A stretch of DNA of 64,000 bases from assembly GCA_965112155.1 (NCBI GenBank), contig OZ218105.1, one strand, 5' to 3'. Made by a program: the position numbers and the translations under genes. The notes under the pieces were generated by a model. The model saw nothing but the letters and a program-made list of their open reading frames with translations, did not search any database and was not told the origin of the DNA. Below are positions 1-64,000 of the stretch, piece by piece. How positions within the stretch are numbered: the stretch's first letter is position 1; each line of letters starts with the position of its first letter. The DNA comes from Podarcis liolepis (taxonomy: Eukaryota).

Positions 1-474
1 ACAATGTGATTCAGCAGCTCCTGGGACATTGATAATGAGGTGCCACTTTGTAACCATTCCTGCCTTAAGTTAGGTGTGCTGCCCAACCTGTACCCATCTG
101 GCCACACTCAGGTAAGTGGATACAGGATTGCAGACTTAGCTTTCTTGTGAAAGGTTCATGGTGAAAAGATTAGGGAAAATATTGACAGGATGCTCTGCCT
201 TACTATTTTACCTGTAAAAGTAAAGTGGTGTGTTTTTTTTAAATTTTCAAAATAAAAGCAAATCACTCTGACTTTATTTTGGAAGCTGTCAGTATGCTCT
301 TATCCGACAAGAAACCCATATATCTCTGTTGACTACTCAAAATATCCAACCAGGATCCAGGCTTCATTTACTTAAGCCAAGTTCCTCTGGGTTCTTAGAA
401 ACCATTCTTTTATGGTTCAAAAGTAGAAAAAGAGCTTCATTTTGGGTTAAAACTGGCTTCCTGCAAGCTCTTTA

Positions 475-729
475 CATGGCTAGGCAAACTAAGGCCTGGG
501 GGCTGGATCTGGTCCAATTGCCTTCTAAATCCAGCCTGGTGGATGATCCAGAGAATCAGCATGTTTTTACATGAGTAGAATGTGTGTTTTAATTTAAAAT
601 GCATCTCTGGGTTATTTGTGGGGCATAGGAATTCGTTCATTATTATTTTTTTCAAAATATAGTCTGGCCCCCCACAATGTCTGAGGGACAGTGGACCGGC
701 CCCCTGCTGAAAAAGTTTGCTGACCCCTG
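475..729. mobile_element. hAT-type non-autonomous DNA transposon (MITE), copy 1
   Basis: Imperfect TIRs CATGGCTAGGCAAACT ... AGTTTGCTGACCCCTG of the CAGGGGT..CAAACT hAT type. The body aligns with the copy at 913-1194. Confidence 0.8.
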
Positions 730-912
730 GTCTTGACTAATGAAAAAGAGGAAAACAACAAATGCAGCTGAATGCCAGGGAGATAGGAAAAGGAGTCAAG
801 GGTAGGGAAGCCTAGAAATTGGAAGAAGACCAGGTCCCACAATAATCCATGGTGCTGGATTAGGTTTAAGAAGAGAAAGGTGTAACAGTCCAACAAATGC
901 AATGCCTAAGGG

Positions 913-1194
913 TATGGGTAGGCAAAATAAGGCCTGGGGGCCAAATCCGATCCAATCGCCTTCTAAATCTGGTTGCAGATGGTCCGGGAATCAGCATGTT
1001 TTACATGAGTAGAATGTGTCCTTTTATTTAAAAGGGTTATTCATCTCTGGGTTATTTGTGGGGCATAGGAATTTGTTCATTCGCCCCCCCCCCAAAAAAA
1101 AATATAGGCTCCCACAAGGTCTGAGGGACAGTGGACCGGCCCCCTGCTGAAAAAGTTTGCTGACTTTTTCAGCAAAGTTTGCTGACTTTTTCAG
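913..1194. mobile_element. hAT-type MITE, copy 2, with rearranged right end
   Basis: Shares GGCAAA.TAAGGCCTGGGGGC, GAATCAGCATGTTTTACATGAGTAGAATGTGT, CATCTCTGGGTTATTTGTGGGGCATAGGAATT and GGACAGTGGACCGGCCCCCTGCTGAAAAAGTTTGCTGAC with copy 1. Confidence 0.8.
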
Positions 1195-1406
1195 GGACTG
1201 AACAAATTTGGGACTGAGAGGAGTACCAGTTATAGGAAAGAGACTTACCTATGGTTGTGAGCTGTGACCCAGGCTTTCCTTGGCAGCAGCAATGGCAGCA
1301 GTGGGAGGGAAGAAATCATTCTTTCTCCTCATGCTGCTCACTGCTGCTGCCACCACTGCCACAGCTGTGGGAAGCATGCTGGGGATGGGGGGAGAATAGC
1401 GGGTGG

Positions 1407-2739
1407 TGTGACTCCATTGTTTCCTTTTTAAAATAACAAATATGGACAAAATATCTTAAAAAAGAAACTTTGTTGCTATTGTTTTTAAGAAAAAGAACAA
1501 CCAGAAGTTTTTCCCCCAGAGGGGAACTGTGAAATTGTAACTAAATTCTGGGAACTTGCAGCTGTTACTGATTACAACTGTGGGAAAGGATTTGTGACCT
1601 TGTAGGACAATGCCTTCAGAAGCACTGTTGGGTGCTTTCTGTAAAATAAATGCCCTATTGGATCAGTTAAGTCAGAAGATGGATTTTATGACTAATGCGG
1701 CCAGAACCTTTGAACAGGTAGTGGGAAAGTATATGGAGCCCACCCAGGAACCAAAACAGGAGCGTGCCATGACAGAACAACTGAAAGAAGAGGACCTTGC
1801 TGAATCTTGGGCGCCAGGGATGGAGGGACTTTTGGCCCAGCAGGAAAATGAGCCTTTGGATTTGACAAATGAACTTGGAAAAAACCAGATTTGGAAAGAC
1901 AAAGTTTGGATTGATTTGGAAATGGGGGGTTGGACTGACCCCCTAGGCAGGGATGTTTGGACTTTCCAAGTCTGGCAATGGGCCGTCAGAGGTTTGGAGC
2001 TGTTGGGACTCCCAACCTTGGAGGGAATTTGAAACATGTTTTAAAATACCACATGGAGTCTAGTCTGGACTATGAGAAAGGGGCTGATTTGTTGAAATGG
2101 GTCAAAAACACTACCAAGCTGGAGTTCCCACGAGTGAAAGGAAAATATGAAGAAGAGCTGCGGAAGGGACATGGAAGAGATTTGAAGTCCTCGGATATAA
2201 GATCACCAGGTTAATGGGCCAGACTAATGGGATAAAAAAGGACTGACAATCCTGGGACCGGGGAGAGGGGACGCTGGAAGAAGATTGGATTGTTTTTATT
2301 CTCTTTTTTCTTTTTATTATCAGAAATGTTTTATGAACGTTGGGAAAATGTTGAAATGAAATTACTTGGCTCTTGTAAAAATGTTTAAAGAATCAGGTAA
2401 AAAGGTTATGGTTATGAGAAGCTGGTAAAAATAAGATTTAAGTCTTAAGTTTTAAGGTTTTTTATAAGATAAGATGAAAATAGAGTAAGGTAATGCAATG
2501 ACAGAATACTATGAATTATGGAAAGGATTTGCTGTGACAATTATTAATCAAGATACAAGAGATGGGAGGAGGAGGAGGTCATGGAAAGAAGGTAATGAAA
2601 TTGGAGAATTTGAAAATGATGGTTTTATTTTTTCTTTTTCTTTTTCTGTTTTTGTCTTTTTTCTTTGTAATTTTGTCTTTTTATTTCTCTGTAACTTTAA
2701 AAAAATTCTTTTTTCAATAAATATCATTAAAAACAAAGA
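1407..2739 (+). mobile_element. Non-autonomous non-LTR retroposon with a single ORF and no RT (HAL1/half-L1-like)
   Basis: 15-bp direct repeats GAGAATAG[C/T]GGGTGG at 1392-1406 and 2740-2754 (one CpG-type mismatch). T-rich 3' UTR, then AATAAA (2716-2721) and an A-rich tail. Internal ORF 1610-2032. Confidence 0.75.
1610..2214 (+). pseudogene. ORF of the 1407-2739 retroposon; possible degenerate L1 ORF1-like protein, probably frameshifted (1610-2032 then 1957-2214)
   Basis: ATG-initiated 140-aa ORF with a helical N-terminus (LLDQLSQKMDFM) and an E/K-rich middle. An overlapping charged ORF continues to 2214. No RT or endonuclease motif seen. Confidence 0.45.
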
Positions 2740-5700
2740 GAGAATAGTGGGTGGGCATTGCAGACTTTTGTCCTCTCCAGCAACATGTGTAGATCCAGAT
2801 TACCATACAGAATTAATTAATACAAAATAAGGGCATTGGTGTGTATTAAATATGGTTGAAATTCCAGGGGCCAATTAGGCCCGCACTTACAGAATATTAG
2901 TTATAATAGGGAAATTCCCTTGTACAGTAACTACTATGGGGAGAATGTTTGGCATTAACTACCGATTCTTCCCTTAAAACTTAGCTTGAACTTCATCAGT
3001 CCCCCCTGCTTCCTTTGCAAGAGTGCTGCACTCATTGGTCAGTGCAGTGCTAAGTGTACACATAGATTTGGGTCCCATGCAGTGATGTTCCAGTTGAACT
3101 GAGATTCTCAGCAATGCATGTGTGAATAGGCCCATCACAGGACATTTTAATATTGTCCCCAACACAATGTTTTGCAATAGAGTTGGCTTACTCATTCTAC
3201 TGATAGCCCTCAAGAGCTTGTTCATATTTTCATGTTTATCATTTGGATTATGGCAAAATCAACTGGGTTACAGCCCAAGTGAAAAGTGCATATTTACCAT
3301 GCATCTGGTTTGGCCTAACAGGATTCATACAGAAATTAAGCGATGGCAAGCATGTGTGAACAAGAAGCAAGTGTATAATAAATAGTTGTAGAGAATTCAA
3401 GTGATAAATTTGATTCTACAAACCAGTTCTTAGCATATTTAAACGGTTGAAGACAGCATGTGTCTCTTAATCTGTCCTTCTCAGACTCTACACATTTAAA
3501 TGTCTTCAACTTGTCCAACTTTGTCACTTTTCTGTGAAAATCCTTCAGTCTGAATCCTGCTTTCTTGAAATGTGGTACTTGAACTGAATATGTTGAACCA
3601 TTTATGATTAGTATTATTGTTATCAGCCTCAAAAGGCCCCTGAAGTGTCCATGGTTTAAAAAGTCCCATAAAACACATATCAAAATTAGTAGAACAGAGT
3701 TATAAAATAAAAATAAACAATGCCAAATAAAAAAGACAGCATGATGTATGGAATGGCTGTTCCAGTACATCTGTCAGGTTCTAAAAGCTGCCCTATAAAG
3801 GAAGGTCTTGACTAACATTGTGATGTAGGGAAGAGGTTAATAAGTGAGGCCTCTCTCAACAAGATTTTTTTAAAGTATGACAGCCATTGACCAGTCTATC
3901 AACCCTGTCATCTTAGAAGCTAAGGGAACATGCACCATACCCTTCTTTAGCGAAATATTCCTGGTCTTCCCTTCTCTCTTGACCCTTCACACAATCAGTA
4001 CTCTTTGAATGAAGGAAGGGTTGTAACCATATTCAGCTGAATATGGTAAGAATATTCTTGCAGACCTTTGTGGTCATCATGTGAAAGGTTGGGAGAGTAG
4101 GAAATGGTGGCCAGAGGACACAAAGATGTTGGGATAGACCTGGTGCACACACTGGTGTGCTATAGTTAGCCATTATGTGTATTTAGAATCATGTCATATG
4201 ATTGTGCTCGCTTGTTGGTTTTCAATCCCATCCTCCAAACGGTTTGCAATTCCCACCTCATGTGTGTCTTTGATCCTAGATTTCACATTTGAATATAGTT
4301 GCCCATTTGCCTTCATGCCTCTTTGTAATACGAATTGCAACATCTATTTTCAATTGTCTTTTAGTCTCTTGGCACTGAAAATGTTAACCTTTCATGAGTG
4401 CGATATTCCTTTGCATATAAAGGTTAGGTTTAAACATCTCAAATATGAAGAAACTAGCAACCCGCCTCTCTGCTAGCCCAAATCCATGTTGAATTACCTG
4501 ACCTCTGATAAATCCCACCAAAGCCATGTAAATGATGTAAAAGATATATTTTTATTTTATTTTTTAACCATGTGGCACCAGCTCATGGCTCGGCTGTTTA
4601 TTAGAGAGCAAATCTGCCAATATTGGCTTGCTCCAATGAGCACTTATAAAACCACACCGATATATGTGTTTGCATTCCTCTTCAGCTCAAAATTTGTCAG
4701 AGAAGAAAGGCATTAAACCTGTCACCTCAGATAAAGATCAGATGTTTGATTTCAAACAGAAGAAAGCAAACACTCAGCAGCAGACTCCATTAACTCCTTG
4801 AGTGCTTTATTTAGACCACCGGACAGGGCTGGGAAACACGTTACTTCTGAGGTGGGTGCCAATGAATTCTCCGCAACCACCTTGCTGATGAATTTTCCTG
4901 AGGGAAGGAGGCAGATACAACATAAAAAGAAGGACAAAAAAATATATATCCACAGTTGTGTCAGTATGTTTTCTGTATTGATGGCATTGCCTTCAAAATT
5001 GGAAACTAGGTTGGATATTTGTTTATGACAAGGGTGTCAACTCTTGGCTCTGCATTTTTGTAACAGATTGACTCAGTGGCACCAGAGAAGGAGGCTGTTC
5101 CCTGATCTACTTCGCTGTAATGAAAGAACAAGGGGATTTCGGCAATGCCTCGGTCATTTCTCAGGCTACATGAAGCATAGATTTTGTACCTGTTCCCTGC
5201 TTTGTAATTCCCTTGTCAAGCACCCACTCTGCAGCTGTTGAAAATGCACAGTGAAATCCATGAATCGGAATTATAGTTGCCACCTTGTCGACTGGCTCAG
5301 AGGCTAGACCTTTAATAGTAGCCTGACACGGGGGAACAGGAGCTTCTCCCTGGGTGCAGCTTTCCCGAGCCCTTGTCTCCATATTTGGAAAAAGCCTCGG
5401 CTGCGGAACTTCAGCTGGAGATGGTTGAATCAGCTAAATGGAACTATTTCTATTTGGTTTAATCATGTGAAATGGCTTCATTTTGTAGATTAAAGGAATC
5501 ACTACTGAAACAATGGAGAGGGATAATCTAACCGTGCTTTGATTCTTTCATATTAGGTCAATGTGAAGGAAGCTGCAGGACTTCCTTCAGGATTTTAGAG
5601 CATCCTTTCTAAATGCTACAGCTGGCCTTGCTTTGTGTGCATCATGTAGAGGACAGCATGATCTCAGCCATATTAGAATCTGGGTCTGCAGCAGATATTC

Positions 5701-6191
5701 CTGGAAATGCTCTAGGAATTTCTTGGCATTTCCCAAAACTCTATAAAACCTCTATCTTAGGCAGACTTTGTGGGGACTAGCAACGATCTTCTGGAAATCA
5801 TCCTAATCTTAATATTTCGGGATGTTCTGGGATTTTCCTCTGGGTAGTGCTTGATCAGCACTGATTTTTTACTTTGGGGTTTTTTCCACTCAAATCTTCC
5901 TTCAGTATTTCAGGATAGAGATAATTAATAATCCAAATCAAACAATATTAGTATGTTGCCAAACAGCTGAGTTAGAAAGTTGTCTGGGTCAGGATGACCT
6001 GGGTTACAGTGCTGCTGTATGGAAGCCCCTTAAACAAGGGACCAAGAAAGAGGGGGGAATGTGTATCCCATGCCACAAATATCCCTCAAAACAAACAAAA
6101 ACCTCTCTCAAATCCACAAATGGTTATACCTCAAAAGCACCAATATTTATGACTGTCACTTTTAGATCACCCCTTCCACTGAATTTCAGGG

Positions 6192-6194
<3 letters not shown>

Positions 6195-6238
<44 letters not shown>
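6195..6238. repeat. (TG)n microsatellite
   Basis: Direct reading. Confidence 0.95.
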
Positions 6239-6240
<2 letters not shown>

Positions 6241-6279
6241 CGAATCCCTCATATGCACTTGTATCTCACATCTTTCTCT

Positions 6280-6472
6280 AAGCAGCTCAAGGTGGCATAT
6301 ATGGTTCTCCCTTTCCTCATTCAATTCCCACAACAACTTTGTGGGGTAGGTTAGGTTGAGAGGCAGTGACTGGCCTAGGGTCACTCAGTGAGCTTCATGG
6401 TCAAGTGAGGATTTGAACCCTGGTCTCCCAGGTCCTTGTCCAGCACTCTAACCACTATCCCACACTGGCTCT
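6280..6472 (-). mobile_element. Older tRNA-derived SINE (Squam3/MIR-like)
   Basis: Minus strand starts GAGCCAGTGTGGGATAGTGGTTAGAGTG (A box), then GGTTCAAATCC (B box) and GTGACCCTAGGCCAGTCAC, resembling the copies at 13182 and 40257. Confidence 0.75.
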
Positions 6473-7842
6473 GTGGGTGAATCAGGGTTTAATGGAAGGA
6501 TATCTAGTTTGGGATGTTTATTGGACCATTTTTGTTACGGTATTTTTCTGGCACTTTTAAGATCAGATTTGTTTACAGCTGTTTGATTTAGATTCTCTTG
6601 ATTTTTTTGTAACCCGCTAAAGGAGCAATCTTACGTATGCCCAGCCAGCATATTTTATGCCAGATCCATGGTGGTTTTTATCTTTTACAAGTTTATATTC
6701 CAGCAAACTTGGGGTCAAATGATGTGCTAGATTAACTAAGGGAGCGATCCTAAGTATAGGAAGGCAATGCAAAGAGTTAAGGTTGTGCCCTTAGAGACTG
6801 ATATTAAGCAGTATATATAAATCTATGAAATGCACATAAAATAACCATCCCTGATTGGTTGGGGCTGATGGGAGTTGTAGTCCAAAACATCTGGAGGATA
6901 CTGGGTTGTGAGAGGTTGGTCTACTGGAATCCAGCTGTGTTTATGGCAATTCAGTGTGACTTAAATACAGTCGCTTTGACAAAAGCAAGCCGGGAGACTT
7001 AATTACTCTGAGACTGTTGAACAGATCACAATTGAGTCAATAACATGATGAATACTCAAACATGAATGATCCACTGCTAGACCTCCCTAGCCACCCATTC
7101 TTTAATACTGAATAGATTAACGAGTAATTTGTATCATTAATTTATTTTTTGCCATCAAAGAAAGATCAAATTTGTGGGCTTGGTCATTTGTTTTACTAGC
7201 AAGCAAATTTCCCTCCCTGTATACCTTGGTCAATACTATGCAAACGGAAAGAATAAAAAAATAAACATATCTGTTGGTGCCTGGTTGTTTCTTGAGAGTC
7301 TTTCATTTATTAGCTTTCTAATCTATTTTGTGCTTCCCGTCTCAGTGGCAGCAGATGGCATTATCTTCCTAGCCTCTCTGTTGCCTTGTAAATACATTAT
7401 TGCATAGGAACATTAAAGGGCAGAAGATGACCATATGGTCTGTCATCACAGGATGCCCTTTAAAGCCCAAATACCAAATTGCCATCTTAAAACCCTAGTT
7501 CCTGATAATAGATGTATACTGCAATTTCTGCTATACATTGGGGTGCATGGAAGAAGCTAGAGGAACAGATTTCCAGCTGGTATGTTGGTGCAATTCCAGA
7601 CTCCACTGTACTTAGTGTAGTCACATTGATATGAAAGCTCTAGCCTTGATGCCTCTTACCAGTGGTGGCTTGCAAATGGAAGAAACCTTCTCGAACACTG
7701 TAGGTGTTGGCATAAATTTAGTGGAAGATTGTGGCTCTGCTAATACCGCTACACTTTTAGGAGGATATATGTCTACCAACAAACAAAGAAACCCAAGTTC
7801 TCAGCATTAGAAGAACCAGCAATTGGAAAGAAAGTCCATGGG

Positions 7843-8290
7843 AGCAATCCTATGAACAAGAAGCTGGCCTAAGTTAAGCTGGTGTAAAGTTACATCAGAA
7901 CCAAACCCCCATTCAGCGCTGAGGCTCCTTCTCTCTACCTAAGCCTGGAAGAGGGAAAACAAGCCATTAAAATACTGTTTTATGGTGGGCTGCCAGATCA
8001 CATGATGGAGGTGAATGGGCTTAGGAGCCAACCTAAGTCTCTGATCTTTGATCCCACTCCTGCCACGCCCCTATTATGTTTCCTTTGTGGGGCTTGCACC
8101 AGTCTCAGCTCCACCAGCTTTGGCTCAGCAAGCTATTGCCTGGCTGACCTGGGATGGACAAATTAGGTCAGCATATATTGAGCTGAGCCAGGGGACAGTT
8201 GAGCCCCAAATGAAACAGGAATCAGCCAGCTGAGCTGGAGATCAGCTGCATACCAAGCAGCTCATCCCAGGGGGCTCCAGGCAATTCCCC
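7843..8290 (+). repeat. Unclassified interspersed repeat, also present at ~36721-37060
   Basis: Both loci share GCAATCCTATG.ACAAGAA, GTAAAGTTACATCAGA.CCAAACCCC.TTCAG, AAAACAAGCC.TTAAAATACTGTT and TGAATGGGCTTAGGA.CCA. Confidence 0.65.
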
Positions 8291-11200
8291 CTGCCCCCCA
8301 CAATCCAGCCCCATTCTCACCACTCTCACCTTCCCCTCAGTCAGCTGAGCAGCTCAAAAGGGACTGCATGGACCACAGTTCCGATGGACATCGCCCCAAA
8401 AAAGCAATCACCAAAGAACTGAGGAAAGTGGGCACTATTCAATACTGTTTGCTGTTCTTGTTTTTTTTCTTACTGCTGTGAAAGGAATTCCATATTTCAG
8501 CTCTAAAAAAAACCACGGAGACAATCTCTTCTTAGGTGGAAACAATCACCCCATTTCCATTACTAGTAATTGACTAGGTAGGGAACATATCAGGCAATCA
8601 AAAATCTAGAGTATTGTTATGTAATAATCTCCATGTGTTTGATTTTAGAATTTTCAGTTTGTATAGGTACATTTTCGTTCCTCCTTGTTGCCCATCTCCA
8701 CTTCTCCACTTTGCCCACCTATACACCTGACATTCAGGCTTACCATTGCCATGCCCTTCTGAGCCATATGCTTGTAGTTTCGATTAATCTTTCTCAGATA
8801 GATAAAATGACAAGTTTCTATTATCTTCTCATTTATGATGGCTCTCATTCTCTGCAAAACTTTGATCTTTGGATCGATTCTTTTAAGCTCCTGCTTGATC
8901 TTTCTATCAGGGCATCTTTTGTCAGTTCTAATTCTGTACTTTCAGCTGAATTTCTTTAAAGTGTTGATGGATTTCATTCTCTGCATGTCTGTATAAATGC
9001 AAGCGTAAACCTGTTGTGGTCTGCCACACATGCTTGGATGGTGCTCAAAATTCTACCTACCTCCGCATTCAAGACTTCCAGTTGTGGTTTTTCCTCCTGT
9101 CTTAAATTCTTGATGGTAAGATTTTTCCATCCCAGCTGACCATTTGCCACTCTTCCAATAGTGTCATCCCCAACAGCTTGTAATCTTTGCACCAAAAATG
9201 GTCTCTTGCTTCATATCCGTAATTGTCGCTGTCCAGAACTTTGGGGTTTGCCACAATATGCTCATTGTTGTTTTTGTTATTTCCTGAAATTAACTATTAT
9301 ATAAGAAATACCTCAACGTGTCCTTTTCATATACTGTAGCTTCCAAATATAGTAGGGTTTAGATCAGAAGGCAGGATGGAAAACCTTATTTTCTCAGCTG
9401 AAAAGACTTGTTGCTAGGGAGCTCCCTTTCTAATGTGGGGGTAAGAACCCCAAAGTCAAAGGGACATTTTCTGAGATGGGCAATATAACCTTTCTTTTAC
9501 CAAGACGCAGACATTGGAATGAGTACACAGACCATAAAGCATTCCATCCTCCTCTGCAGTGTTACCTCTGATTTGAGAAGGCTAACTAGTTTTCTTTGAG
9601 CATCCATTATTTACATTGATGAGGCTTGACTGGCTGCCCTTTCTTATTGAGAAGCCAAAATGAGCCTTATGGATATGGCTCTGATCTATATTCCAGGAAA
9701 GATGGGTGAGTGAACAGGGGGTGTAGCCTTATATATTTAAATGTTTCAAATCACAACAATTAGACACTCAGGAGCTATGGTTTTCCATTTCTACCCCGAT
9801 AGAAGAAACCACCTGAAAGTGCCACATTCCCACACCCTTTTATGTATCCAAGCCCATCTGGCAGAAACATTGCTAATCCAAAACCTAAACTATGACTGAC
9901 TGCTGAGCTGACTCCCTCAGCCACACTCCTTAATTTCGAGAAATTCAGAAAAATACAGTGATGACAACATCAGATGGCATTTCTGTTTATGTGTTAACGC
10001 TTTCAGTCATGTTTATATTAGGCAAGGTACAAGCCATCGCTGCTTCTTCCTCAGTAACAGTTTCAGCGGTTGTATTTGGGAGTATTTGATCAATGGATTT
10101 CAGCCACAAAAAGATGGCCTCTCAGTTTTACCCACAAAGCAGCTTGAACCTTCTGTTTATGACAGAACTAGGTATGTCACTCAGAACAACTCACTGCATC
10201 TGCACAGCCCATTCCAGTGATTCTGTACTGCACTGTAACTCAGTGACATGTCAGCTCTATGTCACATGATGTAACTAAGCTGGAAGCATTCTTTTAAGGG
10301 AGTCCTGTTACCTGGTGTGATCATGCTATTGGAGGGATCTGTGCACCTTCAGGGGGTTCTGCTGGCTTTGGGTTGTGTCACATCATCCCTGGTTTTGAAG
10401 TTACAGAACTTCGTGCAATATTTATTTCTCCTTTTTGCTACCCTTGAATGACAGAAACAAGAGTTTATTCTTTACCAATTGTGTGGGTTGTACAATTCAA
10501 CTCATAGCTTTTTCTGCCCCCCCAACCCTACCCTTTAGAAGATACTAAAGTTTACTATGATGGTTACCAGCATATAAAATACTTAGCTGTGCTCTACATT
10601 TGCTGAGCTTTGAGCTTTGGAAAGTCAGGGCCAAAGCAGAAGACTGGAAAGCAAAGAGAATGAAAAGTACCTTAATCCAAATTCCTGATGGATGTAAATT
10701 AGTATCACTCCACTGGGCTGAGCATACTACTCTATTTAATAAACAGAGGGACACTTTTGTCTTTCTGCCAAATAGCATTTTAACAGGCTAATGAACCCAA
10801 ATAGATAGATAACTAATCAATATATATAATTTATTAACAAGGTAAGGGTTTTTCCATTCCTTGCTTGGAAAATATCCTACTTACATCTCAGGGGGGATGC
10901 AGGTCTCTTTTAGCAGAAGTGCTGATATTAGGGTAATACATCAGCACAGGAAGTCACTAAGAAGTCACGAAGCCATCATGTACCTGTGTTGGGCTAATTA
11001 GGGTCATTTGTGCCCTCCACCTTGGCAGGGATTTGCTACTGATTTCTATGGGAGTTCTGTACATAAAAGATTTTGCATGGATAATTGATTCCCCCTTATT
11101 TCCTGATTTATTCATTTTTGAAGGAAAGGCCCAAACAAAATGTATCTTCAAGTGGTATGTATTTGGAAGATGACTAGGAATTCCTTGCAGTGTCTGAGCC

Positions 11201-12016
11201 ATAGACTCTAAGGAATTGTGTTAGCATACAATTCCAACTTTAAAATTCTCTGTATTTGTCTGTCAAGGTCAGCAGTGTAATTCCCCTTTTAGTGGTCTGA
11301 TGACAGTCAATGAATGTTAGGGAACCACTGTTGGAGAGGATGGACATATGACTGACTTTCCAAATGTTCAGATGAAGTGTTAGGACTGTCACAGAGAGTG
11401 AAAGAGAAAGCTGGAAAGCTCACATCCTCTTTGTTATGACCAACTCACTGAATGTTGAATGTTCAAGCTCTTAGTGTTCATGAGAATCTTCAAAAAGAAC
11501 TTCTTCATTGGCCTGTTGGGAATTATAATACTAAAAAGAAGTTCAGCTATTGTGACATAACAGGAGCAGCTGCCCTCAATAAACTTGAGCACTGTGCTTT
11601 TGAACAGGGATGTGCCACCTGTGCCCTCAACGTAATTTCACGTAGGTTGGGAGAGCACAGAAGGTGGATGCAAGGGGGAAATGGGGGACAGAGTCGAAAT
11701 GTACATGAGGTTGAGAGAGGGGAAGCTGTCTGCAAGCAATCAGTTCTAGTCTCTATAGCTCCCTCAGCAAGAGGAAAGAGAACGGGTGATGGAAATAGGA
11801 GAGAGAGGGAAATAGAAGGGGGTAGCATAAAGAGAGGAAAGGGGGTGGCCCCACTCATATTTTGGCTCCTCCAAACCACTGCCAGCATGCAGACCAACTA
11901 TAGATCACCCCCCAAGGAATGCAACTGACAAAGGGCTCCCCACCTAGCAGTTAGCAGTACATATTCAACTGTTTGGTTTCAATTTCAATTTTAGTATTAT
12001 AATTCCAACATAGAAA

Positions 12017-12018
<2 letters not shown>

Positions 12019-12094
<76 letters not shown>
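12019..12094. repeat. Compound (TG)n(AG)n microsatellite
   Basis: Direct reading. Confidence 0.95.
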
Positions 12095-12100
<6 letters not shown>

Positions 12101-12391
12101 AGTTGAGGGAGATGAACCTTTGATGGACAAAGAAAATTTTTTGGCAAGGGAAGCAAAACTAAAAATCTTCGGTGTTTTGCTGTTGTTTGAGGGATATTAT
12201 CAGATCCAGATTTGTTCTTAGTGGTATGAGAGAGTGCATTATATTAATATAGGTACTTTATACAAATTCTGCATTACTTAAGCAAATATGCATGGCAGGG
12301 GATCTGTAGATGTAACATGCACACCCAAATACTCTTTAAAAAGTAAAACAGCTCTTATGCAACCCCAAATATCAGGCGGCATTGGGTTCTT

Positions 12392-12392
<1 letters not shown>

Positions 12393-12423
<31 letters not shown>
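12393..12423. repeat. (TG)n microsatellite
   Basis: Direct reading. Confidence 0.95.
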
Positions 12424-12427
<4 letters not shown>

Positions 12428-13181
12428 AATTAACAGTGTTGCTGTTTATGTGGACTACTACAGTATTGTTATGTAGTCCTAAGAAGTATGTTTTATGTGC
12501 CACATAATGTAGATCCTGAACCTGTCGTTTCAGACACAATTCAATAAAATGAACACAGGGAGAGAAAGGGGGCAGGGTTGATTAAAGGTTAGATCGATAA
12601 GATCACATGCTTTTCATTGGCAAAGTATGTCTTCAGAAGTGTAAATTCTAACTCTTATCAAGGTTTTAATGTTACCCCTTCACCCTTAATTTTACTCCAG
12701 TGCAATGTTAAATCAAGTCAACATGAAAATAGTGGAGGAAAGGTTTTAAGCAAAATGGAGTACAAGTTATTGTCAAGCACACTGTGCAACCTCTTCTGCT
12801 CATGGAAATACCCATAACCACAACTCTTCCTCTAAAGATGACCAGAAATGGAAAGGGATTATAGGGCACCTTAGTCCTTTTCAGGCATTCATCTTCTAGG
12901 TACCATCAGTATACAAGAGTAGGGATGAGGGCATTAGCTCTACCTGCCATTGCCTCCTGAAAATTGGAGGGATAAAATCTACAATGGGGAGCCTGCTGTA
13001 TTCATGTATGTAAGCTTTTGTAGTGATGCATATAAGGAATGAAGTCAGACAAGAGGCATTTCTTACATTCTTGAGCTCAAAGGTAGTAATGGTGACCTTT
13101 CAGCTTGAGATCCCATAATTTCCAACACTTAGCCCACAGTGTTGATGGTCCACATCCAGAAGAACTCATGCCCCCAAGCTT

Positions 13182-13412
13182 GGGAGCCAGTGTGGTGTAG
13201 TGGTTAAGAGCGGTTGTCTCGTAATCTGGGGAACCGGGTTCGCGTCTCCTCCACATGCAGCTGCTGGGTGGCCTTGGGCTAGTCACACTTCTCTGAAGTC
13301 TCTCAGCCCCACTCACCTCACAGAGTGTTTGTTGTGGGGGAGGAAGGGAAAGGAGAATGTTAGCCGCTTTGAGACTCCTTAAAGGGAGTGAAAGGCGGGA
13401 TATCAAATCCAA

Positions 13413-13449
<37 letters not shown>

Positions 13450-13483
13450 TTCTTCTTCTTCTTCTTCTTCTTCTTCTTCTTCT
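13182..13483 (+). mobile_element. Young tRNA-derived SINE (Squam3-like) with (TAC)n(TTC)n tail
   Basis: GGAGCCAGTGTGGTGTAGTGGTTAAGAGCGG head with A box; B box partly deleted. Near-identical to the reverse complement of 40257-40510. Microsatellite tail at 13414-13483. Confidence 0.85.
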
Positions 13484-15516
13484 GTTCTTCTCCTTTTTAT
13501 ACAGTTCTTAAACCTTGGATTCCATATATGGTGTTCTACCTTAAATCCAGTATCCCACTGGCTCTTCAACAGTCCCCCCCAGTCACAGGTGATTTTGGCC
13601 AACTCCCTAGAGGTCTGGTGCATAGACTCTCCCTGAGTAAAATGTTCTAGCACTACTTTCTGATTCTCTCTCACACAGTGGCGGGCCCGACAACCTACTG
13701 AGCCCTTCCCCAAGATCATTCTGCCCCCCATTCTACACTCCCCCTGGGCTCTACCAGCACCTTTCATTATGATAACCCCAAACAACAGCTGGAGGTTGAC
13801 CTGCCTGTTATTTGTATGCACAAGGCCCAAATAGTCCTCAAAATTCTGATGCCAATGTAAAGTGATAAACTACAGAGTCCTCCTAAAACTCACAGCTCTT
13901 GCACATGGCATTTATTTAGACTTTGTAACTCAGATCCTCCAGTTTGAATCACATTATAATGTACCCCCATCTTTCCTTCTTCTATCTTAGGGCCCCGGGG
14001 AGGCTGGGTTGATATTAAGGGCAGTTAGTGATGAAACATAGGCTATGTCTTGAAGAGCAGAGTCACAACAAGGCAACTCTGATAATCCAGTCAAATCCCA
14101 ATAAAGACAGCAGGGTGGGAGGCATTGTCAGCACCTTGGAGAGTTCACAGCAGTTATCAGTAGATTTCAGTCATGGAAAGTTGTCACCTGGGTAGCAGGA
14201 TGATGCTCTCTGGGGCCTTCTGGTTGGCCTGAACATCCTATTAGCCCCACCCCTTCTGAGGACCACTCTGACTTTGTGTGTGTGTGTGTGTTTGGAAAGG
14301 CCATCACCCTATTCTGTAACTGCTGTCTCCTGTCATGGGGAGGTGGTTAGCAATGAATTGGACGGGGGTCATCTAAGCTGGAAGTGATGGATTCCCTCTC
14401 CCTCCATGTTTGCCTCTCAACCCCATGGAGGACAGTGGCTAGTCACCATTCCACTGAGGTATTTCCTCAAAAGTTCTTTAACTGACAAGGATCATAATAA
14501 GACAATATTTGTGTAGCCAGTAGCTTTTGTCTTTCTGACAAGTTCCTCAGTAGCTTCATTGATCTACAGTAGCAGCTGGCTGGGTGGTTTTTCAAGGTGC
14601 TAAAAAATTGGTCTCACAGATATCTTAATGGGGGCAGGACTTTATTGGAGTTGCTAGTGATGTCACCCAGGGGACGCCATTGCTCCTTCACTTGCCGTTA
14701 CACATTACCGATCTCTGCTTCGCAGCATTTTAGGAAATAAGACTGTATCAGTCCAAATAGAAAGATGGATCTAAACATGACACAGCTAGAGAGAGTTGCT
14801 CACAAGGAAAAGTCTATGCAAAATAAATGTATTATATTGGGAAGAGTATTCCTAAATTAGCCTTATGGGTTGGTACTACAAGCATGGTGTAAGTCACACA
14901 GAAATAAAGGGAGTTCCCAGGCAGCACTTGGCTCCTCCCCAATACTTATATAAGCATCAGGAAAAATCTTGAGCAAGTCTTCCCAACTGGCTGCTCTAGT
15001 GTCTGCACACAGAGCAAGATATTGGCTGTGAAATATTTTATTGGTTTTCTTTATAAATGTAAATATTATGCCTTCAATCATAAAAGCTTCCAGGGCAGTT
15101 TGCCTGGAATCAGCACTCAAAGACAATATCCATTAAAATATAATGCACTTCGCCCAAAGATGCCATGAGTGGACTTCAGCTTGTGGAAAGACCACCCTTA
15201 GCACCTGCGATCCAAAGGGAAGGTCACCTTTTTTTGCAGCAGCCCTTCCTTCCTTCCTGAAAATATCTTCTAGAGGGCAAGGGACACTGCTGAACAGTGT
15301 GAGAGGTAGCATGGGGGAGGGTGGCTGCAGAAAGGAGGGGGTTGGCCAAAACTGCTTCCTTCCACTAGCAGAAGCCTTCACTGTATCAAATGACATTCCA
15401 TCCATGGAAGGAGTCCTTTCATAAATCAGAATGTACTTTGGGATTCAATCCAATATCTAATAATTGTGAGTTAGTTCTCTAGGAGATGGTAGAGATTTCT
15501 AGCAATATAACATTAA

Positions 15517-15722
15517 AACATAAGAAGAGCCTGCTAGATTAATGCCCCATCTACTCCAGCATCCTGTTCTCATGTTGGCCACACAGATGCCTTTGTGAAA
15601 CTCTCAAGGAGGACCTGAGTACAAGAGCAAACCACTCCTCCTGTGGTTTCCAAAAACTGGTAGTCAGAAGTATTACTGCCTCCAGTCTTGAAGGTAAAAA
15701 ATAGCCATTGAGCCTAGTAGCC
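15517..15722 (-). mobile_element. CR1-type LINE 3' end
   Basis: Reverse complement ends GCAGGCTCTTCTTATGTT, matching the plus-strand copy at 55575-55801. Confidence 0.7.
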
Positions 15723-17869
15723 AAGTATGTTTTGTTCACATAAACTTTAGAGAATAAATCTTTTATTAGCCAGATATAAGGCATGGGGCAAAAGATTTGT
15801 TGACCTGGGTAAAATAAAGCAACACACAGCTTACTGTATATGCACTGAGGTGACCATGAGAATTATTCTGCTTCTGATTTTTTTCTGTGGGTTTGAGGCT
15901 GCACCTTATAATGTTCCTGATGAGAGTTGTTAAGTGGCTTTTCAGATTGTGACTCTCTTTTGCTCCAGGAAGACCAGCTTTGTGAAACCCTTGACCTTAG
16001 TGATTTAAATCTTTATGCTCCTACTATGTCGGAAGACAGTAGGCACTCACCTCTGTAATGAATGTCAAAAAATGTTGGTTTATTTCATTGAAAATCATCA
16101 GAAAATTGAACAGCCCCAAAATGATATAATTAATGCATAAAATATACAACTGGTCACATCTCAGATGGAAGGTGGAATAAAAAAATATCCAATAGATGGG
16201 GAAAAAATCCCCCCACATTTCAATCAGACAGTCAGTAATCACTGTCTCTAAACCTAAATGGCTCTTTGGCTGCACAGTCACTCTTAATTTTCAGAACAGT
16301 CCTTCTGCTATGGCCCGATGAGCCACTGAGGTGGATTTTCTCCTACAGCCGCACATGGTCTGTTTTCTATCTCAAGCCTTTTCTATTGATATCCTTTGTG
16401 ACCTTGAAGAAATGATTCATTCCCTTTGTGTGAAAGAGGGTTTGACAGTAGGACCAGCCACCGAAGACAAAATCTATAGATAACAAGACCAGGAATGATC
16501 AGAGGGTACCATCATGCGCTCTTGTTACTCAGTCCTTTAAAGCCTGAAACTGGATGACTTCAGTGACCCAGAAACATCTCCTAATTTCTCCTAATTATCT
16601 GAAAGTATCTCTTGCTAGACAGAATGCTGGCCTAAATAAAACAATTGAAGCTGTAATCCTATGGCCATTTACCTGGGAATAGGTCCCCCTGCATTAAATG
16701 GGACTTACCTCTGAGCAGAGAAGGGACTATTGAACCCATGTCCTCTTTATGGTGTTTCTGTAGGTATCTGGTTGATGACTGCAAGATGCTTGAGTAGAGG
16801 CACTTGGGCTCCTTTAACAGACTTCTTTTTCCAAACTACAATGCTTCTTTTGCCTTTTGCTCCCAGCTGACTCTGTGTAATACTACATTATTTGGATAGA
16901 TGTTCCGTCAATGAAGTATCACAAAATTCCCTGCACTTTGCCAAAATCAAACAGGCATGTGGGAGCTATAGAATTATCCAGTTTGTCATAAACTGATGCT
17001 TCATTTATGGTCAATCCTTAGGCATCAGGCTCACCTTTTGCAGGCCTGGCTGAGCTCACTGTGGATCATGAGGCTGTTGCACGAAGGACACTGAAATGGA
17101 CCACTTCCTTGTCCATCTTTCAAGAACAGTCTGGGCATTTTGACAGCAGCTGTTTTCATCTGAGATTCTCAAAGCAATTTACACCCCGTGATTAAATCTC
17201 ACAGACCATGTTACTAAAGTTCCTAAAGGCACTATGATATATCCTAAGGCAAAGAATGTGGGAAAAATAATTAAAAGGGGGGGGGGGAGTCGTGTCTTCC
17301 AATCTTCTCCCTTAACCAATAGGTTGAATTAAAAGCTCCATCAAGGCTTCAAGGACTTCAGAAGGGTAAAGAATGATAAAGTAATTCAAGAAAAAAATCG
17401 AGATGAATTTAGCTCTGTAGTATTCACAATATAGCTCTTGACTCCATAATGGAAACCATGGATCTAGCCTGATATTCTTTTCCCATATCTTCCCAGACCA
17501 GGAGCCTGGAATACCTAAGAAATAAAAGAATCCCCCATGTCCTGTAACAATCTTAAAGGGGGCTTAAACACACTCCGTTTACTGTCATTTTCAATGTGAC
17601 CTAGTCATAACCAATGTTAGTTGGACTGGAGCCAATAGGTAGGTGCTAAGTGTGTGTGCACTGATAATATCTGAACCTGTGTATCTTCTGGAATCATTCT
17701 GACCCATTTCTGCTTGGCTAGCCTTTTAGCCACTGGGATGGAGCAGTTACCAAGGCGGTTTAGTTGATATTTTCATTTTGCCACAACATTTTGGTGGCTG
17801 TGGTTGAGTTGCCTTAAACGTAGGCTTGCTAGCATTTATATATACCCTTAATTTAGAGCCTGCCTTTAG

Positions 17870-18013
17870 NNNNNNNNNNNNNNNNNNNNNNNNNNNNNNN
17901 NNNNNNNNNNNNNNNNNNNNNNNNNNNNNNNNNNNNNNNNNNNNNNNNNNNNNNNNNNNNNNNNNNNNNNNNNNNNNNNNNNNNNNNNNNNNNNNNNNNN
18001 NNNNNNNNNNNNN
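17870..18013. other. Assembly gap (144 N)
   Basis: Run of N. Confidence 1.
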
Positions 18014-19129
18014 CACTGATTGTATCTGAATGAGTGAGCATGCTCAGTTTTATTCTGAGATGCTTTGCGCCATCTGCTGACGTTCTGGTGTAATTGGGAG
18101 ATGCTGGAGCCTGAATTACTGCCCAGCTTGATTGTGACTTGAGGCGTTTCCTCATACTTTATATTGCCACTCTAAGTATGGGTTCCCTACTGTGTCAAGC
18201 AATTCTGCTGCACTAGACCCATAATAAAGATTTTTTAAATGTGAAAATTAGTCTTTGGTGAATAGGAATTATTTTCCTAGCTGCTGGAGACACTCAGGTA
18301 AAAGGCAGTGACATTCACATGAGTGGGTCATTGTGTTATTGTTAACACTCAGCTATTATTGCTGCACACGCAGCAGTCGGCACAGATGTTACCCACTTTT
18401 TATCATTTAAGAACAAAGAGGTAATTATATTTAACCTTTTTCTCCCCAAGAAGTCTAAACAATAAAATGTCACAATAAAGTGCTCAACAGTTAGCGATAT
18501 AAATATTTATTTAAGCAGCAGCCATAATTCACTGAATGCGAACAGGGGTGCTGCCTAATTCAAAAGCCGACTTGAGCCACTGTCAAACAACATCATTCGA
18601 GAGGCTGTTCACTCTCGCAGATTAGGGCTGAAGTGTGGCGAGTTTAACGGAAGGAGATTCCCAAAGGGCTACTTCTCGTGGCATTTGGTAAGACGTGGTT
18701 ACATTCTCAGAAAGCGCACCAAGTTGTGAAGATAAACAAAAACTTAATGCCCGAATTACATTACATATCCATTTGCCTTGGATGCAAATTGTCCATAAAT
18801 TGTTATTTTGTGTCCATCATCAAGATGGAGACATACATGTTACCTATTCCAATACCTGTGTTTTGTAAAGACACAGATGTATCTCCCAATATCATACCTG
18901 CGTCTTCCAAATTAATGACAGTTTCCCTATCAAACCTTATGACAAATACACACATGGCAACTTTGTTCCTGGATGTTGTTTTGGCACTCCAAACCAGACA
19001 ACGCCACACATCAAGAGTTCTTCCCTTGAATGTGTGTATCTCCCTATTCTTCAAGCTGGGGTCAAATCCATAGAAGTAGCTGCTACTTTTACTGCATTTG
19101 ACACCTCTCAGCTAGTTGGCAGTTGCCAC

Positions 19130-19554
19130 TATGGACTGATGAATATGCCAATTTTGGTTTCTCTTGGTTTCTCATTTTTCCAGGCCTAAATTATGTTCTC
19201 CACATTAGTTTGTGATTTAAATTTTTTTAAAAAACAAAACCCTGAAAATTCTTCAGCATTTTAGTGCAAATTTCTCCTAATATACACACATGTGTCTACA
19301 ATTTTACCTCATAGTCAAATTCTTTCAAAACAATTTCTCTAATATAATGTGTTTTGCATGCTATTTTCACTGACATATGCATTTTATAAGTACAACTTAC
19401 CCTAATATATGCAGTTTTGTGCACATTTATTGGCTGGGGAACTTCATTCCAAAATTCACAGAAGTGCAAATTTTGAAGGGTGATTGCACTTTGATCATCA
19501 GAGTGTTCTGGAAAGTGGAAAATAGGAACTGAATTCCAATTTCTCCCCATCCCT
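19130..19554 (+). mobile_element. Non-autonomous DNA transposon, probably hAT (AGGGATGG-type ends)
   Basis: About 420 bp, ending CCCCATCCCTA. Collinear with 47133-47542 (GTTTCTCATTTT.CCA, GAAAATTC, CCTAATATA repeats, GGAACT.C.TT.CAAA). Confidence 0.65.
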
Positions 19555-20850
19555 ACTCTGCAATCTAGGCAGAGTGCTTTGATATGTGCAGTTCAACATC
19601 TACCAAAGGGCCATAAAAGGCTGGGGCAGTGAATGGGAATCACATAGAAATGGAGGCATGAGCCAGTTGCTTGCTGTCCACTTGGCAACTCTATTGTGAT
19701 TTTATTGTCGGTCATGGATTGAACCTCACTTCAGGAAACAAAGAACAAGCAAGTGGCAGGGGAGTGGAGGAAGTCCCAGGACTCTCTTTGAAGCACATTC
19801 TCTGATCAGCACAGAGGAAAATGGCTAAAGCCATGCTTTGATATGGCAACGAAACAGGTAAGAGAAAACTCCAGCAGTGAAAACCTGGGGATTTGTGCAA
19901 TTTAAAATTGTTTTTAGCTTTGTTTTATCTCCACAAGAAGAGGTCCTTACATTTGTTTTGAATGAGACAGGAAAGGGGAAGTAGAAAAGCACTGGAGTCC
20001 TGTATTTCGTTTTGCTTCTAACGTATTTAACTTCTTCGTTCTGAATTTCCTCTTCAAACTTTTCAATCTGATTTCCAGCGTCTTGTGAATGCCAACAGTC
20101 AACAAGGTGAAGGGGAACTTGTATCACATTCTGTCAGTACTGTCGATCTCAGATAGAATCCCTGAAATCGTTCAATGAAAAGCAGGCTTCAGGAAGAAGG
20201 CTTTACACCATATGAAACCATTTACAGGTAGGATTAAAACAAAATCAAGATGGAGCTGAGGAAGCAGAGAGTGCTTGCCTTGTTTCCAGAAACTAGTAAG
20301 AGATGAGAACTTGAAATATTGGCAGCAAATACCCACTTTTGGTTAGATGTTTCAGTTAAGTGCAAACAAAGTAGATGGAAATCATTTCCATATTTTCAAA
20401 GGTCAAAGGATAACCTGTTAAATTAGGTTAAATGGGCACTCACTACAGTTCCCAGTCATTTGCAGGAATAGTGTGCAGGATCTGGTGAGTTTCACAGAGG
20501 AATTCCTGCCTGTATGCCTTCATACTTCTGCCACAAAATTGGCTTTGCCAACAACCTTCTGATGTCTTTAAAACTACAGTGGGCAAAGCCTTTCCTCTTT
20601 TCTAAGTATGATAGACTTGCAACTCAGTCTGACAAGTATGTACCCAGAATGTACTCAGTCTATTTCCATTCTATGTCATCTTTGCAGGTGTTGACCCAGA
20701 CATCCATCCAATTTTGGTATGAATCTGTGACTTTACCTCAAGTGTGCATGAAAAATTGCATTTATTTATTTAGTTGCTTAGAATAGTTTATATTCTGTCC
20801 CTCAGCACAAGTGATCCAAGGGCAGATCCTAACAATGTAAAAGACAGTGT

Positions 20851-20853
<3 letters not shown>

Positions 20854-20895
<42 letters not shown>
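20854..20895. repeat. (TG)n microsatellite abutting the 3' end of the L1 fragment
   Basis: Direct reading. On the minus strand it follows AATAAAA. Confidence 0.95.
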
Positions 20896-20899
<4 letters not shown>

Positions 20900-20990
20900 A
20901 TTAAAGATTTCTTGGTTTACAAAAGTATGTGCAATGTCTCCTTTTTCAAGTTACATTTTCTACAGGTCAGTTTCATTTGTTGAGACATTA

Positions 20991-21194
20991 AAGACTCTCC
21001 TCCCCGAAGGGGAGGGGAGGGGTTGTGGTCGGGGCTCGAGCTCCGGCTAGCAGGGGGCGTGGCCCCCTGCTGCCCACTCACCTGGCTGGCGCTCACGCCC
21101 CCCCGGTGGCCATCCAACCGGGGGCCACGGTGGGGGCGTGTTCAGCAGCATTTTGCTGCAGCGCCAGCCTTCGCCCGGCCTCATTCTTCCTGCC
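20991..21194 (+). repeat. Ngaro repeat A1 (truncated by the internal deletion)
   Basis: Matches 22591-22794 at offset 1600 with one difference seen (A21166 vs G22766). Confidence 0.92.
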
Positions 21195-21581
21195 CTGCTG
21201 TGTCAGTACTGGTGCGTCAGTCCAAGACCGATCAGACTGGCAAGGGTGTCCTGCCCAAGCTCACGGCGTCCGCCCAGCAGGGCCCGTGTCCGGTGAAGGA
21301 CACGAGGCGGTTTCTCCGCCTTAGACCAGCCGTCCCGGGACCGTTCCTTATACACGAGGATGGGTCGCCCCTGTTGAGGTGCCAATTCACTAGAGTAATG
21401 CGCAAGGCTATTGAGGCTTGTGGCCTACCCCCCCCATGAGTACGCTGCACATTCGTTCAGGATCGGGGCCGCCACCACGGCCGCGCATCTGGGGTTGCCG
21501 GCAGAAAGGATAAAAGAGTTGGGCCGGTGGAAATCCAATGTTTATAAGTCATATATTCGCAACCTTGCGCCTACCCCTTAG
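21195..21581 (+). pseudogene. Tyrosine recombinase, C-terminal fragment with +1 frameshift
   Basis: VLVRQSKTDQTGKG...CPV...QFTRVMRKAIEACGL. After removing one C from the C8 run at ~21428-21435 it continues HEYAAHSFRIGAATTAAHLGLPAERIKELGRWKSNVYKSYIRN*, giving the SKTDQ, HxxR, GRW and catalytic Tyr motifs of DIRS/Ngaro YRs. Confidence 0.9.
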
Positions 21582-21585
21582 TCTG

Positions 21586-21618
21586 CTTACCCTTCCTTTG
21601 TTCTATCTTTATTCCCAG
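21586..21618 (+). promoter_or_regulatory. Candidate 3' splice site upstream of the hydrolase ORF
   Basis: Branch-point-like CTTAC (21586-21590), a pyrimidine tract CCTTCCTTTGTTCTATCTTTATTCC, then CAG (21616-21618), 2 nt before ATG 21621. Confidence 0.55.
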
Positions 21619-21620
21619 CT

Positions 21621-22192
21621 ATGCCCGGAAGAAACGTGTGGATTTGCGGTCACAGCATTGTTCATTGGGCCCGCGTGCGAGCGGTTGCTGCGGCCTGGCA
21701 CCCAACCTTGGTCTGCCGCGTGATGTTCGAGTTTCCTGGTTTTCGAGAAGAGGCATGCGTTGGGAAGAACTGATGCCTTTGCTGCGGGAGAAAGTAGCCA
21801 AGCTCGGCTCTCCCGACGTCCTGGTGATTCATTTAGGGGAGAATGACCTTGTCAACAAAAGGAGTGTGGACTTGTTGTCAAGCATAAAAAGAGACTTGAA
21901 TGCATTCGCTGCCTTGTGTCCCAGAACGACAGTATTCTGGTCCTCCTTCCTGAAAAGAGCTGTGTGGCGCGGTGCGCAAAACTTGATGGCCATTGAAAGA
22001 ACCAGGAAACTCGTAAATCGGGCGGTAGCCCGTTGGGTGCGCTTTACGGATGGCCAAGTGATTTATCATGACCGTATCCGGATTAGCAACAAGGCTTTAT
22101 ACCGGGATGACGGTGTCCATCTATCGGATCTGGGGAATGATTTTGGGTTAGCTAGTGTCATTAGAAACATCTGGGATTGGTTGCAGCTTTGA
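21621..22192 (+). pseudogene. SGNH/GDSL-family hydrolase ORF of the Ngaro element (one frameshift near 21680-21690)
   Basis: ATG 21621 gives MPGRNVWICGHSIVHWA (block I nucleophile, GHS). The 21638 frame gives RRGMRW (block II Gly), VLVIHLGENDL (block III GxND) and DGVHLS (block V DxxH). Stop at 22190-22192. Confidence 0.88.
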
Positions 22193-22225
22193 GGGTATTG
22201 GCGGCGAGCCTTTAGCTCGGGTGGC

Positions 22226-22590
22226 GGTTAGGCATTGGAATAATGTGTTGCGCTGTGTGGAAGTGCTAGGTGTGGCCATCGCCTATGCCTTCAATTTTTA
22301 GGGGTATTCCGTTAAAGGAATCTGGGGGTCGTGTATTCCGTCCGATGCCTGCTTGGCGGGAGGCCTTGGCACGACCCTCGGTGACAGCAGGGGTGAGCCT
22401 ATAGTCGGATCAGCATCGACAGGCTCCACCTACTGGTGAAGAACCCAATTGTTTCGATCCAATGCCTAAGCCAATACCTTTTCAAATGCTGTAACCAATA
22501 AAGTTGTGGCCTTTCTCTAGCCCATTAACCTTATATCACGTGTCCTTGTGTCTTCATTTCACTTCACCGGGGTCGGGTCCTCGAACCACA
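22226..22590 (+). repeat. Ngaro repeat B1 (AATAAA at 22497-22502)
   Basis: 365 bp, identical by my reading to 22995-23359 (offset 769). Confidence 0.92.
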
Positions 22591-22994
22591 AAGACTCTCC
22601 TCCCCGAAGGGGAGGGGAGGGGTTGTGGTCGGGGCTCGAGCTCCGGCTAGCAGGGGGCGTGGCCCCCTGCTGCCCACTCACCTGGCTGGCGCTCACGCCC
22701 CCCCGGTGGCCATCCAACCGGGGGCCACGGTGGGGGCGTGTTCAGCAGCATTTTGCTGCAGCGCCGGCCTTCGCCCGGCCTCATTCTTCCTGCCTTCGCC
22801 CCTCACGAGTCACCCACCCTCCACTCCCTTTAGTTAGGGCTCAGGTTTTTCGGCCTTGCTATGGACCTTAGGTTGGTCGCCCTGGTTGGCTGGGGGGCCT
22901 GGTAGGAGTTTTTCCATTTGGCACTAGGCTAATTGGTTTTTTCACCTACCTCGTAGCAATCGTCACAACTTTTTTTTTGTGGTATTGGTGGGTA
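22591..22994 (+). repeat. Ngaro repeat A2 (full length)
   Basis: First 204 bp match A1. Lies between B1 and B2. Confidence 0.88.
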
Positions 22995-23359
22995 GGTTAG
23001 GCATTGGAATAATGTGTTGCGCTGTGTGGAAGTGCTAGGTGTGGCCATCGCCTATGCCTTCAATTTTTAGGGGTATTCCGTTAAAGGAATCTGGGGGTCG
23101 TGTATTCCGTCCGATGCCTGCTTGGCGGGAGGCCTTGGCACGACCCTCGGTGACAGCAGGGGTGAGCCTATAGTCGGATCAGCATCGACAGGCTCCACCT
23201 ACTGGTGAAGAACCCAATTGTTTCGATCCAATGCCTAAGCCAATACCTTTTCAAATGCTGTAACCAATAAAGTTGTGGCCTTTCTCTAGCCCATTAACCT
23301 TATATCACGTGTCCTTGTGTCTTCATTTCACTTCACCGGGGTCGGGTCCTCGAACCACA
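22995..23359 (+). repeat. Ngaro repeat B2 (AATAAA at 23266-23271)
   Basis: Direct repeat of B1. Confidence 0.92.
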
Positions 23360-26300
23360 ATGTTACATTAGGAAGAAAGGGGGGAAAGAGGTGGAGAGGT
23401 CATGGTGAGTGGGGCTGGGGTCGGGTGGCAATGTTTCTATTTTACTTAATGTATGTGTGGGTTTTACATTTTACATTTTACTTAATGTATGTTGTATCAG
23501 TGTCGCTTGTGCGGGTTCTCTTCTCTATTCGTTTGTGTTCCTTTGATGGTGAGAGAGGTTGGGGTTGGTGTAGGGTGTAGTTGTTTGTTTGTGATTGGCT
23601 GTGGTGGACTTTGCTTTCATGTGTGAGTGGGGTGGGTGGGTTTTTTTTTAATCAGGTTAGCCATATTGATTCGTATGCTGTTGGTGGATTCTTGTCGTTG
23701 TCTGATAAAAGGGAGCCATACTGGGGTGACGGTGTCTTCTTCCATATGTCCCAGTTGTCAGTTTCAGCTTATTGGTTAGTTTTTCTAGTAAGGCTGCTTC
23801 CCATACTATTTGGTACCATTGGTCTTTGCTTATTCCTGACAGGTCTCTCCAGTGTCTGGCTATGATGTTTCTGGCTGCTGAGAGTAGGTGGGTTATGAGC
23901 TCTTTGTGATGTGAGTAGGCATGATTGTCTTGGAAGATGTTTAGTAGGGCCAGTTCTGGGGTAACTTCTAATACTTGTTTAGTTATTTTGCATATTTCTC
24001 GCATGGTTGTTACCCAGACTAGTTGGATTTGGGGCATTCCCACCACATGTGGAGGTACATATTGTTAACAACTCCATCTGTCGTATTTTTCCCAGATATT
24101 GAAAAACCTATCCAGAAGTCTGGAGAAAGAGAACTACTTTCAGCCAATGCTATAAAACCTGCCACACTTCACCAAAGCCAAGGTCAGACCAGATGCTAGT
24201 GACTTTGCCCTTGAAGGGCATTGCAAACTTCACCACCTGAATGTGCTCTGCTGGGTGGCTATTCCAGTGATGACATGGAAGTAATCCTTACTAATCACCA
24301 TCCCTACCACACGATAGGCATGATTTTGTGCTCTAACCTGTGCTCAGTCCCCTTCTTTGTGATCCTTGCACCACTTGCTCTAGCCATCACCTGGCTGGGT
24401 CATTCAACTGGAATGGTCTACAGTGCTAGAGAGGTCATGCAAGAACAACCATGTCAATGCACCTTTTCACACCACTAGAGCCTCAAAAGGGGTGCCAGTC
24501 ATGCCAGTGAAAAAATAATTTAAAATGTATTTTCTCACAAAAAATGGATTCCTCCCCCCTCAAAATAAGAACATATAAATGTATTTTTTCTTAAAATAAA
24601 CATTTTCAAATGCCTTTTGAGATCCTTTCTTTCTAGCTGAGAACTGTCTCAGAACATTTGGAAAGTGTGAAAGCTGGTGGATAACTAAGTTCTGATCCAT
24701 ATGGGAAATGCAGCTGAGGTCAGTTCTTTTTGTAATTCATTATCACTGGATTCCTCAGACAGTCCGACCCAAAAGTATGCCCCATTTATTTCAACGAAAT
24801 GTATGCCCAAATATGAAAGCTTAGGGAAGAAATCCTATGAACATAAGGTAAGTCCCACTGAAAAGTACACATTGATTTACATACTTAGGCCACAACTTCC
24901 ATTCTCTGCTGGCAGGGCTTTGCAAAATGGTGACGCTGCCGTCACAACAGACTGTATGGTGGGACAGCAGAAGGCCATGGGCAGGACAATGAGGCGCATC
25001 ATCAGCACCTGATGAAAATGAGACTAGCTTGGATCCAATGTGCAGTGCTGTGGTGGAGAGGTACCACAGGGGAACACAGTTTCAACACTATTTTCAGAAG
25101 AGGTATGATGATGTCACCTGCCAGATAGTTTTTCCTTGCCCTGGCAAGTAAGTGGAGTGAAAATGAAATATTCAAGTTTGAATCAGATTAAATTAGAGTG
25201 GGAAACCTCTGCCCCACGGGCCAAATTCGGCTCAGCAGTGGTCCCAGTTGGGCCTGTGAGGCCATGTCCAGCTGGCCTACATGACCTGTCCCACACAGTT
25301 TCAATGAAAACGTTGGCAGGTGGGGGTGGGATGGAACAATACACATGTTAATCTTCAGATACCATAATGATGCCAGGTGACTGACTGGTAGGTTGTTTCA
25401 CCTACCTGTCAAAATTGACCCATAAATATGTAGCCCCCTAGACCAAGAAGGATCTGAAAAAAATGAGGAACATTCCCCCCCCCTTTTTGCAGGCGTGGCT
25501 TTGGGAGCCATCATGATAAACTCCCACACCTCAGAATTTATCACTGATTCATGGCAAGAAGGCTAAAAAGCCCTTTCAGAATTAAAATTCTCCTTTCAAA
25601 TAAGATTGTTCACATTGCGTTCAATGACATACTCACATTCCCTGATCCCAATCTCTGTAAGGAATTGGGTTTTCTTTTCTAAAGTTTAGGGGCTTGTGTA
25701 ATCTCTTGGGTACCTGGCGCTCAAGTGCATTTTACAAAATGAAAGGAGAGCTTGCGTCACTTCACATATCTGATGGAGTCACTCACAATTTAATGCAAAA
25801 CTGGCCTTGCCAATCAGACTCCCCAGGGTTTCCCAAAGTGCTTCTGAAGAGCAGTATGTTTTTGTCTTTTGCTGGAAACAGACGGGGCACTAAAGAGTAG
25901 TTATTTTTAAAAGATTCAGGTAAAAAGCTTGGCCATATAATACCCCTAATCTTTCACACTCATCCCAACTCCTCATTCCTCCTACATTTTACTATGCTGT
26001 CAATAAGCATAGTGTACTGTTCTCGCGTGACATAAAAAGATTATCTGAAAATTCCCCCCCCCCTTGTTGTAGACAACTTGTTTGCCTAGCAATATAAATT
26101 TGAGAGAACAGTGCTATTTAAATGAAATGCCAAAAGACAAAATTCCACAATATATCTTTCTTCTTTCAAAAAATGCATTTTCTTTGTAGTTCAAGAGGCT
26201 GTGTGTGTGTGTTGTTTCCTAGTGAAATATGGGGAGATTGTTACTTCTTATCCAGATGCATTTAGGTACTTACTTGTTACATACCAAAGCCTGAAAGACA

Positions 26301-29300
26301 TTAACACTCCTATAAGCCCCACTCCCTGACACCACCTTCATTTACTTCACTATAATTGAGAGGACATCTCTCATTAGTCCCCATTATTAAAGTTCAAGTG
26401 TGGAAGTAGCTTGAGCTTCTGTGCCGCTTTTATTTGCTCAATTACATGTTCTTCCCTAGCGTTGCTTAGTGTTAGAATACCAGATCTGATGATCCACCAA
26501 AGACTATTGGGTATACATGTGATCATGACCCCTATTCTGGCTTCTGTTCCTCTGACATTCACACTCTCCAGAAATTTCCTCTGCCTAGTTAAGCAAATCT
26601 GGATAATCAATTATCCCTTAACATTTTTTTTTTTATATATAAAAATGGTCTATGACCTCTTTCTTGTATATGTGATGCTTGCCATTAGCTTAATGTCATG
26701 CGATTAATTTCTTCTCGGTATATCCCTCTAAGGCTCAACAAGATGTCCTAGTTGTGGCCAACCCATCTTTCCAATGAAAACCTTCGCACTGTAACATGGG
26801 AATGATATCACTACAGATCTATTATTTCTCGGAACAAGATATTTCAATTTGCATAAAATATTCTGCATTGACAGAGTGCCAAGATGGAACACCTAATGAC
26901 CATTCTTCACAATGATCTTGCAACAGCATTAAGAATATTAGGAACTTCGGTGCTAGACTTAAGGAGATGCCTCCCACCACCCTTTCCCATATACCTCCCA
27001 CCAGCTAATTTACAGCCTTGTGACTTTTTCTAAGCCCTGACATTGCACTGACCAGGATAATGGGCCAAAGGAAATTTCTTACATGATGTAATTTTGCTCA
27101 CATTAAGCACCGTGGTTCATAGGTTGCCATATAAGGTCAACTGCAGATATTAAAACCCCTAAACTGAGAAAAGAGAAAATGACAATTTGAGTCCAAATTT
27201 AAATAGATTTCTGTAAGCCAACTAAGGAAAGAGCATCCCCTGTATCAACATGATACACTTTTATATGCATGGGCGAAAACATCTTCTTGTCCATTATCAT
27301 GTTACTAGCTGTTTAACGTGAGGTTTATTTGACAGTACAATGAGCAAACAGGACTTCTATATATATTTAAAAAGAACGACTCCATTCCTTTTTTCTTTTG
27401 TAAAACAAAAGGAACTTTAAGGTTCTTCATCCCATGGGAAAAATGGGTAAATGTACATTTTGGACACAGATCAACACATTACAGAATGACACTAAGAAGA
27501 AATTAATTAAGTGAATGGTTTCACAAGCCTGTCATTTGTGTTTAATAAAGGTTATGGAAGGAAATGTTGGCAGGGCATGTTCATTCCCCTGATGTAGGAT
27601 AACGAACACTTGCAAAGTACAATACCCAAGGTCCCAGGAAGCAGGTCCTCCTTTTGCCCTGGATGAAGTTGTGCATTTTTTAAAAAAAGCAAAATCTTCT
27701 GTTGCAGTTTTAATTTGAAGAAGAGTTGAGTAGCAAAACTGAAAATAAAACCCTTTTCAGCAATTAAAAAATGGATTTATCACCACAAATTTCACCTAAA
27801 TCAAACACTTGAGGCAAATTTTGTTTTAATAAAATTTGCTTTGGTCAGAGAGCATGATTGGCTACCGCCATCAATTCATGCAACTTGCAGCCTGGGTTCA
27901 TTTCTATGCTGGTCCTCTGATTGCTGTGTGTGTGTGTGTTATGGATTGTATATTTGTGGGAGATTGAGGTGTATATGCTCAGACTTTTTATTCTTTCCTC
28001 AATTTTCTTTCATATGGAAGGTTTTAATAAAATGTTCTTAAAAACCAAACATAATAATAAATGATTGGTTGAGTTGTATGAGAAATCTTGTTGGGGTTTA
28101 AAGAGCTGAAATAGGACTAACAAAATTTCTCAGAAATCTCTGTTATTCAAGTCACTGCTAGTCAACTTGTTCTGTCCAAGAGATGATTTTTTTTGATATT
28201 TAGCAGATCTTTTTCAGCCCAGGGGTCATCTTCCTTTGTGGACAAACCTCCAGTGGATGCATGCTACTGGTGGATGGTGTTTGAGAGGCAAAAAGTAGGT
28301 GGGGCCAGAGGCAAAAGTGAGCAGAGCAACTGATGTGATGCAGCAGGCTGTGTTCCAGCCAGAGGTTTCCCACACACCTTTTCCCACCCAGGCAAGGAAG
28401 AGATATTATGATGGCAAAGGACACATTATTATGGTAAAGGCAAAGCCACTCATGGAGAGTGTGGAGAAGGGCTGCTTATGGACATAGCCGGGGGAGAAGG
28501 GGGTATGGACTGGGAGAATCTAGAAGACCAGATACAACAGGAGTTAGAAAAGCTTCCACTCTCCCTTCATCTTCTCTGTAGGCCTCTTTCCTATAGGTAT
28601 CATAAAGGTGCTGTTTTAATTGGGTTCTCAACAAATTCATGGCGGGCATGATATCTACAGTTACTAGACAACTTGCTATTTTTGCCTTTGCATGCATGTT
28701 GGTTTTTCTCAGTTCCACCGTCCATGAACGACAAGCAGAATAATGAATGTAAGCGTGGGAAGCGGCGCCCACAAAAATCGCACCATTTCTCATGACACCA
28801 TGTAATATTACTTTGTGCAGGTTACACCATGTCACCAACCATTTGGGCCCATTGCCACATTTGCAAACTACGGTAAATTGTCATGGGCACCTCCCCCCAC
28901 CCACACCACAACCAAGCCCACTCTACCAATTATCTTGGTAACAATCAAATGCTTTTTTCCATGCCTAATTTCAGCAGTGTGCAACAGGGAATACCTATGT
29001 GGATATATGTCAACCCATGGGAGCCACATTGGTAACCCCTGCCAAATACAATGACCTCATTCTCCAGTTTTCTTTCTGGAGGGAGGCAAGGTAACGGGTG
29101 AGAAGAGGGTAGATAAGCACGATAACTATATGGTTTGTGACGCTGGAGCATCAGAGATGGAACAAATACCATCTGAAAATTCCCTGAGTATATCTTGCTT
29201 TGCATTCACAAGTATATGCCAAGAGAATATGAAATTGGTGGCCACACACGGAGCAACCCAAATTAACTCCCCATCACACAGTGAGAAATATACTGACACA

Positions 29301-31218
29301 TACACCATTGCCATATTGAAATTACAAATCAATAAAATTAGACACTGATGATAACCAAGCTGTGATTTCCCAAATTGCTATTTGATGTCACGGAAACAAA
29401 GCAGATCATAGAAACAAAACACAGAAAATATTTTATTTCTAAAGACATTTATTTAAGTATGAAGATATCCCTAATTTCCTCTTATATCAAGCTATAAGCG
29501 TGGTGTGCTTGTTGAACCTTTAGTTCTGCTTTAAATAAAATTAACATTCTAAATCACTCACTTCGCCTTCACTTTTGCAAACCTCAGAGGTAAATAAAGC
29601 CAGGTTTTAGAGATGCTTTCTCATTTCTGCACTCCAGAGAGAACTGGGAAGAACGGCTTCCTGAATTATACAAATATATATGTGCGAGTATGTTATGTTT
29701 TATTTTTATTGATCAGAATGCCTTGTGGCTGCAAAAATCGGGTTGATAAGTCTCTTCCCCTCCCCCAAGTTTGCATGCAAGACTGTCTGAGTGTTAACTG
29801 CTACTTTTTGAAAAACCTCTATATTATTATGGTATTTATAGCATCTCACTTGTATTCCTTTTCATTAGATGCAAGCTAAAGAAAGAACCTTAGCATCCTC
29901 CTTGGCCCAGCTATACCTTGCATTTATGATTTCCATTTTAAACTTGAATCCTGATTGCTATTCAGCATTGGCAAAAGAAGAGGAAAGGAGATATTTCAAC
30001 CAAGGGGACTGACAGGAACAAGCAAGGAACACAGATGAAATAAGAACTTCCAACAGAAGGGAGGGAGGGTCATTGCCTCTGAAAAATCTGGACTGTTTGG
30101 TCATAATTGCCAGGCAATACATAGATATCATCCAACAGCCAGAAACATTTCCAATATTACATCACATCCACTGCTGCTGCCTGCCAGTGTGTTAGCAGTA
30201 AATCTGAAGGGCCAGGAATGTAAGTGGAGCTTGTCTATTGACAATGAGGTTCTGGCCTCTGTTCTGCAGCAGTAAATGCCCTTCTCACCAGAATTAAATG
30301 ATCTGCTAAATATCAAAAATACTCTAGTGAGAGCAAAGGCTTTCCCCTTAATTTTCTAGGGGTAGACGGTTGGAGAATACTTAGACATGTTGAGAGGGTA
30401 TAAATAAAACAGCGGAGAACTCTTGGAAGAGAAATGCATGGCTGGCAACACTCCAAGCCCTCAGCAGCCAGCCTCAGTTTGGAGGTAACACATGCTCCAC
30501 ACTCTTTTTAACCTTTATTTTGGACAGAGAAAACTTGATACAAGCCATAACAGTCATTCTGCCTGTGCTCCCCTTTGCAGGCTCTTTGCTCCTTTCCACA
30601 AATGTGGCATCAGGTTATGTTTCTGGTCACAAAGGATCTTTTTGAGGCAGATGCTAATGAGAGTAGCTGGGGTTTTTGTTTTTTTTTTTAAAGGAAAACA
30701 GTGGGAAAAGTCCAGTGGAACCAGATCACGGAATTCACGATGTTCAGAGGGCACAGCATGGTAATCTTCAGCACTCATGTCAGATTCAAACAACTGCTTA
30801 CGGGAGAGAGTGCAGAAAAGGGAGTTGCATTTAAAAATAACATAAAATATATTTGCTTTGCAATATCCTCCCATCTTTGCAACACCATGCAGGATAATCC
30901 TAACTATGTCTACTCAGAAGTAAGCCAAACTGAGTTCAAATCAATTGGATGGACTGCCAGCTAAGCATTTATATTATTGTAGCAGCCACATGTCCTGGGA
31001 ATAACTCTCAGTGAACTTGATGGAACTTTGCTTTTCAGTCAGATTATGGCGTAATTTAAAAACAAACACCTAGACAGCACAAGGGACTTAATAATCTGTA
31101 GAATACTATTGGTTGGCAATGGGGGGGTGTTTGCAGGGCATACCTCACAGGTGTATGTTGATGTGCTGTAATAATTTAAAATTATTGCTAGGTAGTCCTT
31201 CTAGTTAGTATTCTGGGA

Positions 31219-31245
31219 TATCTATCATCTATCTATCTACCTATC

Positions 31246-31292
<47 letters not shown>

Positions 31293-31302
31293 ATCTATCT
31301 AT
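31219..31302. repeat. (TATC)n / GATA-type tetranucleotide microsatellite
   Basis: Direct reading. Confidence 0.95.
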
Positions 31303-31843
31303 ACATGCATGCATCCATGCATGCAAAGTCTCTAAAATATGGCTAATCTTCAAAGTGATCTAGCTGTAATTTGCACTACTGCTTGCTGATTACTCCAAGA
31401 ACTTTGTGACCTGGAAAGTGTTTATACTCACTCTGAACAATGCCAAAATTAGTCTTGGCTCCCACTCAACATGCACTTGGAAATAAGAAAGAGATACAGG
31501 CAAGAAATGGTGCAGGCTCAGCAACAGACACAGTGGTCAGGAGTCATGATCCAGGAGTTCAGAAACAAACCAGAACTGGACAGATGCAATGAAGATGTCC
31601 CAACAAGTTTTCCTGCCCCTCCTGCCAATTTTTTTAAAGACAAGGTGTGGCATGCTCCATGCTCACTCATGAGACCCTTTTACCATGTGGAAGTATCAGG
31701 GTTGCAAGTGTGTGCTCTGTCAAGGAGGGTGGGTCTGCTTACATCTGAAAAACAGCGAATGTTGCTGCTTGGAAAGGCAGCAAGGAGGGCAGTGGAAGGA
31801 AGAGGGTAGAAGAGGTGGACAGCAAGGTGGGCAGGTGGAAGGT

Positions 31844-31846
<3 letters not shown>

Positions 31847-31891
<45 letters not shown>

Positions 31892-31961
31892 AGAAGTAGA
31901 AGTAGAAGTAGAAGTAGAAGTAGAAGTAGAAGTAGAAGTAGAAGTAGAAGTAGAAGTAGAA
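31847..31961. repeat. Compound (AG)n + (AGAAGT)n microsatellite
   Basis: Direct reading. Confidence 0.95.
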
Positions 31962-34900
31962 GCAACAGTCAGAGGGTGACTTGACCAGCCACTTGCTCAC
32001 AAGCGGTGATCAGGCTGATATTTCAGCAGTGGAAAGTTATCTTCAGGAAGACTAACTGCTCCACCAACTCAGCATCCAAGCTGGTGCAATGGCATGTAAC
32101 TATGTTGCCCACCACAAGGTGGGAAACCCTCTTGCTTGAAATGGTGGTGAGTGGCAAGAAACATGTTCTTGGGCAACCCAATCTAGATCCTACCAAACCT
32201 GGAGATCGGCTGCCCAGTAGTTCACAGGGACTGTGGCAGTGCCTTCCATGGGCTCTGCCAGGTAATGTGCCACCACCACTGCCTCATTATCCCAGTGGGT
32301 GGGTTTGCTGGCTCTCAATGCCACCATTCCCTCCAAACTTTTGGCCCAGTTCAAGTTGTGCGGCCCTAGTGTACGAGGCACACGTAGAAGAGATTATGCA
32401 CACAAAATGATAGGAGCAAGTCTGAATATGGCAACTGCCACATTTGATATGTAACACGAAAAGAGAGCCAGAATCAGATTGAGGGGCTCGTCCCCTTTTT
32501 CACAGAAACTCAAGAGAAAGGTCAAGATTAGCATGGTGGCTGAGAACACATCCCTTCCCTCCTTACATAACAAAGTATATGAAAGTTGACTTTGCACGTA
32601 AGATGAACTTGATGGAACTTCATCATCATAAGTGCTGGAACTCATACCAATTTAATGAATTTTGAGGTTGACTGGTTTGCAGTTAGCAAAAGAGCTTCCC
32701 TCACCACCTGACATATACTAGTCACTGTGTCTAATGCCTTTTCCTGACGCCTGGGGGTTTAAGAGCATATACTAGCCATATGCCAAATCAGATTTCTGTG
32801 CTACTTAGGTAAATATGCTATAGTTCTTACATCAAGTTTCATTAAAGAAAAAAACACACCCATGAATTCTATCAAAGGTTTAAGATGTGCAAATAATAAT
32901 CCAGGTCACAATTAGCATTTAGAGGAAGGCTCAGCAAATTTCAAGGGAAGGATCAACCAACAATGATTTAAGTAGCCTTTAGAATGCGTTTGCTGCCTTT
33001 CCTTCTGCTTTCAGAATTCATATTAGTTGCTAAATAATTCACTCTTTTTATTTAAAAAAGATAGAGAAAATAAATATAAAAGGAACTTTTCAGCACAAGT
33101 GGAAGAGGAACATTTTTTTAAGCCAAGTAAACAATAAGTGAGGATTGTATTCTCTGCCTCCACCAATTTCATAGCCATAAAAATATGAAGGTGAAATGTG
33201 TGAGTTATCTAGTACAGTTACTCAAATACTGTATTATGACCATAGGGGGGAAAAAACCACAACAACCCCAAAACTGATTATTTATGCTAAGGATAAAATT
33301 TTCCAAATTAGGCATGTAGTTTAGGACATTTTTCTATTTGGCAATCACTAGGCTTGTGTTACGCACAGCAAATATGTGAAGAATAGATGACTGCTATGTG
33401 TCAGTACATTCTGGTGGGCATATTCCCAATGGGGGGTGGGGTCCTCAGTTGGATCACAAGGCCAAAATCTGTGAGTATGAATGCTTAAGGATATACACGT
33501 GTCATTCATACTTGTTGTAGAAAACAGCCAGGTACCAAATGCTAAGTGTAGATCAACACTTAGCAACTACGCAAAAGAAATATGGTCTGCAACTCAGCTA
33601 TGTCATCTGTGCAACCTTATGGAAGATCTTGTTTCCAACAAACCTAGAATACTGAAGCCAGGGCTGGAGCCCTCAGGCAGCAGGTGCTTGGGGTGGGGGC
33701 AGGGGTAGCCCATCCCATTTCATTGCTGAAGCCTCACTTACCAGGGAGAGGGGCGGTGGCAGCAGCAGCTTATGCCACGATCTTGTCAGAAACCACTGCC
33801 ACCGCCATGCAATGGTGATGGGCACCTCTTCATGGGATTCCTCCACCTGAGGTGGCTGCTTCAGTCCACCTCATGGGCAGCCTGGGTGGAAGTGCTGAGA
33901 TGTTTGACATTATATGTGCCATGCAGCCTACCCTGTGCCACCTAAGTTAGCTTGCTGTCCTCTTGCCTAGCAAAGGATAATTTTACCCAGATCCAGGATT
34001 GAAGACTGCGTTGGCACTCGAGTTTGGTTCTGTATGTGGCATGGCAGGATGGCCTTTTGTTCCCTCACCAAAAGGAGCAAGATATCTTGGGCTCTGCTTA
34101 CAGCAATGCAGAAGGATTTATTTGTGCATCCAAGAAAGAGACAATAGTCAATACTTTGTGTAATGCTTTTTTTTTGCAGAGTAGGCATAGAGAAGAATGG
34201 AGACAGTATATGCAGTTCACTCAGGCCTTTCAATTTCCATGAATTTGTGCAAATCTTTGCTCAGGGCTTTTTGTTCTGTATGGACTCCAACACGCACACA
34301 CATAGCAAATTGTGCACCCATAAAATCCAAACATGGTATCAGTTATGCCCTCTCCTCCACATAATTTGCCCTGTCAGTCACTCTGTATCGGGTACTAGTT
34401 TCCTGATATGGTCAAGTGGGCATTTTATTAGACTGTTATCTTGTGGTAAAATTTAGAAAACTTACATTGGAACACCACCCAGTTACACAATCTGAGGTTT
34501 TTCCAAGCTGTACAATAAGCCACCTTGTCAGGGGTCCAGCAGCAAAACAAAAACCTGCAGTAAATTATTGATTGCCTGCCCACACAAAAATGAGAACCCA
34601 TCCTTTATCAGGATGCTTCTTTTATAAGCAGTCTGGAACCAGTTGAAATTTTGTAGCTTCATTGGGGTTGTTTTTTGTTTTTTTTTAGAATGCCATTGTG
34701 AGAATTACATGCACACACACCAGGTCTATTCATAGATGATGAATACATGGCAGTTAAGCGGTAACTAACCAACTACTTTCAATAATATTTCGAAGGCCTC
34801 AAAATGGGAGCAGCCCATATTTCACAGATTTTTGAACGTTAGCTATAACCCAACTTATGCAGAATGCACTTCAGGTCAAGGTAATAGGCAACTTAAGGCT

Positions 34901-35908
34901 GCCATGTGACAAATATATACTTGGAAGGAAGTCTTATTGAGCTCACTCTGACTTACCATACCTCAGGAAAAGCATGCCTAGGACTATACTGTAAGTCACA
35001 TCAATTTCAGTAACAGAGGCCATGCTGGATTCCAAGCAAAACAAAACATTGCAAACTTGTACCATAGTTAGGCAAACCCAAATGTTACAAAATAGCGAAC
35101 AAGGTTTTGAGTTCTCCAGGCTCAATGTTAAGGGATTGTTGGGGGGAGCAGTTCTCAGCCTTAAGCAGGAATCTAAGAACAGATAAGTGATATGTAGGTT
35201 TCAGGTCACAGCTAGAAATGCTGGAATACACCCCCCACACACACACACACACAACGGCTGATTCACCCTTTTTAAAAATAAATAAATAAATCCAGTACTT
35301 GTCTGGGATCTGAGGTAAGGAGAAACATAGCAATTTTTATCAGTGCTATGCTGAATTTTTCTCCTGCATTTTTGAAACCATTCTCCCATCAATTAATGAG
35401 AAAAAGAAATTGAACTTGAATCAGTGGAGGGGGAAAAAATCAGAGAACTACTCATGGGTGAGGTGTGGGGGTTTGTTGCACTTAACTTACTTTAGAGCTG
35501 GCCAAGGGGTATTTGGAAGTGTCTTTTCTTCCATTTTACAAATAATTTCTGCAGCGTTCCCAGGTGCCTGCACTCTAATTAATGGGTGGTGGGTGTTCCC
35601 CAAGTCCTGTACAATACAAGTTGCTTTGGGGGCTTACCTGTCCCACCTGCCCAGAGTTCTGGGGTTTCAGTGGGTGATGGTGCAGGATGGCCTGCTTATT
35701 AGGGTTGCCGCTCCCCTTCAACGAGGTTGGCTCAACCGAAAATACTGCAGGCTAGACCTGCAAAGTTGAAAGCTTGAATTTCCTCACTGTTTTGGTTTTC
35801 CCTGAAGGCATGCTACTAATTTAATAGAGACCTAGTTCAGCTATAATCTGCTTTCTCAACTCCTCATTTCCTCCTTGGGTTGCAACTACAATTCACCATA
35901 CTGTAACC

Positions 35909-36044
35909 CAGGCATCCCCAACCTGGGGCCCTCCAGATGTTTTGGCCTACAACTCCCATGATTCCTAGCTAACAGGACCAATGATCAGGGATGATGAGAA
36001 TTGTAGTCCACAACATCTGGAGGGCCGAAGGTTGGGGATGCCTA
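35909..36044. mobile_element. Palindromic hAT MITE with perfect 8-bp TSD
   Basis: Long TIRs CAGGCATCCCCAACCT..GGCCCTCCAGATGTT / AACATCTGGAGGGCC..AGGTTGGGGATGCCTA. TSD CTGTAACC at 35901-35908 and 36045-36052. Confidence 0.9.
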
Positions 36045-36720
36045 CTGTAACCGCAATGCCTAAACTGAATTCAAGTTTTTGCAGTGGTCTGCACAGTCAC
36101 TAGGCTGATGGGATTCTTTAAGAATGGAACAAACTTCTAAATTTGTATTGAGTTGTTTAAGATGATACACCAGTCACTAGTATATTCTCTTCCACTCTTA
36201 TGATAGCATTGCTTCTCTCATGCTGTGCAGAAGAGAAACAATGCTTATTCAACAAGAAATGACTATTGGATACTGGGATCCTCACAGGAATAAACATTTT
36301 CCTTTTTAAAAAAATGCCCTGCTTTCTTGTGCAGATAACGAGATCAGGAATTGTGAACAACAAAGCATTATTCTCTTAATATTATCAGCGTCTTTGATGA
36401 CAATAGAAATGGCGCAGGTAACTCTTCCTTGCCAAATTGCTGAGATAAATAATAAGTGTGATCATCTTTGGACTTCACAGACCTTGAAGGGAATAACAGT
36501 TTTATATGGAGGCTGGCTAGCGCAGGGAATTGGTTAGGGAAAACAGAGAAATGCACATTTATATATCATCAGCATCGACGCCTTTAGGTTTTGATGCCAG
36601 CTGAAAACTCTCCCCACCACCACCACCTGGCTTTCCTTTGTCTGAATTTAGGTTTGCTGCTTTCTGCACTTTGCTGGTTGATTGCTGCCTTTGAATTTGT
36701 GATGGCTGTATATCTTGCAA

Positions 36721-37060
36721 GCAATCCTATGCACAAGAAGCAATCCTATGCACAAGAATCTGGCACAATGCAGGCCAGTGCAAGTTAAGGCAGCGTAAAG
36801 TTACATCAGATCCAAACCCCATTCAGTAGCGGGGCTACTGCCTTAGCGTGGCAGAAGAAAAACAAGCCTTTAAAATACTGTTCTATGCCATCTTTCCAGG
36901 CCATGTGATTGAGCTGAATGGGCTTAGGATCCAGCATAAGTCTCCCCTCTTCATTCTAACCCCCCACCAGACCTCCCAGAATGCCCCATTTTAGGATTTA
37001 CACTGGCATCTGCTCAGTCCGCTTCAGCTGTGCCATCTGAACCCCATCTGAGCCAGAATG
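36721..37060 (+). repeat. Unclassified interspersed repeat, same family as 7843-8290
   Basis: See 7843-8290. The start carries a 19-bp tandem duplication of GCAATCCTATGCACAAGAA. Confidence 0.65.
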
Positions 37061-38423
37061 AACAAGATTCAGAGACGTCTCTTTGGTTGACCTGGTACTG
37101 GGGACTCAACAGCCTCTTGAGCTGCAGATCCCCTGCATTCTGTGTTGTTCATTCTGGTGGATTTTAAAGGAGGCTTCCTCCTACCTCCTACCCAAAGCTG
37201 AAGGAGCAAGCCTCTTTGAATCATTTATACAATCTACAATTTTCATAATCCTTATTATAATTTAAAGTTTATTTAAATGATAAAAATTGAAGCCAAGGTA
37301 AGTAGCTCTGTTTAGTTACATTGACCTCAGGGAGGGCTACTGTATTAGAAACTAATAACCGGGAGGTTATTTACATAGTCAGTTTACTGGAAACTGACTG
37401 GGCAATTTGCAGTAAAATATAAACTTTGTTTTTCTTGATGCCTAACAGAGTTTGGTGTTCTATTTTCTTGTGAAACCCCAGTGGAAAACATGCTTTTACT
37501 GTGAAACTAATCCAACTAGATATCTTCACAATCTTAATAGGCAAAGTGGATTGACCTCAGTTCATCTTCATGGAGCTTAGAACAAATTGATCAATTTACT
37601 TTCTAAATAATTACCATTTGAATGTTGATTTTCCTTTCCCTCAGATTAGCACTTTACAAAGCTTGTATCTAGTCATTTTAATTCAGGGTAGCTTCACTGC
37701 AGAGAGAGAGTGCACAGTAGATACAGGAGACAAGAATCTAGTGATTCTGAGTAATGAAGATTTATTTATTTACACTTTTGTTAAAGTATGGGAAAAGAAA
37801 TAAAAATCCAGAAATAGATTTGCCTATAACTGTAGGGGTCAAAGAGCTTCATACCCGCTTCCTTAAATTCAGCATTCAATAGCCAAATATTGGGTTTCTG
37901 TAGATGGAACAAAATGAACCCTATTTTAAACTCAATCTACTCAGAAGCAAGGTTATGAAATTTAAAGATAAAGTGAATCAGATGGGAGAAAAGATAAGAA
38001 ATATTAAGACATAGATAATAATCAACACTGGGAGCTTGCTTTTTGATGGACTTATATATCAGCATTCAACATGGTGTCACTTTTTTTAAGAACTGCAAAT
38101 ATTTCATCTCTGAGGTGCTTGAACCAACCATAAGTCCTCTTATTCCTACTATTCCTTGATATTGAGCAGGGTTGGTAAAACTCTGGTTCAGGGATGCTCC
38201 AAGAAATTGTTCTGCCTGACATGGGATTCCATTATTTCTAGAGTCAACACTTCTTCAAAAAAGTATTGTTGTATCATTCCCATACTAATTCCTACCTTCC
38301 TCTTGCTTCCACCATGCTTGCATGCTTCAGGAGTCAGGACTCTCTATTATCTCTATTCTATATGCTTGTTCCATACACTATGAATGTTGAGCACTGGTTG
38401 TTATGTAAAGTGAGTGATCATTA

Positions 38424-38665
38424 CAGTGGTACCTCAGGTTACATACGCTTCAGGTTACATACACTTCAGGTTACAGACTCCGCTATCCCAGAAATAGTGC
38501 TTCAGGTTAAGAACTTTGCTTCAGGATGAGAACAGAAATCGTGCTCTGGCAGCACAGTGGCAGCAAAAGGCCCCATTATCTAAAGTAGTGCTTCAGATTA
38601 AGAACAGTTTCAGGTTAAGTATGGACTTCCAGAACGAATTAAGTACTTAACCTGAGGTACCACTG
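38424..38665. mobile_element. Tc1/mariner-pogo(Tigger)-type MITE
   Basis: TIR CAGTGGTACCTCAGGTTA / TAACCTGAGGTACCACTG, TA on both sides, internal CTTCAGGTTA repeats. Confidence 0.9.
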
Positions 38666-40256
38666 TATTTGTTTCCCTTTCAAGACAATCAAAAACTGAG
38701 GTACTCTGTCTAATGGTAGGACTGACCCTAGAAAATGTATGGAATCTGCATGGTGGTTGTGAACATTCTATCTTATTATTATTATTTATTAGATTTGTAT
38801 TCCACCCTCTACCCACGTCTCAGGGCAGTTCACAGGATAATCTACACCTTTAGAGCTGATTCACATAATGTGCAAATCCTTATATTTTTTTCCAGTGGAT
38901 AATCAGAATCAAATGTGGCATGTATTTTTTTTTATCTTTCTCTACTCTAAAGTTGGATGTTTTAAATCCATATTTCCCAAGTTGTTATTTTAAAAAGAAG
39001 GGTCGTGACACTTTTTACCTTTCCCTGTCTACTGCTATCCTGTGTGGTCTATTTCTTTCTGGAGAGAATCTCAACCTTTATGTAACAAATGCATGTCAGG
39101 AGACATAAATCAAAATATATCATCTGAAATGTATATCCAGTAGAAATGAAGATGACTTGGCCTGAGTATTTTATTTTTTGACATGCTGCTCCTAGTTGAT
39201 AATGTCAGTGCTATATATTGCCTTCAGCTATACTAAGAATCCTTGCTTATGGATTAAAATAAAGATTCACCCATGATATACTGCTGCAATCCCATGCCTG
39301 TTATGTGCATCTTTGGGTTACACACATATATACCCATGTGCCATCCCATTCTGGACTCCATTTCTACACAGAAAATCCTTTCTATGTAATCTTGTCAATT
39401 CATTTAAATGAAAAGGCTACCTCTGAACACTCATTTTTCTGGGTGCATCACCATCAAAACTGATGGAGTACCCCCACACCTACAAGAGACTGCTAGACCA
39501 ACACAATTCCAAGCACATATTTGCTTTACTGAAGTAGTGCTTTTAGAAAGCACCATTTTAGGAATCCTCTTACCTCCTGAAATTAAGCCATCTGTATAGA
39601 CCCCTTTTAAAAAATAGAGGACAGTATGGAATGATTTGGCATAAAGCAGTATATAAATTCAATAAACAACAGCAACAACAACAACAGTAGAGTATTTCAT
39701 TTACATGACCCCTAAATTTTGGGGGACAGAGCTAAATCTGAAATAGCAAATAGGTGCATTTTGAGAAAAGGTGGAGTGGAGGGGGCAGAAAAAATGCATA
39801 AAACCAGTGAATACGCAACAAGGGACAGAAATGTTCCTGTTACGTTAAAGGGGTCAAGGCTCAAAGGTGAAAAGAATTCATAGAGTCGTTATGATTAAGG
39901 GTAGGTTTTTAAATGGTTTTGATAAAGGCTTGTAAAACAGCCAAGAGAGATCCTGCAATTTTAATGTTAAGTGGCTTCTGTATTGGAAAAATGCCCAAGG
40001 GCCATGTCTAGCACGGTCACTTACAAATGACTGATGGGAGATCAATACAGACAGAGTGGGAATGCAGCTTTGTCACTAGGATATGTAGTTAGTATGTGAT
40101 TAGCTTTAAGTATCACTGACTTAGATGTAGATGGGCAGTAAAGTGCTTAGCAGCCAGTCAGCATGATGGCTGCACGTACACAGCAGTTAATGGAGCAAAA
40201 GCAGTGTATTATCATTAGGCATCCAGGAGGGCACACTGAACCCATTTTGGAGTTTT

Positions 40257-40510
40257 AAGAAGAAGAAGAAGAGTTTGGATTTGATATCCCGCTTTTCACT
40301 CCCTTTAAGGAGTCTCAAAGCGGCTAACATTCTCCTTTCCCTTCCTCCCCCACAACAAACACTCTGTGAGGTGAGTGGGGCTGAGAGACTTCAAAGAAGT
40401 GTGACTAGCCCAAGGTCACCCAGCAGCTGCATGTGGAGGAGCGGGGAATCGAACCCGGTTCACCAGATTACGAGTCTACCGCTCTTAACCACTACACCAC
40501 ACTGGCTCTC
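40257..40510 (-). mobile_element. Young tRNA-derived SINE (Squam3-like)
   Basis: Minus strand has GAGAGCCAGTGTGGTGTAGTGG (A box), GGTTCGATTCC (B box) and a (CTT)n tail. Matches 13182-13413. Confidence 0.88.
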
Positions 40511-41377
40511 AAGAGCAGGTCAGCAGAGCTTGTGCTCTTAACTAAATACATCTGTTGAAGGCATTTGTTTAGCTTTTCTCTGTAGGAAGTCCACTTCTAG
40601 GATTCGGAAAGATCAAGCATCTCTTCAAACTGCACATGAAACATTATCACAGAAGGAGCAAAACTGGACCATAGTAAAAAAGTAAAACAAAACAAAACAC
40701 ACTACCTAAGCCTTATGACTGGAGAAACATAAAAGAATATGTCTTTTTGAGGTTTGAATGGCCAAAAGAATTAAGAAGAATAAAGTTTTTCACTTTTGGT
40801 AGCCATCTTCCTTAGTTGTTCCATTTTTCGGGAATGTTTCCTACTTTCATCAGATATTTATTTACCCTGGCATTTCTCAATTCTCAATGTGTGTTTTTTT
40901 AATTAAGAAAGTTGAAGCATTAAAATCGTGAGTTAGATATTTAGTAAATTAAAAATACAGCTGCTAGAAGGCCATCTTTTGTTTCTTTTGCAAACAAGTC
41001 CATGTGGAGGAGAAGAGTGGGCGTTCCAGCCTGAATTAAGTCTACCGAAGTGAGAGACAGAAATAAACTTATCAGTTCCTTTATAATTGTTAAGCCATTG
41101 TCATCACCTGCTAAATTTTTTTGTTTGGTAACTTCTGTTTCTTTCTGATAATGCAATATGAAATGTTTTTTTTTAATGCTAGGTCGACAAATAAGCCATA
41201 TAAATAGAAATGCTATGATATTTGATGCTATGGTGAACGTGAAGGAAATACTTGTTATTAAAGAGTCTTGGCTCTTTTGTCTAAATCATCTAAAGGTATC
41301 TTCACTACTGACATTGACATGGCTTTGCTACTGTGGTTGTAACACACTGTGGTGGTTTTTCTGGGGGTTATCTGGGG

Positions 41378-41699
41378 GAGGAGCATCTCCACTCCCATCA
41401 TTCTGCCCGGACGCTGAAGTCCAGCGCCGAGGGCCTTCTGGCGGTTCCCTCATTGCAAGAAGCAAAACTACAGGGAGCCAGGCAGAGGGCCTTATTGGTA
41501 GTGGTGCCCGCCCTGTGAAACGCCCTCCCATCAGATGTCAAAGCGATAAACAACTACCTGACATTCAGAAGACATCTTAAGGCAGCCCTGTTCAGGGGAA
41601 GTTTTTAACGTGTGATATTTTAGTTTATTTTTGGTTTCTATGGAAGCCGCCCAGAGTGGCTGGGGAAACCCAGTCAGATGGGCGGGGTATAAATAATAA

Positions 41700-41747
<48 letters not shown>
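41378..41747 (+). mobile_element. L2-clade LINE 3' end with (TTA)n tail
   Basis: Translates ARTLKSSAEGLLAVPS...RALLVVVPAL*NALPSDVK...TFRRHLKAALF (R.LRS, P.LWN.LP and F...LK..LF motifs of L2 ORF2 ends). Short 3' UTR and (TTA)n at 41699-41747. Confidence 0.85.
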
Positions 41748-41750
<3 letters not shown>

Positions 41751-42569
41751 AGGATGCTGCCTTGAGATCCTTGGTTGGACATAATGGCCTTTAGATTCTT
41801 CTTGTCCTTGTCATTCCAAACATCTACAAAATTTCATCCATCCATGAGTTTTAGTTGATTAAAGTGATGGTTTAAAAAAAATCAAAAATCAAAAATCTGT
41901 TGAATAAAGCTATCAAGTCTTCCATCCTTTTCGCAATGACCTTCCATTTGTCTTTTCTCTCACTAGCAAAGAGTGTTCTCACATTTCAGTCTTGTGGCGT
42001 ACATACTGAAATTATTTTTCTGGTGTCCTAATCTTTCCAAGGCCATGAATATGCCAGTAATCTGCAGCCTAGGGCTATCGCTTGCCATCTTAATGGACCC
42101 TTAGAATACAGTTAATTACAGAGAGAAATTTGGGTATCCAACTGTCAAGGGAAGCTGATGCACTTACATGCCACAGCGTTTGGAGTGTTCCTGCTGCAAT
42201 GATCTCCATTTCAATGAACTTTAACATTCTTACACACTTTCCCACTTAAAATGGAGGTGACCCAGAAAAGCCCAAGGCTTAATGTAGACTATCATAAGCA
42301 TAATATTTGAGGGGGACTTTCAGCAGTATCCATATAATCACCATTACCCTCCCCACCATTAAACTACTATAATGCACATATCATCACCTAATTAAAACTG
42401 GACCAAAGCCACTAATGAAACTGTGATGTGGGTCACTGAATCTTAAAGCATTTGTACAAAAGTGAAGGGTGCTGCCTGGGAGGTGCAATGCTGTTTCCCA
42501 TGCACTCGGTTCAGTTATATATTTATTATCATGAGTAGCAGCACTCTCCTCCTGCTATTATTCTTAAAA

Positions 42570-42900
42570 ATGTTTATAGGCCACCTTCATGACTCACTCA
42601 AGGTGGCTTACACCAGAAAATATGAAAATAAAGCTTCTAATAGAGACAAGAAAAAAAATTCTACTACTTCTTGTACATTCACAGCATTAATAAACCAATA
42701 GTAGTAAAACCTCATTCAACCAGAGACTAAAATACAATTTAACAGCTTCAGCAGCCTCAAAGAGCAGAAAGGTATCTCTCAAGAGTAAGCCACCAAGGGA
42801 GGAAAAGGGTCTTCAGGGCCTTTCAGAAGATCTGCAATGTAATAATTTCATGGAGGTCTGCTGGAAATGAATGCCAGAGCCATGGGGCCACCATGGAGGT
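42570..42900 (-). mobile_element. Old L2-type LINE 3' fragment
   Basis: Minus strand encodes VAPWLWHSF (cf. AP.LWN.LP) and ends with GTAAGCCACCTTGAG...AAGGTGGCCTATAAACA. Confidence 0.5.
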
Positions 42901-43025
42901 CCACTCCCTTGTGCCTATAAACTTCACTAAACATGTATGTGATGAGAGTTCAGTGTTAGGCATCTGCTTAGCATTCTGCTTGTGTCTGCATGGTTCCTTG
43001 TAAATAATTCTCTCTCTTAAAAATA

Positions 43026-43609
43026 CAGTGGTCCCTCTGGTTATTAACTTAATTTGTTCCAGAGGTCCGTTCTTAACCTGAAACCATTCTTAACCTGAGG
43101 CGTGCTTTCACTAATGGGGCCTCCCGCTGCCACTGAGCTGCCGCCGCGCAATTTCTGTTCTCATCCTGAGGTAAAGTTCTTAACCCGAGGTACTACTTCC
43201 AGGTTAGCAGAGTCTGTAACCTGAAGTGTTTGTAACCCAAGGTGTTTGTAACCCAAGGTAAAGGTACCCCTGCCCGTATGGGCCAGTCGTGTCCGACTCT
43301 AGGGTTGTGCGCACATCTCATTTAAGAGGCCGGGGGCCAGCGCTGTCCGGAGACACTTCTGGGTCACGTGGCCAGCGTGACAAAGCTGCTTTGGCGAGCC
43401 TGCACCAGCGCAGCACACAGAAACGCCATTTATCTTCCCACTAGAAAGCGGTACCTATTTATCTACTTGCACTTAGGGGTGCTTTCGAACTGCTAGGTGG
43501 GCAGGAGCTGGGACCGAAAGACGGGAGCTCACCCCACCGTGGGGATTTGAACCGCCGACCATGCGATCGGCAAGCCCTAGGTGCTGAGGATTTACCCACA
43601 GCACCACTG
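43026..43609. mobile_element. Tigger-type MITE (same family as 38424-38665, opposite orientation) with right TIR split by a SINE
   Basis: TA-CAGTGGTCCCTC at 43024. Body to ...TAACCCAAGGTA (43260). Remaining TIR CCACTG-TA at 43604-43611. Confidence 0.8.
43255..43607 (-). mobile_element. Sauria SINE (Squam1-type), slightly 5'-truncated
   Basis: Minus strand has GTGCTGTGGGTAAA...GGTTCAAATCCCC (B box)...GTGCAAGTAGATAAATAGGTACC and an (ACCTTT)n tail. Confidence 0.88.
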
Positions 43610-43980
43610 TATTAATTTTCAACGCTGATGAAAACCTACAGCTTTTTAAAACAAATGTCCTGATTTAAAGTTCAAAATGGTATTCTCTCTCCTCCTTCCC
43701 AGTTGAGTATCTCCATTGCGAAAGTAACTGATAAGTTTGGGTGGTTGCTGCTGTTGTTTAAAATTAGCCCCACTGAGTGGATAAAGCCTATCAAATTTCA
43801 TATAAATAGGTTCAAGAGGTTTGTGCCAGGCATAAAGACTTGAAAAAAGCCTTGTTTTTAAAAGAAAAATTCATAGTAAAACTGAATGAATTTTTCAGGC
43901 ATAGTAGCCCTTTCTGAGCTGATGGAGCCTGTACATCCTATACATTTCCAGAAGTATAGATGTAGAGCATTTGGTGCAAG

Positions 43981-44100
43981 AATCATAGAGTTGGAAGCAA
44001 CCATGAGAGTCATTTAGTTCAACCAGCTGCAATGCAGGAATCTTTTGCCCACCATAGGGCTTGAACCCACAACCCTGACATTAAGAGTTTACCAACTGAG
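43981..44100 (-). mobile_element. Short tRNA-derived SINE with CR1-type tail
   Basis: Minus strand has a tRNA-like head CTCAGTTGGTA...GGGTTCAAGCCC, then TTCCTGCATTGCAG...TTCCAACTCTATGATT, resembling the CR1 3' end. Confidence 0.65.
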
Positions 44101-45041
44101 TTTTCCCTTCCTTCTGCCAGGTATTTTCTTAAATTGCCTCAAGTTTTAAAAAGAGCCAAATGAGGGGGGAAATTCATCTAAATCCAGTGATTCCTCCCAG
44201 TCGCTGCAAGCAGAACTCTTCCATGGCTGCAAATAAAGTGCTTCTTGTGATTGTGGATATAGATATGATTGACTTTCCTTCCTAAAGCTCCCCAGTGACC
44301 CTGTGGTTTCACCATTTTGGCAGTGCAAAGCAAAATAATTAATTTAGTCGAAATCCAAACATATTTATAACTTCATTATTGAACTTGTTTGTGGTGGGAG
44401 GTTTTTGTTTTGTTTCGTTTTTGGTCTTGTCAATAGTTACTTTGCAAAAATACAGCTGGAGCTGCCAAGGAGATGATTCTTATGAAGAGAGAAGCTAAGC
44501 AAAGCTTATTATTGATCAGTAGACTCAGACATTAATGGAAATAGCTAAATTGGAAAAGATCCTCTTTACACACTATGGCAAATTGTATTTATTTGATCAG
44601 GTAGGGCAACCTTTTATTGAACGGTGTACAGCCTTTGCTGTTAAACAGGCTTATTTTCATTTTTGCACAGCTTCAAATAGTTCTGGAGATGGCAACATTT
44701 CCTTTTTTATTTTCTCTCCGTAGCTCTCTTTTCCTATCAAGGTTTGAACCAAATCTTGATTCTTTCTATATATTACATGAAATGTATTGCTGCAGCTTAT
44801 CTCTGTGGGTTTTCTATACAGCCCTTTTGCCTTCACTGGACTTGGGATGACATTTATTCCTCCTAAAATCGGGAAATATTCCTCAGTTATTTTCCCAAGG
44901 GCACAGCCCAGAGTATAGATCTGAAGCAGGGCTGGCTAACCCTTTTTTGGTCCAAAGGATGCATGCACATCACCAGAGCAAAAGTCTGCTGCACCACATC
45001 TTCTCTCTTTTACACACAACACCTAGCACACACACAAATGT

Positions 45042-45245
45042 GAACCAGTGTGGTGTACTAGTTGGAGCATTGGACTAAGACCTGAAAAACTGGGTTCAAA
45101 TTCCCACTCGGCCAAGATGAAGCTCACTGGGTGATCTTGGCCTAGTTTCTCACTCACAGAGTAACCTACCCCACAGACTTGTTGTGAGGATAAAATGGGG
45201 GAGAACTCTGTAGGCCATCTTAAGTTCCTTGGAGAAAAAAGGTGA
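45042..45245 (+). mobile_element. Older tRNA-derived SINE (Squam3/MIR-like)
   Basis: GAACCAGTGTGGTGTACTAG...GGGTTCAAATTCC...GTTGTGAGGATAAAATGG. Resembles 6280-6472. Confidence 0.7.
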
Positions 45246-45552
45246 GAGATAATATGATGTGTTTTTAAATTGCCTGGGTAGATAGGTTCATCGTGATCAT
45301 GTATATGGTTTATTTACTGGAGCAGTTCTGAGCTGCTGATTACACTACGTTTTTTGGTGTTTGATTTTTAGAATGCTGCGATGGTTAATAAAGATTATTG
45401 CTTGAATTTTTTTGTATATTTTTAAATCTCTTGTAAGTCACCAAGAGCCTGCTTTGATTTAGGCACTAACAACAACATACAGGTCCACAAACATATGTAA
45501 AGATCACACTTTGAGCACACACATGCTCACTATACACACCCTCTCTACATAA

Positions 45553-45564
45553 CACACAGACACA

Positions 45565-45620
<56 letters not shown>
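45553..45620. repeat. Compound (CA)n(GA)n microsatellite
   Basis: Direct reading. Confidence 0.95.
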
Positions 45621-45622
<2 letters not shown>

Positions 45623-45630
45623 ACCTAGGC

Positions 45631-45768
45631 CAGCCTTTCTCAACCTGTGGGTCCCCAGATGTTGTTGGACTACAATTCCCATCACCCCTAGCTAGCAAGG
45701 CCAGAGGTCAGGGATGATGGGAGTTGTAGTCCAACAACATCTGGGGGCCCACAGGTTGAGAACCGCTG
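45631..45768. mobile_element. Palindromic hAT MITE related to 35909-36044
   Basis: TIRs CAGCCTTTCTCAACCTGTGGG.CCCCAGATGTTGTTGGACTACAA / TTGTAGTCCAACAACATCTGGGG.CCCACAGGTTGAGAACCGCTG. Flanks ACCTAGGC / ACTAGGC. Confidence 0.88.
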
Positions 45769-47132
45769 ACTAGGCTTTGCTCCTTAAACTCCATCACTGC
45801 CTCTCCCAATTTTCCTCCTCATCACCCTACAGGTTCTTCTTATTTTCTTGTAGCAGGAGCACAGTGGTGGAATACAGCATTTCTGATGTTAGATATATTT
45901 CAATAAATAAATACAAATCTGATGAGGGCCAAAAGCATGCCTTTATTTCCACACTGCACTTCCTGAAAAGCTCTGCATGTTAAACTTTCTTCTTCCAAAT
46001 GTCCAAAATAAGAACAAGTTTTGACAAGACAGAGTTTGATTGAAACAGCACGACACTGGCAAATTGCACACTCCACTGGAATTTGGACTTTGCCCATCTA
46101 CAAGGTACTGATTATATTGTGCATGCCTTGGCCTGTGCTACACATGAGGAAAGATTCCTTTTTGGACTTTTGCACATCGAAAAGAGGGAGGATTTTACAC
46201 ACTGGGGATGAATGTTAGAAAGAAAAGAATGGGCATTGCGGAAATCAATCTCTCTTTTATACACTTCCAAATTATTCTCCTAAAAGAGAGGCCTCCAGCC
46301 GCTCTGTCAGTCATGATAAAGCTATCACTCTGAGACATATTACAGGTTTTCTTTTCATGTTTTCAATGGAAAACATCCCACAGGTGTGTTTACATTACCG
46401 GAAAATATATGAAGATTAATTATATGTCTGAGGCCTGAAATTTATCAACATATATTTTTTGAAGATTTCAGCTGGCTTAAAATGAATGGCTTTTAAAACA
46501 TGCTAGCTAGAAAGTTTTGAGGAAAATAAAGCACTTTCAGGAACACGCACACACAACACCCAGAAATAACCGGTCTATTTTAATGAGTTTGTGGCAGAAG
46601 TCTATTCTTTCTATTGTTTGGATAAAATGTAGGTGAGGAACAACAGTGAAGAACCAAACTTTTTTTAAAAAAACAACAACAACCAGTCGATTGTTCTCTG
46701 AAATAAGATAAGTCTGACCACCAGAAGCCAATTAGCACAACTTCTTTAATAGCAGAATCTAGCCTTTCAGCAGCACTAACTAGATCATTGCTATTAAACT
46801 GTACCACCAAGTACAATCCTTTAGAAAGGATTGCAAGCAAGGCTGGAGCTGTGACTTGTCATACCCTAATCTAGACTGGGAGAGTATATTCTCCAGCTCA
46901 ACATCCCTGAGTCTAGGCCTTGAGATGTAGAAGAGGCTGGATTGTGGAGAGCATACTGTTATGTAGACAAGACAAAGATTGAAGAACTAGTATATATACC
47001 AATAAATTTCATGTTGCCTGCCAGTTATAAGGGCTGCTACACTCATAGGCCCTTGTGCACCAAAAGGGAACTTTGATATCGAAATACAGACATCGCCAGG
47101 TACTGATGTAAGCTAAGACTTGGCTTCAGACC

Positions 47133-47542
47133 CAGAGATGGGTGAATCTGTCAATCTGTTACTCTCAGTTTCTCATTTTCCCAATCTTAAATTTAATTCT
47201 CTGCATTTCTACAGTGATTTATGATTTGTTTGTTTGTTTTAAAAATCCTCGTGAAAATTCACCAATTTTATGTGAATTTTCCCCAATAGACACATTCTTC
47301 ATGAAATTTTGATTAACCCGTCCCCATTTGTTTGCCAATTTCCCCTAACATAATGCATTTTGTATGTTATTTTCATGAATGCATGTATTTTTATGCTCAC
47401 CTTGCCCTAATATACTCATTTTATGCAAATTTTGTGGTTGGAGAACTGCGCTGCAAAGTGTTAAAGTGCATATTTCAAAGGATAATTGTGCATCTATTCA
47501 CATATTGGTTCAAAAAAATGAAAACAATTTCTCCGCCATCCC
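47133..47542 (+). mobile_element. Non-autonomous DNA transposon, same family as 19130-19554
   Basis: Ends CAGAGATGGG ... CCATCCCT. Collinear similarity with 19130-19554. Confidence 0.65.
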
Positions 47543-49066
47543 TCCTCAGACCCCAAGACCCCATTGTTCAGGCCTCATAGCCCTTGATAAAGGTAGTGAC
47601 ACTCTCAACCTCCGTGAGGTGCACATAAAATCTGCTGAATAAATGGTGCACCATGAACTGAATAAAATTGAACAGAGGTTCAAAAGTCTGTTGACTTATA
47701 AAACATACTTGGTCCAATGACTATTCAAGTATATGTAAAGCATTAACTTGTTAGACATGTAACAAAGAAAGAAGCCCTCTTCAGGCAGTCAGACTGAAGA
47801 TGTATTCAAATGTAGTCAGCTAGTGAAATGACTATCCACATCAGAAAAATCTTCGAACCTAAACTGAATTGAAAGCTAGCCATTCTTGCTCTTACTTAAC
47901 CCAAAGTAATAAAGATGTGTATAGTTTAAGAGCAGAAGGGTGTTTTAATATTGATCTAGTGATGCTGGCAGATTTCTCCTTCTCAACCAAGGACTGCCTA
48001 TTTTGAATGCATCCACTAAAGTCTTGAACTTGCAGTACTCACTTCCCCACAACTGCTCATAACTGGTTTTAGAAATGTATAGCAGTAATTTAATCTGCAG
48101 GAGGCTGCTGCGGGGGTGGGGGTGGGGAAGAAGGAACTGGTGCCTGATTTAAATAACCATCTTGACAAGCAACATCCAAATAATCTACAGTAGTTCAAAT
48201 GTATTGGTCTCATTCTGGGAATTGAAGTTAGCCCAAGAAAGGTTTCTGATTTACTGCTGTTCAAGACCTAGACAAACAAATATATAACCATACATATTAT
48301 TTATATACTTCCAATTGATGCTGGAGTAGCACTTAGGCAATGAAGTATGAGCTGCAATCTAAACAAGGAAAAGAAATCTCTATGCATTATACATCTTCGT
48401 TAATATACAAAAACTGAACACCTAGTCAATAGCACTCAAAATGGCCTAGACTCTTATCAGCAAAGTTCATACTTCAAACATTCTAGGTAACTGGCATGCT
48501 TACAACTCGAATTAAGAGGAGAAAAGACATTACTGTTTATTACTTTGTTTGAAATAGTCATATCTTGTCTTCCTGCAGGAGGTATCCATTACTGAAGTGC
48601 AAAACATTCCAAATTCATAGAGGGGGAGAAGAAAGAGTCTAACTCATTGGCAACAAGCCAGATATTTAAAAGCCATCAAATAGCCTTAATAACCACAGGG
48701 CAACACTTGAACAAAGCCATATAGACTGTCTACTATGATTTTTTTCTACACATCTTAAATTTGCCCTCTTAGGTGTCAAGGTACGAATGGTCTTTGTTGC
48801 TCCTGGGGCAAGTAAAGATTATTAACTGTAGCAAAGTTATTATGGAAGTGGTCAGTCTAAGTAGTGATTCCACAGTTTGGTACAGAATCATGAAACAGGT
48901 TGAGGAATTGAGAAATCGAGCAATGCCAAGGGCTCATACTCAAGGCTAACCAAGGATTTATTACGCTAGCAGTATGAGAAACTGCTTTCCCATGGATTAC
49001 CATTGTGGTAACCATACGTATACTGGAACCAAGTAGGCGGGGCAAAAGATGTTTTTCATCCCTAAT

Positions 49067-49444
49067 AAGGTAAAGGTAAAGGATCCCTGGACAGTTAAGT
49101 CCAGTTAAAGGCAACTATGGGATGCAGCACTCATCTGGCTTTCAGGCCAAGGGAGCCGGCGTTTGTCCACAGACAGCTTTCCTGGTCATGTGGCCACTAC
49201 TAAACCACTATTAGCTCATGGAGGACTGTGACAAATGCCATAGTGCATGGAAACACCATTTACCTTCTTGCTGCAGCAGTACCTATTTATCTACTTGCAC
49301 TAGTGTACTTTTGAGTTGCTAGGTTGGCAGAAGCTGGGACAGAGCAATGGGAGCTCACCCCATTGCATGGATTCAAATTTCTGACCTTCCGATCCACAAA
49401 CCGAAGAGGCTCAGTAGTTTAGACCACAGCGCCACCCACGTCCC
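49067..49444 (-). mobile_element. Full-length Sauria SINE with 11-bp TSD
   Basis: Minus strand starts GGGACGTGGGTGGCGCTGTGG, contains GTGCAAGTAGATAAATAGGTAC and ends (ACCTTT)n. TSD TCATCCCTAAT at 49056-49066 and 49447-49457. Confidence 0.9.
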
Positions 49445-50919
49445 ACTCATCCCTAATGGAAAGGATTGCAATGACTGGGTAGGAAGGAACCATTTGATTT
49501 GCCCCACCGCTAAGGATCAGGCACATGCATGGCTATCCTGGCATCATGAGTAGTAGTTTCCATGCTAGTACAATACAGTGAGAAGTTGGTTCAAATGTCT
49601 AGCCAAAGTCATAGGCTAGGAGATAATGTATGTTCTAATAGTATTGCTTCTTTTGAAATGGGCAACATGTAAGCCTGTGGTTGAATAATTACTGAATAAA
49701 AATGAGGAAAAAACAAAACAAGTCAGATATTGGAGGTGAGGAAATGAAGAGCCAGGCAGAAGGCAAGAGAATAAAGAGACAATGAACATCTGCTTGTTGC
49801 AGGGCTTCATTCCTTGATTTGTGTCTGTGTTCAGAGTAAGTAAACTTTTCATTTCAAAACAAATTAAATACTGAAACTGCATACAATGCCCGCAGCATCC
49901 AACTCTTCTGATTCCAGAGACTGCCTCTAATAACATATATATCACAAAATGTTTAAAACAAACAAAAAATGTACATTCTAGGCATTGCTGGGGAAAGTTT
50001 TTCAAGGCCAACTGATACCTGTTCTTGGCCTAATTCTTAAAGGCAGTTATTCTGGATTAATTTTAAGTTTCCTAATTACCTATGTAATCCTAATAAAGTC
50101 AACAAAGCTCCTCTAGCACAGGCAAGTTATGGACTGAAGCCTTCGTCACTTGCATCCCGATCCTGACAAATATGTTTTGCTGATCTGAAAGGAAGACTTG
50201 CATCCATCGTGGACTAAGAGAGATCTAGCTGCTCAGATCCACTCTCTCACCTCAAAACACCTCCTAGTGAGCAGAGACTGAAGGGCAACGTGAAAGAAGA
50301 TCAAAGATGAGGGTGGGAAATGCCACCTGAATATTCACCTCACCACAGAAACATTTCCATTCCTGATGGTAGACTTGAAAGCTGTTTTTATTGTGAGAAC
50401 CATTCATAATTCGCTTTCAAAACCCTTTAGGACTATGAAGCAGGATATAAATATAATATAAACACAATACATTTCTGCTTCAAACCTTGGTTATGTTTTT
50501 GATACCAACTGAAGACTCTTCTCCTCTGCCAGGTTTCCTGAAGGCCACTTACATCCCTGAAAGTTATTTGTGCACTGAATGACATGGTTATTCTGACTGG
50601 TGTAATTGATGGATAGAAGATGGTTTTGCTTTAAAGCGTATGTTATTTTGTTTTAATTGTGTATTGTGCTTTAAGTGTCATGACCTACTCCCAAATTAAA
50701 AGGTGGGGTATAAATCTAACAGAGAAAGGATCTGCAACTAGTGAGAAGAGACACCAAAATCACTGGGTGTTCCCCACTTCGCTGGTGACATTATCTCTAC
50801 CTGGGCAGGTGATGATGAAGACACTTTCCCCCATTATCCTCTTCTTTTTACACCTGACAATCAGAAGGATGCAAGGAGACAGTGAAAGTATTTTCCAGTG
50901 TGCTCTTCTTCTGTCATAG

Positions 50920-51080
50920 TTCTGGCAATGGGAAGAAAAAATGTAGGAAAACAGGTCTCATGACAGGAAAAGAGGGAAATGTAAAGAGAATGCTTGACTT
51001 GAATTCTGGCAATGGGAAGAAAAAAAGTAGGAAAACAGGGCTCATGACAGGAAAAGAGGGAAATGTAAAGAGAATGCTTG
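50920..51080 (+). repeat. Tandem duplication of 77 bp (period 84)
   Basis: 50920-50996 and 51004-51080, two mismatches, 7-bp spacer. Confidence 0.9.
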
Positions 51081-51194
51081 CAGGAGTGCACAGTCAGGCT
51101 ATGGAGACAGGATTTCTCCTTCCTTTCTGTCCTGCATAATCACGTGCTGTTTAAATGGAACAAACCACATACACTGTGCATGCAATCCTGGCTG

Positions 51195-51900
51195 TTGCAT
51201 GACCAGGCGTGACAGCCCCAGCCCCCAGAGATCATAAGAAAGGAATAAAGACTCTGACAACGTTATGGAATTAAAAATTAGGCCACAACTTTATTAAACT
51301 TCTGAATGTAGGAAGATCTTGGCTTAGGCCTTGGGCGTGTATCCTTCCAAGCCCCCCAGCTGGGGGAACTGGGGTACATCAGGGTAAATGGGATATGGGG
51401 GTGTTCTGTGAGACGTAAATGTAGCAGGCAGCCTAGCCCATATCCCTGCACGCAGAGTAGTTCACCTTTCAGTGGATGGCCAGTGACACCCCCTTTAAGA
51501 GGGGGACCCTGGAATCACCGCCGCAGGGGGTTGAATCACCACTTCACGCCCCCCCAGCCCATTAAAGGGAAGAAAAGACTAAAGGATTCCACCCAAGGCC
51601 AAAACCGCCAAAGTTGTGACAAATTGCTACAGGGAAGACAAAACCTGCCAATGCAGGAAAATTTCTTCCCGGTCCTTCAACAGCAACCAGTCAAAGACCG
51701 TAGCAGCGCCCGCTAAACAGGAAGAAAGAGTTAACCTGCAGACAAGAAAACATTAAACAAAGGGAGGGTGGGGACGGTGAATCTCCAGAGCTGACATTCT
51801 GGCTATCGTTGGCTCCACCCCCTATTTATAAATGGGGCTGTTCCCGCCTCCCAGCAAGAAACTTGATTACTGAGGCTGGGTGTGAACCTCCAAATAATAA
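51195..51900 (-). mobile_element. Solo A-B repeat unit of a second, divergent Ngaro-type family
   Basis: Minus strand carries, in the same order as A2-B2 of the 21-23 kb element: CCACCCTCC, TGCTA(C/T)GG, GTAGCAAT..GTCACAACTTT, GGC(C/A)TTGG, GCCTAAGCCAA and AATAAAGTTGTGGCCT. TATAAATA occurs in A. No YR, RT or hydrolase ORF. The A-side boundary is approximate. Confidence 0.75.
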
Positions 51901-54254
51901 CACTGAGAGGCAAGCCAGCCCCCCTTCTTCTAGTAAGTTCCCTGGGAACTGTAGCACTGTGCGCGATCCCACAAAGGGCACCCACACTATAAAGCGTGAG
52001 TGCTCATTGCCACAAGTTGTGTGTATGTACAGGGGAGATTAGCACAGGTTGACAGACTTTGCAAGCCTGGACTGTAGAGACTGGAAGCACCGATTCCCAA
52101 ATTAGAGTGGATATACTTCAGGATGAGTACCTTTATTCCCTGTGGTGGGAGGTAGATAATTCCCAACATGAGGCATCTAGGAGTGGGAGATTTAAGGGAG
52201 CCCTCAAGTTGCTTAGACTGTGGGAGTGAGGCTGTACTGTTCTTACTCAAGTCATTCAAAAAAACTCAAATGGAAACATCGTGGGATAATCAAGCGTTAC
52301 AGGCTTAATTTCTCTTATTTTGTTTTTCCTTCCTACACTATAAAACGTAATGTGTCTGTATGCAGTTTATAAGGGCCCATCGAGCTTTTTTTTTTTTTAA
52401 GCCTTCTGTTTGAAGTTTGCCTACTGTTGCTGCAAATAGAAACTTAGCATATGGTATAGTTGTAATTTGTCAAAGGAAAAAAGAAATACCTTCCATCTAT
52501 TTACCTTGTGCATATGAAACACCTTCTCTTTGCATTTTCAAGTTCTTTGCTGGGGCGTGTGTAGATTGGGCTTTCAAAAGAAACAGTAGAAACCCAGAAA
52601 AGACAGCCGCAGGGGGACATCACCAAACAATGGCACTCAGAGATGGACAAACATATCTAAGCTCCATTTGGAATTTCATCGCAAATGCAGGTGTCGTTGA
52701 AGAATCGGGGTGGAGTTTGGTGAATTTTTCAAGTTCTAAATTGGTTCACATTTCTTGGTGCGTATATACTTCTTTTACAGGCCACACAGTATCTCTTGGG
52801 AATGCCAGGCAAGAGTTTTACAGCAAGGAAGAGCTTGGAAGATATCTTCTGAAAAGTTCCAGGTATTATGAGCAGAGGAAATTCCTATATGAAGCCTGAC
52901 ATTCCAATCAATCAATCAGTTGGTTCAAACTGACCATTATTTATGAACTACAGCAGCATCACTAGAACACTATAGTGTTTATACTTGATTTTCCCTTTAC
53001 AATCCCAATTCACTTCATTGGGGACAACTGAAGTTTGATTGTGACTTGGTGACACTCCAGGAGCAGCTGAACGGAGAAACGAGACCTTTATGAAAGCTTT
53101 AAAATGGTTAAGAAAATGTAGAAAATTTGCTAATAGGAGGGGAATAGTACTTCCAGATATGATTAAAAATAAATTAGATTAATCACGTATTTCAGAATGT
53201 ATTGGCAACCTTTTATGCATATTAAATGTCAGAAGAGAGAAATTTGTTAGTAGCAGGATTCCTGAGTCAGCAACTCAAGCTGCTGATGCAGTCTCCCGGG
53301 GAGGCAGGTGTGGAATCATTTCTTTACATGACCTGATTATGAACGGAGTAGAACTTCTCTTATATATATATATATTTGGGGGGGTGTATATTTTGGTGGT
53401 AGGCACATGCTTTGCATGCCGGAGATCTATACCTCAATCCCTGCCAATTCTGGAAAATGGCAGCAGAGGATGTGAAAGACCTCTGCCAAAGAGGAGACAG
53501 TGCTACTCAAATACTGCCATTCAAATTAGACAAGGCTTGGCTCCATGGGCAAATCATCTGACCAGGTAGAAGGCAGGTTCATAACGTCCCATATCTTTTT
53601 TCCAAGGACTGGTGTTTAAAAACCTAAATTGCCTGTGAACCCTGAGCTGGACTCGGCATGAGATATGGATGCCAAGGGGGTGGAGATGGGCTGCTTTTGC
53701 TTGCCAGGCTCTTTTTTTTCCTGGCAAGAGATTGGCAAATGAAGCGGGTAGGACTGGGGTCAAATCCAGGATCTTTTCTTTCCCCTTCAAAGCAAGTAAA
53801 TAATTTTGAAGCAAGATTTAGTAAACAAAGCCTAGATTTGGGTTCTTGTAATAAAAAGAAACAAGGGCTGAAATTGCCTTAGGCCTTGAAACACAAGATA
53901 TTTTCATTATCTTTCCTCACTGAGCTGTGTTGCCATTCATTGCACACCCTTAGAAACCACCAGTAGTTCCCTTGATAGATGAGTGGCATCTTCTCCAAGT
54001 CTCTTTCTTTCTTTCTGTCTCTCTCCTTTGGTTGCCAAATTGCCTATGCTATGTTATAATTTCCATAAATGAGCAAGCAGGAGGCTTCCTTCCTTCAGAA
54101 ACACATTAGAGCCCCACAAGCGGCCCAATCAAACACTGAAATCCCTTGAAAGGGGTCAAACTGTTTGAATGAATCGCTCAAGGATGCCTAATTCCCCACC
54201 CCAACCAAAGGGCTCCCTGCCTCCTTTGCTTACGTTCTTTTTTCAAGCTTAATC

Positions 54255-55192
54255 TGAGTCGATACTGTGATACAGTGGCAAAAAACCCCCCATAATGCTA
54301 TTCTAGGCTGCATCAACAGAAGTATAGTGTCCAGATCAAGGAAAGAAATATTACCACTCTATTCTGGTCAGGTGTGATCAGACCACACCTGGAATACCTT
54401 GTCCAGTTCTGGGTGCCACAGTTTCAGAAGGATATTGCCAAGCTGGAACGTGAGCAGAGGAGGGCGACCAAGATGATCAAGGCTCTGGAAACCAAACCTT
54501 CTGTGGAATGGTTGAAGTTGTTGGATATGTTTAGCAAGAAAAAGAGAAGGATGGAGACCTGCAGCACTTCTGTTTGTCCTGTGAATTGGAACAAATGTCA
54601 GTCAGGTTTTCTGTGGGGATTCAGCAGCAAACAGTGACTTTTCCCTGGGAAAGCAGGGTAAGCAATAGGACAAAAAAAGAAACCTCTTGGACAAAATCAC
54701 AAGGCAAACAGGAATGTGGCTAAGCCAGAGAAGTGAGATGAGAGCCATCTTGAAATAGCTGAACGGCTGTTATATGGAAGATGGAGCAAGCTTGTTTTCT
54801 GCTGCTCCAGAGGGTAGGGCCCAAACCAATGGATTCAAGTTACAAGAAAGGAGATTCCAGCTAAACATTGGGAAGAATTTTCTGGCAGTAAGAGCTCTTT
54901 GATGGGGGAACAAACTGTCTAGAAAGATGGTGAACTCTTCTTCATTTGATTTTTTAAAATAAAGGTTGGGTGGCCATCTGCCATGGATTCTTTAGTTGTG
55001 ATTACTGCATTGCAACGGATTGGACTAGAAGTCCCTCAATTAGTTTTAACAATGCACCTTTAATTTCTGGATATTGCGCATATTAATATATGTATTTAAA
55101 TACTCATTCATGGATTTGCATGCCTCAGATTTTAGTCAATGATATAATTGTACTAAAACATTCCAAAAGAAGCTTGGGGGTCCCTTCCAACA
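54255..55192 (+). mobile_element. CR1 LINE 3' fragment (ORF2 C-terminus and 3' UTR) with two internal insertions
   Basis: RPHLEYLVQFWVPQFQKDIAKLEREQRRATKMIKALE is a canonical CR1 ORF2 segment. CR1 resumes at ~54734, and the 3' end GGACTAGA...GGGGTCCCTTCCAAC is split by 55030-55173. Confidence 0.85.
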
Positions 55193-55574
55193 GTTTAAAG
55201 AAATCCAGGCATTTGAAAAGCCAAAAGTACTTGCTCTGATTTATTGAGAAATCATCCTATACATCTAGTATCTGGTAAAACTGTGACTGCTCAGGAGTCA
55301 CAATTTAGAGAGATCCGTTGCCCATAAAATTAAGTTTTAATTCCCAATGGAGCAGAAGCTGTTAAATTAAAGAAGCAGAGAGTTTAGTTTCTTTGATCTA
55401 GGGAACGAAGGGAATTGGAGCAAATGTGCTCATCAACCTGTTTCTCTCAGGTGGGGTTGGGTCTAGGTGGAAGGAAGCAGAAACAGATAAAGCAGTAGAC
55501 CTATTCTGACCTAACAAAAACATTTCCCTCCATAATGAAATGAAATTTCTGCCTCTGATGTGCAACAGAGCTGG

Positions 55575-55801
55575 TAGCATAGTTTAATGGTTACTAGCCT
55601 TGATGGCTCTGCTCTGCTTCCACAGTTGGACTCCGTATGGTTCTGAACACCAGTTGCTGGAAGCCACAAGGAGTGGGGAGAGTTGTGCTTGGGCCTCGCT
55701 TATGGTTTTCCCACAAGTATCTGGTTGACCACTGAGAAAATAGGATTCTGGACTAGATGAGTCACTGGACTGATCTAGCAGGCTCTTCTTATGTTCTTAT
55801 T
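55575..55801 (+). mobile_element. CR1-type LINE 3' end
   Basis: CTGGACTAGATG...GCAGGCTCTTCTTATGTTCTTAT terminus. Same family as 15517-15722. Confidence 0.7.
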
Positions 55802-56757
55802 CTGAGTTGATGCAGACGAAGAAGGAAACCCATCATCACAGCCTGTTGCCCAGTCCCTCTGCATTGTACACAGATGTACCAACTTCACTAGGGAAGAGAA
55901 TACATTGGTCACACATTTCAGCCAGAAGGCAGAAGAAGGGCATTTTAGGGAAGAGTTTCATAGCTCTAAAAAATAATTGATGCTAGAATCCATGCCAAGA
56001 AGATTAAGAAAGGCAAGGAGACAATACCCCAAATAATGCAACCACAAGTGATTGATGGAAATTTGATACTGAGGTGGGATGCAGTGTGTGTGTGTGTTTT
56101 TGTGTGTGTGATGGTTTCATTGGTGTCAAGAGTTACCTTTGAAACATGTCATGATGCTGTTACAATGTTTTACATCTAATTAATATTACAACATGATTTT
56201 CATGGATGCTGTGGTTGCCAAGCCACAGCTGGCAAGCCTGGCACACAGAACCACTAAAATATGGGCAATAATCATTCCTTCCTGAGAATCCCCACTTTCA
56301 CTTAAAAATTTTGTGGATCTCATGTTGTGAATATAAACTTGGAACAAGCTGAAACGGAAATGCAGGGGCATAAATGTTTAGAATTTTTTAAAAAATCAAT
56401 ATTTCATAGAATGACAATAAAGCATCATGGAAAGATTCCCTCCAAATTTTGAGAGAGAAGCAGACGTTGATCTTAATCAATGGTTTGAACACAGTAAATC
56501 AAAGAACAATGTGTGCAAGCTGGTTTGACATAAAGGGAGGAAATGGTTTGACCAGCTCAATGTCAAACTGTTTTTGATGCCCTCCATCAGATGATTTCAG
56601 TACCTAAGCACTATAGCAGCATGAAGTTAATATGATCACCCAGGGGAGGTACAAGAAAGAGCCAAGCCAGCATACAAGAGTGATGTAGTCATGCACTGCC
56701 ACACCTGGTATTAGCACTAAACTGGGAAATAAACAAACATATTTGTCCTGTTCAGAG

Positions 56758-56758
<1 letters not shown>

Positions 56759-56812
<54 letters not shown>
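56759..56812. repeat. (TTTC)n microsatellite
   Basis: Direct reading. Confidence 0.95.
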
Positions 56813-56813
<1 letters not shown>

Positions 56814-57654
56814 AAGCCCTGTCAGTAGTAGTAGTAATTACAAACCCACCTCTAGTAGAAATGTGGCCTCCATGAAACTGAAGATGTGTAATGCATGCCC
56901 TCTATCTGTTCAACCAGTGATCTCAATCCTGACCCAAAGTCACTAGCCTGTAATTAGCAAGCTTCTAATTGATTTTTAATTTAAAGCAATTACAAAAGGG
57001 GGCATTACCATGCATCATTTATACTTATGGCAAGTACTATTAGGGCAAAAGGAGGTTGGGAGGTGTGGTTTTTGTTTTGTTTTTGTTATATGTAGTTTTG
57101 TGATGCATAAAGGATGCTAGAAAATTCCTAAAAAGTCAGAAGCAGAAAAAAGAGCTCTTGTGATGGGTCCCAGCATTAACTTAAATCTACTCCTCAATTC
57201 ATTTCTAGAGGATATTATAGCACCATGAGTACCTTGCAATGATTCAGAAGAGTCAAGGGCCAAGCTTGAAGAAATATAGAATGGCTTTTTTTTAATAAAA
57301 GAAAGAATTTAATCGTGGTGATACTGAAGGGGAGCGTATAATGAGGGTACAACAGAAACATCAGGAATGTGCTCACTAAAAATCATATTTTCAATTTGTC
57401 TTTGAGAGACGGCAAGCAATGATGAACATGAGAGTATCATAACAGTGGATTGTATCAGTACTTGGGGAATAATGTGCAAGATGTCAAGGGTCTCAAACAA
57501 GGGTCTTTCGCAACAAGCCCAATCTATGTAGCAGCTTGCAAGCAGGGGGAATGGCTGTCCTCATCTCGGCTTCACTACAGCATTATGACTGTAGATGGCA
57601 TCTGAGCAACAGTCAGTGAGAGGGATGAAGCACTATGACGGTCATGGACATTGG

Positions 57655-57887
57655 GGTTGGATCCCACAAAGGTATTGTGCAGGTAGAATGACTTCTGCAC
57701 ATGCAGCAGAACTTCCCCTCCCCTTCCTCTCCTGCTCACCTGCTGCTGCATCCCACCCCATATGGGTTGGAGGTGGGGGGACTTCGAGCAGATTTGTGGA
57801 GGTGCATGGGGCATGAGGGGGAAGGAGATGTTCCACTGCATGAGTGGAAGTCAGTCCACTTGCACAAGGACTTCAGCAGATACAACC
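57655..57887. repeat. Old palindromic MITE-like repeat
   Basis: Degenerate inverted arms GGTTGGATC..TGTGCAGGTAGA.TGACTTCTGC.CATGCAG / CTGCATGAGTGGAAGTCAGTCCACTTGCACA..GATACAACC. A similar element appears at ~15140-15410. Confidence 0.55.
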
Positions 57888-59804
57888 TCATTGATTCCAG
57901 AGATTAGAGGAAGGGGGTTCTGCTGGGAGGATCTACGAATCCAGAAAGAATAGGCAAGTAAATATCTGCTCCACATGCTTACACAGAAAGAAACACACCA
58001 TTCTGGCATGTCTGCCTAGAAATACAAACCAGGCAGCCAGAAACCTAGGAAGGTTAAACAAAGAGAAGTAGAAGGAAATAAAGGACATGCTGGAAAAGGC
58101 CTAGAATGGTCCACAGTGTAATTTCAGAAATGAGCTTTTCATTCATGAGATTTGATATATGGGATGGGATTGTGGGAAGGGCTCTCTAAAATGACGCCTA
58201 AGCCTTATGTGCACCTGTTTGTCTTTAGTCCGCCAGTGCTGTCATAATGGTGAAAACTAGATGCTCACTAGCGATCCATAGTCTAGTTCAGTTGTTTTTA
58301 ATTTTCTGCTGAAGGCAATCTTTATGATGTCAGAGTTGCCCAGTTTGGGAAGTAACATACAATCCAGTCATTCAGAGAACCAAGGGAGCAGAGTCTCAAG
58401 GGATTAATTGAGACAACACTATAAACAAGACCAATATGCAGTGAAACCCTACGTAGGTCTGCTAAGCGGTAGTTCAATGGGGCTTACTCCCAGGTAAGTG
58501 TGTAGAGGATTACAGCCACAACAACATAATTTTAAGTGTTCAACACAGTGTTGGAAATCAAGTTGTTCATGTCTAAATAATTTTATAAATCAATATAAGC
58601 CTATAGATGAATTCCATTTTAAAAAAGTAGTTGTGACAAATAAAACAATGCAACATCTTACATTTCTCCAAAGCATATAATTTGTTTTGGGTTTGTTTTT
58701 TTAAAAGCTTTTGCTCTATGCTGCTTCCAGGAGCTACACACAAACACACACCACACCAACGTTTAAAACGAAAACAAAAATCTGGAGGAACGATTGATTG
58801 AAGTGTGTTCTGGTGCGCCATTCTGCCTCTGCACAAATATGGAAAAACTTAGATAAAGAAAAATGAGCGATTCATTAAAAATGTGAATGAGTGGCAAGAC
58901 TACTTGCAGGAACATCACCCAGATTGTTTTAGAAGTTCCATATAACCCTACACATCTACTGTAGGTAGAAAGCTGTTCCTCCATCGGTGAGCGATGAATA
59001 TGATATCCCCATAGCTTTATCTGAACTGACATCTACACATTGCTACTTGAAGCCCACATGTTACATCAAGTGACAGCTCTATAGTGATTCCCAAAGCTCA
59101 TGTTAATTTTAGAATGGTCTGGGGGAAAGGAACGTTGACAAAAGACACACCGCACTGAAGTTCTTCAAAGGAGCACACGTCGAATTGGGAAGTCCTAAGT
59201 CCATGATTCAGGAGCAAGAGAAGATGGGATTCATTTCAAATTTCAAAATGTTGTTGTTTCTTGAGATACTCCATAGTTTTTTGTTTGCTTTGAATATAAT
59301 TTTGTTTGAAAGGAATAGGGTTCTCAAGTAAAAGGAATTGGCGCAACAAAATGAATGTGTCCTTGTTGGTATACCATTTATATGAAAGGGCCAGAAAAAA
59401 GATACAAGATCTTCCAAATTCTAGGAATCTCAAACACTTCATGACATACAAAATACTTGTGTTTGGTTCTCAATTATTTATTTGTTGCTTTATTTCACAA
59501 CTTTTTTATCATCAAAATATAAAAGCAATAAGCTATGAGCACAATAAAACAGAAAAACACAACAAAAATGACAGCAGAGAACAGCAATAAAAGAAACAGA
59601 CAACAAAGCAACAGTAAAATTGAAAAATAGGATTGTTATTATCCATCGCCTAAAAGCTAGCAACAATTATAAGTGTCCCTGAAAAGGGCATTCCACAAAT
59701 AGGGAGCTACCACCATGAAGGTTGTAGCCTGAACCTAATCTTAGAAGGCAGAAATACTCGAGACTCAACTACACTCAGGCAGTTATATTGTTGTAACTCT
59801 GTTG

Positions 59805-59822
59805 TTACACCAGATGGCGCTG
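59805..59822 (+). promoter_or_regulatory. CTCF-like motif
   Basis: CACCAGATGGCGCTG matches the CTCF core consensus CCASYAGRKGGCRS except at the first C. Confidence 0.45.
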
Positions 59823-60164
59823 TAGAGTACAAAATTTGTCTATGCGATTTTACATAGGCTTTTTTTTCTTTTGTTATAACGATCTAATTTATCACTTATT
59901 TATAGGGGTTTCCCCCCTGTGTATAGATCCAGCCCTGAACAGGGCATCTGGTTAAGATATTAGAGAATCTAGAAAGCTGCCCTTCATATCCCTTCATATA
60001 GTCTAGCCCTAAGCTGCATAAAGTTTATAAATCAAAAGAAGCATTCTATTGCTTGGCTAATATTTCAACACAATTCACACTAGTACTGTGCTAAACCTGT
60101 TCTCCAGGTTCTCATTTATTCTTGTCTGCCTTGTTCTCGGGGTATTTTAAGATTTCTTTAGAAT

Positions 60165-60201
60165 TGGCCCATACGGGCAGGGGTACCTTTACCTTTACCT
60201 T
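60165..60201 (+). mobile_element. Severely 5'-truncated Sauria SINE 3' end
   Basis: TGGCCCATACGGGCAGGGGTACCTTTACCTTTACCTT. Its first 31 bp are the exact reverse complement of 43255-43285. Confidence 0.8.
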
Positions 60202-61044
60202 AGGCTGGAGTTTATATTCATTGTGAGGTGGCCATGAGTGCTTTGTGGGTGCTCTTTCTTTCTGCACAACATTTTCCCAGCAGCCTCCTTGGCTAGCCAT
60301 CCTTCTGGATCTAAAAACATCCTCTAAGGAGTTACCTCATGACATCTTCCCCAGGAAATGAAGCATAAGAAGGAATGGAAGCTTCCTACAATGCGCCTGA
60401 GATTTTGTAGTTAAGTCCTCCCTTTTATTTATATTTTTTTAGAATTACAAGGACTTTCTTTTATTTAAAAAAGAATAGCTGTGAGACACTTAGTAGGCAG
60501 TATCTCGCCAACTGAGAATGTTATGGGTTTTCAGAAAGTGTGCCCTTCTGCAACAGCCACAGACCACCAAAAAGATTATTTGTACAATGAAAGAAAGGAC
60601 ACTTAGAAACACTCCTTAGCCATCTTCAAAATAAACTTAGCAGAAAACCATTGATCCGACCCATGAGAATTTCACGGATATTATCTGCCCCTTTGATAAT
60701 TTTTGAATGCAATTTCTTTTCTTATTAATTAATGCAGAATGGTAATACACACACATACACAGGAGAAACATTCTGTACAGTGCAAATTGACATACCCATG
60801 TAATATACTTCTTTAGGTATAAAATAAATGGATTCTTCCCTTATACCTCAATGATGCTATTCAGTTAGACTTAAGTATTTATTTCTTCATATCATGGAAT
60901 TCATCCTTCCACTTTTGAGGATATTAGCCTGGTTGTTTTAAGTGGCACCCCAGTCTTGCTTTTTTGTATTGGCCATAATGGTAAAGAAAGTAATCCGATG
61001 TGTCGAATTGAACTTTCATCACTCTTCTCACCTGGTTCAAAATG

Positions 61045-61293
61045 CAGTGGTACCTCTACTTACGAGCATCTCTGGTTACATATCCTTCGGGATACGCACA
61101 TGGCAATCCCAGAAGTATTTTACCAGGTTTCATCATGCGTGTATGCGCAGAAGCACTCTGTTGCACCGTATGCATGCACAGAAGTGGTCTACACACCGCG
61201 CGCATGCGCAGAACAGGCCTCTCTGGTTGCAAAAACCTCAGGATCCGACCGGAGCTCCAGAACGGATCCCATCCGCAACTGGAGGTACCACTG
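61045..61293. mobile_element. Tigger-type MITE, second family
   Basis: TIR CAGTGGTACCTCTA / TGGAGGTACCACTG-TA. Internal repeated (G)CATGCGCAGAA motifs. Confidence 0.85.
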
Positions 61294-63246
61294 TACAAAA
61301 GTGCCTCTCAGGCAGCAACACAACCACTGATGTCAAATAAACAATGTTATCAGCTATGTTTTTCTACTTCTGTTTTTCAAGGGCATCCATTTCATATTTC
61401 ATTCACCCTGGGTTGTTTATTAATTTGCACTAATCAGCTCAGGCCAGAGGAGCAAGGTGATGATTTAGTGCTTGGACAATGTGATGTAACTGGAAGGTTC
61501 TGTAAGGTTTTTTCATCCAATTTCTATCCTTCTAGGTAGTGACCAAAGGGGTGGAAGGTTGTTGGTTGTTGTGGCTCAAACAGCAGACCCCCCCCAAAAA
61601 AGCTTGATGTGCTGGAAAGAATCCCCCCCCCCCCCCCCGTGCATATATTTTTAAAAAGTCTGTCAGTGGCAAAGTGGTAGCTTTCAAATGAAGCCTGCAC
61701 ATTTAATCTGAAACCTCTTACAATAAGAGATCAAAACGGCAGGGCATATTGAGGCCTATATCACCTAGCAACTGTCTTTTGAATAATGAGGAAAGGCAAG
61801 GGTCGTGTACCCTGGTATTATAACACTTCTGACTGTTCTCTTTGGCTCTCTGCATAGTGCTTACTTTATCAATGTACGTTTTATTTTTTAATTATATTTT
61901 TATTACTAACATTTTAATATTATGTATTGCATTTACTGTTCCAAGATTAAACAATATTTGTTCCAGTAATAAGAAAATCCATTAAGTTTTTCTTTTTTTA
62001 AAAAAAGATTGAATGTATTAAGTATCAATATTCTGAATTTGTTCCTAAATGTGAACGTTACAAAATATTTCAGATTTCTTTCGCTCATGCCTCAAAAGTT
62101 AACAGTGTACACATTTCAATCAATTCCAGCTGAGCAAACCTTTGTGATTTGTTCCCTTACAGTTGGGTCACATCAATTCTTCATTATAGCAAATTCATAT
62201 TCAGAAACAAGAAAGAGCATTCTGTCATGTTAAAAAACATACATGATGCTAGAAGTTAGAGGCAGAGACAGAATTTTGGTTGCACTTAATACAATATTAG
62301 TTAAAACTGAGTGTGTTTTCTGTATTGCCCTAAGAAACCAAGAAAAAAGAACCTTGGGATTTAAGGACAAAATAAGCAGTAATAATTTCAATCTTCTTTT
62401 TAAAGCTAATACAGCTGTATTAATGGCTTTATCTACCACATGCCTAGCTCCTGGTAACTATCATCTCCAACCATTTACTAATAAATCTTATTTAGCTGTT
62501 GTAGTATCAAATATATTTGGGTTTCAATTGCGGATATAATATATGCATTTACAAATATGCCAGAGTAGATGTGTTTGCTTCTGTCTGCATAAATAAACAA
62601 AAATGGGCCAGATTCCTGGTTTATCTTAGAATTTTAACAAATGTAGTTAATGTTTGAAAATCTAAGAACTTAAAATGATTTAAAAATTCATTTAACCACA
62701 AATATCTGTGCAACTCCTAATATCATAAATTACTATTTATGGGACCTTTCTGCAACCATGAAAATGCTGTGTTTTAATAGTTTGAAACATATATTGTTAT
62801 ATTTGCTTATGTAGTTGTTTCAATATTCTTGTGAGCCACATTTGATCTTGGAAAAGTAGAGTAGAAATTCTTGCAATAAATTATAAACAGCCTGCCCATA
62901 ACCTACTACAGCGCATTGTAGCCAGTGGCACAGAAGCTGTCCACGGCTTTGCTATGAAAGTCATCATCAAATAAACCCAATTAGGCTGCAGTTCTATGGA
63001 GTGTTGTAGTCTGAGGTTCTCTGTTCTCAGCAAACTTGCATAGCATTGGATGGTTACAGCAGTAGCCAACTAACTTGTTCCATTGCACAATGATTTCTGC
63101 TTACACAATAAGTGTTCCCCGCTTATTGTCCCTCTGCACCCCCTCTAAACCTGTTCTGGTTTCCCCCCACAACTCTACAGTGCAGATTTGGGAAGGGCAA
63201 GGGGAGAGGGGGGTGGGATTCAGTTCTGCAAGTGAAAATCACTGTA

Positions 63247-63482
63247 CAGTGGTACCTTGGTTGTACAACCATAATCCGTTCCAGAGGTCCGGTTGTAAAC
63301 CAAAACAGGTTGTAACCCAAGGTGTGTGTTCGCCAATGGGGCCTCCCCCCCCAAAAAAAATTGGTTGTAATCCAAAAAAATTGGGTTGTAATCCAAAAAA
63401 AGGAACACGTTCTTCTGGGTTTGACATGGTTTTAATCCAAAACGGTTGTAATCCAAAGCAGTTGCAAACCAAGGTACCACTG
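63247..63482. mobile_element. Tigger-type MITE, third family
   Basis: TA-CAGTGGTACCTTGGTT / AACCAAGGTACCACTG. Internal GGTTGTAA(T/C)CCAA repeats. Confidence 0.88.
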
Positions 63483-64000
63483 TTCTGACAAATGACTCAG
63501 TTACATACCACCCTTATTCTCTAATTATGCCAGATTCTTTTGGCCTTTATGGAGACTGAGTGATATTTAACTTGATATTTCAGAGGGTGTGTGAATGACA
63601 TAGAAATTGAACCAATCAAAACTCACACTAGTGAGTAGGGGATATTCCTTCTGTGGAAGGGCTTTTATGAAAGACACATGGAAAACTACACACATCTCAT
63701 CGTTTTGAACCTCTGTAGGACACAGGATCATTTGGTACTCAAGTTTTAAAACATACAGAAGTCATCCATATTGTGAAAAAATGAGCTTTTAAAAAACACC
63801 TACACAGGGCCAACCCTTGTTTAGCAAATTTCATTCCAAATGACACATCGTGTTTTAGCTTTGTGCTCTTTTCATTTTACTAAGCCACAACCAAAGACAT
63901 CAAGCCAGAGCTAGACATAAACAATAATATAAGCCACTGTAATGTCTTCCCTCCCAAAGATTTACAGGATTCAACTTCATTTTAATAGCTGGCCATGAGG

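Follow-up and report, generated by a model that had tools for sequence, protein, structure and literature searches.

A predicted folded junction and a G-quadruplex motif mark the inner repeat edges of Ngaro retrotransposons and may help to rebuild the split repeats

In most of the Ngaro retrotransposons compared, the identity between the copies of each split repeat begins or ends at a recognizable motif: repeat B has a predicted folded junction at its left edge, and repeat A has at its inner edge a C tract whose complement is a predicted G-quadruplex. Here, we describe both motifs from the window, a stretch of 64,000 nucleotides of the lizard Podarcis liolepis (contig OZ218105.1, assembly GCA_965112155.1), and from relatives of the element found in it. 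The analysis supports the view that a folded structure in this known type of element is real and selected, as judged from pairing across families and shuffled controls. The junction and the predicted G-quadruplex may together delimit a B+A DNA copy from which the split repeats would be restored with every jump, an account that we regard as plausible, if somewhat short of probable. The element type itself is known, and the pair of edge-defining motifs is what is new. Priming and repeat regeneration in tyrosine-recombinase retrotransposons are unsolved; even for DIRS-1, whose cDNA is single-stranded and antisense, the primer is given as unknown in the available text of PMC7192593.

One Ngaro retrotransposon of the window is of lizard type and has suffered an internal deletion, with the order A1, tyrosine recombinase (YR) remnant, SGNH ORF, B1, A2, spacer and B2 (20990-23360), and the window also carries a fragment of a second Ngaro family, family 2 (Table 1). 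The assignment to Ngaro comes from the split direct repeats A1...B1-A2-B2, the remnant of the YR gene and the SGNH ORF that follows it. A deletion directly after A1 takes out gag, RT/RNase H and most of YR. The YR remnant pieces have no Pfam match; their SKTDQ and HSFRIGAATT motifs recur in intact relatives, one of which has a YR that matches PF00589. In relatives, the RT/RNase H region missing here is present, and all 8 ORF2s scanned match RVT_1 while none (0/8) matches a methyltransferase. The closest named relatives of ORF4 are Podarcis proteins, with 78-79% identity. The ends of the element are confirmed by the empty-site joint 20990-23361, which was found in 9 and 5 contigs of two sequencing runs. 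The Ngaro junction core AA is located at the left end, the B/A junction and the right end, and the empty-site joints show no target duplication. The inferred target, ACATTAATGT, is a palindrome, with G at one position in most empty sites. The surrounding DNA is a very high-copy repeat (flanks 20900-20990 and 23361-23450, word depth of about 51,000 in run X1). Repeat A2 contains CTCATTCT at 22780-22787, which we take to be an initiator-like motif.

Table 1 Coordinates of the Ngaro element, its junction parts and the family-2 fragment in the window.
Feature	Position	Strand	Remarks
Repeat A1	20990..21194	+	205 bp; 1 mismatch to A2
YR C-terminal remnant, broken	21195..21581	+	SKTDQ and HSFRIGAATT motifs in different frames
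SGNH-hydrolase ORF4	21621..22192	+	Frameshift near 21690; Pfam PF13472, E 1.7e-5, under that profile's cut-off
P1 5' strand, B1 context	22176..22202	+	Outside repeat B; 9/9, 6/6 (1 GU) and 12/12 (1 GU) pairs with 22470-22499
P2 hairpin (CGAGC/GCTCG)	22205..22219	+	
Junction strand J (GGTGGCGG)	22220..22227	+	B1/B2 identity begins at 22226
Repeat B1	22226..22591	+	366 bp; identical to B2
P3, 12-bp long-range stem and family-specific multibranch interior	22228..22469	+	
P1 3' strand	22470..22499	+	
AATAAA, then TGTGGCC	22497..22511	+	Identical in family 2
Repeat A2	22590..22794	+	GC-rich, promoter-like
A2-B2 spacer	22795..22994	+	200 bp; single copy in element; C-rich start
Four-run G tract (predicted G-quadruplex)	22813..22828	-	18 nt past visible A edge of the window's deleted copy
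Spacer-end strands pairing with B2	22962..22989	+	11 bp with 23269-23279; 9 bp with 23239-23247
Repeat B2	22995..23360	+	Identical to B1
Family-2 fragment, A-spacer-B type	51240..51900 (ends approximate)	-	No ORF
Family-2 TATA	51830	-	
Family-2 four-run C tract, compact	51777-51762	-	
Family-2 closing stem	51620-51590 with 51337-51282	-	
Family-2 AATAAA	51295	-	

Sequences resembling splice acceptors (polypyrimidine-AG) are found at 21600-21618, just 5' of the ORF4 ATG, at 22925-22956, near the end of the spacer, and at 51650-51628 on the minus strand, and those at the spacer ends of both families read YAG/CAAT. These sites suggest a putative spliced mRNA for ORF4 and, possibly, a short A2-spacer-B2 transcript. 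Among the listed matches of reads and contigs aligned to the window, there was no splice joint, no pile-up of read ends and no poly(A) tail, and 558 further loose ends lie beyond these matches. The window also contains short MITE-like inverted-repeat elements at 35910-36043 and 45631-45768, and a dispersed inverted repeat pair at 13179-13415 and 40272-40513.

An initial annotation of this DNA had proposed that repeat B is closed by a long-range stem. The pairing itself is sound: 22228-22239 and 22458-22469 form 12 of 12 Watson-Crick pairs, 22194-22202 and 22470-22478 form 9 of 9, and both hairpins that had been named inside the stem occur in the minimum free energy fold. The z-score of the fold is -4.1 for segment 22194-22478 and -2.4 for the family-2 stretch, and none of 200 shuffles reached the same stability in either case; for 22150-22550, a perfect 12-bp stem with arms more than 150 nt apart was obtained once among 2000 base shuffles. 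Both double substitutions between the families (A-T to C-G and A-T to G-C) are genuine; calculated by hand and given the alignment, the chance that two 3' changes match two of the three changed 5' positions among 12, with the right bases, is about 0.005. The 12-bp helix of family 2 also carries one broken pair (T-T). The initial comparison of the two families set different contexts side by side, because the family-2 copy is of the B2 type, with a spacer before it, and is devoid of hairpin P2. Furthermore, the stem is not wholly contained in repeat B, since B starts at 22226 and leaves the 5' strand of the outer 9 bp outside, and the full helix extends beyond the pairs first quoted, with 22176-22193 pairing to 22481-22499. 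A search of Rfam over 20900-23400 gave three weak matches, far under the gathering scores. The structural support consists of comparisons between cognate and cross-family strands and of shuffle controls.

The stem is the lizard form of P3 and P1, two helices of a conserved predicted junction that borders repeat B on its left. The 3' strand of P1 has a different partner in each repeat. In B1, the last codons of ORF4 (WDWLQL and the stop) double as the outer 5' strand, and they lengthen P1 to 27 pairs, up to the AAT of AATAAA. In B2, this role is taken by the 3' end of the spacer, an unrelated strand that makes 9 + 11 pairs and occludes AAA-GTTGTGGC. Family 2 retains the 11-nt strand at the end of the spacer (51620-51610), including its T-G wobble. 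In other families, reads and contigs match about 22173-22238 or 22459-22512 only and diverge beyond these segments, which identifies the closing strands as the conserved part.

Each of the two unrelated 5' strands pairs half of the AATAAA hexamer, and the junction could therefore be a poly(A) switch of lizard elements, in which the extended stem would hide the signal of B1 for read-through and the signal of B2 would be used. As the hexamer emerges, only that of B1 is occluded (about 3 versus 0.1 kcal/mol). Nine nucleotides later, however, both are half-paired (3.0-5.8 kcal/mol for B1, 4.4-4.8 kcal/mol for B2), so that the switch is unsupported at equilibrium. Moreover, the junction is kept in invertebrate elements that have no AATAAA at that place, and the repeat edges are left unexplained. 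We consider a switch quite improbable as the explanation of the junction; it could be a function added in lizards.

Relatives were gathered with an ORF4 alignment, which gave 35 metagenome loci, and with a YR alignment, which gave 51 loci from genome bins; many of the latter are complete split-repeat elements. There were no relatives in the viral contigs scanned, nor in a first genome scan. The YR loci in prokaryote-labelled bins are most likely host DNA. Loci L036-L086 include many complete Ngaro elements in bins labelled bacterial or archaeal, some on contigs of 1-2.8 Mb, pointing to host contamination. Identity of the RT among 14 elements is 29-77%, with four related pairs at 61-77%. Most elements share a common layout after the last ORF, composed of the P1 5' strand, a G run, P2, TGGCGG or TGGGC, an optional P3 and the P1 3' strand. 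A strict P2-type hairpin is found directly 5' of TGG in 26 of 33 loci, compared with 170 of 1601 other TGG sites. In 21 of 29 loci, no more than 3 of 28 foreign strands pair as well as the cognate P1 strand, in a test whose search windows were chosen by eye and were probably too short in three of the failures. When whole regions were folded across families, a noisy test, the cognate strand ranked first in only 5/19. Ranked by energy within 300 nt, P1 was in the top 10% in 10 of 31, a low score that we attribute to AT-rich helices being outcompeted by chance GC helices. RNAalifold gave no consensus structure on a MAFFT alignment of 16 cores.

The size of the conserved unit differs from what had been proposed. 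In SGNH-type families, a long helix starts just past the junction and closes about 220-530 nt; among 11 loci whose interiors are unalignable, 9 have a helix that no more than 2 of 40 shuffled controls could match. The invertebrate families of this type have a GGCC motif similar to that of the window 3' of the closing stem. Elements without an SGNH gene usually have a short hairpin as P3 or lack it. A selected multibranch cis-element in the B repeat of Ngaro is supported, but the conserved unit is a small junction and not a domain of 250-290 nt. The most likely role of the long P3 stem is simply to fold a family-specific insert away at the RNA level, letting the junction close. The core helices P1 and P2 have 389 Watson-Crick pairs, one G-T and one A-C, counted with a method that favours Watson-Crick runs, and folding would be possible on either strand since nearly all pairs are of this kind. 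The long P3 helices have 12 G-T against 3 A-C, an excess that points to a fold of the sense RNA; taken over all long stems, the polarity is weak (18 G-T against 7 A-C, in a G/T-rich region).

Several further observations were made on these loci. In L037, a distant element, the junction (4925-4990) is followed by TTAGGCATGG, which is nearly the P3 5' strand of lizards. L003 (592-3089) encodes gag, RT/RNase H and SGNH with no YR ORF between them, and its junction is intact, with a closing stem of 22 bp. The sequence GGR[SRG] ends 12 of 107 ORF4 proteins, P0074, P0079, P0101, P0131 and P0133 among them, whereas WL[QG]L is the terminus of the closest relatives; the overlap with the G-rich motif may have influenced how these proteins end. 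A TTAA core is common to the B/A recombination junctions of L052, L056, L059, L061, L068, L070, L072 and L082. Hammerhead, HDV and twister cores were rejected by eye, as no match to their consensus was seen.

The junction coincides with the point where B1 and B2 become identical. This was determined in 19 elements with two comparable B copies, the window included and L065 dropped because its edge was unplaceable. TGGCR or TGGGC lies within -6 to +3 of the start of identity in 15 of the 19, against a background of 5%, with a motif pattern that was set after inspection of the data. With TGG anchors picked nearest to the edge, the edge falls -2 to +6 around TGG across the set. The strict P2 hairpin precedes B1 in 12/19 and B2 in 4/19. 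In three elements, the two B copies match at 100% of positions over lengths of 366, 619 and 761 bp, which indicates that the whole repeat is being homogenised. A tRNA primer-binding site at either TGG was ruled out, as the bases after TGG vary within 3-5 nt. Among the functions initially listed for the stem, priming or strand transfer is favoured by this coincidence of junction and repeat edge, packaging keeps some standing and export is unsupported.

At the other inner edge, the identity of A1 and A2 ends -1 to +2 from the start of a four-run C tract in 10 of 12 elements other than the window, where the background is 0.3-6% of positions; L036 is an eleventh case, with an offset of 0, which makes 11 of 13. 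The tract, for example CCCTCCCTCCCACCC, has as its complement a four-run G-quadruplex motif with short loops, and four G3 runs are present in 6 of the 12 elements first tested. Five of the cases are from contigs with probably collapsed repeats, in which the divergence point is still informative, and the edge of L082 is shifted 8 nt beyond one mismatch. The exceptions, L056 and L061, end at poly-T tracts. The G runs are separated by varying T or A across elements, which suits a fold over complementarity to one fixed primer. L068 has a decayed copy of the tract after A1, which suggests what a leaky stop would leave. In the window, three contigs diverge near 21187, suggesting that the true A edge is near the visible one, and the family of the window accordingly fits the rule less well. 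Pairing of the C tract with J was rejected as a general rule, as it appears to fit some families only.

Could the edges have a cause other than priming? The junction might be a packaging or Gag/RT-binding signal, while a G-quadruplex on the template strand silences the duplicate A2 promoter and selection on gene conversion trims the edges. G-rich internal loops are typical nucleocapsid sites, there is one full core per element, and in family 2, L029 and L064 the tract is located about 50-95 nt 3' of a TATA box. However, selection alone need not place an edge 1-2 nt from the first C (11/13) or a few nucleotides from TGG (15/19), and we judge this combination improbable.

The sequences show the architecture, the coincidence of a motif with each edge, the spacer and the helices, and from these we infer a route of replication. 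Full-length identity of both repeat pairs, together with a spacer that is not shared, is most simply accounted for by one B+A copy that templates the new B2 and A1. An RNA would begin within A1 and end at the poly(A) site of B2, with minus-strand cDNA started near the 3' end of this RNA. The plus strand would then be primed at the G-rich J, the position held by the polypurine tract in LTR elements; P1 and P2, being nearly free of G-U pairs, could fold on the RNA or on single-stranded cDNA. The plus strand would copy B1 and A2 and then stall at the quadruplex in the cDNA template. The stalled B+A copy would move to the 3' end of the cDNA through a short A homology and template the missing parts of A and B. 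Finally, terminal B homology would close a circle, ORFs-B-A-spacer-B-A, in which YR would open one B/A junction. Several points count against this model: a polypurine-tract primer requires no RNA fold, the window's compact G tract lies beyond the visible A edge, an edge that the deletion obscures, the B edge varies around TGG, and neither the whole-region folding across families nor RNAalifold gave a clear signal.

The same motifs can be read with the opposite polarity. The RT would bind the RNA junction and start or stop minus-strand synthesis there, and the C tract would be the start, from a G-rich primer or de novo, of a minus-strand B+A strong-stop DNA that jumps to B2. The hepadnaviral polymerase, for instance, starts at the RNA element epsilon. 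Both edges and the inherited spacer are accounted for equally well in this manner, the RNA fold conserved at J is given a better reason than by the plus-strand model, the G-T excess of the long P3 stems favours the sense strand, and J-like G-rich bases end many spacers. However, this route would require a second RNA template, or else a block at J that is regulated, the variable tracts match no fixed G-rich primer, and the A edge of two elements is poly-T and not C; we hold this reading to be rather unlikely. At poly-T edges, a stop signal fits better than a primer site, and HIV central termination uses dA/dT tracts. The plus-strand model is favoured because it needs one RNA, fits the antisense single-stranded cDNA of DIRS-1 and treats the poly-T exceptions as another kind of stop.

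A further way to begin the minus strand would be a 3' fold-back of the spacer end on TGTGGC that primes itself, like the 3' hairpin cited for DIRS-1 in the accessible part of PMC7192593. The spacer does contain a complement of the region of the GGCC motif in the window, family 2, L016 and L029. Such priming would leave the final 33 nt of the spacer uncopied, but this segment is inherited, conserved T-G wobble included, which argues that it is not recopied from the primer. Self-priming therefore seems very improbable.

The plus-strand model can be set beside known systems. LTR elements prime plus-strand strong-stop DNA at a polypurine tract, and the central termination sequence of HIV is a defined stop. 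Like this tract, J is G-rich and sits directly 5' of the repeat, and a defined stop would precede strand transfer; unlike it, J is short, is only partly purine-rich, with C and T, and lies in a predicted folded junction, a tRNA primer-binding site is absent, and the presumed stop is a G-quadruplex motif. Hepadnaviral epsilon and retron msr are also structured RNAs with an unpaired conserved strand beside a DNA end, but they have no sequence similarity to the junction. DIRS-1's internal complementary region (ICR) likewise serves as an internal template that restores both missing cDNA ends before integration by YR; it is an inverted copy annealing within one strand (PMC7192593, available text), whereas direct repeats need a copy from the opposite strand or from a second template, whose ends the two motifs would define. 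The vertebrate Ngaro element DIRS-53_XT of Xenopus resembles that of the window in the order A1-ORFs-B1-A2-B2, in its identical repeat pairs and in a YR followed by an SGNH ORF, while the window copy has lost gag and RT; the available text of PMC9210276 describes no RNA structure, spacer signal or edge motif. SIRE, of the VIPER element of T. cruzi (PMC6681497), and the solo AB repeats of Cafeteria Ngaro (PMC8547959) are units of A2, a short exclusive region and B2, and the family-2 fragment resembles one; unlike for the elements of the window, the accessible parts of these two papers mention neither a structure nor a G tract. In bird Ngaro, Z-DNA and not G-quadruplexes is enriched, according to the available text of bioRxiv 10.1101/2025.10.17.683159. 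The literature searched, PMC3783388 and PMC3266345 included, held no description of an RNA junction or a repeat-edge G-quadruplex in Ngaro in its accessible text; the papers of Goodwin, Poulter and Butler (2004, 2005, 2015) lie outside it, and these sequences may be discussed there or a model of replication proposed.

Extended to Ngaro across animals, the proposal is that the G-quadruplex of the cDNA would be a programmed strong-stop and the folded junction the origin of the plus strand, a generalization that is plausible but that we advance with some doubt. If it is true, the split direct repeats would be a B+A long repeat bounded by two nucleic-acid folds, which replace the tRNA and the polypurine tract. 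Motifs mark both inner edges of the repeats even among families that share as little as about 30% RT identity, and this leads to base-level predictions on priming and repeat regeneration, and the edge motifs would also be usable as annotation anchors for the ends of Ngaro elements.

Follow-up and report, generated by a model that had tools for sequence, protein, structure and literature searches.

Does the point at which the two parts of a Ngaro split repeat meet lie within a folded structure and, if so, in which strand and in which molecule would that structure act? The question is raised by a 64,000-nt stretch of the Podarcis liolepis genome (contig OZ218105.1 of assembly GCA_965112155.1; hereafter, the window), in which two families of elements, each built from a part A and a part B, carry a long hairpin at the head of A. 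To our knowledge, the replication of tyrosine-recombinase retrotransposons with split direct repeats exists as a paper model only; we know of no cis-acting signal that has been defined for Ngaro, nor of a Ngaro recombinase for which the substrate has been established.

The family 1 element and its crossover point

Family 1 is a Ngaro retrotransposon (DIRS order) with an internal deletion, situated at 20990-23360 on the plus strand. It displays the split direct repeats that are the hallmark of Ngaro (A1 - internal part - B1 A2 B2) and reads, in order, A1, recombinase remnant, hydrolase ORF, B1, A2, and B2, with the following features:

20990-21194, plus strand: A1, 99.5% identical to A2 (22590-22794)
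21197-21581, plus strand: C-terminal remnant of a tyrosine recombinase, frameshifted (ORFs, protein-library matches)
21621-22192, plus strand: SGNH/GDSL hydrolase ORF, with a frameshift near its start (ORFs, PF13472)
22226-22591, plus strand: B1, 100% identical to B2 (22995-23360)
22567-22591, plus strand: left junction-hairpin arm, formed by the final 25 nt of B, rich in G-runs
22590-22592, plus strand: crossover AA(A), the last outer-stem pairs, adjoining the internal loop
22590-22994, plus strand: A2, from repeat comparison, with the junction hairpin followed by two more hairpins
22595-22619, plus strand: inner hairpin of 11 bp with a GAA loop, entirely within A
22623-22646, plus strand: right junction-hairpin arm, within the A head
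22995-23360, plus strand: B2, 100% identical to B1, its tail (23336-23360) without a partner in the flank

A1 and A2 differ at a single base in 205, A1 having been shortened by the internal deletion that fused it to the recombinase remnant; A1 carries its own copies of the inner hairpin (20995-21019) and the right arm (21023-21046), with the left arm absent. Both proteins expected in a vertebrate Ngaro element, i.e., tyrosine recombinase and SGNH hydrolase, were found as remnants, and the reverse transcriptase and gag have been deleted from this copy. The recombinase remnant ends in HSFRIGAAT...GRWKSNVYKSYIR; its 56-aa C-terminal piece (21411-21578) is matched by 3866 library proteins at E<=1e-3, with full-length relatives aligning across the HxxR / GRW..Y end, and a Pfam search of the short recombinase pieces gave no match. 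The hydrolase ORF displays 79% identity to a Podarcis muralis protein and matches PF13472 with an E value of 1.1e-5, below Pfam's cut-off.

Comparison of the window flanks with an empty target site in another lizard (consensus ...GAGACATTAG|TGTTACATT...) revealed an insertion with no target-site duplication and at most 1-2 nt common to element and target. The copy is nested in another high-copy repeat (20960-20989 and 23361-23420), and its uninterrupted target is seen in many contigs of another lizard. At 22972, a sequence similar to a 5' splice site, GTAAGGTTAGGCATTGG, continues A past ...CACAAC in most other copies; the copy in the window has a T-run and extra bases there. In a low-depth contig from another lizard, a variant right arm (22628) is joined straight to the poly(A) region of B (22489); this may reflect an assembly path or a very short derivative that consists of the A head and the B end.

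Because the A1 flank and B1 diverge at 20989/22589, and the B2 flank and A2 at 23361/22592, the overlap between B and A in family 1 comes to AA only (22590-22591). Other copies in public runs, in both lizard contigs and reads, exit the element at 22589-22592, with a loose end at 22592. The crossover position is thus well fixed at 22590-22592 by the start of A1, the end of B2, and the other copies.

Hairpins at the head of A in two families

The long bulged hairpin that the earlier note had described around the family 1 junction, with its inner GAA hairpin, was reproduced by folding. Positions 22567-22646 form 34 bp, made up of a 23-bp outer stem and the 11-bp inner hairpin; the outer stem has single-base bulges at 22581, 22585, and 22640, is followed by a 3x3 internal loop, and the hairpin contains four G.U pairs. 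The junction does lie inside the hairpin as claimed, with the crossover AA (22590-22591) forming the last two pairs at the inner end of the outer stem, 16 nt off the hairpin axis and without local dyad symmetry around 22590. The predicted RNA fold has an energy of -60.6 kcal/mol on the plus strand (z -5.2) and -46.8 on the minus strand (z -4.1), with the corresponding DNA folds at -27.9 (z -4.7) and -19.7 (z -2.5). Among 200 shuffles, none was as good as the sense RNA fold, and in a scan of 15,916 windows (mean -18, sd 7.3) the hairpin ranked in roughly the top five most stable 96-nt loci. As a Watson-Crick inverted repeat the outer arms alone are not significant (158/1000 shuffles score equally); with G.U pairs allowed they become so, and on the sense strand alone (4/1000; antisense, 141/1000). 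When 261 nt are folded together, the outermost ~10 bp can instead find a partner at about 22770-22782.

The B tail folds with the head of A2, and the stretch made of B2 and its flank is no more stable than its shuffled versions (z +1.9). Contigs from other lizards span the hairpin almost unchanged, and it is kept in high-copy relatives in several lizard species; its conservation among the listed variants is average at most. The head of A also contains two more very stable hairpins (22649-22671 and 22685-22749, with A1 copies at 21049-21071 and 21085-21149) and a GGGGGCGTG / CACGCCCCC motif, repeated in both orientations, which may represent promoter sites of the GC-box type. An Rfam search with the hairpin neighbouring the junction hairpin yielded only a nonsignificant hit to mir-3960 (E 0.7). 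Part of A (about 22700-22799) is missing from some subfamilies in other lizards.

Homology between the families runs in opposite orientations (E 1.6e-4), which places family 2 on the minus strand; the minus strand of the window is thus its sense strand. Family 2 is represented in the window by a single A-B unit, with no second copy of A or B:

51195-51857, minus strand: A-B unit, limits as in the earlier note, with AATAAA at 51295-51290
51834-51922, minus strand: contiguous hairpin of 32 bp, seven of them G.U (stable-window scan, folding)
51922-51901, minus strand: left arm of the contiguous fold
51895-51861, minus strand: inner hairpin, corresponding to the imperfect hairpin given at 51863-51900 in the earlier note
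51856-51834, minus strand: right arm of the contiguous fold
51823-51830, minus strand: TATAAATA (TATA box), 4 nt downstream of the right arm

The claim that family 2 shares the layout of family 1 was borne out in part. The arms originally paired (51195-51220 and 51833-51857) lie 612 nt apart, at opposite ends of one A-B unit, and are adjacent only in a hypothetical junction. When this 82-nt junction was joined in silico from window sequence for folding, it gave a moderate fold (z -2.1 to -3.9) with an inconsistent strand bias. Given the search space, the corresponding inverted repeat is of marginal significance (19/1000); over 27 positions, the B tail (51220-51195) agrees with the right arm's reverse complement at 21, and this G-rich tail pairs with several alternative segments. 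A better, contiguous partner for the right arm, at 51901-51922, was found by the stable-window scan. The partner had thus been misassigned, and a similar hairpin at the head of A does exist: the contiguous fold reproduces the family 1 arrangement of long outer stem, spacer, and inner hairpin. As RNA, it reaches -45.4 kcal/mol on the sense strand (z -3.8) and -31.5 on the antisense strand (z -1.5); as DNA, the z values are -2.3 and -1.3, respectively. In the comparison with shuffled controls that the earlier note had suggested, the contiguous sense folds of both families were matched by 0 of 200 shuffles each.

A junction hairpin in both families, as had been claimed, is hence upheld for family 1, in which the crossover lies inside the structure, and not for family 2, in which we looked for a B body or hydrolase remnant upstream of the hairpin and found neither. 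The family 2 left arm has GGGGGCTGG in common with the B2 tail, the two being perhaps 68% alike by eye, which is not significant. This arm may be left over from the B1 tail of a 5'-truncated copy, belong to A, or derive from an older element; because several origins are possible, the placement of the junction inside the hairpin is limited to family 1. Beside the family 2 unit there is a tandem duplication (50920-51080, 84-nt period, 97% identical), and similar 15-17 nt stretches (GGATCGC..GCACAGTG) flank the unit on the minus strand at 51969-51955 and 51188-51172, without significance by shuffling.

Our comparison thus spans two families and one proven junction, that of family 1. The hairpin sequences themselves could not be aligned between the families with MAFFT and RNAalifold, despite having the same layout in the same place at the head of A; the bulge positions differ, with no extrahelical bases conserved in the two families compared. 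RNAduplex over long segments gave no discrimination.

Profile scans of other collections were also carried out. With the hydrolase profile, viral contigs gave no match and metagenome contigs gave four matches, on contigs of 1-1.6 kb, none of which has a junction. With the recombinase profile, viral contigs gave no match, and 17 loci were obtained from a bacterial and archaeal genome collection. These included eukaryote-type tyrosine-recombinase retrotransposons in bacterial bins, namely L006 and L008 ('Sedimenticola sp. TCF1') and L005 (Poribacteria), which presumably reflect host contamination. L006 encodes a gag-like ORF, RT/RNase H, and a recombinase, and L008 encodes a recombinase and a GDSL hydrolase ORF, as in vertebrate Ngaro elements. 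Their repeat order (R - internal part - R - spacer - R) fits an assembly-graph path, and flanks would be needed to locate the B|A point within R, for which reason neither contig was used as a test of the hairpin. Hairpins between poly(A)-like and TATA-like motifs are clearly sense-biased in L008 and only slightly so in L006; the latter contig has a sense-biased hairpin across the boundary between internal part and repeat (6565-6654). Elsewhere in the window, a nearly perfect inverted repeat of 59 nt, its arms separated by 20 nt (45631-45768; about -67 kcal/mol), looks like a short hairpin-forming repeat element, and a run of N occupies 17870-18013.

Strand polarity and position relative to the transcript

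Each left arm was aligned to the reverse complement of its right arm, with equal scoring for both kinds of transition. All 11 transition mismatches in the stems are G.U pairs on the sense strand (four in family 1 and seven in family 2), with none of the antisense type, and two transversions are present in the arm alignments. If decay were symmetric, a split of 11:0 would arise with a two-sided probability of about 0.001. The strand-asymmetric G-T pairing to which the earlier note had drawn attention is thereby confirmed, in line with a family 2 antisense fold at the level of shuffled sequence (z -1.5). The sense strand is G+T rich, and once composition is controlled for, family 1 shows little difference between its strands (z -5.2 versus -4.1). 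In other copies, T is replaced by C at 22636 in 35-65% of the depth, converting the G22576.T22636 wobble to G-C and lowering the family 1 energy from -60.6 to -63.6; because this pair is G-C in many other copies, part of the wobble asymmetry is lineage-specific. The 11:0 ratio could have arisen through selection for pairing, or through strand-biased mutation or editing of double-stranded RNA; under either origin, it points to a sense strand that is folded in life.

Given the AAUAAA at 22497-22502 in B1 and the GU-rich stretch at 22540-22555, cleavage is expected near 22512-22532, before the left arm. The B arm begins 64 nt past AAUAAA in family 1 (with 69 nt between AAUAAA and the B2-tail arm in family 2), about 35-55 nt beyond the predicted poly(A) cleavage site. 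Sparse RNA reads drop about fourfold in depth after 22527 and after its B2 counterpart, 23306, in a run of 96 reads that are mostly of <95% identity and contain no molecule starts or ends. At the other end, the A arm of family 2 (its right arm) is directly upstream of the TATAAATA TATA box. Since the B arm lies past the predicted cleavage and the A arm upstream of the TATA box, both arms would be transcribed together only at the internal B1-A2 copy. These same positions, along with the fourfold drop in reads, render it unlikely that the ends pair to circularise the RNA, as had been suggested.

Both AAUAAA and the GU-rich element are outside the junction hairpin; because of the position of the latter, masking of the poly(A) site by the hairpin would not be direct. 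Folds of B1/A2 and of B2/flank differ in the tail, with AAUAAA itself masked in neither. A small G.U-rich hairpin, GCUGUAACC-AAUAAAG-UUGUGGC, holds the AAUAAA in its loop at 22488-22510, 23257-23279, and, in family 2, 51295-51281 on the minus strand. Between the two families, conservation is highest in AATAAAGTTGTGGCC, the UUGUGG of which is identical to the start of the right arm of the junction hairpin.

Possible roles of the junction hairpin

We consider the hairpin to be probably a selected sense-strand structure, and the modelled folds suggest that it most likely acts as RNA. It would be assembled from the B tail and the A head as a cis-acting structure on the sense strand of the element's RNA. 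The transcript ends would lack both arms, the B tail being past the predicted cleavage and the A head upstream of the likely start; the full hairpin would thus form once, at the B1-A2 junction of a read-through transcript. That junction would be the Ngaro counterpart of the DIRS-1 circle-junction sequence, serving as the sole template for rebuilding the extremities. The hairpin would also constitute the only difference in cis between the internal B, with its tail paired, and the terminal B, with its tail free; in B1 the G-runs of this tail would be engaged in pairing, and in B2 they would not. The hairpin could for this reason decide the choice of poly(A) site, allowing the internal site to be bypassed in favour of the terminal one. 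A further possible role is to flag the junction template for the reverse transcriptase. To the statement as a whole, i.e., a cis-acting sense-strand RNA hairpin confined to the internal junction with a role of this kind, we assign a probability of roughly 50%; a role in poly(A)-site choice specifically is a more tentative suggestion, which we hold to be possible and on the doubtful side of even.

The poly(A) proposal draws on retroviral LTRs, where a transcript likewise contains two identical poly(A) signals of which only the last is to be used, and where local RNA structure and downstream context decide between the signals; the same is proposed by analogy for Ngaro. HIV-1, with its poly(A) hairpin and the suppression of its 5' site, is an example. 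The Ngaro hairpin differs in that it comes after both the signal and the GU-rich element, with AAUAAA outside it.

For DIRS-1, extrachromosomal cDNA is single-stranded, mostly linear, and antisense (PMC7192593), and an internal complementary region is essential for retrotransposition (PMC7192593, summarising Cappello 1985). This region, the circle-junction sequence, resembles the Ngaro junction in being an internal copy of the joined ends, in being the sole template for extremities missing from the transcript, and in adjoining the 3' repeat. In DIRS-1, however, it is complementary to the inverted-repeat ends, so that the ends of one cDNA strand can anneal to it, whereas Ngaro has direct repeats and a junction with mutually complementary halves, giving a hairpin on the sense strand.

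The principal alternative would have the junction serve as a DNA recognition site for the recombinase at the circle junction, in the form of duplex inverted arms, a cruciform, or a folded single strand of the type known from integron attC and CTX attP. The crossover AA(A) is inside the stem, at its inner end, and a recombinase must bind beside its crossover, such that the B-tail and A-head sequences must hold its site; element and target share at most 1-2 nt with no target duplication, resembling a single-point exchange. Likeness to attC and CTX attP(+) extends to the imperfect palindrome with bulged bases, a crossover in the stem, an element-encoded tyrosine recombinase, and almost no homology to the target, and the single-stranded nature of DIRS-1 extrachromosomal cDNA (PMC7192593) would provide a suitable molecule. 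The polarity is nevertheless the opposite of what such a substrate calls for. In attC, the folding strand is the single-stranded DNA strand, whereas in Ngaro the sense strand is favoured and the antisense strand, i.e., that of first-strand cDNA, gives z values of -2.5 as DNA in family 1 and of -1.3 as DNA and -1.5 as RNA in family 2, both family 2 values being at shuffled level. Because antisense is the expected polarity of the cDNA and the polarity at which the folds are weakest, the attC-like folded cDNA that the earlier note had envisaged is disfavoured, though a plus-strand single-stranded DNA form may exist in Ngaro. Moreover, the crossover occupies the distal stem end instead of the base, and neither the places of the bulges nor any extrahelical bases agree between the two families. 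As a duplex site, the junction recalls Cre/loxP and FLP/FRT, with inverted arms around a tyrosine-recombinase crossover; in those systems, however, the arms enclose a crossover region of 6-8 bp, an arrangement that family 1 lacks, its arms being 31 bp apart, differing by three indels and wobble-type mismatches, amounting to a nonsignificant Watson-Crick inverted repeat, and leaving the crossover off centre, 16 nt from the axis, with dyad symmetry absent around 22590. Since the hairpin occupies most of the space between poly(A) site and promoter, a crossover inside it would also be expected by position alone. We thus regard a recombinase recognition site as unlikely, while still deserving of consideration. 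A bolder formulation, in which the hairpin is a working substrate of Ngaro end regeneration or integration, whether through a recombinase acting on a folded plus-polarity strand (as a eukaryotic counterpart of attC) or through rebuilding and joining the ends of a direct-repeat element in the manner of the DIRS-1 internal complementary region, strikes us as improbable.

Two further readings were weighed. The palindromes could represent duplex-DNA promoter architecture, with inverted GC-box or KLF-type sites and an incidental pairing of the B tail, in keeping with three consecutive palindromes within 160 nt in family 1, the GGGGGCGTG / CACGCCCCC motif in both orientations, and a TATA box after the family 2 hairpin. 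Duplex sites would not be expected to yield an 11:0 excess of sense-strand wobbles, though, and the family 1 left arm belongs to B, past the poly(A) signal and not on the promoter side, with A1, the copy that would drive transcription, devoid of it; we accordingly give this explanation little weight. The hairpin could instead be due to chance, G-rich B tails readily finding C-rich partners, or be the by-product of fold-back priming or template switching that generated a functionless inverted duplication. Such an origin would suit the several alternative pairing segments of the family 2 B tail, the marginal inverted repeat (19/1000) first proposed for that family, the re-pairing of the outer 10 bp of family 1 in longer context, and a conservation no better than average among the listed variants. 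It fits poorly with two independent hairpins that share layout and location and were each equalled by none of 200 shuffles, with the nonrandom mismatch spectrum (11:0, with two transversions), and with the retention of the hairpin in high-copy relatives from several lizard species, and we find it hard to credit.

A hairpin at the Ngaro junction is not described in the searchable literature, a search that did not extend to the primary Ngaro papers, and its novelty is therefore provisional. Ultimately, a strand-specific hairpin that contains the crossover and would be confined to the internal junction provides a concrete element that can be mutated, thus rendering testable the questions of internal poly(A) bypass, end rebuilding, and recombinase recognition, and its strand polarity narrows the options by arguing against a folded first-strand cDNA.
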